A stretch of 64,000 bases of DNA from Octopus vulgaris (Eukaryota): assembly GCA_951406725.2 (NCBI GenBank), contig OX597823.1, forward strand, positions 57,412,001 through 57,476,000, given 5' to 3'. A model generated the notes under the pieces. It made no database searches, had not been told where the DNA came from, and worked only from the letters and a program-made list of their open reading frames with translations. Shown here piece by piece: positions 1-64,000 of the stretch (within the stretch, counting starts at the first letter, position 1; every line of letters begins with the position of its first letter). Position numbers and translations under genes: made by a program.

Positions 1-908
1 CACCCGCACAAACAAACACATATAAAGTATACAAATATGTGTATTTATGGAGTACTTTGCAATATATATTTAGATACACATACGCACTTATATATACATA
101 TATTATGTATATATATAAGTTCCTAAATACATACATATATATTACAAAAACACGCACGCACACACGCATATATATGTACAATTGTGTGTGTGTGTGTGTG
201 TATTCGAAATGTTATTCTTTCGAATGAAAGTGTTATAGAAAAGAAACTATGACCATTGGGGATATAAGAATAAAAAATAACAGTACAGTATATTTAACAT
301 AAGCAACAACAAAAGTAGTTGCATTTGATAATCTGATGTGACTGAGGCGTCCAAAATAAAAACTGCACAACATAGAGAATGGGGCAAATATATAGATTTG
401 TTTAGTGACCTGTAACGCGAAGTAAAACAGGAAACCAGAAAAAAAATAAGAAACACAAAGCTAGATATTAGTAGCAGGATCAATAATTATTTGTTTAAGA
501 CATATAGAAGTTTTGTTTTTGATAATATTTCATGAGTACCGATTTGGGAATTGCTTTAAAGTTATGGCTAAGAAATGTAATGCCAATATTATGCACCATG
601 TCTCCTTCATCCCTTGGAGAGCAAAGGAACGATTCGGAAAAAAACTTCCAGAAAAAGATATAGGAATTACAAAAAGATGTAAAGAAACGGAAAAAATATC
701 CAGTAATTTCTAAATATGTCATACGTCTCTGGTGGCAAACGAAGAGATATAATTTTTATTCTAGAGAAATAAGCACTTTCCATTGCCAAAATACATACAT
801 ACATGCATATATTTATTTATATGTATGAATGTATGTATGCACGTGTATCAGTGAATGTATATTTATATATATGTGTCTGTCTGTCTGTCTGTATGTGTGT
901 ATGTATGT

Positions 909-966
<58 letters not shown>

Positions 967-1019
967 TTGTACCTTCTAACGAACGCACATATGTATATAT
1001 ATATATTTATGAATATTGT

Positions 1020-2580
1020 CGTCGTTATCGTCGGCTCCTCCTCGTTTCCGAATAATTCTTTCTTCGTTTGTAATTTCTCATATATATCGGTGTCCGTGAT
1101 GGCTGTCAAAGTCCAGTTTTGCATGGCACGCTCGTTCATAGACGTCACATCTGACAGTCAGTGTTCGTCTTGGTTTGAGTTGGCATATCTTTCGTCATAG
1201 TTGTTTATCCTCTTCCTCTCTTTGACGATGTCCTCCAAACTGTTCTACGCTAATCTTCTGGATGTAATGCCGCATGATTCTGTCTTCTGCATGTTACTCT
1301 CAAGACGTAGGATGGATTTTGGTGCTCTTTGTCGTCAGTTTCAGTGATATTTGTGGGGCACTGGGTATGGCAGAGTATAATTCTTTACCGGTACTGAGTT
1401 CACTGTAGTGGCTTTGGCACGGTAGTCTAGTGCTTCTCGTGTGGTAGATGTAACCCCAGGTGATGTTTGATGACGACATCAATATTGTTGGCTTTGGCCT
1501 ATTCAAGTACTGCAAAGGTATGTACATGGTCCGCGTGTTTCATTTTCATAACTGATCAAAGTTTCTGTAGATGAAACCGCACCAGTTTTCTGACAGCCCG
1601 ACCGTGCAGAGTAGAAATCTCACAATCGTAGAATAAGGTGGATACACACTGCGCCTGGTTTGTAGCTTTAAGCTCTTGTTTCTGAAGATATGGTGGGCTT
1701 TCTAAAAGTAATATGGACAGCCCTGGTCGTGCTTACGTTCCATTCTCGACGCATTTCTCGGAGTTTCATTGTGAGTTAAGGATACTTCCGTCTACTTTTT
1801 TCGGTGTTATATTGGAGATGGTGGTGTTGAAATCAAGATGGATTGAGTTTGGAGGAGGTTGTGCAAGTGTTTTGGTTATCTGTCTCCTGATTTTCAGGCC
1901 GCAGCGATCGTACACATTTAATTGTACACATTTTATAAGTTATTGAATGATTCCTACATTCCTTAGGTTCAATGAGCTGGCGAATGCTTGTTGGCGTTTA
2001 CGGCAGTTCAGTGAGACGAGTTCTTGGCCAGTTCTTCTAACCGAAATCTTGATAAATTGCAGAGTCCACCAACGAAGCAGAACTTGATCTCTATACCTAG
2101 GTTGTTAGGCAGTATTTCGTATCGCATAGCTGCAATATACAAATAGAACATGGCTGGGGTGACTACAGGCCCTTGGTTTAAACTGTTAGTGATCAGAAAT
2201 TATTGTAATCTGTCATTTAGATGTGTCGTCCGTCCTGTCAGGCCATCATGGTGTGCTTAGATGAGTACCATAAACGATCAGGGCAAACGAATGGCTTCAG
2301 GGCCATCCACATAGTTGCGCATATTATGGTGTAGTATGGTGTGGAAAGTTTCTTCGAGGTCATAGCACACCAAATAGAGAGGTTTCTGTTTTCTGTATTT
2401 ATTCCTGTAATTACATTATATATATCTCGTTCTTCACTCCTCCAGAGCCTCAAGATACTTACAGAGATTCCAGCAATATTTTCTCCAATCTAGGAGATGG
2501 TCGAACAGTATTCTGGTAAAGTTTTCCCCTAGGAAGCTGGAGTGGCAGGATGTTCCTTTATCGTTTCCACTAATGCTGCA
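1020..2580 (-). mobile_element. Degraded RTE-clade (BovB-like) LINE ORF2 relic (RT plus C-terminal region)
   Basis: Minus-strand translation segments match RTE ORF2 in the right order: HHDGLTGR..FLITNSLNQGPVVTPAMFYL (cf. LHDGM..F.V.NGVKQGCVLAPTLF), IFRNKSLKLQT..STLFYDCEISTLH (cf. TLLYGCETWTLY), SHYSELSTGK (cf. LYGELSTGKR). Many stops and frameshifts. Confidence 0.8.
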
Positions 2581-2607
2581 ATCTCTTCCTTTAAAGATTG
2601 AAATATT

Positions 2608-2737
2608 ATGGCGAGCTGGCAGAAATGTTGTCCCGCCGGGCGAAATGCTTAGCGTTATTTCGTCTGTCTTTACGTTCTGAGTTCAAATTCCGCCGAGGTC
2701 GACTTTGCCTTTCATCCTTTCGGGGTCGATAAATTAA
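2608..2737 (+). mobile_element. tRNA-derived SINE, family A (3' truncated)
   Basis: Head GGCGAGCTGGCAGAA, B-box-like GAGTTCAAATTCC, conserved core GCCTTTCATCCTTTCGGGGTCGATAAATT; about ten homologous copies in this window. Confidence 0.85.
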
Positions 2738-2915
2738 TGCAGCGGTCCTTTAGTTTCTCTAAGCCCTGTACAATAACTCGAAAGGTTAAACCTCCAACCA
2801 GACGTTTCGCGACACCCTTAAATACTAGGAACTTTTCAGCCCACCCTCATACGCACACACACATGTGCATGAATGTATGTATGTACATATATATGAATAA
2901 ATATGTATATTTATG

Positions 2916-2947
<32 letters not shown>

Positions 2948-3892
2948 CACGCACACACACACATATATATATATATGTATATATGCCACAAACACTAACA
3001 GAATATTCTGCGTTGACTCTCATACTGAAACGCAGCTTAAAACGAATCCGCATTTTCTTTAATGAAGATAAATTGAATGTAATAGTCTATATTGTATTTT
3101 ACGCGAAACGTTTTCTTTCATTTAAGAAACAGAATTGCTTATCAATACGTTTATAGCAGTTTTGTATGAGAGACACATACTCAATATTTATGATATATTT
3201 TATATATTAGTTCTGCAACTGACAGATCTCTAATTCAAGAATTAAATGAATTAAGCTGTTTTTTTTTTCAAGAAATTATTAAGCAGAATGTCATTCTTGA
3301 AATATAATTCTTGAAAGATTGTAATTCTTATGTAATAATTTGAGAATTAATAAGAAACTTGTTAATTTGAAGTAAAGCATCCATGTAAATTAAATCATTT
3401 TTATAACTCAGGAAATATTTGGTTCTCAGAGTAAACATAAACATCAACATATTGATACATGAATGCATACAGTGATAATGGAATCATATTAAAATTTGCG
3501 ATAATCCGAAGCTTATATGGTATTAGATGAGTACCTGTTGTAAACTTAAGAATTCTGTCATGTCGGCGCATCAGGATGCAAAATGTGGTTGGTTTTAAAA
3601 GCAATAACATAAATAATTATTAAAGACATTACCAGCTCTTGGGTATCTTAGATAAAATTAGCAGGCTTACAAGTAGAAACAGCCCAGTGCATGTTACTGT
3701 TTGCCCTTCGGATTTATAGACTGACATGGCTTCTAAAAACCTGGTCTATAATCCTCTCACTTGTGACTAAGAGTAGAGCGATTTTCTTGGATGTTATGAA
3801 TATTTTAAAGGGAATATTTCCAAGGCGATTCCGTTTATTTTGGTTCTGCTTATTTGATTCTGTTTATTTTGGATCTAAATCCCTCACCATTT

Positions 3893-4688
3893 CTTTTACG
3901 AAATTCTATTATTTACGTTTAAACTCTCCAAAAGCAAGAGTTAGTCATGGATTTATAATTTCTTTGTAGACAATCTAAAAATCTATGTTTCTAAATAGTT
4001 CTTATGTTAGCAACCGACTGAATTTAATCATAATATTTTTTACTCATATAGGGATGGATTTTGGTAAAATGAAATGTTTATCAATCGAACATGGAAAAGA
4101 GTGTTCCTCAATCCTCAGGCGTTTGCTTTAATAGCTTCTTTATCTCTCCTGTTCCACACAACTAGTCTTAAAAATGCGTAGATATTGATGAAAATATAAC
4201 ATGCAATGCTGCTGTGAACATAGTAAGCTAACGAATATTTTACGGAACGAAAATAAGACGTAGTAGTCACAGCTTTTCTCTTACAAAAAGACCATCCCAC
4301 AATTTGTGTTTGAAGTAACATTATCAATAGCAACATGCATGACTGGTCTATAGAAGAAATAGACATCAAAACCTATAGGATCCCAACATTAACTGCAAGC
4401 TTCCACTAAAACAGTGATATTTAGAAACTATATCTCAGAAGAGGGTTAAACTCAATATATACAGCCGTTGAGTGAAGAATGTTATTATTCAACAGCATCT
4501 GTTAAATAGCAGCAGTAAAAAGGAATACATTAACCAAATGTTCGAATTTTAAATGAATGGCATCCTTACAAGTCCTTCCTTTTACGAAATTCTATTATTT
4601 ACGTTTAAACTCTCCAAAAGCAAGAGTTATTCATGGATTTATAATTTCTTTGTAGACAATCTAAAAATCTATGTTTCTAAATAGTTCT
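3893..4688 (+). repeat. 110-bp direct repeat pair (3893-4002 and 4579-4688)
   Basis: CTTTTACGAAATTCTATT...CTAAATAGTTCT occurs twice, with one mismatch seen by eye. Confidence 0.9.
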
Positions 4689-5043
4689 CAAAATGCTGTC
4701 CTCAAAACAGTCCTCAAAATGCTGTCACTTCCTGTTGACTTCCTATGCGAACTCAGAATCATAGGGCTAGCAAAGGCTTAGAATAGAAACACAATGCATA
4801 GTACAAAAAGTTTACGCATGAATGTTTACCGAAAAATCTTACGAAGATGATGATGCTAACCTAAAATGTAACCTTTCTTGGGTTGGCAACGGCTATGCCT
4901 CGTCACATCTCAAACGTTAGGATTTTGCAATCCAAAAGCAGTAGATCGCTACAAAATATCTAACCTGCAAACGAGACACTAAAGACCTTAAGCACTCAAG
5001 ATGGCACCGTAAATGTAGATTATGTTGTTCTTCTTTGGAAGTT

Positions 5044-5147
<104 letters not shown>

Positions 5148-5157
5148 GCTTCTGTGT

Positions 5158-5440
5158 GAGGTCTCATGGCCTAGTGGCTAGGGTGCTTGCACTCACGATC
5201 ATGAGATCGTAGTTTCAACTTCTAAACCGAGTGGTGCGTTTTGTTCTTGAGCAAAACACGTCGTCGCACTTTGCCCTGCGATCACCTCGACACTTGACGT
5301 GTGGTACACCGTGCACCCGTTCAAACAGCGTAAATTTGATGGTGGGAGTGAGCTAATGTATGTCATGAACATTTGATCACTTTTGTGCAGGTCGTTCGGC
5401 AAAAGCTGAATGCTCATACGTCGTCTTCGAAAGGAGAGTC
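5158..5440 (+). mobile_element. tRNA-derived SINE, family C-related, diverged
   Basis: A-box TGGCCTAGTGG, CTCACGATCATGAGATCG, then GTTCTTGAGCAAAACAC, homologous to the heads at 44376 and 47898. Confidence 0.7.
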
Positions 5441-5447
5441 CATTGTC

Positions 5448-5531
<84 letters not shown>

Positions 5532-6231
5532 ATGTGTGTGTGTATGTGAGTGTGTGTGTGTGTGCGGTTCACTGTTCGTGTTTGTCTGACACCACAGTTC
5601 CCCAACCTGTGATGGTTCTTTTTTACGTCTCTGTGAATTACCAACCTTTAAAAATAAGTACTACGGTCAATTCGGTCGGTTAAAATCCTGCAGGGTAGTG
5701 CCCCAGTATGACTGCAGCCCCAAAACTCAAATTCGTAAAAGTTAAAAGGTAAAAAAATAATCAATGCAAACAAACTGTACTTGGCTTAGTGGGAAGGTAG
5801 ACTAACACCATTTAGGTAGACTAACATCCTCTGGGAGTTTTCATGCAGCACGAGAAACGGAGCCGGATATACAACACTATCTTGACACTCCGGTGCGTCT
5901 CAATGATGGCTACTTTCATTGAAAGATTTGGGAAATATATAAGATTGATAAGTGAGAGAAATGAAAAAAAAGTTGGAGGTTGGGGAACTGAAGTTACAAG
6001 TAAAATTCTGACATATAATGTTATTTACAAACAAACATTGTCAAAGATTAGAAAAGAAATATACTTTTCTACTAATTCGGGTCGGTCCTTACATTGTAGA
6101 GAAATCCCGGTGACGTGATGTCACAGCACGCACATACTTTGAAGATAATAAATGACATCAAATATTTTTGCTCCAAATATATATGTAGCTATATATGGTG
6201 GTACATATAAATATATATGAACATATATATG

Positions 6232-6288
<57 letters not shown>

Positions 6289-6308
6289 ACGTACACACAC
6301 ACGTATAT

Positions 6309-6371
<63 letters not shown>

Positions 6372-6777
6372 ATATATATCTATATATATTTCTTTATATA
6401 TATTCATACGTACACATGTTTATATATATATACATATACACATGCATATATATATGTATACATGTATATGGAAAGACACACATGTGCTGGTGTGGGTGTG
6501 TACGTATGTGTGTGTACTCGTGTACATTTGTATATTCATTTGTGTCATTCGTTCGATATGAAGAGTTTGAATCAAAATTCTTCATAAAATAGTAGAAAGA
6601 AGAGGAGAGATTGAAGAAAACGAAAGTATAAAAGAAACAAAAATAAAACTCATATGATCGATTTAGCACATACACGCGCAACACACACGCACACACATGC
6701 AGACGCACACTCACACACGCATATAATAATACATATTTATATAATTATAAGTACATGGTTACATCCATATACGTGTG

Positions 6778-6834
<57 letters not shown>

Positions 6835-6975
6835 ATATATTTGTATATATATATATATTTATATATACATGTATATATAAATATATATACATATACATAT
6901 ATATGTGTGTGTGTATGCATTTCTATATATATATATATGAATATATGTATAGGTTATTCTTGTTGCTTATTTTGA

Positions 6976-7010
<35 letters not shown>

Positions 7011-7041
7011 CACATATATATATATACATATATATTAATTT

Positions 7042-7072
<31 letters not shown>

Positions 7073-7754
7073 CATATATGCATACATACATACATACATA
7101 CATGCATACATACATACATACATATATACATACATACATACATACATACATACATACATACATACATACATACATACATACATACATAGTTACTGTAAGT
7201 CTTCCCTGAATTTATTTTCAACACTTTGGTTAGAGGTGGTGCATGTTTAAGAACTAGAACTAGCTTGACGTGTTACCAAGGATCAGTGCTCAAAAAGAAC
7301 ATGACAGGAAGCGATATATCTAAAAATTTTTGCTTATATTCTTTTATTTTTTAAAAATTCTTTATTTATTATTAATTTCTCAGTTTTTTTTCTCTTTTTT
7401 GAACAACAGCTTAGTTATGCATTTCTGTTTTTGTTCACTTTCACTTTCGTTTCTTTCATGCTGACATCTTTTCTATTGTTTCGCTGTCTAAATGCACGCC
7501 AACAAGAGTACATGTATGAAGTTATAATGCGATGATGTATTCTACAAAATTTTGAGAGACGACATTTTGTTGCAAATCAGAAAATAGAAAATTTAACACC
7601 GATTCGTGTAAGATGTGTATCTGTATTTATACACACTTACGCATATACGCACACGAATACGCTCAGATATACATGCACGCATGCACATATAGACATGTAC
7701 ATACGTACAAAAATGTGTCAAGAGACAAACAAACTGAGACACACACACACACAC

Positions 7755-7790
<36 letters not shown>

Positions 7791-7815
7791 CTTATATATA
7801 TATATGCACACACAC

Positions 7816-7858
<43 letters not shown>

Positions 7859-7892
7859 CTTATATATATATATGCACACACACATATATAAA

Positions 7893-7944
<52 letters not shown>

Positions 7945-7967
7945 CATATATACATACATACATACAC

Positions 7968-8032
<65 letters not shown>

Positions 8033-8366
8033 TAAGGTGTATATATGTATGTTAGGGTTAATATACAGAGAGACGCACGTACATACACAGATAGATAAGA
8101 CACGTGTGCTTGGCTATATATTTTTCTGTTTCTGAAGAAGGTCGTTACGCCAACGATAAACACTCGCACTGCTTCAATTTCACCTCTTTCGTATTTAACG
8201 CTTGGTTAACTATTTTACCAACATGCTAAACAATTGTTTAATTAATTATTGGGCCATCGAACAACCAGCTGTATTTGCCATAGATCTTTTGTCGCCATTC
8301 ATGATCAATGCGAAGAAATTCTCTCTTTAAAATGCAAGTACCGCACCATGCATAGACATACACGCG

Positions 8367-8462
<96 letters not shown>

Positions 8463-9910
8463 AAGTGTAACAGGTATACCAAATACCATACAAGATAAAT
8501 TTGTGATTATTTGAAATAATTTCCGTCCCTAAAGTGTGTGTCAAAGGTGTCAAATGGCAACTAAGGGGAACTCCATATGAGAAGGGGAGATAATTACGAT
8601 AGTCTCAGAGTTGACGTACCGTTAAAGACAGGACTATTGATTACAGATAACAGGACATTGGCAGACACGTGTTTCTGTCTCAGTAGGCCCCATTTGCACG
8701 GCAATTGTTCTACATTATCACGAACAACCAATAGACATACACATATTCAAGAAGAGAAGAGTACGTTTTATGGCCTAGCAAATTTAGGTGTATCAAATTC
8801 AGGTTATGACATTCCGTGTCTAGAAAACTAGTTTCTGTTGCAGTCCATGTTTCTCAAAATATAGTTAGCAAATGGATTACCTGGTTATTCAGAGTATGTT
8901 CAACGCACCTTCCTCCAATCCTCTTCTATCTCCTTTCCAATAAACTACTTACGAGACGTACATACAACTACCCTAATTATCAGCTCACATAATTTCATTT
9001 ACCCCTGGAAATAGAGCTGTCAAATGGTGGTAAAGCTATAAGGAACCCAAGTATCATACAGCTTTATGAGGGCTAGCAAGGTGAAACTTTTGAACTCACT
9101 GTCATCTCCACCTACTTGTACAAGCTTCATAAATATGTATATTCTAATTCCCAATATTGCATATCCTCTAGTTTAATGTAAAATTTATTCCCTACATAAC
9201 TTCATATAAAACATATACCATACATTATTGTGTCTGGTGAGAGTTTTTACTTAACACACTCACCGGTTCGATTTCCATTCATAAGAAATATGTAAATGAG
9301 TGGAAATCGAGCCAGTGAATGCGTTAAGTAATAAAGCATTAGAGCGAATGACTCTCCCCAGACAATAAAATATGCTTCCACACAAGAATTCTCTTAAAGA
9401 ATCTTGCAAACCAAATACAAAAACGAACGAAATATAATATATATATATATATACAAACACACACACACACACATATCTATATATGTATGTGTATTTATGT
9501 AAGTAAACATATATATATATATATATATAAATATGAATATATTGTATGCATGTATATCTATATCTATATGTATCTATATACATATGCATATATATATACA
9601 TATATACATATGCGTGTGTGTCTGTGTGTGTGTGTGTTTTCAAATTGACTTGTTATATAAAGTATACGAGCGGTTGTTTGCAGTTGTTTGGAGTGTATCT
9701 AATGTTTGACCCTATTTGACTTTTCTTTCATTTAACGCACTGAAGAATACATAAGAAAACAAAAATACACAATGAATTTGAAGTTTCAGGAAAATTTACA
9801 CTTGGGCGATTTTGTCAGACGTTTTTATAAGTGAAACATAATGTAAATAGCCAATTATTTTAAAAAGGAAAAGAAACACAATTTAAAAAATAGAGTGTGT
9901 AAATGAATAA

Positions 9911-9953
<43 letters not shown>

Positions 9954-9979
9954 TGTATATGTATGTATATATATTTATA

Positions 9980-10076
<97 letters not shown>

Positions 10077-10341
10077 ATGTATGTATGTTTGTATGAATGC
10101 GTATGGTTCTGATGAACAATCTATATTAATATATGAAATAAATGAAATACTATTGATTGCAAAAATCATTTAAAAATTTCAATTAATTTCTATTATTTCT
10201 CTTCGGGCTGGTGTTGTAGAGGAAAAGGATTTGAAAGATGTCAAAAACATATCACTTATATTATTTAGTTTATATATATATATATAATTTTTTTTCCGTA
10301 ATGAGATATAAAAAAACAAGGCTGTTTAGATTTTAGAATAG

Positions 10342-10389
10342 GTCTTACAGCTGTTTCTAGGATATTTATTATATCCCTTCATCGGAGAC
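10342..10389 (-). ncRNA. Minimal type I hammerhead ribozyme motif (U4C core variant)
   Basis: Minus-strand RNA: GUCU CCGAUGA AG GGAUAU-AAUAA-AUAUCC UA GAAAC AGCU GUA|AGAC. Stem I GUCU/AGAC, stem II 6 bp, palindromic stem III ACAGCUGU. Confidence 0.75.
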
Positions 10390-10590
10390 GGTGTGAGAAA
10401 ATGGTAAACCAATAGTTAATTTCGGTGAGATACGAAATAGAGTGTGATGTGGAGGAATGAAAATAGATGTGAGATATGCAGGGATATTGTATTTGTAGAT
10501 CCATTATTTAGGCAGAATGGCATTCATTTAAGATTCCAATATCGTATGAGTAAAATCCGATAGTATTTAAAATTGATCATTCGAAGTATA

Positions 10591-10981
10591 GAAGTCTTTC
10601 CAGAGGGAAACGCAATCTTTCAGAATGATAATGCACCAATTCAAACTGCTAAAGTTGTTATTTAATGGCACGAGGAACATTCTAGTAGAGTTGAACATCT
10701 TATCTGACCACCACAGTACCCAGATCTCAATATTAGTGAACATTTATGGTGCATTTTAGAAAAAGAAGTAAGGAGTCGATATCCTCCAACAACATCACTA
10801 CAAGAACTGGAGATTGTTTTAGCTGAAGAATGGACAAAAATTCCTTTGGAAACAATTCAAACTTTGTATGAGTCCATACCTCGTAGAATTCAAGCTGTAA
10901 TTACTGCCAAAGGCGGTCCTAATCCACATAAAAATAAATTTGTTTGAAATTATAAGGTGTTCCCATGGTTTTGTCCAACCC

Positions 10982-10984
<3 letters not shown>
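10591..10984 (+). mobile_element. Tc1-family transposase 3' fragment plus right TIR (D36E spacing)
   Basis: EVFPEGNAIFQNDNAPIQTAKVVI*WHEEHSSRVEHLI*PPQYPDLNISEHLWCILEKEVRSRYPP..LQELEIVLAEEWTKIP..LYESIPRRIQAVITAKGGP; two in-frame stops; ends TTTTGTCCAACCCCTC followed by (TA)n. Confidence 0.92.
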
Positions 10985-11024
<40 letters not shown>

Positions 11025-11028
<4 letters not shown>

Positions 11029-11326
11029 ATCGATCGATTTCCAATGCCAAGTTCAGTGGGATGCCTCCGAGCAGAGCGATTCGAACTCCGTATCAAAGTT
11101 TTTTTGACGCATAACTGTCGTAGGGAAACACGCGATGCTCTATCGTCCACAGTTTCATGGCTTCACTTGAAAAAAAATTTAAAAGCTAAGACACCACGAA
11201 GCAAATGGTACCTGTCGGACATATGTCCCTTCCTTTGGGACCAAGTAATAGCCCTTTCAAAAGCGTCCGTCCTCTCTATCCCACCCTCATCTCATTTATG
11301 TCGTCCCATAGGACGCCCCACCCTGT
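11025..11326 (-). mobile_element. Tc1/mariner-like terminal fragment
   Basis: Ends CACCCTG-TA (TACAGGGTG on the minus strand), a typical Tc1/mariner terminus, between two TA-rich microsatellites; no partner TIR found. Confidence 0.45.
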
Positions 11327-11333
11327 ATGTATG

Positions 11334-11375
<42 letters not shown>

Positions 11376-11378
<3 letters not shown>

Positions 11379-11576
11379 CCGCGTGTGTACCGTTGTCGAT
11401 TTTTCCCCTCTGTCTTCCCTTCTCTGGATCTTTCCTTCTCCTATGTTTCCACCGAAGAGCTCCGCTTGAAACGTTAAACCTTTCTTCTTTCCTTCTTTCC
11501 TGAGCGTCCAATAATACTATATTTGTTCCACGTCCTCGCGTTGTTATTATTTTTTTATGCTTTCTTGTTTTGTATT
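11376..11576 (+). mobile_element. ~200-bp HHR-bearing non-autonomous element, family H1 (degenerate core)
   Basis: Homologous to 16151-16363, 16396-16599 and 47358-47558; contains GUUU CCACCGA AGAGCUCCGCUU GAAAC GUU AAAC at 11445-11479; (TA)n on both sides. Confidence 0.75.
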
Positions 11577-11579
11577 ATA

Positions 11580-11640
<61 letters not shown>

Positions 11641-11689
11641 CTATAAATGTATGTATATAACTGTATCTAATTATCTATCTATCTATCTA

Positions 11690-11729
<40 letters not shown>

Positions 11730-11777
11730 GTCTGTCTCTATATGAATATATACACACACACACATACACCCCCCCCC

Positions 11778-11821
<44 letters not shown>

Positions 11822-12235
11822 AGGTTATTCTGTTTCTGGTGCCAAATGAAAAATGCACGCAGAAGATATTTATACATGTAAACAGAATATAAAAAAAAAT
11901 ACATATTGATAACGATTATGGAAAATAACACATTCATATACACACCGGTTTTCACCATCTATCTCCCTCATTCATAATCTCTCTCACTCGCCCTTCATAC
12001 GTATCTCTCGTTTCATTTCCTAACGAAACCGATTAATTAATGCACAACGCGGCGCTGAAATTGGTACCTATAAAAATTGGGCGCCAGCTTTGGATAGAAG
12101 AAAAACGATCATTTGTCATGGAACGTGTTAATATGGCAATAAAGTCAACTACTGACTGCTACGTTTACTGTACAATCAATCATTAGCGGTGGAAAGAACG
12201 AGAAAGCGAACGACATTAACAATGACGACACTCGT

Positions 12236-12367
12236 AACAACAACAACAACAATTCCAAGTAAATTTGAAACATTCTGACAATAACGATGATGATGATGAT
12301 GATGATGATGATGGTAATGATGAAGGTGGCGGTGGTGGTGGTAGTGGTGGTGGTAGTGGTGGTAATG

Positions 12368-12399
<32 letters not shown>

Positions 12400-12944
12400 G
12401 ACGACGACGACGACAATGCGGTGATGATAACAATGACAAACGAATAGCAGCAGCACTACCAGTGATAACGACTTTAAAGAAAAGAAGGAGAGGAAGAAGA
12501 AGAAGAAGAAGAAGAAAAAAGAAGAAAAAGAATAATAATAAGAAGAAGAAGAAGAAGAAGGAGAAAAAAGAAGAAGAAAAAGAAGAAGAAGAAGAAGAGG
12601 AAGAAAAAGAAGAAGAAGAAGCAGAAGCAGCAGAAGAAGAAGAAGAAGAAGAAGAAGAAAAAGAAAAAGAAGAAGAAGAAGAAGAAGAAGAAGAAGAAGA
12701 AGAAGAAGAAGAAGAAGAAGAAGCAGCAGCAGCAGCAGCAGAAGAAGAAGAAGAAGAAGAAGAAGAAGAAGAAGAAGAAGAAGAAGAAGAAGAAGAAGAA
12801 GAAGAAGAAGAAGAAGAAGAAGAAGAAGAAGAAGAAGCAGCAGCAGCAGAAAAAGAAGAAAAAGAAGAAGAAGAAGAAGAAGCAGCAGCAGCAGCAGCAG
12901 CAGAAGAAGAAGAAAAAGAAGAAGAAGAGCAACAACAACAACAA
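12236..12944. repeat. Compound trinucleotide microsatellite (CAA/GAT/GGT/GAC, then long GAA with GCA interruptions)
   Basis: Directly visible; accounts for the poly-E, poly-F, poly-H and poly-S ORFs. Confidence 0.97.
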
Positions 12945-13243
12945 TATTTGAATAACTATGACGATTTGAAATGGGAAAAACACAGGTTCAGAGAGTAGAC
13001 GTGATGCCAGCGCTAATTGGCATACTTGGACGTATTAACACTAAACTACCAACTTGGCTTAAAAAAGATTGGTACAAATGTAGAAGTAGAACGCTTACAA
13101 AAATCATCATTGCTTGGAACTGTGCGAATTCTCTGCAGGGTTCTTCAAACATGATCGCTAAACAAGTGTCGCCATAGTCTGTTGGCTGTGGGCAGCTGAC
13201 ACTTTCCATGATACCTAGCAAAATAAGCTGAGAGTTTTCATCA

Positions 13244-13280
<37 letters not shown>
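12945..13280 (+). mobile_element. 5'-truncated R4/Dong-like RLE non-LTR retrotransposon (C-terminus, 3' UTR, (TAC)n(TAA)n tail)
   Basis: NYDDLKWE..VDVMPALIGILGRINTKLPTWLKK/IGTNVEVERLQKSSLLGTVRILCRVLQT* matches the R4/Dong C-terminal pattern KY.DL..E..V.PVVIGALG....LQK..LLGT.RILR.VL; ends in (TAA)n. Confidence 0.82.
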
Positions 13281-13299
13281 ATAATAATAATAATAATAA

Positions 13300-13635
13300 A
13301 TCGACCCCAGGACTTATTTTTAGACTCTGGTACTTATTTTATCGGTCTCTTTTGCTGAACCGCTAATCTATAGTGGCATAAATATACCGGTTTTCAAGAG
13401 GTGGTAGGGGACAAACACAACACACACACGCACGCCCCCTCCACACACACACACACCCCACACATACACGCACGCACCCACACATACATACACATGTCGG
13501 GTTTCTCTCATTTTCCGTCTACCAAATCCACTCACTTGGCTTTGGTCGGCTCGAGGTTACAGTAGAAGACACTTACCATAGGTACCACGCCGTAGGACTG
13601 AACCCGGAACCAGGTGGTTAAGAAAGGAGCTTCTT
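13300..13635 (-). mobile_element. Family B (CORE-like) SINE, body and 3' part; its 5' head lies at 15251-15287
   Basis: Minus strand: AAGAAGCTCC..AACCACCTGGTTCCGGGTTCAGTCC..GTAAGTGTCTTCTACTGT..AGTGAGTGGATTTGGTAGACGG, colinear with the full-length copies at 19336 and 63341. Confidence 0.88.
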
Positions 13636-15250
13636 TTATTCATTAAATTGGTCATAAAGGTCTTACAAAGAAAGGAAGCTGCGGGCTGGACAAGGACATA
13701 ATGAGATGAAATGATAGACGATATGATAATAATGAGGGCAACAGCAAAGCCCGCCGATTGCTGGTTACTCGAGTACATTGTTCTTTAAAAGTACCATATT
13801 TGAGGCAACAAACCTCTTACATAGTTCAAAGTAAAACATCAATGAGGTAATAAGCCTCTTACATTTACAACAAGAAAGCCATTGTGAGGCAGTAAACCTC
13901 TTACACACGTCAATTATAAAATCAATAAAACAATACAAATGAGGCACCACGCCTCTTGCTTTAATTAATTACAAATCTTCCTGCCCGACTAGCCTTCTCC
14001 CCTTGGTCAAACACCTGGACGGTGTCAAGTCAGGCCGATTTAATACAAAATTATAAGTGTCCGCTGGGAAGGAGTTCATTATCCTGCACAGATCAGTTTC
14101 CCATATGACCTCCGCAGCCACCTGCGAAGGCCAGTAGGGTCCTCCGTGCAGGACAGAATCCCCTCCATTCGCCCTTCCTTTCACACTTCTTAATGAAGTT
14201 TTCTATTATCCCTCCCTTATGGAAGATGACCATAAACTCCTCCTCCACAGCATGGGAGGGATCTACAGTTTCCACCTTCAGTTGCACAAACCTCACCGAA
14301 GTTACTTCGGGACACGCCGGCAGTGTATCACAAACCGCCGGCAAAGTCCCGTTTTTCTTTTTTTCCTTTTTTCCGCTGAGACACGGGAGGGTGGTGTTCC
14401 TTCCTTTTGTCTAGCAGATCCTACCTTCCTCCCGCAACCTTCAGATCCTTCGGTGGGCAGCCATTGTTGCCCACCTTTCGTTTTTTCCTTTTTTCGAGTA
14501 GTTCCACCTCCTTGACTTCCTCCTTCTCTCCTTCCAATGAGAGAGCAGGGAGCGGTATCAATATCAACTGCTCTAGGACCTTATTTTGGTCCTTAGGGCA
14601 GTTCTTTTTGATATGACCCAGTTCCAGGCACAGGCGACACTTGGTGGGGGGAGCCTCTCATGCATCACCGGATACCTAGACCTGGCCATTATTAAAAAAT
14701 CTGGAAATACCAGATTTTTGGCTGATTGGGTCCATATGGTCAAAACACCATTTGATCCCTCCCAATCAACTGCAGGCAGAATGTTCCCGTTTAGGAGCTT
14801 GGTACTGTTGCCACCCAGACCCCGGCGGATAGTATCCTCTATCCACTCGGGCTCAATTCCGGGTGGCAAACCGCGGGCCCAAGCCATCGTCAACTTCTTT
14901 CCACAATAAGTTTGAAGAAACAAATTTTTTTTGCTTTCTTTGAAGTTATTAAAATAAAAAATCCCACGAAATTAAACAGGAACAGTTCTCCCAAATAATC
15001 GAGAATAACACAATTCTCAAATTAAATTGGAGGCGGGATAAGCCTCCAAACGGCAATTCTCACAATTAAGTGAGAAAAGCAAAATGCTCTACTGCAGGTA
15101 GACCAACGCCCAGAATCTAGTGAGGACTCCTTGTTTGTACAAAAAATAATTATCACAAACAACGAGCCCCACTGGACCCAAAAAGCAAAAACTCTTACCT
15201 TACAGTAGAGCCTCTACAGGTGAGTGAAGAAAACTAAACGACCGGAACCG
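13636..15250 (-). mobile_element. ORF1-only (Gag-like CCHC) non-autonomous non-LTR retroposon inserted in a SINE head, 14-bp TSD
   Basis: Frameshifted ORF ~14930-13969: LQTYCGKKLTMAWARGLPPGIEPEWIEDTI..., zinc knuckle CRLCLELGHIKKNC (14598-14639), basic/acidic linker and C-terminal region ending RLVGQEDL*; ~330-nt 3' UTR ending in AATAAA; no RT or EN motifs; TSD GAAAGGAGCTTCTT (13622-13635) / GAAGCGAGCTTCTT (15251-15264), 12/14 identical. Confidence 0.82.
13801..13958 (-). repeat. Array of four GAGGY-N5-RCCUC stem-loops in the 3' UTR of the ORF1-only element
   Basis: Minus strand: AAGAGGC-GUGGU-GCCUCA, UAAGAGGU-UUACU-GCCUCA, UAAGAGGC-UUAUU-ACCUCA, UAAGAGGU-UUGUU-GCCUCA, spaced about 42-55 nt with unrelated spacers. 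Confidence 0.85.
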
Positions 15251-15287
15251 GAAGCGAGCTTCTTACCACACAAACGCTCCAGCGCCT
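15251..15287 (-). mobile_element. 5' head of the interrupted family B SINE
   Basis: Minus strand GGCGCTGGAGCGTTTGTGTGGTAAGAAGCTCGCTTC versus the intact head GGCATAGGAGTGGCTGTGTGGTAAGTAGCTTG at 19336. Confidence 0.85.
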
Positions 15288-16150
15288 ATTTTATATATTA
15301 TTTTTCTTATTTTATCAAATTTTCATTAGTATCATCCCTAAAGTCACGTTACGAAGTACTATTTTTACAATATTGTTTTCTTTTTACAAACTATGTTGCT
15401 ATATGATAGCATATTAATATTTACGACATATGCAACGTGTATCTGCGTTGAAATTAAAACAAATACAACCTGAAAGGCGCACAGTAGACATTCAAAATAC
15501 AGAAAGACTGATAACTTCAATGAAATGTTTATTATTTGGCGTCTAAATTTTCGTTGCAGGAATTACGACCTGGTCACTAATAAGGTTCCACTGCATCGAG
15601 TTTGGAGCGAGATTGTTGTCAATGTAAAAGTTTCAGGATCATATACTTTTATCGTTCTATGTATCATTGTGTGGTGATAGTAAGACTTGTTCGCAATTGG
15701 TGAACTAAAATTCTTGGTCCCCGCCAATAACAAATATTGAAGTAAAGTTAACGATCTTTCGTGTGTTTTGAAGGGCAAATGTGTGCCTTTCACACTACAC
15801 ATCTAACGCTAGTTACATATTTAAAAAAATATAACTTTGCTAAACACACACCTTCATTTATCTACTGTGTTGGAAAATAACATTTAAAAAAAGGTCCCAA
15901 AATAACCTCTCTTATTGATTTCTATGTGCAGGATGCAAAGTTACTGTATTTTGAAAGATAATGACGTACAAACACAAATAGGTCATCGTAAAGTAATTGA
16001 ATAATCTACAACGGAGAAGATGAGAAGTAACTGCGACATACCTAAAATATTATATAGTTTTATAGGCTTTTGTACGCATTCTACGTGTATATAGAGCTCT
16101 CCGTGTTCTCTATGGTAACACACACGCATAAGTATTATAGTGTATACGCA

Positions 16151-16359
16151 TGTGACCGCGTGTGTATCGTTGGCGATTTTTTTTCCTCCGTCTTCCCTTC
16201 CTTGGATTTTTCCTTTTCCTATGTTTCTGACGAAAAGCTCCGCGCGAAACGTCAAATCCTCTTTCTTTCTTTCTTTCCTAGTTCGAGCGTCCAATAACAC
16301 CACACTTGTTCCACGTTCTCGCGTTGTTGTGTTTTCTCTTTGTGTTTTCATGTTTGGAT

Positions 16360-16363
<4 letters not shown>
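16151..16363 (+). mobile_element. HHR element family H1, copy with canonical core
   Basis: HHR at 16223-16257: GUUU CUGACGA AAAGCUCCGCGC GAAAC GUC|AAAU (stem II weakened); 3' end runs into (TA)n. Confidence 0.8.
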
Positions 16364-16395
<32 letters not shown>

Positions 16396-16399
<4 letters not shown>

Positions 16400-16599
16400 A
16401 TCCACACAAGAAAGCACAAAAAAACACAACAACGCGAGGACGTGGAAAAAATATAGTATTTTTGGACGCTCAGGAAAGAAGGAAAGAAGGAGGGTTTAAC
16501 GTTTGGAGCGGAGCTCTTCGTCGGAAACATAGGAGAAGAAAAGATCCAGAGAAGGGAAAACAGAGGAAAAAAATCGCCAACGGTACACACGATGTCACA
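16396..16599 (-). mobile_element. HHR element family H1, inverted copy (tail-to-tail with 16151-16363)
   Basis: Minus-strand motif at 16494-16528: GUUU CCGACGA A GAGC-UCC-GCUC CAAAC GUU AAAC. Confidence 0.8.
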
Positions 16600-16602
16600 T
16601 TT

Positions 16603-16638
<36 letters not shown>

Positions 16639-16858
16639 GATATAGTGTGTGTGTATGGATATTTATAGATTAGCATATATTTCGTGAGGGAGAGAGGGAG
16701 AGATGCTATATATTTATACAAGATGTGCACCTGTTTGGGGAGGAAAATAGGTGTTTATTATAAAATAGTTAAAACAAAACTTGCCTCATACTGCTCCTGC
16801 TTATTCAAGTTAAAATAGTGAGAGGGCAAGAACGAAAAGTGAGAGGGTGACCTTCGTA

Positions 16859-17075
<217 letters not shown>

Positions 17076-17525
17076 TAGTAGACAACATCTCCGTGGAGGA
17101 GATGTTGTCCAATTAGTTACTATAAAACTGCCATCGTCGTCCCCAAACGAAAGAGGCCTGAGTGAAATGAAGTTCAAGAATGTTTTGAAATATGGTGAGA
17201 TTCAGTTGAATAATTCATAGGTTATAGATAAATATTAAGATATGCAAATCTGCTATTCAAACTTTCTCTATCCGACACAATTTCCAGGCTCTCTCTCTCT
17301 CTCTTTCTTATACGCAAAGCACACACACACACACACACACATATAGACAAGCACATAAGCATACACACACAGAGAAGCATAAATTCCAATTCACACTGTA
17401 GATTAACAACGAATACACAAATAAACGTAAGGATTACCTACAGTGATACGCAAAGATACACTCACTTCACCTGATACACACATACCAACACGCACAGTTG
17501 TAAGAATACTCACATTCGCGTACAC

Positions 17526-17526
<1 letters not shown>

Positions 17527-17595
<69 letters not shown>

Positions 17596-17618
17596 ATATC
17601 TATCTATCTATCTATCTG

Positions 17619-17682
<64 letters not shown>
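17527..17682. repeat. (TCTA)n tetranucleotide microsatellite
   Basis: Directly visible. Confidence 0.97.
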
Positions 17683-17814
17683 ATTCTGTTCATAGGCATA
17701 CAACAAATAAGCGAGTATGTGTTCCTGTCATATTTTTAAAATAAAGTTAGTAAGCAGGAATAGGAAGCAATAGTGAGTGTCAGTAAATAATGGAAACAAA
17801 TGCTATATAAATAT

Positions 17815-17974
17815 ATTGTTTCTCTCCTTGTTTTTGTTTTTTCTGTGTCCCTTTCTGTAGAAGTGCGTAGGCTCGAAACGTAAAAGACTTTTTCTATTCC
17901 TGAGCGTTATACTAATACATCTGTTTGTTTTGTACACCACCTGTCTTCGTCTATTGTTTTTTTCGTAAACTCTG

Positions 17975-17977
<3 letters not shown>
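17815..17977 (+). mobile_element. HHR element family H2 (A6U core variant)
   Basis: 17851-17886: CUUU CUGUAGA A GUGC-GUAG-GCUC GAAAC GUA|AAAG; homologous to 56221-56385 and 42822-42930; ends in (TA)n. Confidence 0.75.
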
Positions 17978-18044
<67 letters not shown>

Positions 18045-19335
18045 TTAAAATATATAAATATAATATATAAATATAATATATAAATATATATATAATAGAA
18101 ATATTAAAATAACTAAGTCTCTCTAAAAGTGTGGAGCGACTGACCTCCCTTGTTCGAAGGTTATATGGATACAGTTTGTGTATCAAATAGCTAACTTAAG
18201 GCGATGGCCTCATGGAGCTAATAAGCGGACAGCTTTTTTCTTATTTTTATAAGAATGCCATATTAGTATGGCGATAACTATTATTATATATATATATACT
18301 ACTCTTTATATTCAGGACCACCAAATTACCTTCTGGACCCAGGAAGATAATTCTTATATTCAGATTTTGGCCTCTGCTGATCAACACCGCACATTCCACC
18401 TACCATTCCTCGTTGACATGGAGATAAACATATCTCGTATGCACCGAAAATGGACACGAAATCTTGTCGGTCGGAAAGTCTAGTTTCACTACATCAGTAC
18501 TTAGTGACTTGAGGTAGTTAAATAGATGCCCTTGTTTCAAAGGCAACCCCAGTCCACATGTATCTAAACTGCTTACTCTGTACAGGGTCATGTTAGATTA
18601 AAGTATACAAGCGGAAAAGATTACTTTGTACGACTTTAAAATATGTTGGTGTGTTATTTCTCGGTGTGATAAAGTCGGTGTGCATGATGTCTATATGGTT
18701 ATATATGTGATCCATTAGTTTTCTATTGTTGGTGTCTATTGCTGTATATTTCTTGCTGTATATGATTTTTGCTGATGCTAAGATGTGCTATCTGAGAGTT
18801 GTGTGTGTAAATTGGATTATGCTTGTGATGGTGGTGTTTGTGATAGTGGTGTTGATTATGGTAGAGTTGGAGATGATGTTGACGGTACTGGTGTGGCTGC
18901 AATTGGGGGAAGACTCAATATATACAATAATTTTGGAAACCTTTGCTTGTCCCGGGTATCACATGTGATACACAGGATATATATACCCTTGGCGTCCGCT
19001 CATCATACATAATACGCATTACGAATATTTTTCAAACACTAGAGCAACTGAAAACATATGAAAGGAAACTTTTATATCACATAGAGCATGGAAAACAAAT
19101 ATGGACATTTAGCATAGACTTAAGAAACTGCTTTGCATATGTAAAAGGTTAAATTTCTACAAATTGGAAGATAAAAACAAGTGGATAAAATATTTCGAAA
19201 GAGATATGTAGGTGTGGTTGCAATTCATTACCTAATTACCTACATAGCAATTCATACGTAAGTGAATGTAAAAGGAAAAACATCTCAGCAAAGATGATTT
19301 AAAATTTATATCGATTGCTAATATACATATATATA

Positions 19336-19702
19336 GGCATAGGAGTGGCTGTGTGGTAAGTAGCTTGTTTACGAACCACATCGTTCCGGGTTCGATCCCA
19401 CTGTGTGGCATCTTAGGCAAGTGTTTTCTTGTGAGTGGATTTGGTAGACGGAAACTGAAAGAAGCATGTCGTATATAGGTGTATATATATATATATATAT
19501 ATATGCGTTTGTCCCCCCCCCCCCAACATCGCTTTACAACCGATGCTGGTGTGTTTACGTCCCCGTAACTTAGCGGTTCGGCAAAAGAGAATAAGTACTA
19601 GGCTTACAAAGAATACGTCCTGGCGTCGATTTGCTCGACTAAAGGCGGTGCTTCAGCATGGCCGCAGTCAAATGACTGAAACAATTAAAAGAGTAAAAGA
19701 GT
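19336..19702 (+). mobile_element. Near full-length family B tRNA/CORE-like SINE with internal microsatellite
   Basis: A-box TGGCTGTGTGG, B-box GGTTCGATCCC, CORE-like TTAGGCAAGTG, 3' tail GGCGGTGCTTCAGCATGGCCGCAGTCAAATGACTGAAAC..AAAAGAGT. Confidence 0.9.
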
Positions 19703-20425
19703 ATACATGAAACAAATTCACTGTACTGGAATAAAATAGGGGGAACATGTATACAAATAGCTATCGAACTTTTCATGAATCCAATACTGTCTTAAATAGA
19801 GAAAATATATCAAGTATATCCTGCTTGTCCTTCGGAGCAACGAGGACCATCTAGTCATTCTATGACGACTGATGATTTGAGCGGTGCCTGATGATTTGAG
19901 AAGAGTTGCGCGCCATCAAACCTAGTCTCTTGTTCGTGACAGTCTTTGATCTAGTGGCAGGACAGATTATAATGATTGAATAGAGAAGAATTCAGAGGAT
20001 GACCAAAATGTCTTCCTTGTTTCATCTTGTTACTTTCACTCTACAATGAGTTACTGCAGCCGCCTTACTTTCCGTTGGACGACAAAGGTTTATTTCGCAG
20101 AGTACACAAGATCAAGGCTTCCGTTGCATGGATATGCAAGCCCTAATATGCTTATTAATTCATAACCGGAACTCTAGAAGACGCTACTACACTAGACCAG
20201 TGTACACCCGGCAAAGATAGCGGCTAAAAAGTGGTTTCACACGCCTCAAAGACGTGTGGCTCTAGATCCACTACCAGATGTAGTTTAGAATCACTACCAG
20301 GAATAGAATAGAGGCAACGGGAACGTCTTTTATCGCGTATTAACTCCATCAGGCGTTGAACTGAGAATAAACAACAATAGAAATATATGTATGTTTGCAT
20401 GTATATATATATATATATATATATA

Positions 20426-20782
20426 ACAATTTCAGCGTGGAAGGTGTTTATAAGCCATTTAAGAAACACACAAAAACCGTTAGATTCACTTCAACATTTA
20501 AATTTAATTTGTCAAAATATTTTCGTCGCTATGAAATCGCGACCTGTTCACTCACAAAATTCTCTGCTGCAGTACAGAGATGCAGCACAGAATTTTGTCA
20601 ATGAATAGGTCGCGGTCTCAAAGTGACGAAAATATTTTGACAAATTAAATTTAAATGTTGAAGTGAATCTAACGGTTTTTGTGTGTTTCTTAAATGGCTT
20701 ATAAACACCTTCCACGCTGCAATTGTTTTCGTTCCAGGACACGATTTCAGATCAGGTCACTTGCTATGCAAGTACATCTCCG

Positions 20783-20785
<3 letters not shown>
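20426..20785. mobile_element. ~300-bp near-perfect palindrome (20426-20726) plus unique 3' extension, embedded in (TA)n
   Basis: CAGCGTGGAAGGTGTTTATAAGCC..GTCAAAATATTTTCGTC is mirrored by GACGAAAATATTTTGAC..GGCTTATAAACACCTTCCACGCTG; the ORF track shows the same peptide (VEGVYKPFKKHTKTVRFTSTFKFNLSKYFR) on both strands. Confidence 0.9.
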
Positions 20786-20818
<33 letters not shown>

Positions 20819-21323
20819 TTACCTACAGATAAATACATATATATACGTATATATATAAATAATTACATGTATATATATATAAATAGACAGATAAATAGAT
20901 AGATGAATAGATAGATACACATACACACACATGCTCACAGACACTCGCGCACGGACACACGCGTACAGACACAGACACACAGACACAGACACACACACAC
21001 GCACACATACCAGCGTGTGTTTGTCCGTGTGTTTGGGTGTGTATGTTGTTTCGAATTTTTGTCATTCGGATATAGGTCCCGTGCTATTATTGTTGTTCTC
21101 CACATAATTCTAGTTTATATTTGTTATCTTTATGTTTTTCGCGCCCTATTTGTAAATGTTGTACATAGTTTGTATAGCTGGATTTCCGATGTTTGTCAAC
21201 GTTCGTTTAATGTAATATATATCAACGAAATGTCGTGGGGTTGGCCTCAACGCAACGCGTAACGAAAAATGCATAGGTCATCCACAGTTCACACACACAC
21301 GCGCGCACACACACATACGCGCG

Positions 21324-21374
<51 letters not shown>

Positions 21375-22450
21375 ACACACACGCAGAGTTAATACTGTTT
21401 ATTAGTCTTTAGTGTGTGATTGACTTCCCAAACAAATACACATCTTATGTGCTATGTTTGATATACCTACATAGTCTCCATACATTTATTCAAACACATA
21501 TGTATGTACACACACACACACACATATATATATGGAAGAGTAGAGAGAGAGATATATATATACATATATGTATGTATATATACACATACATACATACACA
21601 CACACACATATATATATGCATGTATGTATGTATATGTATGTATATGTATATAAGTATATGTATATAAGTATATATACATACATACATACTTACATACATA
21701 CATACATACATACACAGGTATATATGTTTGTAATACACATACATATATTTAGGCATATATATATATATCCGTGCATCTGTATATGTTTGAATGCTGTCTG
21801 CCAATCTGCCCTGTTTTTCATCACTCCAACTAACGTACATCTTGATCTAATGTCTATATGCCTATGCACATTGTTTGATACCATACGGAAATGCTTTTTA
21901 GAAGAGTCAAGCTCTTACCTACGAACGAAACTGTTTTTCACTTTAAATAAACATCCATCGAGCCAAAGCTACGGTTGTTTCGTTATGTGTATTTAGAGAA
22001 ACGACAATTTGTGATTTCTGGCGATCTCATAGAACAGTTACTTTACCGGAAGAATCTTACCAAAAGTGACAGTAAAAGGTTGTTTTGGAGCAAGAACTGT
22101 TGGAGTAATTTCCGGCATTTTCCATTCTTAATATGTGATAACGTCTAATGATCTGAAAACTTCTTGCTGTATACAATTTAGCAAGCTGGTGGGGGTAGGA
22201 GGGGGAGGCAGTGAGTGAATGATCTTGGATCTGATCAGACTCAGATTAGCCGAGCAAATTTTTGCAGAAGAATCATTTTAGAGAGGCATTTCAATTTAAA
22301 TTAGCTGAATAGTTGAATGTGAAAGATTGATAAATGTTCCTTATATTTTGTAGCTCCAAAGAAATGTTGAGGGGGGACGAAGAATTTGACAGCTTTTGTC
22401 TTACACTAAAAGGGTTCTTTAATGAATGATTAAATTCAGTTTTGTTTGAG

Positions 22451-22748
22451 GAAGGGCGCGTGGCTTAGTGGTCAAGGTGTTCGACTCAAGATCGTTAGGT
22501 CGTGAGTTCGATTTCCCAGCGGTGTGTTGTGTCATTGAGCAAGACAATTTATTTCTCGTTGCTCCAGTTCACTTAGTAGGAAGAATGAATTGTACCTGTA
22601 ATTCAAAGATCCAAACTTGTCACACTCTGTGTCCTGCCAAATCTCTTTGATATCTACGCTCAGCGACTTGCACGTTAATTACACCGGCTGATTGTTCCGC
22701 TAATCGGATCAAATCGAACGCATGTCATTGTAACCAGTGGAGAGCCAG
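22451..22748 (+). mobile_element. tRNA-derived SINE, family C
   Basis: A-box TGGCTTAGTGG, B-box GAGTTCGATTTCC, GTGTCATTGAGCAAGACA; colinear with 44376-44698. Confidence 0.85.
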
Positions 22749-23315
22749 GCTAAAGAGTTCTTTATTTCATTGACCCAGAGACATATATAAATGCAAAAAT
22801 CACTTTAGGTGTTATTTGAACTCGAAAGGTTAATGGACTTAACGGAATTCTTCTAGTTAATATGTGGCTGGATCATGTCTGCCACTCAAACGATTAGAAA
22901 AAAATAAATGAACGAATGAATAAAAAACAAGGTACAAAAATAAAAGATAAAAATACAAAATATAGAAATAAATTGTGGAGGGACAGAAATGATGATGCGA
23001 TATTTGACAGGTATGTCGATATCATGTTTTGAAAGGTGCAAACTAATAAAATATGACAAGACCCTTAAATTAAGACAACAACACGCGCCTTAAGCCCCTG
23101 CCATACCGCCTCCACAAGGAATGGAAAAAGAGAAAATTTTGTAATGAAGATGGAGATAAAAGCATTGTCCTTACAACGAAAGGAGAACATTAAAAGTAAT
23201 ATTAGTGGAAATATTCAAAATTGACAAGAACTACTAAGGGATGTTCACGCACACACATACGCACAAAGACACAAACACTTGCACACACACACACACACAT
23301 ACATTAAGAGAGAAA

Positions 23316-23381
<66 letters not shown>

Positions 23382-23568
23382 ATATATCTTTTATATATTA
23401 CATAGGCAGCATTATACTGATAGATGAGCAGATACACATGCAAATGAATACATACATACATATATATATACATACATATATATATAGGTGTATATACATA
23501 TATGTGTATATATATGTAGATATATATATGTATATATGTGTGTATATGTATATATATATACATACACA

Positions 23569-23604
<36 letters not shown>

Positions 23605-24515
23605 TTTACGTATGTATGTGTGAGGTTGTAATGTAATCGTAAGGAGGAATACCTTTGCGTTTTAGGACAAGACCTACCAGTTGTAGATTCTATATAAAAA
23701 TTGATATTGATCTATCTATAATTTTGTTTCTATGTCAGTTTCTTTTTTTTATGCGTGTATTGAACAACATTGTCAAACTGAAAATTAATATGAGTTGACA
23801 CAGACAGCCTAACATACGTGGGTGACACTCTCTAAGTATACCATATGTGTGTGTATCGCATAAAAACAGAGAGGGTGAGAGAGAGAGACTGTGTGTGTTT
23901 GCATGTGTGTGTACGTGTGAGAGAGAGAGAGAGAGCGAGAGCGAGAGAGAGAGAGACTTGTGGCCTAGTTTTTTAAGTTTCTATGCCTAATCACGTTTTC
24001 TGACAATTGTCTGTAAATGCGAAGTCAAAGATGGATCCTTGGTTCGCAATGATACATGTATATGTAAATGAGAAACGTAAAAAAGATACTGCTGTTATAC
24101 ATACACACATACATACATGCATGCATACATATACTTACTGGCACAAGCTCGTAGGTTCATACTCGCACTCATACATATGACACAAATATACATGCAAAAC
24201 ATACAATACAAAAATACGTACGCACAAATACACGAACAATCATACAAGCGAACGTATACTTTATTGAAATACTGACTTCAACAAAGATGCTTAATTTCGT
24301 CCTACAACATGCCACGAACGAAGGTACTACTAGGCATTATATATCTTCTATCAGAGCAAATTGTAAACGTTATAATAATAATTGTAGAAATAAGAATAGA
24401 ATAAAGAGTAATGTGAAACGAAAGAAAAAATGATTAACTTAAAGGTGTAGAAGGATAGGTAAAGAAAATTAGTTTGATAAAAACGAAATAAGAATGAATT
24501 AATAAATAAAATATC

Positions 24516-25190
24516 GCAGGCATGCTTTTACGGTTAAGAAACTTGTTCTACAGCTTCCTGGTCTTGAGTTCAGTTCCACCTGGGCAAGTGTTTTCTGCTA
24601 TAGTCCCGAGCCGACCCCAAAAGATTTTGGGCTGTCTTTACGTTTTGCGTTCAAATTCCGCTGACGTCGACTTTGCTGTTCATCATTTCCAGGTCGATGA
24701 AATAAGTATCAGTTGAGGAGTGGGGGTCGATGTAACCGACTTACCGCGTCCGTCGAACTTGCTGGCCTTGTGCCAAAATTTGAAAACATTATTGTTGTTA
24801 TTATTATTATCATTATTATTTCTTGTGGCTGTTTGTTGACAACTTAAAAATAAAAAAAATAACAGGCAGCGAGGTGGCAGAATCGTTATCACGCCGGGTG
24901 AAATGCGTAGCCGTATTTCACCTGCCGTTACGTTCTGAGTTCAAATTCCGCCGAGGCCGACTTTGCCTTTCATCCTTTCGGGGTCGATAAATTATATACA
25001 AGTTACGCACTGGGGTCGATGTAATCGACTTAATCCGTTTGTCAGTCCTTGTTTGCCCCCTCTGTGTTTAGCCCCTTGTGGGTAGTAAAGAAATAGGTAT
25101 TTCGTCCATCATTACGTTCTGGGTTCAAATTTCGCCGAGGTCAACTTTGCTTTTCATCCTTTCGGGTTCGACAAATTATGTACCAGTTGA
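24516..25190 (+). mobile_element. SINE cluster: family B fragment, family A fragment, then family A copy with tandemly repeated body
   Basis: B fragment 24516-24625; A fragment 24630-24790; A copy 24864-25190 whose tail AAAGAAATAGGTATTTCG restarts the body. Confidence 0.85.
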
Positions 25191-25757
25191 CTAATACCAA
25201 ATCCATCTTCTGTTTCCATAATCGATTATTATATATCTAAATCTTAATAATAATAATAATAATAATAACAACAATAATTTGTTACTTTTTCAGAAGGCCA
25301 GCAATTATCTATTTTCGTCATCTGCACTAAACAGTTCTTCTTTCAAGGTGTGCCGTGGAGTTTTTCATGTACGTTAAGAAAAGTTATTCTATCGTTTGTG
25401 CGTTTTGAAAAAAACATGTTTTTCATAATGTTGTTAATAAACAAGTGTGATTAATAAAACAATGTCAACAATAGTTCTTTTTCTATATTTTTACTAAAAT
25501 ATTTTTAAAGAATCTTTCCACGCTAAGTGCGTCTTATGAGAAACAAAACACAAACAGAGAGAGGACGGTCACAGCTGGAATGACTTTGATCTTAAAGTGA
25601 TCTGCCCAGTTAGATTTTCCTCTGTAGTTTACAAAAATGTGATAATCAAATTATCAAGTCCAACAGGTGTGACTTACTTTAACTTTATTTTATTTATCTA
25701 TTTACCTGTGGTTTGTGGGCACGCGCACGTGCGTGCGTGTTACATCAGCCAGTTTTG

Positions 25758-25972
25758 TTTCTTTCTACTATAGACAGAAAGCCTGAATTCGTAGGGGAGG
25801 AGGCTAGTCGATTACATCGACTCTAAGTGCTCGACTGATACTTATGTTATCGACTCTGAACGGATGAAAGATAATGTCGACGTCAGGGGAATTTGAACCC
25901 ACAAAGAAGAAAGCAGAAAGAAATGCCGCTCGGAATTTTGTCCGAGGAGCTAATGCTTTTGCCAGCTCCCTT
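25758..25972 (-). mobile_element. Family A SINE, diverged
   Basis: Reverse complement of head (TTTGCCAGCTCCC), B-box region (GAATTTGAACCC) and core (CGGATGAAAG). Confidence 0.75.
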
Positions 25973-26065
25973 ATTATCAGTCATAACAGCCTTATCATCG
26001 GTCATAACAGAGTAATTAAATGATCTGCTGTGAAGTTGAAAGCTTAAGAATACTAAAATTAGAAC

Positions 26066-26412
26066 GATGGTGATGACGGTGATAATGATGATGACGGTGA
26101 TGATGATGATGATGAGGATGATGATGATGGTGATGACGACGACGATGATGACTACGACGATAACGGCAGCAACAACAAAAACAATGATGATAATGATGAC
26201 GCTAATGATGATGAAAATAATACAGATGCTGCTGCTGATGATGATGATAACAACATCAATGATGATGGTGATAACGATGTTTATGATGATGATGATGATG
26301 ATGATGTTTAAGGAGATTTCCTTGATGACCTTGATGAGGAGGAGGAGTGGTGGAGAAGCGGATGACAACAACGACAATGATGACGATGAGGATGACGATG
26401 ATAATGATGATA
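26066..26412. repeat. Degenerate (GAT)n microsatellite
   Basis: Directly visible; explains the poly-M, poly-I and poly-D ORFs. Confidence 0.95.
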
Positions 26413-27167
26413 ACTTCATTACTGAAGGAATTATTAAAAAGTAGATGTATGAATATTTGTAAACCAACCTCTTAATATTTTATAAGAATATAAAACTATT
26501 ACAGAAATCACAAATTGTCATTTTGCGGTAGTGTAGTTTCTAAACTAAAATTTAGTGGAATATAGCTCAAAGGTTTAATTAAGGAATATTATTAAAATAT
26601 CGCAGACGACGTTAATTAGTGCTAAATGAAGTAAATAAATGAAAAAAGAAAATATCTGGTTATTGAGTTTTCTGGAAGAGCACTTGACCTTTTCTGAATT
26701 CTTACTGTTCTGTCGTTTGTTCTCTCTACAAGATGATGGTAAATATTCTTTGTTCTATCGGCTAGTTCTTATTTTATAAGACTAAAATCTGAAATGAAAC
26801 TGTGGTTAAATTGTTAATGTTATAGACTTACGAGTTCAGTGAGTTCAAGACCACCAACTGGTTGATGAGCTTTTTCAGCTAAATTCATCGTGGTTGCAAG
26901 TAACCCCCCACCAAGTCACACCAGGGACACTTTCCATTTTTCATGAAAATATAAATGAAAACAATGAGTTGCAACTTCCACTATGTCGGCACAACATTTT
27001 TAAATTCTTGTAATTTTTTTATTTTATTATCAATTTCAAGAAAAATTCAATATGACTTCCATCAATAACATGTAAACAACGGCAGAGTAGAAAACACAAG
27101 ATGCTGGTTTTATATATACGTGCCCCAGCATGGCCACAACTCATGGGCTGAAACTAGAATCAATCAT

Positions 27168-27400
27168 GTACTCTTTTACTCTTCTACTTGTTTCAGTCAT
27201 TTGACTGCGGCCATGCTGGAGCACCGCCTTTAGTTGAGCAACTTGACCCCAGGACTTATTCTTTGTAAGCCTAGTACTTATTCTATCGATCTCTATTGCC
27301 GAACCGCTAAGTTACGGGGATGTAAACACTCCAGCATCGGTTGTCAAGCGATGTTAGGGGAGGGGACAGAAACACACGAACATATACACACACGTGCATA
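27168..27400 (-). mobile_element. Family B SINE, 3' half
   Basis: Reverse complement of the tail (TTTCAGTCATTTGACTGCGGCCATGCTGGAGCACCGCC) and body. Confidence 0.88.
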
Positions 27401-27607
27401 TATTTACACATAATCAAATAGGGTAATAAAATAAATTATTATTACCAGTGGCCTAGCACAAAAGACGAATTAGTCATTAGACTATATATTTTTCGTATAG
27501 AAATATAATAAAAGGCTTCCAAATAAGGAAGCGTAGTGCTAGAAACACAAAAAGGGATAAATTCATGAAAGGAATGAAAACTAAAAACATTTTCCATTTC
27601 AGCTAAA

Positions 27608-27686
27608 TCCCAGACCGATCGGTTTCTACCTATTTTTAACAAAACAAACAGAATATATTTGCCAAGGCAAAGTTCTTCAGTGGGGA
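27608..27686 (-). ncRNA. Type I hammerhead ribozyme motif with canonical core
   Basis: Minus-strand RNA: UCCCCA CUGAAGA ACUUUGCC-UU-GGCAAA...AUAGGUA GAAAC CGAUCG GUC|UGGGA. Stem I CCCA/UGGG, palindromic stem III ACCGAUCGGU, GUC cleavage triplet. Confidence 0.8.
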
Positions 27687-27807
27687 GCCTTCGTAATCCT
27701 AGATGCACAGACTGTTAGAAGCACGTGTAGATCTAACGGTTTGTATATCTTTACTTTTCAAACCTCTGCGCAGACGCAAATCATACCCGGCGACAGAGAG
27801 GATGCCG

Positions 27808-27996
27808 GTGGTATTTCGTCTGCGTTACGTTGTGAGTTCAAATTCCGCCGAGATCGACTTTGCCTTTCATCCTTTCGGGGTCGATAAATTAAGTACCAGT
27901 TACGCACTGGGGTCGATGTAATCGACTTAATACCTATGTTTGTCCTTGTTTGTCACCTCTATGTTTAGCCCCTTGTGGGTAATAAAGAAATAGGTA
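27808..27996 (+). mobile_element. Family A SINE body and tail
   Basis: GGTATTTCGTCTGCGTTACG..GCCTTTCATCCTTTCGGGGTCGATAAATTAAGTACCAG..AAAGAAATAGGTA. Confidence 0.9.
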
Positions 27997-28244
27997 ATAA
28001 GTACTATCAAGCAATATTTAAACATAATCAAATAGGGTAATAAAATAAATTATTATTACCAGTGGCCTAGCACAAAAGAAGAATTAGTCATTAGACAATA
28101 TATTATTCGTATAGAAATATAATAAAAGGCTTCCAAATAAGGAATTACCCTATTTGATTATGTTTAAATATTGCTTGATAGATTTGTTCGTAAATTTTTT
28201 ACCGACATCCTCTCTGTCGCCGGGTATGATTTGCGCACACGTGC

Positions 28245-28303
<59 letters not shown>

Positions 28304-28328
28304 TACACATATATATATACTTATATAG

Positions 28329-28970
28329 GACGGGCTTCTTTCAGTTTCCGTCTATCAAATCCACTCACGAGGCTTTGGTCGGCCCGAGTTTACAGTAAAA
28401 GACACTTGCCCAAGGTACCACGCTGTGGGACTGAACCCGGAACCATGTGGTTGGTAAGCAAGCTACTTACCACACAGCCACTCCAATAATATATAATATA
28501 CCATATGTATATATGTTTGTGTGTGTGTATGTGCGTATGTGTGTGTGTATGCATGTTATATTTATATATATACATGTGTGTATAATTATGTGCTTAGGTG
28601 CAGGCTTGACTGTATAGTTAGCTTTTTTTCCAACCACATGATTTCAGATTAAGTCCCACCGCGTGGCACTTGAAGCAAGTAAGTGTCTCCTACAATTGTC
28701 TCGGGCTGACCGAAGGTTTCTGAATGAAATTTGTGGACGGAAACTTAAAGAAGCGCGTCGTATAATATATATGTATATATGTTTGTGCGTGTATATGTGT
28801 GTGTACCTTTGTGTCTGTGTTTGTTTGTTCCCTATCAGCACTTGAAAACTTGTACTGGTGTCTTTACGTTCCCGTAACTAATAGTTTGGTAAAAAAAAAA
28901 AGACCAATAGAAAAATTAGCAGAAAGGAAAGAGTACTGAAGTCAACTCATTCGACAAAAAATTTTCAAGC
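28329..28970. mobile_element. Two head-to-head family B SINEs (28329-28484 minus; 28597-28970 plus, diverged)
   Basis: Both carry the head and CORE-like segment of the 19336 copy, in opposite orientations. Confidence 0.82.
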
Positions 28971-29789
28971 GATATATATATATATATATATATATATCTG
29001 CTTACCTAAAACATAAATATATATATATATAATGTAATAAGATAATTTCGTGTTAAACTAGACGAATAACTTGTTTGCTGATTTAAAAAAAATATATTCC
29101 CTACTGAGCGTGAAACCTTGACAATAATATTTAAAAACAATGAATAAATAAAAAAAATGAAAAAACTTGACGGACTAATGAATGATCGGAAAAAATAAAA
29201 CAAAAAAGAAATGAAAACCAACATGTATTCCTCCAAAATAAGAAAGACCACAAAATTACGAATCAATCTGCCAAACAACTTCTAAAGCTAGCTGCTTATC
29301 TTCTAAAGCCTGCCGCTTATCTTACTACAGGAGCAAAACGATGCGGGAAGGCAAACAGAGAAATAAAATAGAACCTACTGGTGACCGGGTCATTTTCTAT
29401 TGATAGGAATTTCTTATCTTCAATAACAAAAGTCCGAACAATTACTCACAAAATAAATTGATTGCCAGAAAGCATTTCCCAGTGTAGCACACGCTAGGAT
29501 ATTTGAAGACATTCATCATAAATAAAGCAGTCTATCAACCATGCCATAAAAAAAAAAAACAGAAACAGGAAAAAAATACGAGAAACATTCAAAGTATGGC
29601 GAAAGTGAAAACGAAATATCAACCAGACTTAATCCACATTAAGAAGACGGATTTTTTTAAATCAGTCACTTCATACCGATTACTATTTCTGATATGTGGA
29701 ACATCTTACAATAATGTGTCGATTCAAACAAAACTGTAAGTGAATACGAACGAACTATAAATCACATCCAGTATGCCTGTATGCATACG

Positions 29790-29848
<59 letters not shown>

Positions 29849-29884
29849 TATATATACGTATATATATTTTTATATATATTCATA

Positions 29885-29946
<62 letters not shown>

Positions 29947-29953
29947 TAAAGAG

Positions 29954-30018
<65 letters not shown>

Positions 30019-30020
30019 TA

Positions 30021-30377
30021 ATCTTTTACTAGTTTCAACCTTGTGGCTGCGGTCATGCTAGAGCACGAACGTGGTCTTGCTGATTTCGCCAGTCTCGGTT
30101 ATTTCACATCACCACTCCAGTATGTGCATTTGTCCCAGCCGTTGGCCCATTTGCTTTATAAGAGAGTTTGATTCCGCTGACCTCGTCTGTACCTTCTGCT
30201 GGGCTGTTGGTTCATTATGTATTGTGCAGAGGAAGATGTCTAGTTCCTTTTTGAAGTCATCTGCTTCCACCTCATATGGAATTCTTAATTTTTTGTGACA
30301 GAGCGTTGTACAGCAGTGGGCCTTTGAACCCTAAGATATTGCAGTAACTGGTCCTGAATTTAGATGGAGAGGATGAT

Positions 30378-30378
<1 letters not shown>
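30021..30378 (-). mobile_element. 5'-truncated CR1-group LINE 3' end
   Basis: Minus strand: SKFRTSYCNILGFKGPLLYNALSQKIK..ADDFKKELDIFLCTIHNEPT..RSAESNSLIKQM, the CR1-type C-terminal pattern (F...GP.L.N.LP..FK..LD.FL..VPDEP..SNSL), then 3' tail GTGCTCTAGCATGACCGCAGCCACAAGGTTGAAACTAGTAAAAGA. Confidence 0.8.
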
Positions 30379-30461
<83 letters not shown>

Positions 30462-30477
30462 CCTACATATATATGTT

Positions 30478-30721
30478 TCTTTTATTTTTTACTTGTTTGC
30501 GTCATTAGAATGTGGCCATACTGGGGCACCGCCTTGAATTTTGTTTTAGTCAAATGAATTGAATCCAGATCTTATTCCTTTGGAGTTTAAAAAAAATTTT
30601 TTTAGCCAAACCGTTAAGATACGGGGACTTAAGTAAAACCAGCACCAGTTGTCAAGCGGTGATGGGGATCATACACAGACACAACGGTACACAAGCAACG
30701 CACCAATACGGACACACACAC

Positions 30722-30798
<77 letters not shown>

Positions 30799-30920
30799 TA
30801 ATATACGATGGACTTCAGTTTTCGTCTACTGAATCCGTTCACAAGGCTTTGAGCGGCCCGGAGGCTATAGAAGAAGACACTTGCCCAAGGTGCCACGCAG
30901 TGGGATTGAACTCGGAACTA
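30478..30920 (-). mobile_element. Family B SINE (head truncated) with internal (CA)n
   Basis: Reverse complement of tail, body and CORE-like GACACTTGCCCAAGGTGCCACGCAGTGGGA. Confidence 0.85.
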
Positions 30921-31425
30921 TTTAATTTTCACAGAGTTTTGTGTGCATTGATGGAAGAGTGAGTGCATAGGAATAATTGTTATCTGTACTTAGATACCTG
31001 TTTACGCTTTGAGTTGAAATTAAACCGAGGATCGTCTTGTTTATCGTCACTAGGTGAAATAGACGAATATATAAGATATATTTATTCCTTGTAGCTGTTG
31101 AAATCATCGCATACTCCTGCAGATGTCTGGGGTATGAGCTGAGATGAATATTTGAGACAATATATGTAATAGTCATCATTTTGTTCAAAATATCTCGTGT
31201 ACCATTCTGATGTTTCCAAGACATTACGCGATTAACACATCTATAGCAAATATTCTTTCACAAGAATTTGATCGCCCCGAGGTTATAGTAGAAGGCAATT
31301 GCCCAAGGTGCCATGACAATGGGACTGAACCGTATGTCTGGGAAAGTTTTTTAACCACACATTCACACCTGCATTTCCTCCTCGTGATATACGTACAAAT
31401 GGTTTGGAGAATTTTGTATAACATG

Positions 31426-32355
31426 GCTAACCAAAGACATTAATGCCGATTCGAAGCTGCGGATGAAAACGAGAAAGAAATGAAAGACTAGAAAAGTCGT
31501 TCATACTTTAGGTTAATCTAATCTCACGAACTAACATAGTCATATCCACATACTGTTCAATGAGCTCAGTAGTGTACTAAACGAAGCAGTAACAATACTT
31601 TCTAGTATAGATGCAAGGCCTAAAATTGTGAGGAAGGAAGCTAGTCGATTACATCAACCCCAGTGCAACTGGTACTTAATTTATCGACCCTGAAAGGACG
31701 AAAGGTAAAGTCGACCTCGGCGGAATCTGAACTCAGAACGTAGCGACGAGTGAAATACCTATTTCTTTACTACCCACAAGTGGCTAAACTCAGAGATAAC
31801 AAACAAGGACAGACAAACGGATTAAGTCGATTATATCGACCCCATTGCGTAACTGGTACTTATTTAATCAAATTCCGTCGAGGTCGACTTTGTCTTTTAT
31901 CACTTCAAAGTCGATTAAATTAGTACCAGTTGATCACTGGTACCAGTTGATCTAATCGACTTAATCCGTTTGTCTGTCCTTGTTTGTCCTCTCTGTGTTT
32001 AGCCCCTTGTGGGTAGTAAAGAAATAGGTATTTCACTCGTCGCTACGTTCTGAGTTCAGATTCCACCGAGGTCGACTATCCCTTTCATCCATTCAGGGTC
32101 GATAAATTAAGTACCAGTTGGGGTTGATGTAATCGACTAGCTTCCCTCCTCACAATTTCAGGCTTTGTACCTATAGCAGAAAGGATTGCTACTGCTTCGT
32201 TTCGTACACTACTGACCTCATTGTAGAGTGTGTGGATATGCATATGTTAGTTTATGAGATTAGATTAACCTAAGGTATGAGTGACTTTTCTAGTCTTTCA
32301 TTTTTTTCTCGTTTTCATCCGCAGCTTCGAATCGGCATTAATGTCTTTGGTTAGC
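31426..32355. repeat. ~930-bp foldback: inverted duplication of unique flank plus family A SINE multimer
   Basis: GCTAACCAAAGACATTAATGCCGATTCGAAGCTGCGGATGAAAACGAG (31426) is mirrored at ~32308-32355, and similarity continues inward through the SINE units to about 31870/31915. Confidence 0.92.
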
Positions 32356-32399
32356 TCTTCCCCGAAATTGATGTCCTTGGGTCAAAAAATTGAAACCGA

Positions 32400-32850
32400 T
32401 ATTGTATCAGTTTGCTCTGGAGATCCTGGGGAAGAGAAGAGATCTGACATTTCAGTTAAAGTCTACAAAATGACTTGATCCCAACATTCAGAGCAAATTG
32501 TTTTGTAATTAGCCGATCCTGATCTTTATTAGTTTCCTTAGATTCTCCCGTGTCACTTTGTTAGAAACTATTAATGCCTTAAATATACAGAGAGGCTGTT
32601 ACACTAAAGAAATGAATCACAATGTCTGCTTCTGTTTAGAAGTAGAGAGCAGCGATGTGGCCATGTAAACATTGCAACGCCCGCTAGGGAACATCATCTG
32701 CCCAGCTCATAGCTTATTTGACTGCTAAACCTATTAATTATCTTTCTTTTGCCGTTTGTGCTCAGTGACGATATTCCTGGTGTTCCTACCAACGAGGATT
32801 TTGAATGACCCCCAATATATTTTGATTATGCACCATTGTAAATGATATTT
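32400..32850 (-). mobile_element. Possible highly degraded LINE RT fragment
   Basis: Minus strand has a WADDV motif (cf. YADD) downstream of GVIQ (cf. GV.QG); little else recognisable. Confidence 0.35.
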
Positions 32851-33309
32851 CTCCTTTCTTATTCTCTAATATATTATCTCCCAATCTAAGATGACTTACT
32901 GGTATATATATAAAAATGTGTTTTGAGGATTTCCTGAGAGACTACAATATGGAAAAAATCCGCACACACACACACACACACATACATACACACAGAATCA
33001 AAATTATAGTAATATATCTGTACCAATGGAACTCTCCATGAGTAAAAATCTGAAAAAAAACATGTAAATAAAACATAAGAAAAAAGAAAAGGACAAAAGC
33101 TTCATAAGCGAAATCATTTCCTAAATCAAATGATAAAATATTTCTAATTTCTTTTATATAAAAATAAAAATAAAGTAAAATAATAATTAGACAAAAAGAA
33201 ACTCAAGTCAATTTGAGGTTTCATATGTGATGTATATATGCACGCAGACACATATATTGCATACAAAAATATGTGTGTATACTTGTATGTACATTACATA
33301 TGTACGTAA

Positions 33310-33371
<62 letters not shown>

Positions 33372-33758
33372 GCATACATATACACACACACACATATATA
33401 GTTAGAGAAAACAGCACTAATCTTAAATGAGATAGATCAGATGAGAAAAGATATATATATTTTTTTCGACTGTGGATGAAGAATTATTATCTTTCATTTA
33501 TTTTTTTTTTCCTTTGCCTTCCGTTCCGATAGACAACGTTACCATTTACATATGAATAGGTGAATTTCTGATGATATCGAAAAGTTCGCTGGTAAAAAGG
33601 AAAAGAGTAAGAAAAAAAAACAAAACAAAACAAAACAAAAAAAGAATTAAATAACCATTTTTATATAAATGTAAGAGATGATATTTGAGAGGACAAAGAA
33701 CATACCAAAGACTGTTGAAAGCAAGAGGATTACGTGAATATGCGTGTGTGTGTGTGTG

Positions 33759-33833
<75 letters not shown>

Positions 33834-34141
33834 GTTCAAAAGTATCCATTTGCTCTTACTAGATAAAATAACATTCCTTTTATACGAAAATAGTTATGTA
33901 ATTATTATTTTTTTATATATTGAAAAGTAAAAACATCATTATTTTTTGCATTGTTACCAATCTCTTCAAGTTCACTCAAAAAAATCTGTAGTACCATTTA
34001 GTACACTGCAGCCCCGCCGTTTACCACCCTACCCCCTCTGCAGCAGAAACGACGACCTCCTCTCTATATTTTTTCAGGTAACATTCGTTCACTTTTAAAT
34101 TTATAGCATAATCTATGCTGGCCTGTGAGATAATCATAATG

Positions 34142-35187
34142 ACTAGAAAGATAGAGTTAATGTCGACTTGCAGACACTATCATTTTAGCTATTTCTTTTC
34201 AGTACAACAGACAATATGGCGATGTCGTCACATAGCACGTGACTTGATGACGCCATCTTGTTTTACGTTTCAACAACTAGTTACTCCACTAGAGATCACT
34301 TTGTTCTCATTCTTGGAGACTTGCATAAAACAGATGCATGGAAGCGGATAAAGTACGAAATATTGGTATACTAGACTAAATTGTACTCGGTAACTTTTTC
34401 CATGAAAGTAACTGCCTAATTCCGTTGTTTACAGCACTCATACACACACGCACACGCATACCCACACGAACGCATTCACACTCACACACGCATATGCGCA
34501 CACAAACACATACACATAATGAAAACATAGATATATAGATAAGTAGAGTGATAACTATATAGGCTTAACTATAAGTAGGGAGAAGTAAATTGAAATATAT
34601 AAGGAGATTAAGAGATGTATATGAGGCAAGTAAGACATCTTGGCCATCTAATGCTTCAGTCGCCATCCCTCAGTCGTTTTGACCTGGTGTTGCCACCCGT
34701 TTGAAGATGTTCGCAGACAAGAGTGAAGGTGATGATGCGCAACACTTTTTCCCTTTAAAAAATAACCACGCAACTCATAGGTCATCCCTAAGGATGACCA
34801 GATGAAACATTGTTTATAAAGATTGTAAAAAATTTATGCTGCTACACATGAGATATTTTTCGTTAACTTATTTGTTACGAAGTATGGGCAACCATAAGGA
34901 TGGATTGTACCTTTATAATTTATAAGATCATCTTTGTCACACATTGTTTTTTTTCTTCTTGTTTTTTATTCATCTAAAGAATAATACAAGAGTACAAATG
35001 TACGTGTAAGTGCTCAAACACTTCGAAAGAAAACAAGAATACATAGTTAACTCTGATAATCAAAAAACTACAATATTCATCGCGGAAACCGTGTTATGTG
35101 ACGACATCACTATATTGTCTGTTGTACTGAAAAGAAATAGCTAAAATGATAGTGTCTGCAAGTCGACATTAACTCTATCTTTCTAGT
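34142..35187. mobile_element. Non-autonomous TIR element (~98-bp terminal inverted repeats)
   Basis: 34142-34239 ACTAGAAAGATAGAGTTAATGTCGACTTGCAGAC..CATAGCACG is the near-exact reverse complement of 35090-35187; no transposase inside and no clear TSD. Confidence 0.8.
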
Positions 35188-36458
35188 TAACATTTTCTTG
35201 AACCAACGAATCATATTTGCTGTTGCTGTTGTTGAATATGATATTTCCGATATATTAATTAATATGTTCAGAGTTTTGTTAAGCAGTATCATGTGGTTTT
35301 CAAGAAGGTTTGACTATTACATGTAGCAAGTCGATCAGCTGCATAAATACCACATAGTTGGTGTTTATATTTCTCGTTGTTTAGATATAGCATAGTTATA
35401 GAAAATGAGATACCAACTATGCAGTAGATATGCAGTGGCAAATAAAATACTGTCTTATACAATCTTCAGTATTTTAAACGTTAGGGGACAATGTTGATAA
35501 GGTCCATTTGTTTGTGGTTTCTACAAGAACTCGCGACAATGTTGAGAAGTCACGTCTGATAGTGTCTAAGTGAGATAAGGTGTCCGGTATAGGTGTTCCA
35601 GTGTTGGTTCAAGTAATTTTTCGGATAATGTGTTGCTGTAGAATATACTATATATACTAGAGAAAAAAATATAACATTATGTATTAATATATCTTTACAT
35701 GTATGTGTGTGTATATATATATGTGTATGTGTATATATATATGCATATATATGAATATATACTCATCTATATGTGAATATATATCTATATATATGTATGT
35801 ATAAATACATATATACATACCTGTATGCATACACATCTATATACGTTCGTGCATATAAGCGCATATTTGCATAAGTATTTATGTGTATGTACACACACAC
35901 ACACACACATATATATATATTATATATATATACATACATATATATATATACACACATATTTATATACATACATAAATATATATATATATATATATACACA
36001 TATAAATATATATGTGTGTGTGTATGCATATAAATATATATTAGTACATAATGATATATATGTGTATATATAGATATATTTATAAATGTATATGTGTATA
36101 TATGTGTTTATGCATATATATGTGTATATCTATATATACATATATATGTATATGTGTATGTGAATATGTATATATACGTGCATTTGTTTCCCTATCTCTA
36201 TTTCTTCGTACTCTTCGTCTCCCTCTTTCTATCTCACTACTCTCTTTGCCACTTTCAATCTTCATCTTCCTTCTCTCTCCTCCTCTCTCTTTCTCTCCCT
36301 TTCTCTCTCTCTGTCCCTCTCTCCCTACCTCTCCATCTGACTATTTGACCGTTAATCTAGTTGTCTCACTATCTTTCTTTATAGATACAGTTTTTCTGCT
36401 CTATAAAGTCTGAGAACTTGCCTGTGTTCTTGTGGCTGTGTGCGTGTGAACCTACGCG

Positions 36459-36528
<70 letters not shown>

Positions 36529-38042
36529 AACACACACACACATGCCTATAGCCTTACACACAGTCACCTATACTTGCGTTTATCTATTGTTAGTATGCGT
36601 GGTGAGCGTGTGTGTGTGTGTGAAATCACTCTCTTGACTAATTCCATTTTACTCGGACTCGTCTATAAATACATTATAGTATGTTTATATTTCATTATTA
36701 TATGAAAGGAAGGCATTTTTCACAAGTTTATGTTCTATGATTTCCGATATAACTACACATTCACAGTTCATTTAACATCTGTAAACAAATCTAACTCTAA
36801 GACACGCTCAAACAGACACCACGCATATATGTATATATATGTGTATGTATGTATGTATGTATGTATGTATGTATGTATGAATGTATGTATGTATGTATGC
36901 ATGTATGTATATATATATGTATATGCGTGTTGTATATGTATGGGTGTGAGAATATATATATCTAGCTAAGTGGATGTATATATATATATATATATATATA
37001 TACACGCACGTACGCACACACACAAGCACATATAGATAAGTGCACATATATGCATATGGATATATGTGAGTGCATATATTTATATACATATAGGTGTATA
37101 TATATTTACATATATATATGTACGTGTATATATATGTATATATATATATATATATATATACACGTATGTGTGTATGTAGGTATGTGTGTGTACGCCGTAC
37201 ACTGTCGTTGAGTTGACAATGCCCCGTAGGACCAAAGACATATAAATGCAGCTGGGCGGGGGTCATACTTGAGGAAATAAACGCAAGACGCACATACACT
37301 CACATACACATATATGCCTAAAACAGCACACTCATACACAATTATCCACACACAACCCACACACACACACACACACAGTCGCTCTGACATAAACATTGGT
37401 GACATGTGTATCTAAATATATGCATATCTACGTAAATGTGTTTAGAAATTTTTATGTATTTAATAAGTATAAGTGAATTTGTTTGTACACTCTAAATGTA
37501 AAATATATATAATATAATATGCATATATATATATATGGGTGTGTTTTTATTATGTATTATATACGTTCATATTGAGTTCACTGAAAAATCAGACTATTTC
37601 CGACTTTTTGTTTTCCTCGTGTTCCTGAATATCCTAACCAGGTTCTCATCTTCGCATTTATATCCTGAGGGCTCACACATAACGAGTACCTTTGAGAAAC
37701 CTGTTAGTGAATTGTCAAGTTCAAACGAATAAGCTACCAGTCAAACGATATATCTTAAATAATGGTATTTCTTTACATATTTAGTTAACCGGCTCACGCT
37801 GGCCAATATTCACATGGCTCAAAGTGGTTCACCAAATGTATATAACTGCGTATATTATTAAGGTGTAAGAAAGAATACCTTATCCTGATTTAAGGTGATG
37901 AAGAAATCATTTTTCCGCAACACATCTAAGAGATGATGAGAGTAGATTTGAGCAATTAGACACCGGATTTGCACAACTCTAGAAGTTCTACAAAAGGAGA
38001 CTGCTCTAATGACGACAGTTAAGCAACATCTCTGACCAGTGA

Positions 38043-38254
38043 TATTCTTTTCTACTCTAGGCACAAGGCTCGAAATTTTTGGGGCGGGGGCCAGTCGATT
38101 AGATCGACCCCAGTACGCAATTGGTACTTAATTTATCGACCCCGACAGAATAAAAGGCAAAGTCGATCAAAGTCGAGAATTTGGAACGTAAAGACAGACG
38201 AAATACCGCTAGACTTTTCGCCCGGCGTGCAAACGTTTCAGCCAGTTCGCCGCC
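38043..38254 (-). mobile_element. Family A SINE, near full-length
   Basis: Reverse complement of head (GCCAGTTCGCCGCC), core and tail. Confidence 0.85.
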
Positions 38255-38606
38255 TTTGTTAAGTGATATATTACTGGCTGCTGTGATATATGAATTTTTC
38301 CTTTAGACAATGTTTGCAGTTACGTTATCCGTAGAAGAGTGGGGTGTCACATATTTAACCACGTGACGATACTTTTTTAATGACAGCTAGTCTATTCTTA
38401 GTGTTTTGGAGACAGTTTCTTTTACCATATCTTGTCTAACAGATTTTTCATATAAGTTAACTCTGCGAACCCCGAGTTAGCATACAGTGAAGGGAATCCC
38501 GAATGGATTCCCAATAAATTTGATGTCTCTACATTTTGTGTGAGCATCTTGAGTACAATTTTGTCTGAGTATATGGTATGAATGCATATATATATATATA
38601 TATACA

Positions 38607-38644
<38 letters not shown>

Positions 38645-38785
38645 TACATATACATATATACGTATAGATATATACATATATATATATATTATATATATAT
38701 TATATATATATAAATATATGCATACATACATATATATATTTTTATATTTGTGTGTGCACATGTGTGTTTATGTGTGTGCATGTGG

Positions 38786-38826
<41 letters not shown>

Positions 38827-38978
38827 TGTGTGTGTGTGTAATAATCATACATTATGCTGTTTAAAGCCCGTTCACAGTATTTGGATGTCTAATGTCAACA
38901 ACAGTATGGATGTATACGCCACAGGATATATTTCAAGAATTCCTTTGTGTCTGGAGAATTTATAAAAAATGTGGGGGA

Positions 38979-39277
38979 AAAATGAATTCACGAGACTCTA
39001 TTTAGAACCACTACGATCGTTACGATTTGTCTTGCTCCAGTATCTTACAGATAAGTTGAGATGGCGTAGAAACATTGTCATGCATCTTAGGTGCAGATGC
39101 GCCCCCACGTGTGACTTTTCAACAGTATACTTTTAGAAAATTACCTGAGGAGACGCATCTGTAGTTACGATGCATGACAATTGTTTTATACAACATTTTA
39201 CCTGAAAGTTACTGCTGCATGGTGGATCGAAACGATCGTAGACGTTTCTGAATAGAGAGTCTCATGAATTCCATTTT
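38979..39277. repeat. Diverged ~300-bp palindrome
   Basis: Mirrored blocks ATGAATTCACGAGACTCT/AGAGTCTCATGAATTC, CTACGATCGTT/AACGATCGTAG, TTGTCATGCATC/GATGCATGACAA, CAGATGCG/CGCATCTG. Confidence 0.8.
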
Positions 39278-41531
39278 ATCTGTCTCATATTTTTATGAAT
39301 GCATATATATATGTGCATGTGTCCATATGCATATATACAAACGGATATAAGCGTGTACAAGTTTGCGTGTGTATGAGAGAGAAAGAGAGAGCGTGTGTGT
39401 GTGTACGTGTGTGTATGCGCTTGTGCATTCATGTGTGTGTGCGTGCGTGTTCGTGCACGCGCACGCGGATGTGTGAACTTAAATCTACGCACACATGCAC
39501 ACTCGTATAAGTACGGATGCACACACAATTCTGTGGTCATATACATGTAGACATATATATATATACATATATACACTCCCACATCTGTCGCCCCTTCCTA
39601 TTCCCCTTAAGCACACAATCGATTTCCTATTCACCATGCGGCATTTTTTTAGTAATTGTTGTCGCTAAAATACCAATATCAATCTGCAAAACTGCGTGAG
39701 CTTTCTCATCCAATCTCCGGCTAACGTCCAGTTATAAACATTGACCCTCCACAATCAAACTCTCATTCAGACTCCTAATGGCCGACGACTAGCGACACGC
39801 TTGAAACTCAAAGTATCAAGGGGTTTGAATCAAACAGTTTGATCTATATATGCATACATACATACATACATACATACATAAATACACACACACACATATA
39901 TATATATACATCTACACACACGCATACTTATATATGTGTCTGTGTGTGTGCATGTGTGTACGTAGCTATGTGCGTGTACGTTATATGTACATCTATATGT
40001 TGTATATATATATGTGTGTCTGTGTGTGTGTATGTATATATACCTATATAATTTAATTTACACAATTTAAAAAAGGAGCTGCTAATAGAAATACAATAAT
40101 TTAGCATATTTATATAACATGCCATGTGTCTCGCGCAATCTTTCAGTGCATACTGTTAAATTTATTCGAAAATCAGGACGCTGATCAATAAGAAAATATT
40201 GGAAGAAGCGGAAAGAAAAACACGAAGAAAGTTGAAGGAGAAGGAAAAAAAAAGAAAAGAAATGTAAGAACACCAAGATAATCCCCCCTTTGTCTCTCGA
40301 AATCATAATTAATCTAATTGGTGTAGAATAATATAACGGAAAGGAGGCCAAAATCTGCGAGCTATTCAATCCGGAGAGGATGGTGTACTAAAGTTCTACA
40401 AAGCAAACTTGTCCATGTGCTTGCATTTGCTAAAAATTTCGGATCTGGTAAATTTAGGCTTAAAATGAATGTGTGATCTTTCAATATTTTTATCTGTTCA
40501 GCAGCTTTAGAAGGTATAAAAAGGCAAAATCGACTCCAGTTGTGTTGGAACTCAGAATCACATACTATTAGGTAGTAAAACGATGGTCTTTACATTTTCT
40601 AACCAATTCGATGATAACGAAAATATTGGTGATTTCTGTATTCTACTATGAAAAGAGAAAACGATTGGCAAAAGTAGCAAAATAGACGAACACTACAATT
40701 GAATGCACTGCTAATATATTATTATAATGGAATAATATATTACTCTCTATCAAACATCTATAAAACTACAAACTAATCTATATCTCTGTAGTGCACAAAA
40801 TACATAGAAACTTACATACATGCATATAAATATAAATATATAAAGGCACAAGCGCACACACTCTCTCACACACAGGCACAGACACATACGTACACAAAAC
40901 AAATACACATATACTCACTTCGTTGAATATGAATTATACTGGAATGCGATAAGAAAGAGGGAAATGATATTAAAATAGTTTTTAAAAATAATGACAGCAG
41001 TAACAACATGTCTTGCACAAACGCTACTTGGGTTATTAGCGGAAGCCGGAAATGGTGGAAAAGAATAAATCAGAAAAAGGAGTTAGACTCATCTGGGAAA
41101 AGCGGTTTGGCAAAAAATGGTGCGAGGATTATTCCGTTACAAGTTGGAATGTATGAATTTGGAATGCCATAGGGACTCTTTTATATCATGGGAAAGGTAA
41201 AATGGAAAATCCTTGATTGCTTACATATTTTATACACAGCGCTGTATTTACCAGTTGTCTGTCACGTTTACGAACAAGAACACGCACGTATGTATATATA
41301 TATATGCGTGTTTCTTTTGGTATGTGCGTCAGTATATTTTTATGCACGCAAAGATAGTTATTCATAAAAATGCACACACGAACTCTTACAGGTATATATG
41401 CAGACAAACTGACTCAAAAATACACACACATAGAAGCACATTTGCGTTTATAATATAATCATATATATATATATATATACATACATACATATATGTATGC
41501 ATTTATATTTATATGCATACATGTGTATATA

Positions 41532-41575
<44 letters not shown>

Positions 41576-41867
41576 TATATATATATGTATACATACATAT
41601 ATATACATATGCATAAATATATAAATGAATATATAGACACACAGACATATATGTGTGTGTGTGTTTGTGTAAGTGTCTATAAATGTATATGCGTATGCAT
41701 ATGTGTGCATGCGTGCATGTAAATATGTATTTGCGCGGGCGTCTGTGTTTATAGGTATAAGAAATACTTTCCTATAAATTCCTTACTATAAAGATATGCT
41801 CATAAATCTTTGCAGACATGAAGCTAGGCAAACGTATACACACACACACACGTACACACACACACAT

Positions 41868-41900
<33 letters not shown>

Positions 41901-41947
41901 TATATATATATACATGTGTATATATGTATATATAGATATGTATATAC

Positions 41948-41983
<36 letters not shown>

Positions 41984-42020
41984 AAAGTCTGTCTATCTAT
42001 CTATCTATCTATACACACAT

Positions 42021-42101
<81 letters not shown>

Positions 42102-42105
42102 TATA

Positions 42106-42157
<52 letters not shown>

Positions 42158-42644
42158 CATATGCGTATGCGCATGCTTGTTGAATGTCATTCTTTCCAGA
42201 TTTACATCCATTGCATGAGATACAATTACTTATATACAACGTACACACACAGACACAATAAATCACGTACGCACATATACAAAAACAAATACATAGAAAC
42301 CTACATCGCTATAGATGTGCACTCGCATACAAACATTCATGCATCAGAATACGCATAAACGCTCAGAAATGTAATCTTATTAATGATAATAGCTATGGAA
42401 TTAGATTTAACCCCTCCTACTATGTCAATACTGTGTCTTGGTTTCAATTCGCGGTCACAGCTGTTTCACTGCTTATATATCAGAAATATCTGTGTATTAA
42501 GACTAAGCTATCTACTTCGAAATAGGTCTGTATGTAGCGTGTGAAATATAGTTTATTTTTCTTTTGTGACAGGATATATAGATATATGCATACACACAGG
42601 CATACATGTATGAATGCATTCTTACATACATACATGAATCCATA

Positions 42645-42812
42645 TAACAAGTTCAGGTTTATACCTGAAATTATTGGGTAACTGGGATATGTTACACATC
42701 ACCTAAACATCATTCTTGGAAAATTAGGCTTCTAAAAACCAGAATGGAAAAAACTGATTAGAATATAGACACAAGCCATGACTGGGACTGTAAAAACTGT
42801 AAAAAACAATCA
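42645..42812 (+). mobile_element. RLE-type non-LTR retrotransposon C-terminal fragment
   Basis: KFRFIPEIIG*LGYVTHHLNIILGKLGF*KPEWKKLIR..AMTGTVK, homologous to the copy at 62632 and to the R4-type P.IIGALG..GTV motif. Confidence 0.7.
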
Positions 42813-42821
42813 CATGGTATT

Positions 42822-42930
42822 AGTATAACGCTCGGGAAGTGAAAAAAAAGTCTTTAACGTTTCGAGCCTGCGCTCTTCCACAGAAAGAAACACAGAAAGA
42901 AACAAGGAGAGAAAAAGCAGAAAGTACAAA
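42822..42930 (-). mobile_element. HHR element family H2 fragment
   Basis: Minus strand 42851-42888: UCUUU CUGUGGA A GAGC-GCAG-GCUC GAAAC GUU|AAAGA. Confidence 0.75.
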
Positions 42931-43232
42931 AAATGTTTACGAAAAGTTCAAAAGCTTCAAAAGCTTCAGACGTCGTGGTATATTGGAGCGATTTTTCATC
43001 AACAGAGGAGTCCAGTGTATTCCATAGGCAGGAGAGGTGTTGCTGAAGTGTAGAAAATCCAGTAGAGAATCCGTAGAACTTCGTGGGCGTTCAGTTGAAT
43101 TGGATACTTAATTTGAGGCACCAACTCAGTCCGGTATTATCCGCACAGATCGAAGTAAGGTGAATAAAAGCAAATAAATAACAAGGATGTTAAGGTATTA
43201 ATGCATTACGGTCATGTTGCAAACCTATATTA

Positions 43233-43325
43233 TGCATCCGAAGATGGCGGTGTATTTCAAATATATGTAATGCTTGCATTGTTCGATTAAATATAGCCAT
43301 AGCCGCCTGAAACGGCCGTAATGTA
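43233..43325 (+). ncRNA. Type I hammerhead ribozyme motif (U4C variant) with long stem II insert
   Basis: UGCAU CCGAAGA U GGCGGU...GCCGCC U GAAAC GGCC GUA|AUGUA. Stem I 5 bp, stem II 6 bp, palindromic stem III ACGGCCGU. Confidence 0.75.
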
Positions 43326-43444
43326 ATAATACCTCGACATCCTTGTTACTTATCTGCTTATATATATATATATATATAGTGATGTATGCATGTATATATG
43401 TAAGTATGCATGTATACATGTATGCACGTAAGTATATATTTTAG

Positions 43445-43655
43445 TTTCAAATTTTGGTATAAGGCCAGCAATTTCGGGAGAGAGGGCATGTCGATAACCT
43501 GGACCCCAGTACTCAACTGGAACTTATCTTATCGATCCCCGAAAGAATGAAAAGCAAAGTCAACCAACCTAGTGGGGATTTGAACTCAGAGCGTAAAGAT
43601 GGGCGAAATGCCGCTAAGCATTTTACCCGGGGTGCTAACGATACTGCCAGCTTGC
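43445..43655 (-). mobile_element. Family A SINE
   Basis: Reverse complement of head (CTGCCAGCTTGC), B-box region (GATTTGAACTCAG) and core (TCGATCCCCGAAAGAATGAAAAGC). Confidence 0.85.
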
Positions 43656-44375
43656 GGAGGTCGTAAGTATATATATTGATGAATGTTATCATGCATGTAT
43701 GTATGTATGTATGTATGTATGTATGTATGTATGTATGTATGTATGCATGCATTTATTTATATATGTATGTATGCATTTATTTATGTATGTATGTATGTAT
43801 ATATATGTGTGTGTGTGTATGTATGCTCATGTACATGCTTGTATATAGGAATATATGTGCGTATGTGCGTACGAATGTGCGTCTACACGGACACATACAC
43901 ACCACACATACACACATACCACACCCGCGCAGACACACACACACGCACGGACACGCACACAAACAGAATTACACTTACTACGGAAAGCAAACATAACAGA
44001 GCAGCAAACATAAGCTCTTCCTTTCATTATCCACAATAATCTTACAATTACTCCTATTAGAGTATATGATTGTCGATCTACTTCATCATCAAATATTTTT
44101 TTTTAAAAGTCTTTCTTCCCTCTGTGATCGGTAGAATAAAGTACAAGCATTCCGTGCGTTGCGACCTCAGGTCACGAGATTTCGCGTTTATGATAACTGT
44201 AACCTATGGGCACTAATTTCATGATACAGAATGTAATTTCAACACTTACGACTAAAATTTCACTACTTATAGAAGTTGCATTTTTAAAACGGGTTGAAAC
44301 GGGAGAAAAATATTAGCCGTATTGCTAAAGCATTAAAGTCTTCAGACTTTACATTGGTATAATTAAGTGACAAGT

Positions 44376-44698
44376 GAAGGCGCGTGGCTTAGTGGTTAGG
44401 GCATTCGGCTCACGACTGTAAGGTCGTGAGTTCGATTCCCGGCGACGCGTTGTGTCCTTGAGCAAGACACTTTATTTCATGTTGCTCCAGTCCACTCAGC
44501 TGGCAAAAATGAGTTGTACCTGTATTTCAAATGGCCGGCCTTGTCACACTCTGTGTCACGCTGAATCTCCCTGAGAACTACGTTAGGGGTACACGTGTCT
44601 GTGGATTGTTCAGTTATTTGCACGTTAATTTCACGAGTAGGCTGTTCCGTTGATCGTATCAGCTGGGACCCTCATCGTCGTAACCGACGGAGTGCTCC
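44376..44698 (+). mobile_element. Full-length family C tRNA-derived SINE
   Basis: A-box TGGCTTAGTGG, B-box GAGTTCGATTCCC, core GTGTCCTTGAGCAAGACACTT, 3' end CGTAACCGACGGAGTGC. Confidence 0.9.
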
Positions 44699-46130
44699 TT
44701 TTAATTTAGTGACGACAGGGAGATCATTAATCAAATTCTTAAAAAGGTTCTCTATTAACTGCTTGGAAACATTGTTTTTATACAAGTAATGCGATGTCCA
44801 AAATGTAATGGTTCTTGAGTGTTTCAATTGGTGTGCATACTCAAAATGATGAACGATGAAGCACGATGATAATTCTTAAAATAAAGCACCTAAATAAAGA
44901 CAATCCTTCGCTCTGAACGGGTATTTGTTTTCTATTGGCCCCGAAACGATTAAAGACAATGTTAGCGTTGAATGGGATTGAACTCAAAGCACAAGAACCG
45001 CAACAAATGCCACAATGTATTTAATGTATTATATTCAGCGATCTAGCTACTCATCCACTTCAATGGTGCACACACACACACACACACATACACACGCACG
45101 CACACGGACACACAACCACATACACACACAGGCACATACATATACACACATACACACGCACACACATATACATACATATACAGAGTGTACGTGTATGTGT
45201 GTTTGCGTGTGTATGCGCGCATGCGTTGATGTGTGTCGAATGTAACTTATAAGAGAATTATCTATTTTTTTTTCAAAACATTCAGTTTTGAAAAATCAAT
45301 AGGGATGTAGTTTCTACAATCAAATGTACTTAGGAAGAGGTCGATATCTCCTATGGAAGAATTTGAAACATCCATTTACTCTTTAGCCACTTAGGATATC
45401 TTTCTACACATGGCTTACTTTGGACAATGCTTCCACAATCTATTTTCTTTATGAATTCGAATGTATCTGCAGATCTGATTAGTTTTGAAACGCTTATTCC
45501 ATCCATGTAAATATTGTTGACAAAGCCACATTAAGGCAAGAAGACGTAGCCGATCAATTTCACAACACCGTATTGATCTTTGATAGAACATCAGAGATAT
45601 TGATCAAAGAAATGTTCGACGCTAAAGTCTATAGCATAAAGTATCCAGTTCTATTTCTTATTGTTCGTGTCACATCAACTGTTTTCCAAATCCGCATTAA
45701 TAAGATATTGTAGTTCTTATTGTTTAGCGCTCCATTTTTTCACCTACACTTATAGTGTGTTTAGGACTGCCTTATCCCAATGTGCTCCTCTCCATTTTTC
45801 AGGCAGTTTGACTCCGGTGACAGGAGGGAAATATGGAGCTGATATTTCTCGAAGAAAGAATTTACTACGTTGAAGCGTCACAGAGAAGTGGGTTAACTGA
45901 GTCGGTGGAGCACTGAAATAAGATCTTTAATGCATTTAGTTACGTTCGTTTTTCGTCCGGGTTCAAATCACGCAGGAATTGATTTTGTTTAACACCGTGA
46001 CAGGCCTATCAAAAGCATCGTGACATTTGCCTTTTGGACATAATGTACTAATCTCCATTTTTAATTGATATGTCTTGCAGAGTCGATGATAAGGTGGATG
46101 CTTAGCCGTTGATTCAATATCAAAAGTTTC

Positions 46131-46332
46131 GTGGCACTCCGTCGGTTGCGACGACGAGGATTCCAGTTGATCCGATCAACAGAACAGTTTGCTCGTGAAA
46201 TTAACGTGTAAGCAGCTGAGCACTCCACAGGCACGTGTGCCCTTAACAGAATGTGATAAAGCTGGCCCTTTGAAATACAGGTACAAACAGAAACAGGAAG
46301 AAAGAGTGAGAGAAAGTTGTGGTGAAAGAGTA
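46131..46332 (-). mobile_element. Family C SINE 3' part
   Basis: Reverse complement of 44520-44698 plus the AGAGTGAGAGAAAGTTGTGGTGAAAGAGTACA block shared with 47150-47180. Confidence 0.8.
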
Positions 46333-46945
46333 CATATATACATATATACATATATACGTATATACATATATACGTATATACATGTGTATGTGTGCGTGCG
46401 CGCCTGCGTATGTATGTGTGTATCTTTGTGTAAATGCTTGTCCCCCCACCACCGCTTGACAACCGGTGCTGGTGTATTTATGTCCCCGCAACTTAGCGGT
46501 TCAGCAACTTCGACACCTGTGCTCAACTAGTATATTATTTTGTCGACACGGTATGGATAAAAGGCAAAATCGCTTCCGATAAAAAAATTAACTCAAAATC
46601 TATAAGCGTGTAATTAAATACCACAATGTATAATCGTGGACAAAATTTAGTTATGTATCTTAACGTTCGGAGTTCAAATCCAATCGAAGCTGCAAAAAAA
46701 CTAACCATTCGAAAATTGCGGTTGATTCAAACAACCCCATCTCAAGGGCGAGTTCTGACGGTAGTTTCTTTAGGCTGGATATCTCCAACCACTATGCTGT
46801 GGATCAGTACAGAGCCATGAATCATTTGGTATCGAGCCGTACAGAAAGAATAAATTAAACAATTTTATTTCAATTTTATTGACTTTCGGTCTGCAAAATG
46901 TTTTTGTATTATATTCGAATTATAAATGCAATATATATGTAGTTG

Positions 46946-47275
46946 TTGGCACTCCGTCAATAACGACGTCAAGGGTTCCTGTTGATCCGATCAACGGAAC
47001 AGCCTGATCGTGAAATTAAAAGTGCAAGTGGCTGAGCACCCCACAGACACGTGTACCCTTAACGTAGTTCTCGGGGAGATTCAGCGTGACACGAAGTGTG
47101 ACAAGGTTGGCCTTTTGAAATACAAGTACAGCAGAAGCAGAAAGAAAGAGTGAGAGAAAGTTGTGGTGAAAGAGTACAGCAAGGTTGGCAAAATGCTTGC
47201 TTAGAGGTATTTCGTCCATTTCTAAATTCAAATTCTGCCTAGGTCAACCTTGTCTTTCATCGTTTGGGGGATGAA
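46946..47275. mobile_element. Family C SINE 3' part (minus, 46946-47180) abutting a family A fragment (plus, 47180-47275)
   Basis: GGCACTCCGTC..TTGATCCGATCAACGGAACAGCC..GGAGATTCAGCGTGACAC, then GGTATTTCGTCC..TTCAAATTCTGCC. Confidence 0.8.
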
Positions 47276-47357
47276 TACTTAACGCCTTCCTCCAAACTAC
47301 CAAAATTTTAAACCAATATATGTATATATATATATAATATATATATATATATATAAA

Positions 47358-47558
47358 GTTAATCCAAACAAGAAAACAAAAAGACAACAACGCGAGGATG
47401 TGGAACAAATAAAGTATTATTGGACGCTCAGGAAAGAAGGGAAGAAGGAGGTTATGACGTTTCGAGCGGAGCTCTTCGTCGGAAACATAGGAGAAAGAAA
47501 GATCCCGAGGTTGGAGGACAGAGGGAAAAAAAATGCAAGTGGTCTTCACGAGGTCACA
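47358..47558 (-). mobile_element. HHR element family H1
   Basis: Minus strand 47451-47486: GUUU CCGACGA A GAGC-UCC-GCUC GAAAC GUC|AUAAC; flanked by (TA)n and (TACA)n. Confidence 0.8.
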
Positions 47559-47578
47559 TATATACATACATACATTCA

Positions 47579-47609
<31 letters not shown>

Positions 47610-47610
47610 A

Positions 47611-47699
<89 letters not shown>

Positions 47700-47813
47700 T
47701 AGGTGAATGAATTATCCTATGTTTATCGTCAGCATGGAAAATTCGAGAGTAAAGGAATTTTGTGTCGAGAGTAAAGGAATTTTGTTAACATCTTCGTTCG
47801 ACTCCATTCTTTC

Positions 47814-47883
<70 letters not shown>

Positions 47884-47897
47884 ATCTGTGTGTGTGT

Positions 47898-48210
47898 GAA
47901 GGCTCACGATCATGAGATAGTGAGTTCGAATCCCGGACCGAGCTGTGTGTTGTGTTCTTGAGCGAGACTCTATTTCACGTTGTTCTAGTTCACTCAGCTG
48001 TAGAAATGAATTGCGATATCACTGGTGCCAAGCTATATATGTCTTTGCCTTTCCCTTCGACAACATGAGTGGCACGGGGAGAGGAAGCTGGTAGGCATGG
48101 CCGACTGCTATTCTTCCATAATCAAACCTTACACGGACTTGTGTCTCAGAGGAGGACTTTCTAGGTGCAATGCTGTGGTCATTCATGACTGAAGGGCGTC
48201 TTTACCCATT
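47898..48210 (+). mobile_element. Family C-related SINE, head partly deleted
   Basis: GAAGGCTCACGATCATGAGATAGTGAGTTCGAATCCCGG..GTGTTCTTGAGCGAGAC. Confidence 0.72.
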
Positions 48211-48258
48211 ATATGCTATAATTAAGCTATATATTATGTACTTTATTGTTTTGTTATA

Positions 48259-49071
48259 CAGGCTGTCCCAAAAATCACTGGTGGCTTTCAAATTTTAATA
48301 ACTTCCTTAACTTTACAAATAAATGCATGAAATTTTGATACAATATAAATGATATAATGGCAATTAATACGCAGAAGTTAAATTTTGAAACACTACTACA
48401 TCACATATGAAAAATGATATCGCTTAAATAGTAGGCATTTTCGGCTTCGCATGCCTGTGCTCTTTGCAAAACTTGCACCATAACACCCTCAAGAGTTTCA
48501 AACCCCACTTCTCTGATTTCTCTATTGATGTTCTCCTTCAGTTGCTCCGGTTTGTTGACGAAAACACTCTCTTTCACGTACACTTACAAGAAAAATCCGG
48601 GCTAGTCAAGTCTGGGGAACATGAAAGCCAGTTGACATTGCCGTAGCAATTGCATTGTTTCTTTTGCAGTATGAGCAGTTGCCCCCATCTTGTATGAGGT
48701 CTACTTTGAATGGCTGGACGCAGAAAATCCTGAATCATGGATAACTGAAAGAGAGTGTTTTCGTCAACAAACCGGAGACCCTGGTGCAACTGAAGGAGAG
48801 CATCAATGAAGAAATCTGGAAGTGGGGCCTGTAAATCTTGACGGTGTTAGGGTGCAAATTTTGGATAAGGTACGGGCGTGCGAAGCCGAAAATGGCTGCT
48901 ATTTAAGCTATGCCATATTTCATATCTGATTTAGTGGTATTTCAAAATTTGATTTGTGCATATCAATTTCCATTATGTCTTTTATATTTCATCAAACTTT
49001 CATGCATTTATTTGTAACGTTAAGGAAGTTATTACAATTTGAAATCCATCAGTGGCTTTTGGGACAACCTG
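48259..49071. mobile_element. Mariner-like foldback element made of two head-to-head transposase 3' ends, TA-flanked
   Basis: TA-CAGGCTGTCCCAAAA...TTTTGGGACAACCTG-TA. Left arm (minus) reads GNVNWLSCSPDLTSPDF..YVKESVFVNKPEQLKENINREI..CEAENAYYLSDIIFH; right arm (plus) reads LKESVFVNKPETLVQLKESINEEI..CEAENGCYLSYAIFH. The WPP.SPDLT..DF motif marks DDxD (mariner/rosa-type) transposases. Confidence 0.88.
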
Positions 49072-49503
49072 TATTTTTTTTATTACGTTTCTATGGATTT
49101 CGAATTCAAATACGGTGGAGGTTCATTTCATGTTGCTCTTCCTTCTTCCGGGATCGACAAATAAACCACAAAAAAGTATTAGGAGTTCATTCTTCTTCCT
49201 CTCGTTCGTCTTTCAGTTTGTCTGTAATTCTGTATGTAGGTGGCAACATTAAGAAAAAAAAAATAAAGATTATAAAATGTCGGAAAAAATGGAGGAAAAA
49301 TAGAAAAGAAAGCAAATATATTTTACAAATGTATTAGTGAAAAGCTTGGAATTGTTGATGTTGCAAATTTTGCTGCTCGAGGGCATATACACACATAGAT
49401 ATATAGCTAAACACACACACACACATGATATATTTGGTATATGATATATATATAAATATACGTATATATATATGTATATAGTATATAAATATATGTAAGT
49501 ATG

Positions 49504-49549
<46 letters not shown>

Positions 49550-49833
49550 GTGTGCACATGAAAACTTATTTGTTTATGTGTTTGTATACATGTATGCTCA
49601 TATAAATATCTGAATGCCCAAACACATATAATCTCTCTATCTGTTTCTTCATTTCATCACACGCATTTGCTGCTTCTTCGAATATGTATGTTTACACACG
49701 CACACATGTATATGCAGCATAAACATACATATATATAAATGTATGTGTACATACATACACACACATATATAAATATATGAATGTATATATGGCTAAGCTT
49801 GCATATATGTGTATTAATTCGTGTTTAAATATA

Positions 49834-49884
<51 letters not shown>

Positions 49885-49950
49885 TATATATGTATATATA
49901 TATATATACATATATTTATATGTATATTTATATCTACATATTTTTACGTG

Positions 49951-49989
<39 letters not shown>

Positions 49990-50527
49990 GATAGACTTGA
50001 GTGTGTCTATAACTGCGCATAGGTAGACGGCTGTCCTCATATATATTTATTCAACAGTATAAGCAACAACTGCAAAAGCAACGAACAACACCAAAAACAA
50101 GACTTAATACTCGGATACATATAATCAACATGCTCATCCATGCGCATACCTCTCTGGATTCCACCAGGCCTCCAAGTGTTTTTTTCCGCCATATTGACAC
50201 TATCTCTCAGCTTTGATGCGCACACGTAAACACAAATTCACACTTGGTAGTCATACAGAGGTGAGAGTACTATGAAACACATAAACAAAACCACACATAA
50301 TTATACACAAATGCTGACACGTATATATGCTCACACGTATACATATACACATATAGATATGTAGACAAAGATGACAGACTCGTACACCGGCGCGAATCTA
50401 TACACAAATGAATAGAAATAATAGCATGACGAGTAAATTTTGCCTCTCAATCAGACACGCTCACACTTAAACACACATATTTCTAGTATTTATATACATA
50501 TAAACTCATAAACGAAAAGTGAAAAGT

Positions 50528-50575
<48 letters not shown>

Positions 50576-50774
50576 TGTGTCTGTGTATTTGTGAGTATGT
50601 ATATGTATATATATGTACAATATTTGTAGATACATACAGACGCACACATATATGTATAAAGATAGACTGCGGTAGAGATAAAGGTATCTATCTGTATATA
50701 TATTTACGTATCTCTCTCTTTCTTTCCATGCGTGTGTAAGTATGTATATATATATATATATATGTGTGTGTAAG

Positions 50775-50825
<51 letters not shown>

Positions 50826-51109
50826 AAGTATATATATATATATATATATATATACTTATATATACATGTATATATATATATATAAACTGTAGATTGTCTG
50901 TGCGATGAACTATGACTAGGTGAAAAATCAGACACCCGCTGAGATGCTACATACGCAGCCACGCATATTCGCACAGCATTGCATGCATACGCACATCAGA
51001 ATGAACAAATACAGACGTATAATTATATATATAAATGTGGTTGTTTTGATGACATACCTGTCGAACCATGCCATAAATGAGCGCTTGAGCGTGTGTTACA
51101 AATCGACGA

Positions 51110-51800
51110 GGGCGGCTAAAACTTTCTAGAACAATCTACATGGCAGTTCTTGGCATCAAATCGTAGGCCTTTTCCAGGTCGTAGAACATCAGGAAAAGAG
51201 ATCTTTGTTGTTCTCTATTATTTTCTCATTTTTGTATTTGTTCCAACACCTTTCTTTCTGTACACGAACCTATACTCACACACTTTTCTGTCGGTGTGAT
51301 GATTAGATATCGCATAGATTGAGATCATTTCATCTTGTCCAAACTCCACTCATAAAGACCACCCAGTTTCATCTGCATTACCAATGTGCATTATTTAGAC
51401 ATCAATGCCTTGCCATTTCGTACATATAAGATGCAACGGTCAGTTAATTGCATCTGATCGTTTTGTTTTCATAGTCACCATGCAGAATACCAAACTGCTC
51501 GTCCTACTCAATCAAAAAACTTTTTCAGAGTTCAACATCGCCAATTCGAACATTCTTTTGAAACGTACAGATCATTTCTCTTACCTTAGAAGATTCCACT
51601 CACCGCGAAATCTTTCAGAAGAATGTGGAAAACTGGATTCGTGTTGGCTACTTTGTTTTCATAAACTTCTCTTTTCTCATCTTCTGAAACAAAGTCTTAA
51701 AACAACGAAGACACTCAAATTGTATCGAACTGCCTCAGTTTCATTCATCCTTTTCGAATATATATCCTTTACATTCCAGACATCAAAGAATTTCAGGGCA
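51110..51800 (-). mobile_element. Degraded LINE RT fragment
   Basis: Minus strand MFYDLEKAYDLMPR at 51148-51189 (RT motif F.DL.KAYD.VPR); extent of the element is approximate. Confidence 0.65.
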
Positions 51801-52050
51801 TTTGGTTGCAACAGCTTCGATTAATTATGAAAACCAAATGAGAAGCCTATGTTACTAATCTTGTAATGTATGAGAAAACTCGAGCGGTCGATATGGGAGT
51901 AGCTATCATCAAACATTGGCTCATGTAAATGGGCAATATGTGCTGTATTTGTAACACTAGGTTCACTTGTCAGTTCTTACTTCAAACTCAATATCAGTCT
52001 GCCGTTCGTCCTTCTGTAATTCTGAACAAGTAGTAATTAAATTGGGCTTC

Positions 52051-52268
52051 AATACCTATTTCTTTATTACCCACAGAGGGGACAAACAAGGACAGACATA
52101 GGTATTAAGTCGATTATATCGACCCCAGTGCGGAACTGGTACTTAATTTATCGACCCCGAAAGGATGAAAGGTAAAGTCGACCTCGGCGGAATTTGAACT
52201 CACAACGTAACGACAGACGAAATACCGCTAAGCATTTCATCCGGCGTGCTAACGTTTCTGCCAGCTCA
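52051..52268 (-). mobile_element. Young family A SINE
   Basis: Close match to the family consensus seen in this window: GAGCTGGCAGAAACGTTAGCACGCCGG..GAGTTCAAATTCCGCCGAGGTCGAC..AAAGAAATAGGTATT. Confidence 0.92.
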
Positions 52269-52786
52269 TAAATACGTACCTGTTGTTTACCTATCTTCTT
52301 CGAAGTTTGATATTTAGGTAAAGTAGGCTATTTTCAGGGATGAAAACTTGCGTGTGCTGACCTCTTCGATTAATTGAATGACGGAAGACGAATTTGTTGC
52401 TGCTATCTTCGATTATTTACGAGTTAATGCTTCTTACAATAATTGGGATACAATGCTTTGAATGTGTGTCGAACAAAAGATAACAGTTCCTAGTGGACAT
52501 TCATGATCGATTCATAACTCAATTTCGTTCAGTTGTAGCTTGAGATAATTGTGGCTCAAGGATTGTGGTGGTAATTCTAAGGAAAATTTACTTTGCACTC
52601 TTTGAAAACTACACTGAGCTTGCTGAGTTTTTCAATGCTGAACCAGATGAAAACAACCAAGCTTTGCCGGTCTGGCGCATCATCGCAATAGTGATGCTCT
52701 GCTCATGAATGTATATGATACCTATTCAAAGGTCACACAATTCCACACTTAAATATACACACATGTATACGTAGATTTCGTACACG

Positions 52787-53102
<316 letters not shown>

Positions 53103-53761
53103 TATGTATATATACGCACATGCACACACACACACCACACACACACAGATGTACAAATATGTACATATATATTTAAATTGGTTGCTGGTACCACTTATTC
53201 AGATAGATGATTAGTAGAATTTGGAGTGTGCACATTAACTGTTAATATTATGACTGTGCATTTATTTTAGGCTGTTTAACTTGAACCTCACTTTTTGAGC
53301 GCTGCCTGCCAAAGCAGAACGGCTGGCATAGTTATAGAACGCCGGGAGCATCAAAATGTAAATCTATTTTTTTTTAGTCACATAAATCTTGATTTTTAAG
53401 AGAGATGGGCGCTGATCTATGAACATTTTTAATAAATGCAGTGTAATGTTGTCAGTGACCAGGTCGTAGTTTCGAGAGACAAAAGTTTTTGATATCACAT
53501 AACAGACAATACATTTTTAAATGAAGTTAGTAAACACTGTGTGTTTCAGATTGGTTAACATGTATTCTCCACACTGCAATCGTTTTATTTGCAACACACT
53601 GTTTCAGACTCAAATCGTTTGCCTGGTCAATACACCTCCGTAATACTTAGTAATAAATTTCTAGGATTTAGTGATGCTGACTTTGGACCACATAGAGGTC
53701 TCGCTACTCATTGTCGTGCAAATATCACCTTCGTAGGTGAATATTCTTTCACCGAGGTTAA

Positions 53762-53985
53762 CCCTTTCGTTACCAACCCGGCTGAAACCGGCTCTGGCTC
53801 TGAGTACAAATATCTTGATTTTGTAAGTTTTGAATTAAAATCTTCCACCAAACCTTAGTCACAGTTTATGCTCCTAACACTAGCTTAATGATAACTAAGT
53901 TATTTTATTAAATTCTTTGTTACATCTAAAAATTAATTGAAAGAAACATAGAGCATCACAAAATAAATGTAGTAATGAAGAATGA
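53762..53985 (+). mobile_element. piggyBac-type MITE (right end degenerate)
   Basis: TTAA-CCCTTTCGTTAC left terminus; GTAATGAAG at ~53972 resembles a decayed GTAACGAAAGGG right terminus. Confidence 0.55.
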
Positions 53986-55217
53986 TATTTGACATGGTTT
54001 CATCTGTAACAGAAGGTCATGTGGCTGTCAGGTACCATATCTGACGAAACAGCATTATGAACTTATAGAGCTTATAGAAATTCGTATATGTAGAGCCTAT
54101 TTCTTGAAACCATTCCCTTAACTGCCAGATGAAAGAATCACCGGTGGCAGTCCTCCATCCCAATGTAATCAAAGTGATGTTGTGGTTAGGATTCCTGATT
54201 GAATCAATTCCCATAGACACACGCTCATACATACGTGTACATGCATACATACATACAAATGTACAGACAAACATGCATGCATACATATATACATGCGTAC
54301 AACATATATGTATATGAGAGTATATGTACTTGGATGTGAATGTCTGTGTGTGTGTATGAGTGTGTGTGAGCGAGCGTATGTGTGGTGTGTGTGTGTGTGC
54401 GTATGTGTATGTGTGTCTGTAATCACCAGGATTAGCGACTCCATTGTGTCTATATTAACTTAAATATGCAATTAGCTGAGGAGTTTAAGAAAAATCAGAC
54501 AAGGAAAACGGAACGATTGCTTTACTGTATACATATAGGCTCGCGCACTCACACACGCGCACACACACAAAATCACACTCTATCAACTGGGTTGGCGCAT
54601 GGCCATAAATAAATTTTCTTTATGCATTCATATTAATAAGTGACGGCTTCATAAGTATATTGGTATGACTATCCATACATGCATACATACATACATATGT
54701 GCGTGCATGCATGTGTGCGTGACTGCGTTTGTGTATATATATATATATATGCAGTCACATATCAACATACCCTCGTATTTACATACAAATATGTATATAT
54801 ATTCATCAATGTGCAGCCATAGAGATAAATTTATATACATATGTAATGATTTATTATTATCTTTATATACATATGCATAGAAATTAGCAGAAATGGTTAT
54901 ACATAACTATCCATATCGTTAGATTTTTTTTTCTCTATTTATCTATATAAACTTCTATATATATATTTCTTTGTCGCGCAAAGCTCACGCACTTACGTAT
55001 GTTAGTGACAGAGTCTGCATATTCAGACACACAAACACATACACTGACACACATATACACACACACGCATGCACATATTTGAATATGTGTATAAAAGCAT
55101 ACATATATCTACAAATAAATATGCATAGAAATACGGAAATGTATGCATGTTTATTTATAAACCCAAATACACGCACGTACACAAACACAGACACACATGC
55201 ATATAAATGTATGTGTA

Positions 55218-55287
<70 letters not shown>

Positions 55288-55313
55288 CATACATACATAC
55301 ATACATACATACA

Positions 55314-55344
<31 letters not shown>

Positions 55345-55351
55345 TTATAAC

Positions 55352-55600
55352 AATAATTAGGGGTTTAGTAACAAGTTGCTTCACGACATACCGAAAATTT
55401 AGAAATAGCAGCCAAAAGACCGGTATTTCTTTTCAGCACAAAATATGACTCAATAGATAACAATATCTGTAACTCACATAGGTAAAAAGAAGGAAAATAA
55501 TGAAATCAAACAGTCTTCGATTAATTATGGACGCGTTTCTGGATTAGAATTATAAAAATTAATTTCCTTTGTCAACATATTATTTCGAGAATTATAAATT
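55352..55600 (-). mobile_element. PLE-like terminal element with degenerate HHR, family shared with 56575-56815
   Basis: AACAAGTTGCTTCACGACATACCGAAAATTTAGAAATAGCAG is shared with 56575; minus strand 55526-55579 reads UAUG UUGACAA AGGA...UCCA GAAAC GC GUC|CAUA. Confidence 0.6.
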
Positions 55601-56220
55601 TGAAAATGATGGAATTCTACCACTATCGGAAGTTTGAAAGTGTTTAGTTAAAAAAAGATTAATTAAATAATCTTTACGTCAATCTGAACCCTAGCGAAAT
55701 TTGAACTCAAGAACGTAAAGACAGATGAAATGGCGTCGTTGAAACTAAACATTCATTTTATAAATATATTCTTTATTCTTATAGATGAAGCATTAGTCCC
55801 TTACTTCGTTACTTACTGACATGAAATTTAGTAACATTTTACCTCATAACTTTTCTTCTACAAACTTTTGTTCAATGCGACTAGCAATTCTGAATTCCTC
55901 ATGCATTTTTCTATCATTTAAGCCTGAGAAAATTATACTTTTAATTTAAATTTTAAAAAAATATGTTAATTGAAGATGAATAACTGCTTTACTGCCCCCC
56001 TCCTTGAGGTCGCTGTAACATCTTTTCTAATGTAACTTTTTTTCTACTGAACTAAATCTGAAACTATTTATGCCAAAGTGTAGCTGAGGAGGTGTCCTCT
56101 TTAAAACTATTAACAGTTTGCAATTGGTGGTGAAGCTTGGAAGCTGCTGCGATTGACGAAATGGTGAACTTAAGAATATATTCAACCACTAAGTGGTTGA
56201 GATCGTTAGCTCCTACACGC

Positions 56221-56385
56221 ATTGTTTTCCCTCCTTTTTTTTTTCTGTGTATCTTTCTGTCGAAGAGCGTAGGCTCGAAACGTAAAAGACTTTTTCTATT
56301 TCTATTCCTGAGCGTTATACTAATACATTTGTTTGTTGTACTCCACCTGCCTTCGTCTTTTGTCTATTTTCGTAAACCTTCCCGT
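56221..56385 (+). mobile_element. HHR element family H2
   Basis: 56252-56289: UCUUU CUGUCGA A GAGC-GUAG-GCUC GAAAC GUA|AAAGA; ends in (TA)n. Confidence 0.78.
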
Positions 56386-56574
56386 TATATATATATATAT
56401 ATATATATATATTACAGATATAGGGTGAATAATTATTAATTTAATATAGGGTGAATAATTATTAATTTAATAATGAATACATTTTACCAAGTAGCTTCGA
56501 TATGGAAAAAACCCCATTATCGGTAAAAACTTATACAAAAATTTTTTATTATTATAAATATAATTAATGGTTCA

Positions 56575-56815
56575 GCAACAAGTTGCCTCACCACATACCG
56601 AAAATTTCGAAATAGCAGTCAAAAATAGCTAATTCTTTTAACTACAAATATAACTCCACAGACAGCAATACTCGTAACTCTTGTTGCAAATGTGAGTTAC
56701 GAGTATTGTTGTATGTGGAGTTATAATATTTGTAGTTAAAAGAATTAGCTATTTTTGACTTCTATTTCAACATTTTCGGTATGTGGTGCGGCAACTTGTT
56801 GCAAAACCCTTAATT
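56575..56815. repeat. ~230-bp palindrome ending in (TA)n
   Basis: GCAACAAGTTGCC..CACATACCGAAAAT..AAAATAGCTAATTCTTTTAACTACAAATAT..AATACTCGTAACTC is mirrored across a 13-nt spacer. Confidence 0.88.
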
Positions 56816-56845
56816 ATATATACACACACATATATATACATATGC

Positions 56846-56881
<36 letters not shown>

Positions 56882-56944
56882 GCATATGTATATATATGTG
56901 TGTATATATATATATATATATTGGCCACTAGAATATATATTCGA

Positions 56945-58247
<1,303 letters not shown>

Positions 58248-58525
58248 TTGAATAGCCTGTAACAGCGCTATTCATCCTGAGATTGATTGCATCTGTTATA
58301 GACGTAGACGTACTATGTGAAAAACGCAATAAAGATCGGAATGAGAAGAAAAGTTTCCCCAGCTGCAGCCAGCGAGAAAGCTAGAGATGCTCCGGCTCTA
58401 TTGGGCTTTTTCGATGACGTCTACTCGCAGCCGGCCACATGCTTGGACTAGAATTCGTTTTTTTTTCTGATTTGGGAAGCAGTGAATAATGTATACATAT
58501 ATCTATAAATAAATATACATAAAAC

Positions 58526-58569
<44 letters not shown>

Positions 58570-58739
58570 CAAATAGCCAGTCGGCTGAATAAAAAATGTG
58601 ATATACGCAAGTGAGTCTGTAGTAAATTATAATAGTCATTTCTGTATACAAGTTAATGTAAATACACCTTCCTGTTAGAAAGTCATTGCAGGTTAATTAT
58701 AATCTGCAAACGAACTTTCGGTAAAATAAGGATTGAGAA

Positions 58740-60277
58740 TATGTCGAGCGAACAAAAGAAAGCCTGTGGAAGTCAACGTAATCAACTTGTGAAAGGAACG
58801 GAGAATTCATGAAACAACATTGATTCAGTTAAAGAATAGCAAACATATAGTGGCTATAATAATTCTGCAAAATGAGGTAATTATGTCAAATTTATTGATA
58901 CGCTATGCAAATATAATGAATAGTTGAGAGGTTTTCTCAACAATGCTGCAACTTTTGTGGGCCTGTCAAATTTAATACGAAACGACCTCATAGATTCTGG
59001 GTCATATGCGTGAAGAAATTGAAAAAAGGGGCCCAACATGCAAATTTAATGTTTGTAATGAAATCCCTGACAATACCAATTTATGTCAGTTGTCATATGT
59101 GTTCCTTTATTCATTGGATAACAAGGTAACAAGGTATATGAGTTGTTCTTAAGGTTTGGGAACGTCTCTCTTGATAAAACATCAGATGCGCTTTACACAT
59201 TTGTTATAAAATATGAATGGGAAAGTAAACTACTTGCTAAAATTGTAGGTGGCATTACAGTCATGACTAGGATGTTTTAGGCATGCTGTCATCAGTTAAG
59301 GGAAAGAAATCGAACTGCTTAATTGATATGGTGTTTTACCTAGTAACTAAATCGAGGTTTATCTGAAGTAGTGCCAATGCTACATTCATGACTTTCTTTC
59401 AGGAATTATACAAAAGAAAAAAGAAAGAAAAGGAACGTATCTTTTAAATAATAAAAGAAATGACCGACTAAAATCTTTCGAAAGTATCAGTCACTCGGAA
59501 TTATGCTTAAAGACTAGCTGAAACTGCGCCTGAATGTTAAGAATTTCTTATTGATATATTGGAAAACAGATTTTGAATTTGAGTGGGATCGAGAACAACT
59601 GTGCAAGTGGAATTTTGTCAAAGATAATTAATTTTTTAATAATTTTCTCTCTTAACCCTTTGAAAGCAGAAATTTGATGTCTCTGATCAAGATTTTCTAC
59701 TGTTAATTGCGGAAAGCGGCTTTAACTCACGGTTTTGAAACAACCTTTCTTTATGCTACGAGAAGCAATGACAGCCCTAGCAACACTTTTGTAAAACGCC
59801 AGTTTTTCTGATTTTCTTAATTTTTTAACAGATCTCATCAGATAACTCTTTACAGGGCAAGGATCAAATAATTTCAGTAATGGATATGGAAACCGTACCT
59901 AGAAGAGATACGGAAAATATATAGAAGAAACTGAAGATATCAGTTCTATGTTTTGGTGGATAATTCATATCATTAGAGTAATGAGTCTGAAATTTAATTA
60001 CGTCGTCATAGTTTTAAAAGGATTTGCATTTTTTTTTTCAATTTCAAATATACTATTTGATATAAAATAAAGCCACAATTTATGATGTGGTGTAGTGTCT
60101 AAAAAGGAACGATTTTCCTTTGAAGTTGGGGAAAAGATGAACAGAAAAGAGATTGAAAATATTTTGGAAACAGCAAAGAACTGTTATTACACAAATGAAA
60201 ACGCACCTAGATTTAAGAAAGGGAACAAAAATATTGAATTGAAGATTTTAAGTAGAAATATTGGAAAAAGTACTTAA
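58740..60277 (+). pseudogene. Decayed hAT (ZMYM1/Tip100-like) transposase
   Basis: GNYVKFIDTLCKYNE*LRGFLNNAATFVGLSNLIRNDLIDS; NEIPDNTNLCQLSYV (cf. DETTD...QLS); FLRFGNVSLDKTSDAL; KLLAKIVGGITVM (cf. KLVAQ.YDGAAVM); LIWCFT**LN (cf. HCYAH.LN). Confidence 0.72.
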
Positions 60278-60461
60278 CAGTTTAATATCAGATTTTAAAA
60301 TTTGGATTCATTAAGACTCGTAGAACTTATAAATCTTCATCATTGTGTAGATTTAGAAAGCAATTACACACACATGAACAGACACAATATATATGATTGT
60401 CTGTGTGTCTGTGTGTACACACACACATACATATATATCTGTGTATGTATGTGTGTATATA

Positions 60462-60507
<46 letters not shown>

Positions 60508-61989
60508 TTATGAATGTATGGATAAATGTATGTATGTATGTATAAAAGAAGATATGAAATTATCTTTCTTTAACTGTGAAAGTCGCTAACGATTGGTACA
60601 ATATTTTATTTACTTTTTCCAATTCTAGGGGAAGATTTAATAAATTGAGAATTTAATTCGTACGGCATTCAGTACTTCTCTCCTTAACTTTTGTAAGTAT
60701 GGAAACATACACAAGAACATATATACATACGTATATACATACATACATACTTTCATACATACATACATAAATACAACTCTAGAGTACTGGAATCAAGGAA
60801 TTATGTTTTTGTTGAAGAACATCTTTGGCAGGAAATTAGAAAGATACTCAAAAAGTAGTAGTTGTTCGGAGCGCGGCCAGTGACTTTAACTGTGTGAAAT
60901 AAAACCGAGTGTATTCAATATCTGTGAACCAGTTGCAAGATTTAAGGTCGGGTTTGTTTTGGAGAAGTATTGGTACTTTTCAATTAACCAATACTGGACG
61001 TAAACGTTGCAGATTTTGACGCACTTCATTGATTGTCCGGCAATGCTAATCTCTATGCCGGTTCCATCAGGATTCAAGGAATAGTAATGAATGATTCCAC
61101 TTGCCAGTCATCAAATTGTTACTGAACATAACGTTCTTTCGATGCAGCGGCAGTTTACGAAAGTGTTTTCCGTACTTCATCTTGGTCAGGCGACTGCACA
61201 GAATGTTTCGGTTCTTATAAAGAATTCATTTTTCGTCAAATGTTAACATGGAAGCGAACACTACAACAAACAATAATAAATAGCGAAAGCAAAGCCATCA
61301 ATAGAGAAAACTCTTCGTTGTAAAACGCTACATTATATAACAAAGTTAAACAAAAGTTTACTGCACCGATAAACATCATATTTTTAAATAACAAGACTAA
61401 CAATTGATTGTACATCAACACTCATGATGTCCGTATTTACTCTGACATTTTCAATTGTGCTGATGCGAGGTATTCGCAAAACTATCATCCATTGCGCCTA
61501 AAAAATATAATAAGCATTAACATATGTCACCGGGAAGAACATTGATGCTAATAACAATATGCGCAGTTTCGTTTATTGTCCTGGCAATTCATGTACACAA
61601 TGTCGTTGCTCGCCGTCGAGTAAAAGTTGTTATTTGTTCTATATGTATACGTAAGTATATATATACACACATACATAGTACAATCATACATACATACATA
61701 AGTACGTACATACAGATATATATACACATATGTGTAAATATATGCATACATATACACACATATATATATATATATACATACATACATATATATTAATTGT
61801 GTATATATGCTTACATAAATACATACGTACATACAGAGATACATCCATACAGATATGCACACACAAAATCACATACACACACGCATAGACAGACACACAA
61901 ACGTACACATATTCGTACAGTGCGTCGCAAGTTACACACTGCAAACTGATGCTCATGATTCGTGAACGACAGTATATACATACATGCAT

Positions 61990-62022
<33 letters not shown>

Positions 62023-62029
62023 CACACGT

Positions 62030-62060
<31 letters not shown>

Positions 62061-62440
62061 GTGAGAGAGAGAGAGAAAAGAATACATATACTTATGTGTA
62101 TCTCTATATATATGCATACATGTATATTGATGTATTTGTATGTGTGTTATGGGAGAAAGCGGGGGAGAGATGCATACGCTCATGTAGATATCAATATCAA
62201 TGTGTGTGTGGTGTGTGTGTGTATGTCTTGTATGCATTTGTATATGTGTTTGTGTTATGCATATACTGACTGATTGACTCCTTGATTAAAAGGTAAAATA
62301 TTGAAGTTGACAATAATAGCTATTAATTACACTCCAGGCTTTCATTTAAATGGAATTAGACATCGTAGGGTAAAACCAGATTTCTCGTTTTAGACAGAAT
62401 ATGGAGAAAAGAGAGAAAAATGATTTCAGTGCAAGTTCTT

Positions 62441-62618
<178 letters not shown>

Positions 62619-62631
62619 CATACACACATGC

Positions 62632-62995
62632 ATAACACACTGCCTGAGTTCCAATCTTGAGAAATTAGGCTTCTCAGCACCAGAAAGGAGAAAGCTGACT
62701 ACAATCCAAACCATCACTGGATCTGTAAAAATCTGTAAAACTTTCCAAAATTTTATCATTTAAATATATATGCGCATGTGTAGACATGCAGTTCTGTACA
62801 TGAAAATGCATACATCAAACAAGACATTCAAGTGTGCATTTGCACTGACTCCACATACTGCATGCACAGTTATACACACACAAGCAAAACTACCCTGTTG
62901 ATGTTGAAATTCAAATAAAGGAGCCTTGGATCTATGTTATAAATCGCCTCTTGCGCTATAGGCAAGAAATCTTGAAATAAAACTGAATATTAACA
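62632..62995 (+). mobile_element. 5'-truncated RLE-type non-LTR retrotransposon (C-terminus plus 3' UTR)
   Basis: ITHCLSSNLEKLGFSAPERRKLTTIQTITGSVKICKTFQNFII*, homologous to 42645-42812, then a 3' UTR with AATAAA near 62977. Confidence 0.75.
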
Positions 62996-63340
62996 GACAT
63001 GCATGAATGCATAAGTACTTACACTGTAGAAAGGATATATTTTGACAAACGGTAAGGAATTTGAAGATCCAGCACCCAAGATACACTTTCAACAATGTAC
63101 GTGCTGATCAGCCTAGAGCAAAATATGGCTGAAATTGGGATCATGGAATGAGAATACAATTTCCTAATTCATACATGACAAATGATTACAATAGTTAGGA
63201 CAATAAATAATCTGCAAGATCTTAAGATTTGAAGAATGATGAACAAAAAATGTGCTTTCCTTGTCATCCCTGCTACCAAGCAGTTGTCCAGTGAAAATTA
63301 ACTCTAAAGTAAAAGGAGAAAAATAAAACATACTTTTTAT

Positions 63341-63538
63341 TCTTTACTCTTTTACTTGTTTCAGTCATTTGTCTGTGGCCATGCTGGAGCACCGCCTTCA
63401 GTCGAGCAAACCGACCCCATGACTTATTCTTTGTATGACTAGTGCTTATTCAATCGGTCTCTTTTGCCGAACCGCTAAGTTACGGGGACGTAAACACACC
63501 AGCATCGGTTGTCAAGCGATGCTGGGAGGACAAACACA

Positions 63539-63579
<41 letters not shown>

Positions 63580-63751
63580 ACATATATATATATATATAGT
63601 TTCAGTTTCCGTCTACCAAATCCACACACAAGGCTTTGGTCGGCCCGAGGCTATAGTAGAAGACGCTTGTCCAAGGTGCTACTTAGTGTGACTGAACCCG
63701 GAACCATGTGGTTGGTAAGCAAGCTACTTACCACACACCCACTCCTACGTC
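63341..63751 (-). mobile_element. Full-length family B SINE
   Basis: Reverse complement of the 19336 copy from head (TTACCACACACCCACTCC) to tail (TTTTACTTGTTTCAGTCATTTG). Confidence 0.92.
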
Positions 63752-64000
63752 TTCTCAATCTTGATTCAATTTCCGAACACCATTTTAGTTTCCTTTTAAT
63801 TGGCTGTTATTTCTGGAAAAGCGAGCGAAAATTTAGAATCACAATGGCATTAAATCACAAGAGATTAATGCTACTGTTGTTGTTTAACTCCTTATCAGCC
63901 TTGATTAAAAAATCCCAGATACAGTTTGGGTTATCAAGATTCGTTAGCCCTTTGTTTGTCCAAAGTATCTTTGCTTGTCCTAAACGTGCATGTTATTTTC

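Follow-up and report, generated by a model that had tools for sequence, protein, structure and literature searches.

How does an element that encodes neither an endonuclease nor a reverse transcriptase come to lie within the head of a SINE, flanked by a TSD and ending at a defined base? This question is raised by a locus in the genome of Octopus vulgaris, where a 1,615-bp insert on the minus strand (15250–13636) of the window, i.e., the whole 64,000-nucleotide stretch of contig OX597823.1 that was analysed, interrupts a SINE. The initial annotation, which was made from the sequence, regarded the insert as a HAL1-like or bipartite retroposon that uses the SINE as a site-specific landing pad. 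The reading that we favour, and hold to be highly probable, is that the insert is a decayed ORF1-only retroposon, likely copied by TPRT via the ORF2 of a LINE of the L1/Tx1 group that uses the same site. In this report, we describe the insert and its family, the probable partner LINE, and a 3'-UTR motif that may contribute to the choice of target.

Anatomy and decay of the insert

Along the minus strand, the locus consists of SINE head, TSD, insert, TSD and SINE body, and the coordinates given earlier for the split SINE were right. The 5' portion of the head of the host SINE (15265–15286), recognized from its sequence and from the identical flank that precedes many relatives, contains a decayed A-box-like motif at 15276–15266 and is followed by the 5' copy of the 14-bp TSD, AAGAAGCTCGCTTC (15251–15264). 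The 3' copy, AAGAAGCTCCTTTC (13622–13635), leads into the remainder of the SINE (13298–13621), which has a B-box-like motif at 13604–13594. The duplication is present at both ends, although its two copies are identical at only 12 of 14 positions; the target of the family is AAGAAGCTTGCTTC. The A- and B-box-like motifs of the host SINE are 32 nt apart, and each agrees at 10 of 11 positions with the box consensus. The label 'tRNA-derived' for the SINE rests on these motifs; an empty young SINE head gave no match to tRNA in Rfam, and Rfam returned nothing relevant for the sequences tried.

Within the insert, the 5' UTR of the element (14960–15250) lacks about 50 nt near 15216–15225, and it ends at a private deletion site (14932–14960), at which approximately 460–495 nt have been lost: the last part of the 5' UTR, together with the start codon and the first ~85 codons. 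No unbroken match across this gap was found in any of the other 39 scored candidates. Both junctions are real, as previously described, but the copy between them is not whole, and the insert is an old decayed copy with private internal deletions. The frameshifted ORF1 remnant (13969–14935) retains the end of a first RRM, a second RRM, a CCHC knuckle (near 14640–14595), a basic linker and a C-terminal domain, these domains being named from intact relatives. The decayed ORF had been called Gag-like: its frames with TYCGK/GLPPGIEPEW and with CX2CX4HX4C are both present and frameshifted, but the likeness to Gag is limited to the knuckle, as the predicted order of domains in ORF1 is RRM-RRM-CCHC. 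The zf-CCHC match of the window frames in Pfam has an E-value of 0.0022 and falls below the curated cut-off, and no reverse transcriptase or endonuclease family matched in the five minus-strand frames scanned, in agreement with what had been noted.

The 3' UTR contains four degenerate repeats spaced 42–55 nt apart (13801–13968), a motif, AGCTTCC, at 13674–13680, whose complementarity to the A-type target (GAAGCT) is evident from the sequence and from the covariation described below, and a terminal hairpin of 4 bp with a 5-nt loop (13650–13662), which is common to the partner LINE. As to the structured 3' UTR of the initial annotation, the terminal hairpin is conserved in the family but has decayed in the window copy. 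The terminal AATAAA (13635–13640) exists but does not lie wholly inside the insert, since it crosses the 3' junction and its final A is base 1 of the TSD. The sequence also confirms that there is no poly(A).

An ORF1-only family and other users of one SINE site

Queries from which SINE sequence was excluded were used to examine site specificity. When only the insert was used as a DNA query against its own genome, 71 matches were obtained from the 40 candidates scored out of 2,616, and of 30 loci from this search, the window included, 26 have kept the 3' end, with the SINE site next to it in 24 of the 26. A protein search with a near-intact ORF gave 115 scored matches; here the 3' end was found in 26 of 30 loci and is followed by the target in 25 of the 26. 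An exact 19-mer spanning the 3' junction occurs 52 times and a degenerate junction pattern 794 times, while the backwards-pattern control gave 0 in each case, so these counts are not due to chance. Full-length copies measure 1.85–2.44 kb between their TSDs and contain a single ORF of about 392–414 aa; random flanks and an ORF2 ahead of the 3' UTR, which would have pointed to an ordinary LINE, were looked for, and the full-length copies hold one ORF and no ORF2. In addition, 5'-truncated inserts of 39–1,637 bp, among them two of just 39 and 72 bp in the 30 loci taken from the exact 19-mer matches, are preceded by the SINE head and flanked by perfect 14-bp TSDs. The family lacks a poly(A) tail, forms tandem stacks at the site, and is represented by its younger subfamilies at a T-variant of the site. 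The TSD, the variable 5' truncation and the fixed 3' end are hallmarks of TPRT, and independent copies occur at the identical SINE site, in the same orientation and with TSDs, as expected of the proposed landing pad.

Private target bases are present in both TSD copies at three loci (L223, L322, L325), and the 14 bp were therefore duplicated from the target; many truncated copies have shorter duplications of 6–11 bp. Since each insertion rebuilds the target, stacks can form. Position 4 of the TSD is identical between the 5' and 3' copies in nearly all genuine pairs, after many false 5' junctions had been set aside by eye, and thus sites appear to be chosen and not overwritten, L352 excepted. 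Overwriting of the 3' TSD by RNA is accordingly unsupported, apart from that locus. At four loci (L051, L054, L200, L201), an inverted upstream flank directly follows the 5' TSD, which would fit a single-stranded top-strand overhang that folded on its own palindrome and primed itself. In some full-length subfamilies, independent copies have the last bases of the 5' TSD in common, which suggests that their RNA may start inside the TSD. These junctions bear on the notion of a composite retroposon in which the insert travels as a unit with the head and tail of the SINE. Almost all copies do have SINE flanks, but private target bases are duplicated, the site is common to LINEs and several families, and truncated inserts of many lengths retain the SINE head and TSD; such copies with an intact upstream head contradict the notion, which we regard as very improbable.

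The site is also occupied by two more ORF1-only families (L264/L271/L272/L288 and L268/L275) of about 1.3–1.5 kb with 14-bp TSDs, the element of L264 lying at ~152–1538 in the oriented locus. Their 3' hairpin is as in the main family, their ORF1 is different (about 25% identical), and they have no antisense motif. The site has also received a second SINE (L183–L212), which has a LINE-like 3' tail and again lacks the motif; it accounts for 354 pattern matches, a minority of its copies being in a register 4 nt upstream. These tails were considered as LINE copies and rejected as such: the second SINE was recognized in 29 of the 30 loci examined, the remaining one being a very short insert, and an ORF2 search on loci with LINE-like tails gave no match.

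Rebuilding of the ORF had been proposed as a check on the nature of the encoded protein. Pfam recovered zf-CCHC only, both in the window frames and in intact ORF1s, and no L1 ORF1 family; the RRM-RRM part comes from the fold of relatives. The N-terminal ~200 aa, which are followed by the knuckle, were predicted with a pLDDT of 87.4 when folded as a domain with a deeper alignment (the full ORF1 reached 39). The best structural matches of this fold are tandem-RRM proteins, at TM-scores of only 0.3–0.4, which are low because the orientation of the domains differs, and the predicted structure indicates that ORF1 is a protein of two RRMs and a CCHC knuckle. Its N-terminal region has dN/dS values of 0.11–0.23 in 26 of 28 pairs between subfamilies, with dS up to ~2, the remainder being one close pair at 0.54 and one saturated pair; the C-terminal part has values of 0.29–0.58. 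These ratios show that ORF1 has been under purifying selection. The protein is homologous to the ORF1 of octopus APE-RT LINEs (E 8e-32), and in the ORF1 tree it forms a long branch separate from the ORF1s of all APE-RT LINEs, the partner included, which argues for an old independent ORF1-only lineage. On this evidence, the family is a separate old lineage and no recent deletion product of the partner LINE. That the window insert arose from an ordinary LINE by a single internal deletion is practically untenable: internally deleted or chimeric LINEs do occur at the site (L342, L346, L348), but the 794 junctions, the purifying selection on several subfamilies whose ORFs are intact, and the distance of the ORF1 clade from the partner's ORF1 already contradict it.

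The sole database relative found for ORF1 is a protein of Octopus sinensis, and a weak search for longer or fused relatives found none. As leads only, the neighbours of ORF1 in the ESM Atlas are molluscan CCHC and ZCCHC3-like proteins (0.87–0.90), and, judged by its features there, the ORF1 of L075 is similar to ZCCHC3-like proteins of vertebrates (0.87–0.89). ZCCHC3 is reportedly a suppressor of L1.

HAL1 (half-L1) of mammals is described in PMC5753468 as a non-autonomous LINE derivative that encodes ORF1p only and forms a lineage of its own. The octopus family likewise has an ORF1 and no ORF2, and is a non-autonomous independent lineage instead of a one-off deletion. Compared with HAL1 as described there, however, it has an RRM-RRM-CCHC ORF1, no poly(A), a strict target and tandem stacks, and with no Pfam L1 ORF1 family it gives no sign of an L1-type ORF1p or of mammalian L1 origin. 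Hence the element works like HAL1, as had been suggested, but does not belong to the mammalian HAL1 family.

A probable partner LINE

The search for an RT-encoding partner, also suggested by the initial annotation, led to a likely candidate, a 5.4-kb LINE with endonuclease and reverse transcriptase, whose site, TSD and 3' end are those of the ORF1-only elements. Full LINEs of this kind occur within tandem arrays formed there: in L180, ORF1 and ORF2 lie between perfect 14-bp TSDs, and in L167 the ORF2 frame of 1,140 aa is intact. The domains of ORF2 are Exo_endo_phos, RVT_1 and zf-RVT. In the PDB, its nearest relative is human L1 ORF2 (E 7.6e-66, against 8e-22 for R2), which places the LINE in the L1 group rather than with R2; no full Tx1 ORF2 was among these hits, and the RT relatives listed included no labelled Tx1 references. 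The combination of ORF1 with an ORF2 bearing APE, RT and a C-terminal zinc motif is that of Tx1 elements. The 30 LINE copies most similar in ORF2 all terminate at the SINE site, with the short hairpin and a final AATA, and so exceed the >20% of flanks by which PMC4494074 recognizes a target preference. Other zf-RVT LINE families served as a control and ended at the site in 1 of 30 cases; the top families among them were therefore rejected as partners. LINE and ORF1-only elements also stand in common arrays (L167, L171, L180). The target common to both, like the anatomy of the insert, is shown directly by the copies. From the shared site, TSD and 3' end, we strongly infer that the ORF1-only elements are mobilised in trans by the partner's ORF2.

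An older LINE lineage with decayed copies (L289–L300) occupies A-type sites and is the likely partner of the subfamily to which the window insert belongs. Among full-length A-type candidates, L339 is decayed and has an inverted 5' part, L347 is truncated, and no intact full-length partner was found.

Tx1-clade elements provide the closest setting: according to PMC4494074, Tx1L targets Tx1D, Keno targets U2, and Tx1-Mar, together with SINEU-3, targets Mariner-N4_AMi. As in the cases described there, an APE LINE and its non-autonomous dependants have a common target within a different repeat, a TSD lies between tandem copies, and truncated copies represent independent insertions; the partner LINE thus fits the Tx1-type target-specific LINEs. 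In the octopus system, by contrast, the insertions go into a SINE head, the dependants code for a protein (ORF1 only), and a UTR motif covaries with the target variants, no such motif being described in the available parts of PMC4494074.

Several other arrangements were observed. A head-to-tail array of at least five near-identical 5.4-kb LINEs, some with intact ORF2, is present at L121–L123 (G000:C2:73040000-73069999). The internally deleted or chimeric LINE copies L342, L346 and L348 have intact ends at the site and show a possible route to new ORF1-only or bipartite derivatives. At L124:6261-7915, an ORF1-only element stands in tandem behind a LINE that is not targeted to the SINE; thus, half-element dependants exist for other LINE families here too. 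Finally, the element at L169:1442-7131, from a LINE family not targeted to the SINE, begins with about 640 nt of the 5' end of an ORF1-only element and terminates at the SINE target, possibly as a template-switch chimera.

A 3'-UTR motif complementary to the target

The 3' UTRs of both the LINE and the ORF1-only elements contain a motif, AGCT[T/A]C(TT), that is the reverse complement of the target AAG[A/T]AGCT. It is complementary to target bases 1–9, with a match of 8–9/9 in the LINE, and lies ~35 nt from the 3' end in the ORF1-only elements and ~70 nt from it in the LINE, on opposite sides of a common TGTCC block, a placement that suggests separate origin or relocation. Its fifth base covaries with the SINE variant that was hit. 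In the LINE, with a parse that tolerated up to four mismatches, all 68 distinct junctions agree (12 with motif T and target A, 56 with motif A and target T, 0 discordant); the 15 of 83 loci dropped were 8 duplicates, 6 without a parsed end, two of which (L231 and L252) do terminate in the SINE, and 1 without a hit. Among the first 100 of the 794 ORF1-only junctions, counted by hand with tandem members included, 94 agree (21 T/A and 73 A/T, with 6 other). As the copies are related, the counts for both reflect few independent switches. The genome holds 22,495 exact A-type and 113,063 exact T-type target sites as 16-mers, i.e., 16.6% are A-type, and elements with a T-type motif lie in A sites at 1 of 77 non-tandem junctions (p 1.4e-5), the single case being a parse artefact. 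In the ORF1 DNA tree, T-type copies form two or three clades apart from old A-type copies, and in the LINE tree A-type copies are nested among T-type ones. How often the motif switched is nevertheless uncertain from these trees, which were both rooted at the midpoint and are probably affected by recombination. The A-type SINEs have the greater age (12.8%, n = 7, against 5.0%, n = 30, for T-type SINEs), and the presence of old copies in A sites is therefore explicable by age alone.

There are also clear counter-examples. The L321–L323 subfamily has a T-type motif, predicted to self-pair, yet all three copies seen are in A-type sites; motif and target are discordant at L283, L319 and L320 as well, and a different base of the motif is mismatched in five LINE copies. 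Moreover, the motif is not required for the site, because the two further ORF1-only families and the second SINE use it without the motif.

In the proposed mechanism, the ORF1p of the ORF1-only element would package its own RNA, and the partner's ORF2p would bind the common 3' hairpin in trans and nick the bottom strand at GGT^AAG; cleavage of the top strand would take place up to 14 nt downstream, producing the TSD and a rebuilt target for stacking. Given that AATAAA crosses the junction, transcription would continue into the TSD downstream of the element. This read-through would form a stem with the UTR motif and would also base-pair with the nicked strand of the target, in which case each lineage should favour SINE copies that match its master's own. 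Pairing between motif and TSD is predicted at 0.56–0.97 in 10 of 11 folded motif-bearing copies. We consider these read-through, stem and annealing steps, with their motif-based preference for the matching SINE variant, somewhat more probable than their negation, and weaker than the trans-mobilisation itself. The endonuclease probably sets the site, and RNA would at most tune the variant.

A bolder proposal is that LINE and ORF1-only parasite use the antisense UTR motif as a short RNA guide or strand-exchange arm, retuned by one base upon a change in the host SINE, such that RNA partly programs the target of an APE retrotransposon; we put this forward tentatively and think it rather doubtful. 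A related and still less probable version would have the motif pair with the target DNA itself, on its top strand, freeing the nicked bottom strand to prime, with read-through optional. The motif has the sequence of the predicted primer strand, it is 8–9/9 complementary in the LINE, it stands on opposite sides of TGTCC in the two elements, and the agreement at TSD position 4 accords with such pairing. However, motif-less elements reach the identical site, and this pairing is inseparable from the read-through stem by sequence alone.

Targeting by the endonuclease only, with the motif either pairing with the flank in an RNA stem that aids stability or processing of the 3' end, or being a passenger that tracks lineage age, is also a rather unlikely explanation in our judgement. 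The endonucleases of Tx1L, TRAS1 and R1Bm are described in PMC1919474 as reading about 10 bp unaided, motif-less families are equally site-specific, the independent switches are few, and the T bias of young copies could be explained by endonuclease drift. Nevertheless, a pure passenger is not expected to track the target base in LINE and ORF1-only lineages alike, and an 8/8 match arises in 0.2% of shuffled LINE UTRs, while the UTRs of control LINEs (20 of 30 parsed) match at 6/8 at most. We regard RNA-assisted target choice, in the read-through form preferred here, as a testable hypothesis.

For R1Bm and SART1Bm, which are likewise site-specific APE LINEs, PMC7265360 and PMC1919474 propose that target-like RNA anneals to the nicked bottom strand, and in R1Bm downstream target sequence is needed for accurate priming; a similar annealing of RNA and target is proposed for the octopus LINE. 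In the accounts of these sources, the RNA motif is in target sense, whereas in octopus it has the antisense orientation relative to the top strand and is located 30–70 nt inside the 3' end. Full-text searches of the literature returned no covarying antisense UTR motif and no SINE-targeted ORF1-only elements of octopus. The available text on L1-Tx1 families in PMC13282606 does not contain the words 'target', 'nested' or 'HAL1', and its supplements or Repbase may already hold the families.

Taken together, the octopus elements form a three-level parasite nest, in which a SINE serves as a safe landing site for a LINE and several dependent families. One of these keeps its own RNA-binding protein under selection, and thereby offers a live model for the retention of ORF1 in HAL1-like elements. 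The single-base covariation of UTR and target is a natural experiment on the shares of RNA and endonuclease in the target choice of LINEs. Since young intact copies of both the LINE and the ORF1-only elements exist, the system is open to direct tests and is relevant to tools for site-specific gene insertion.
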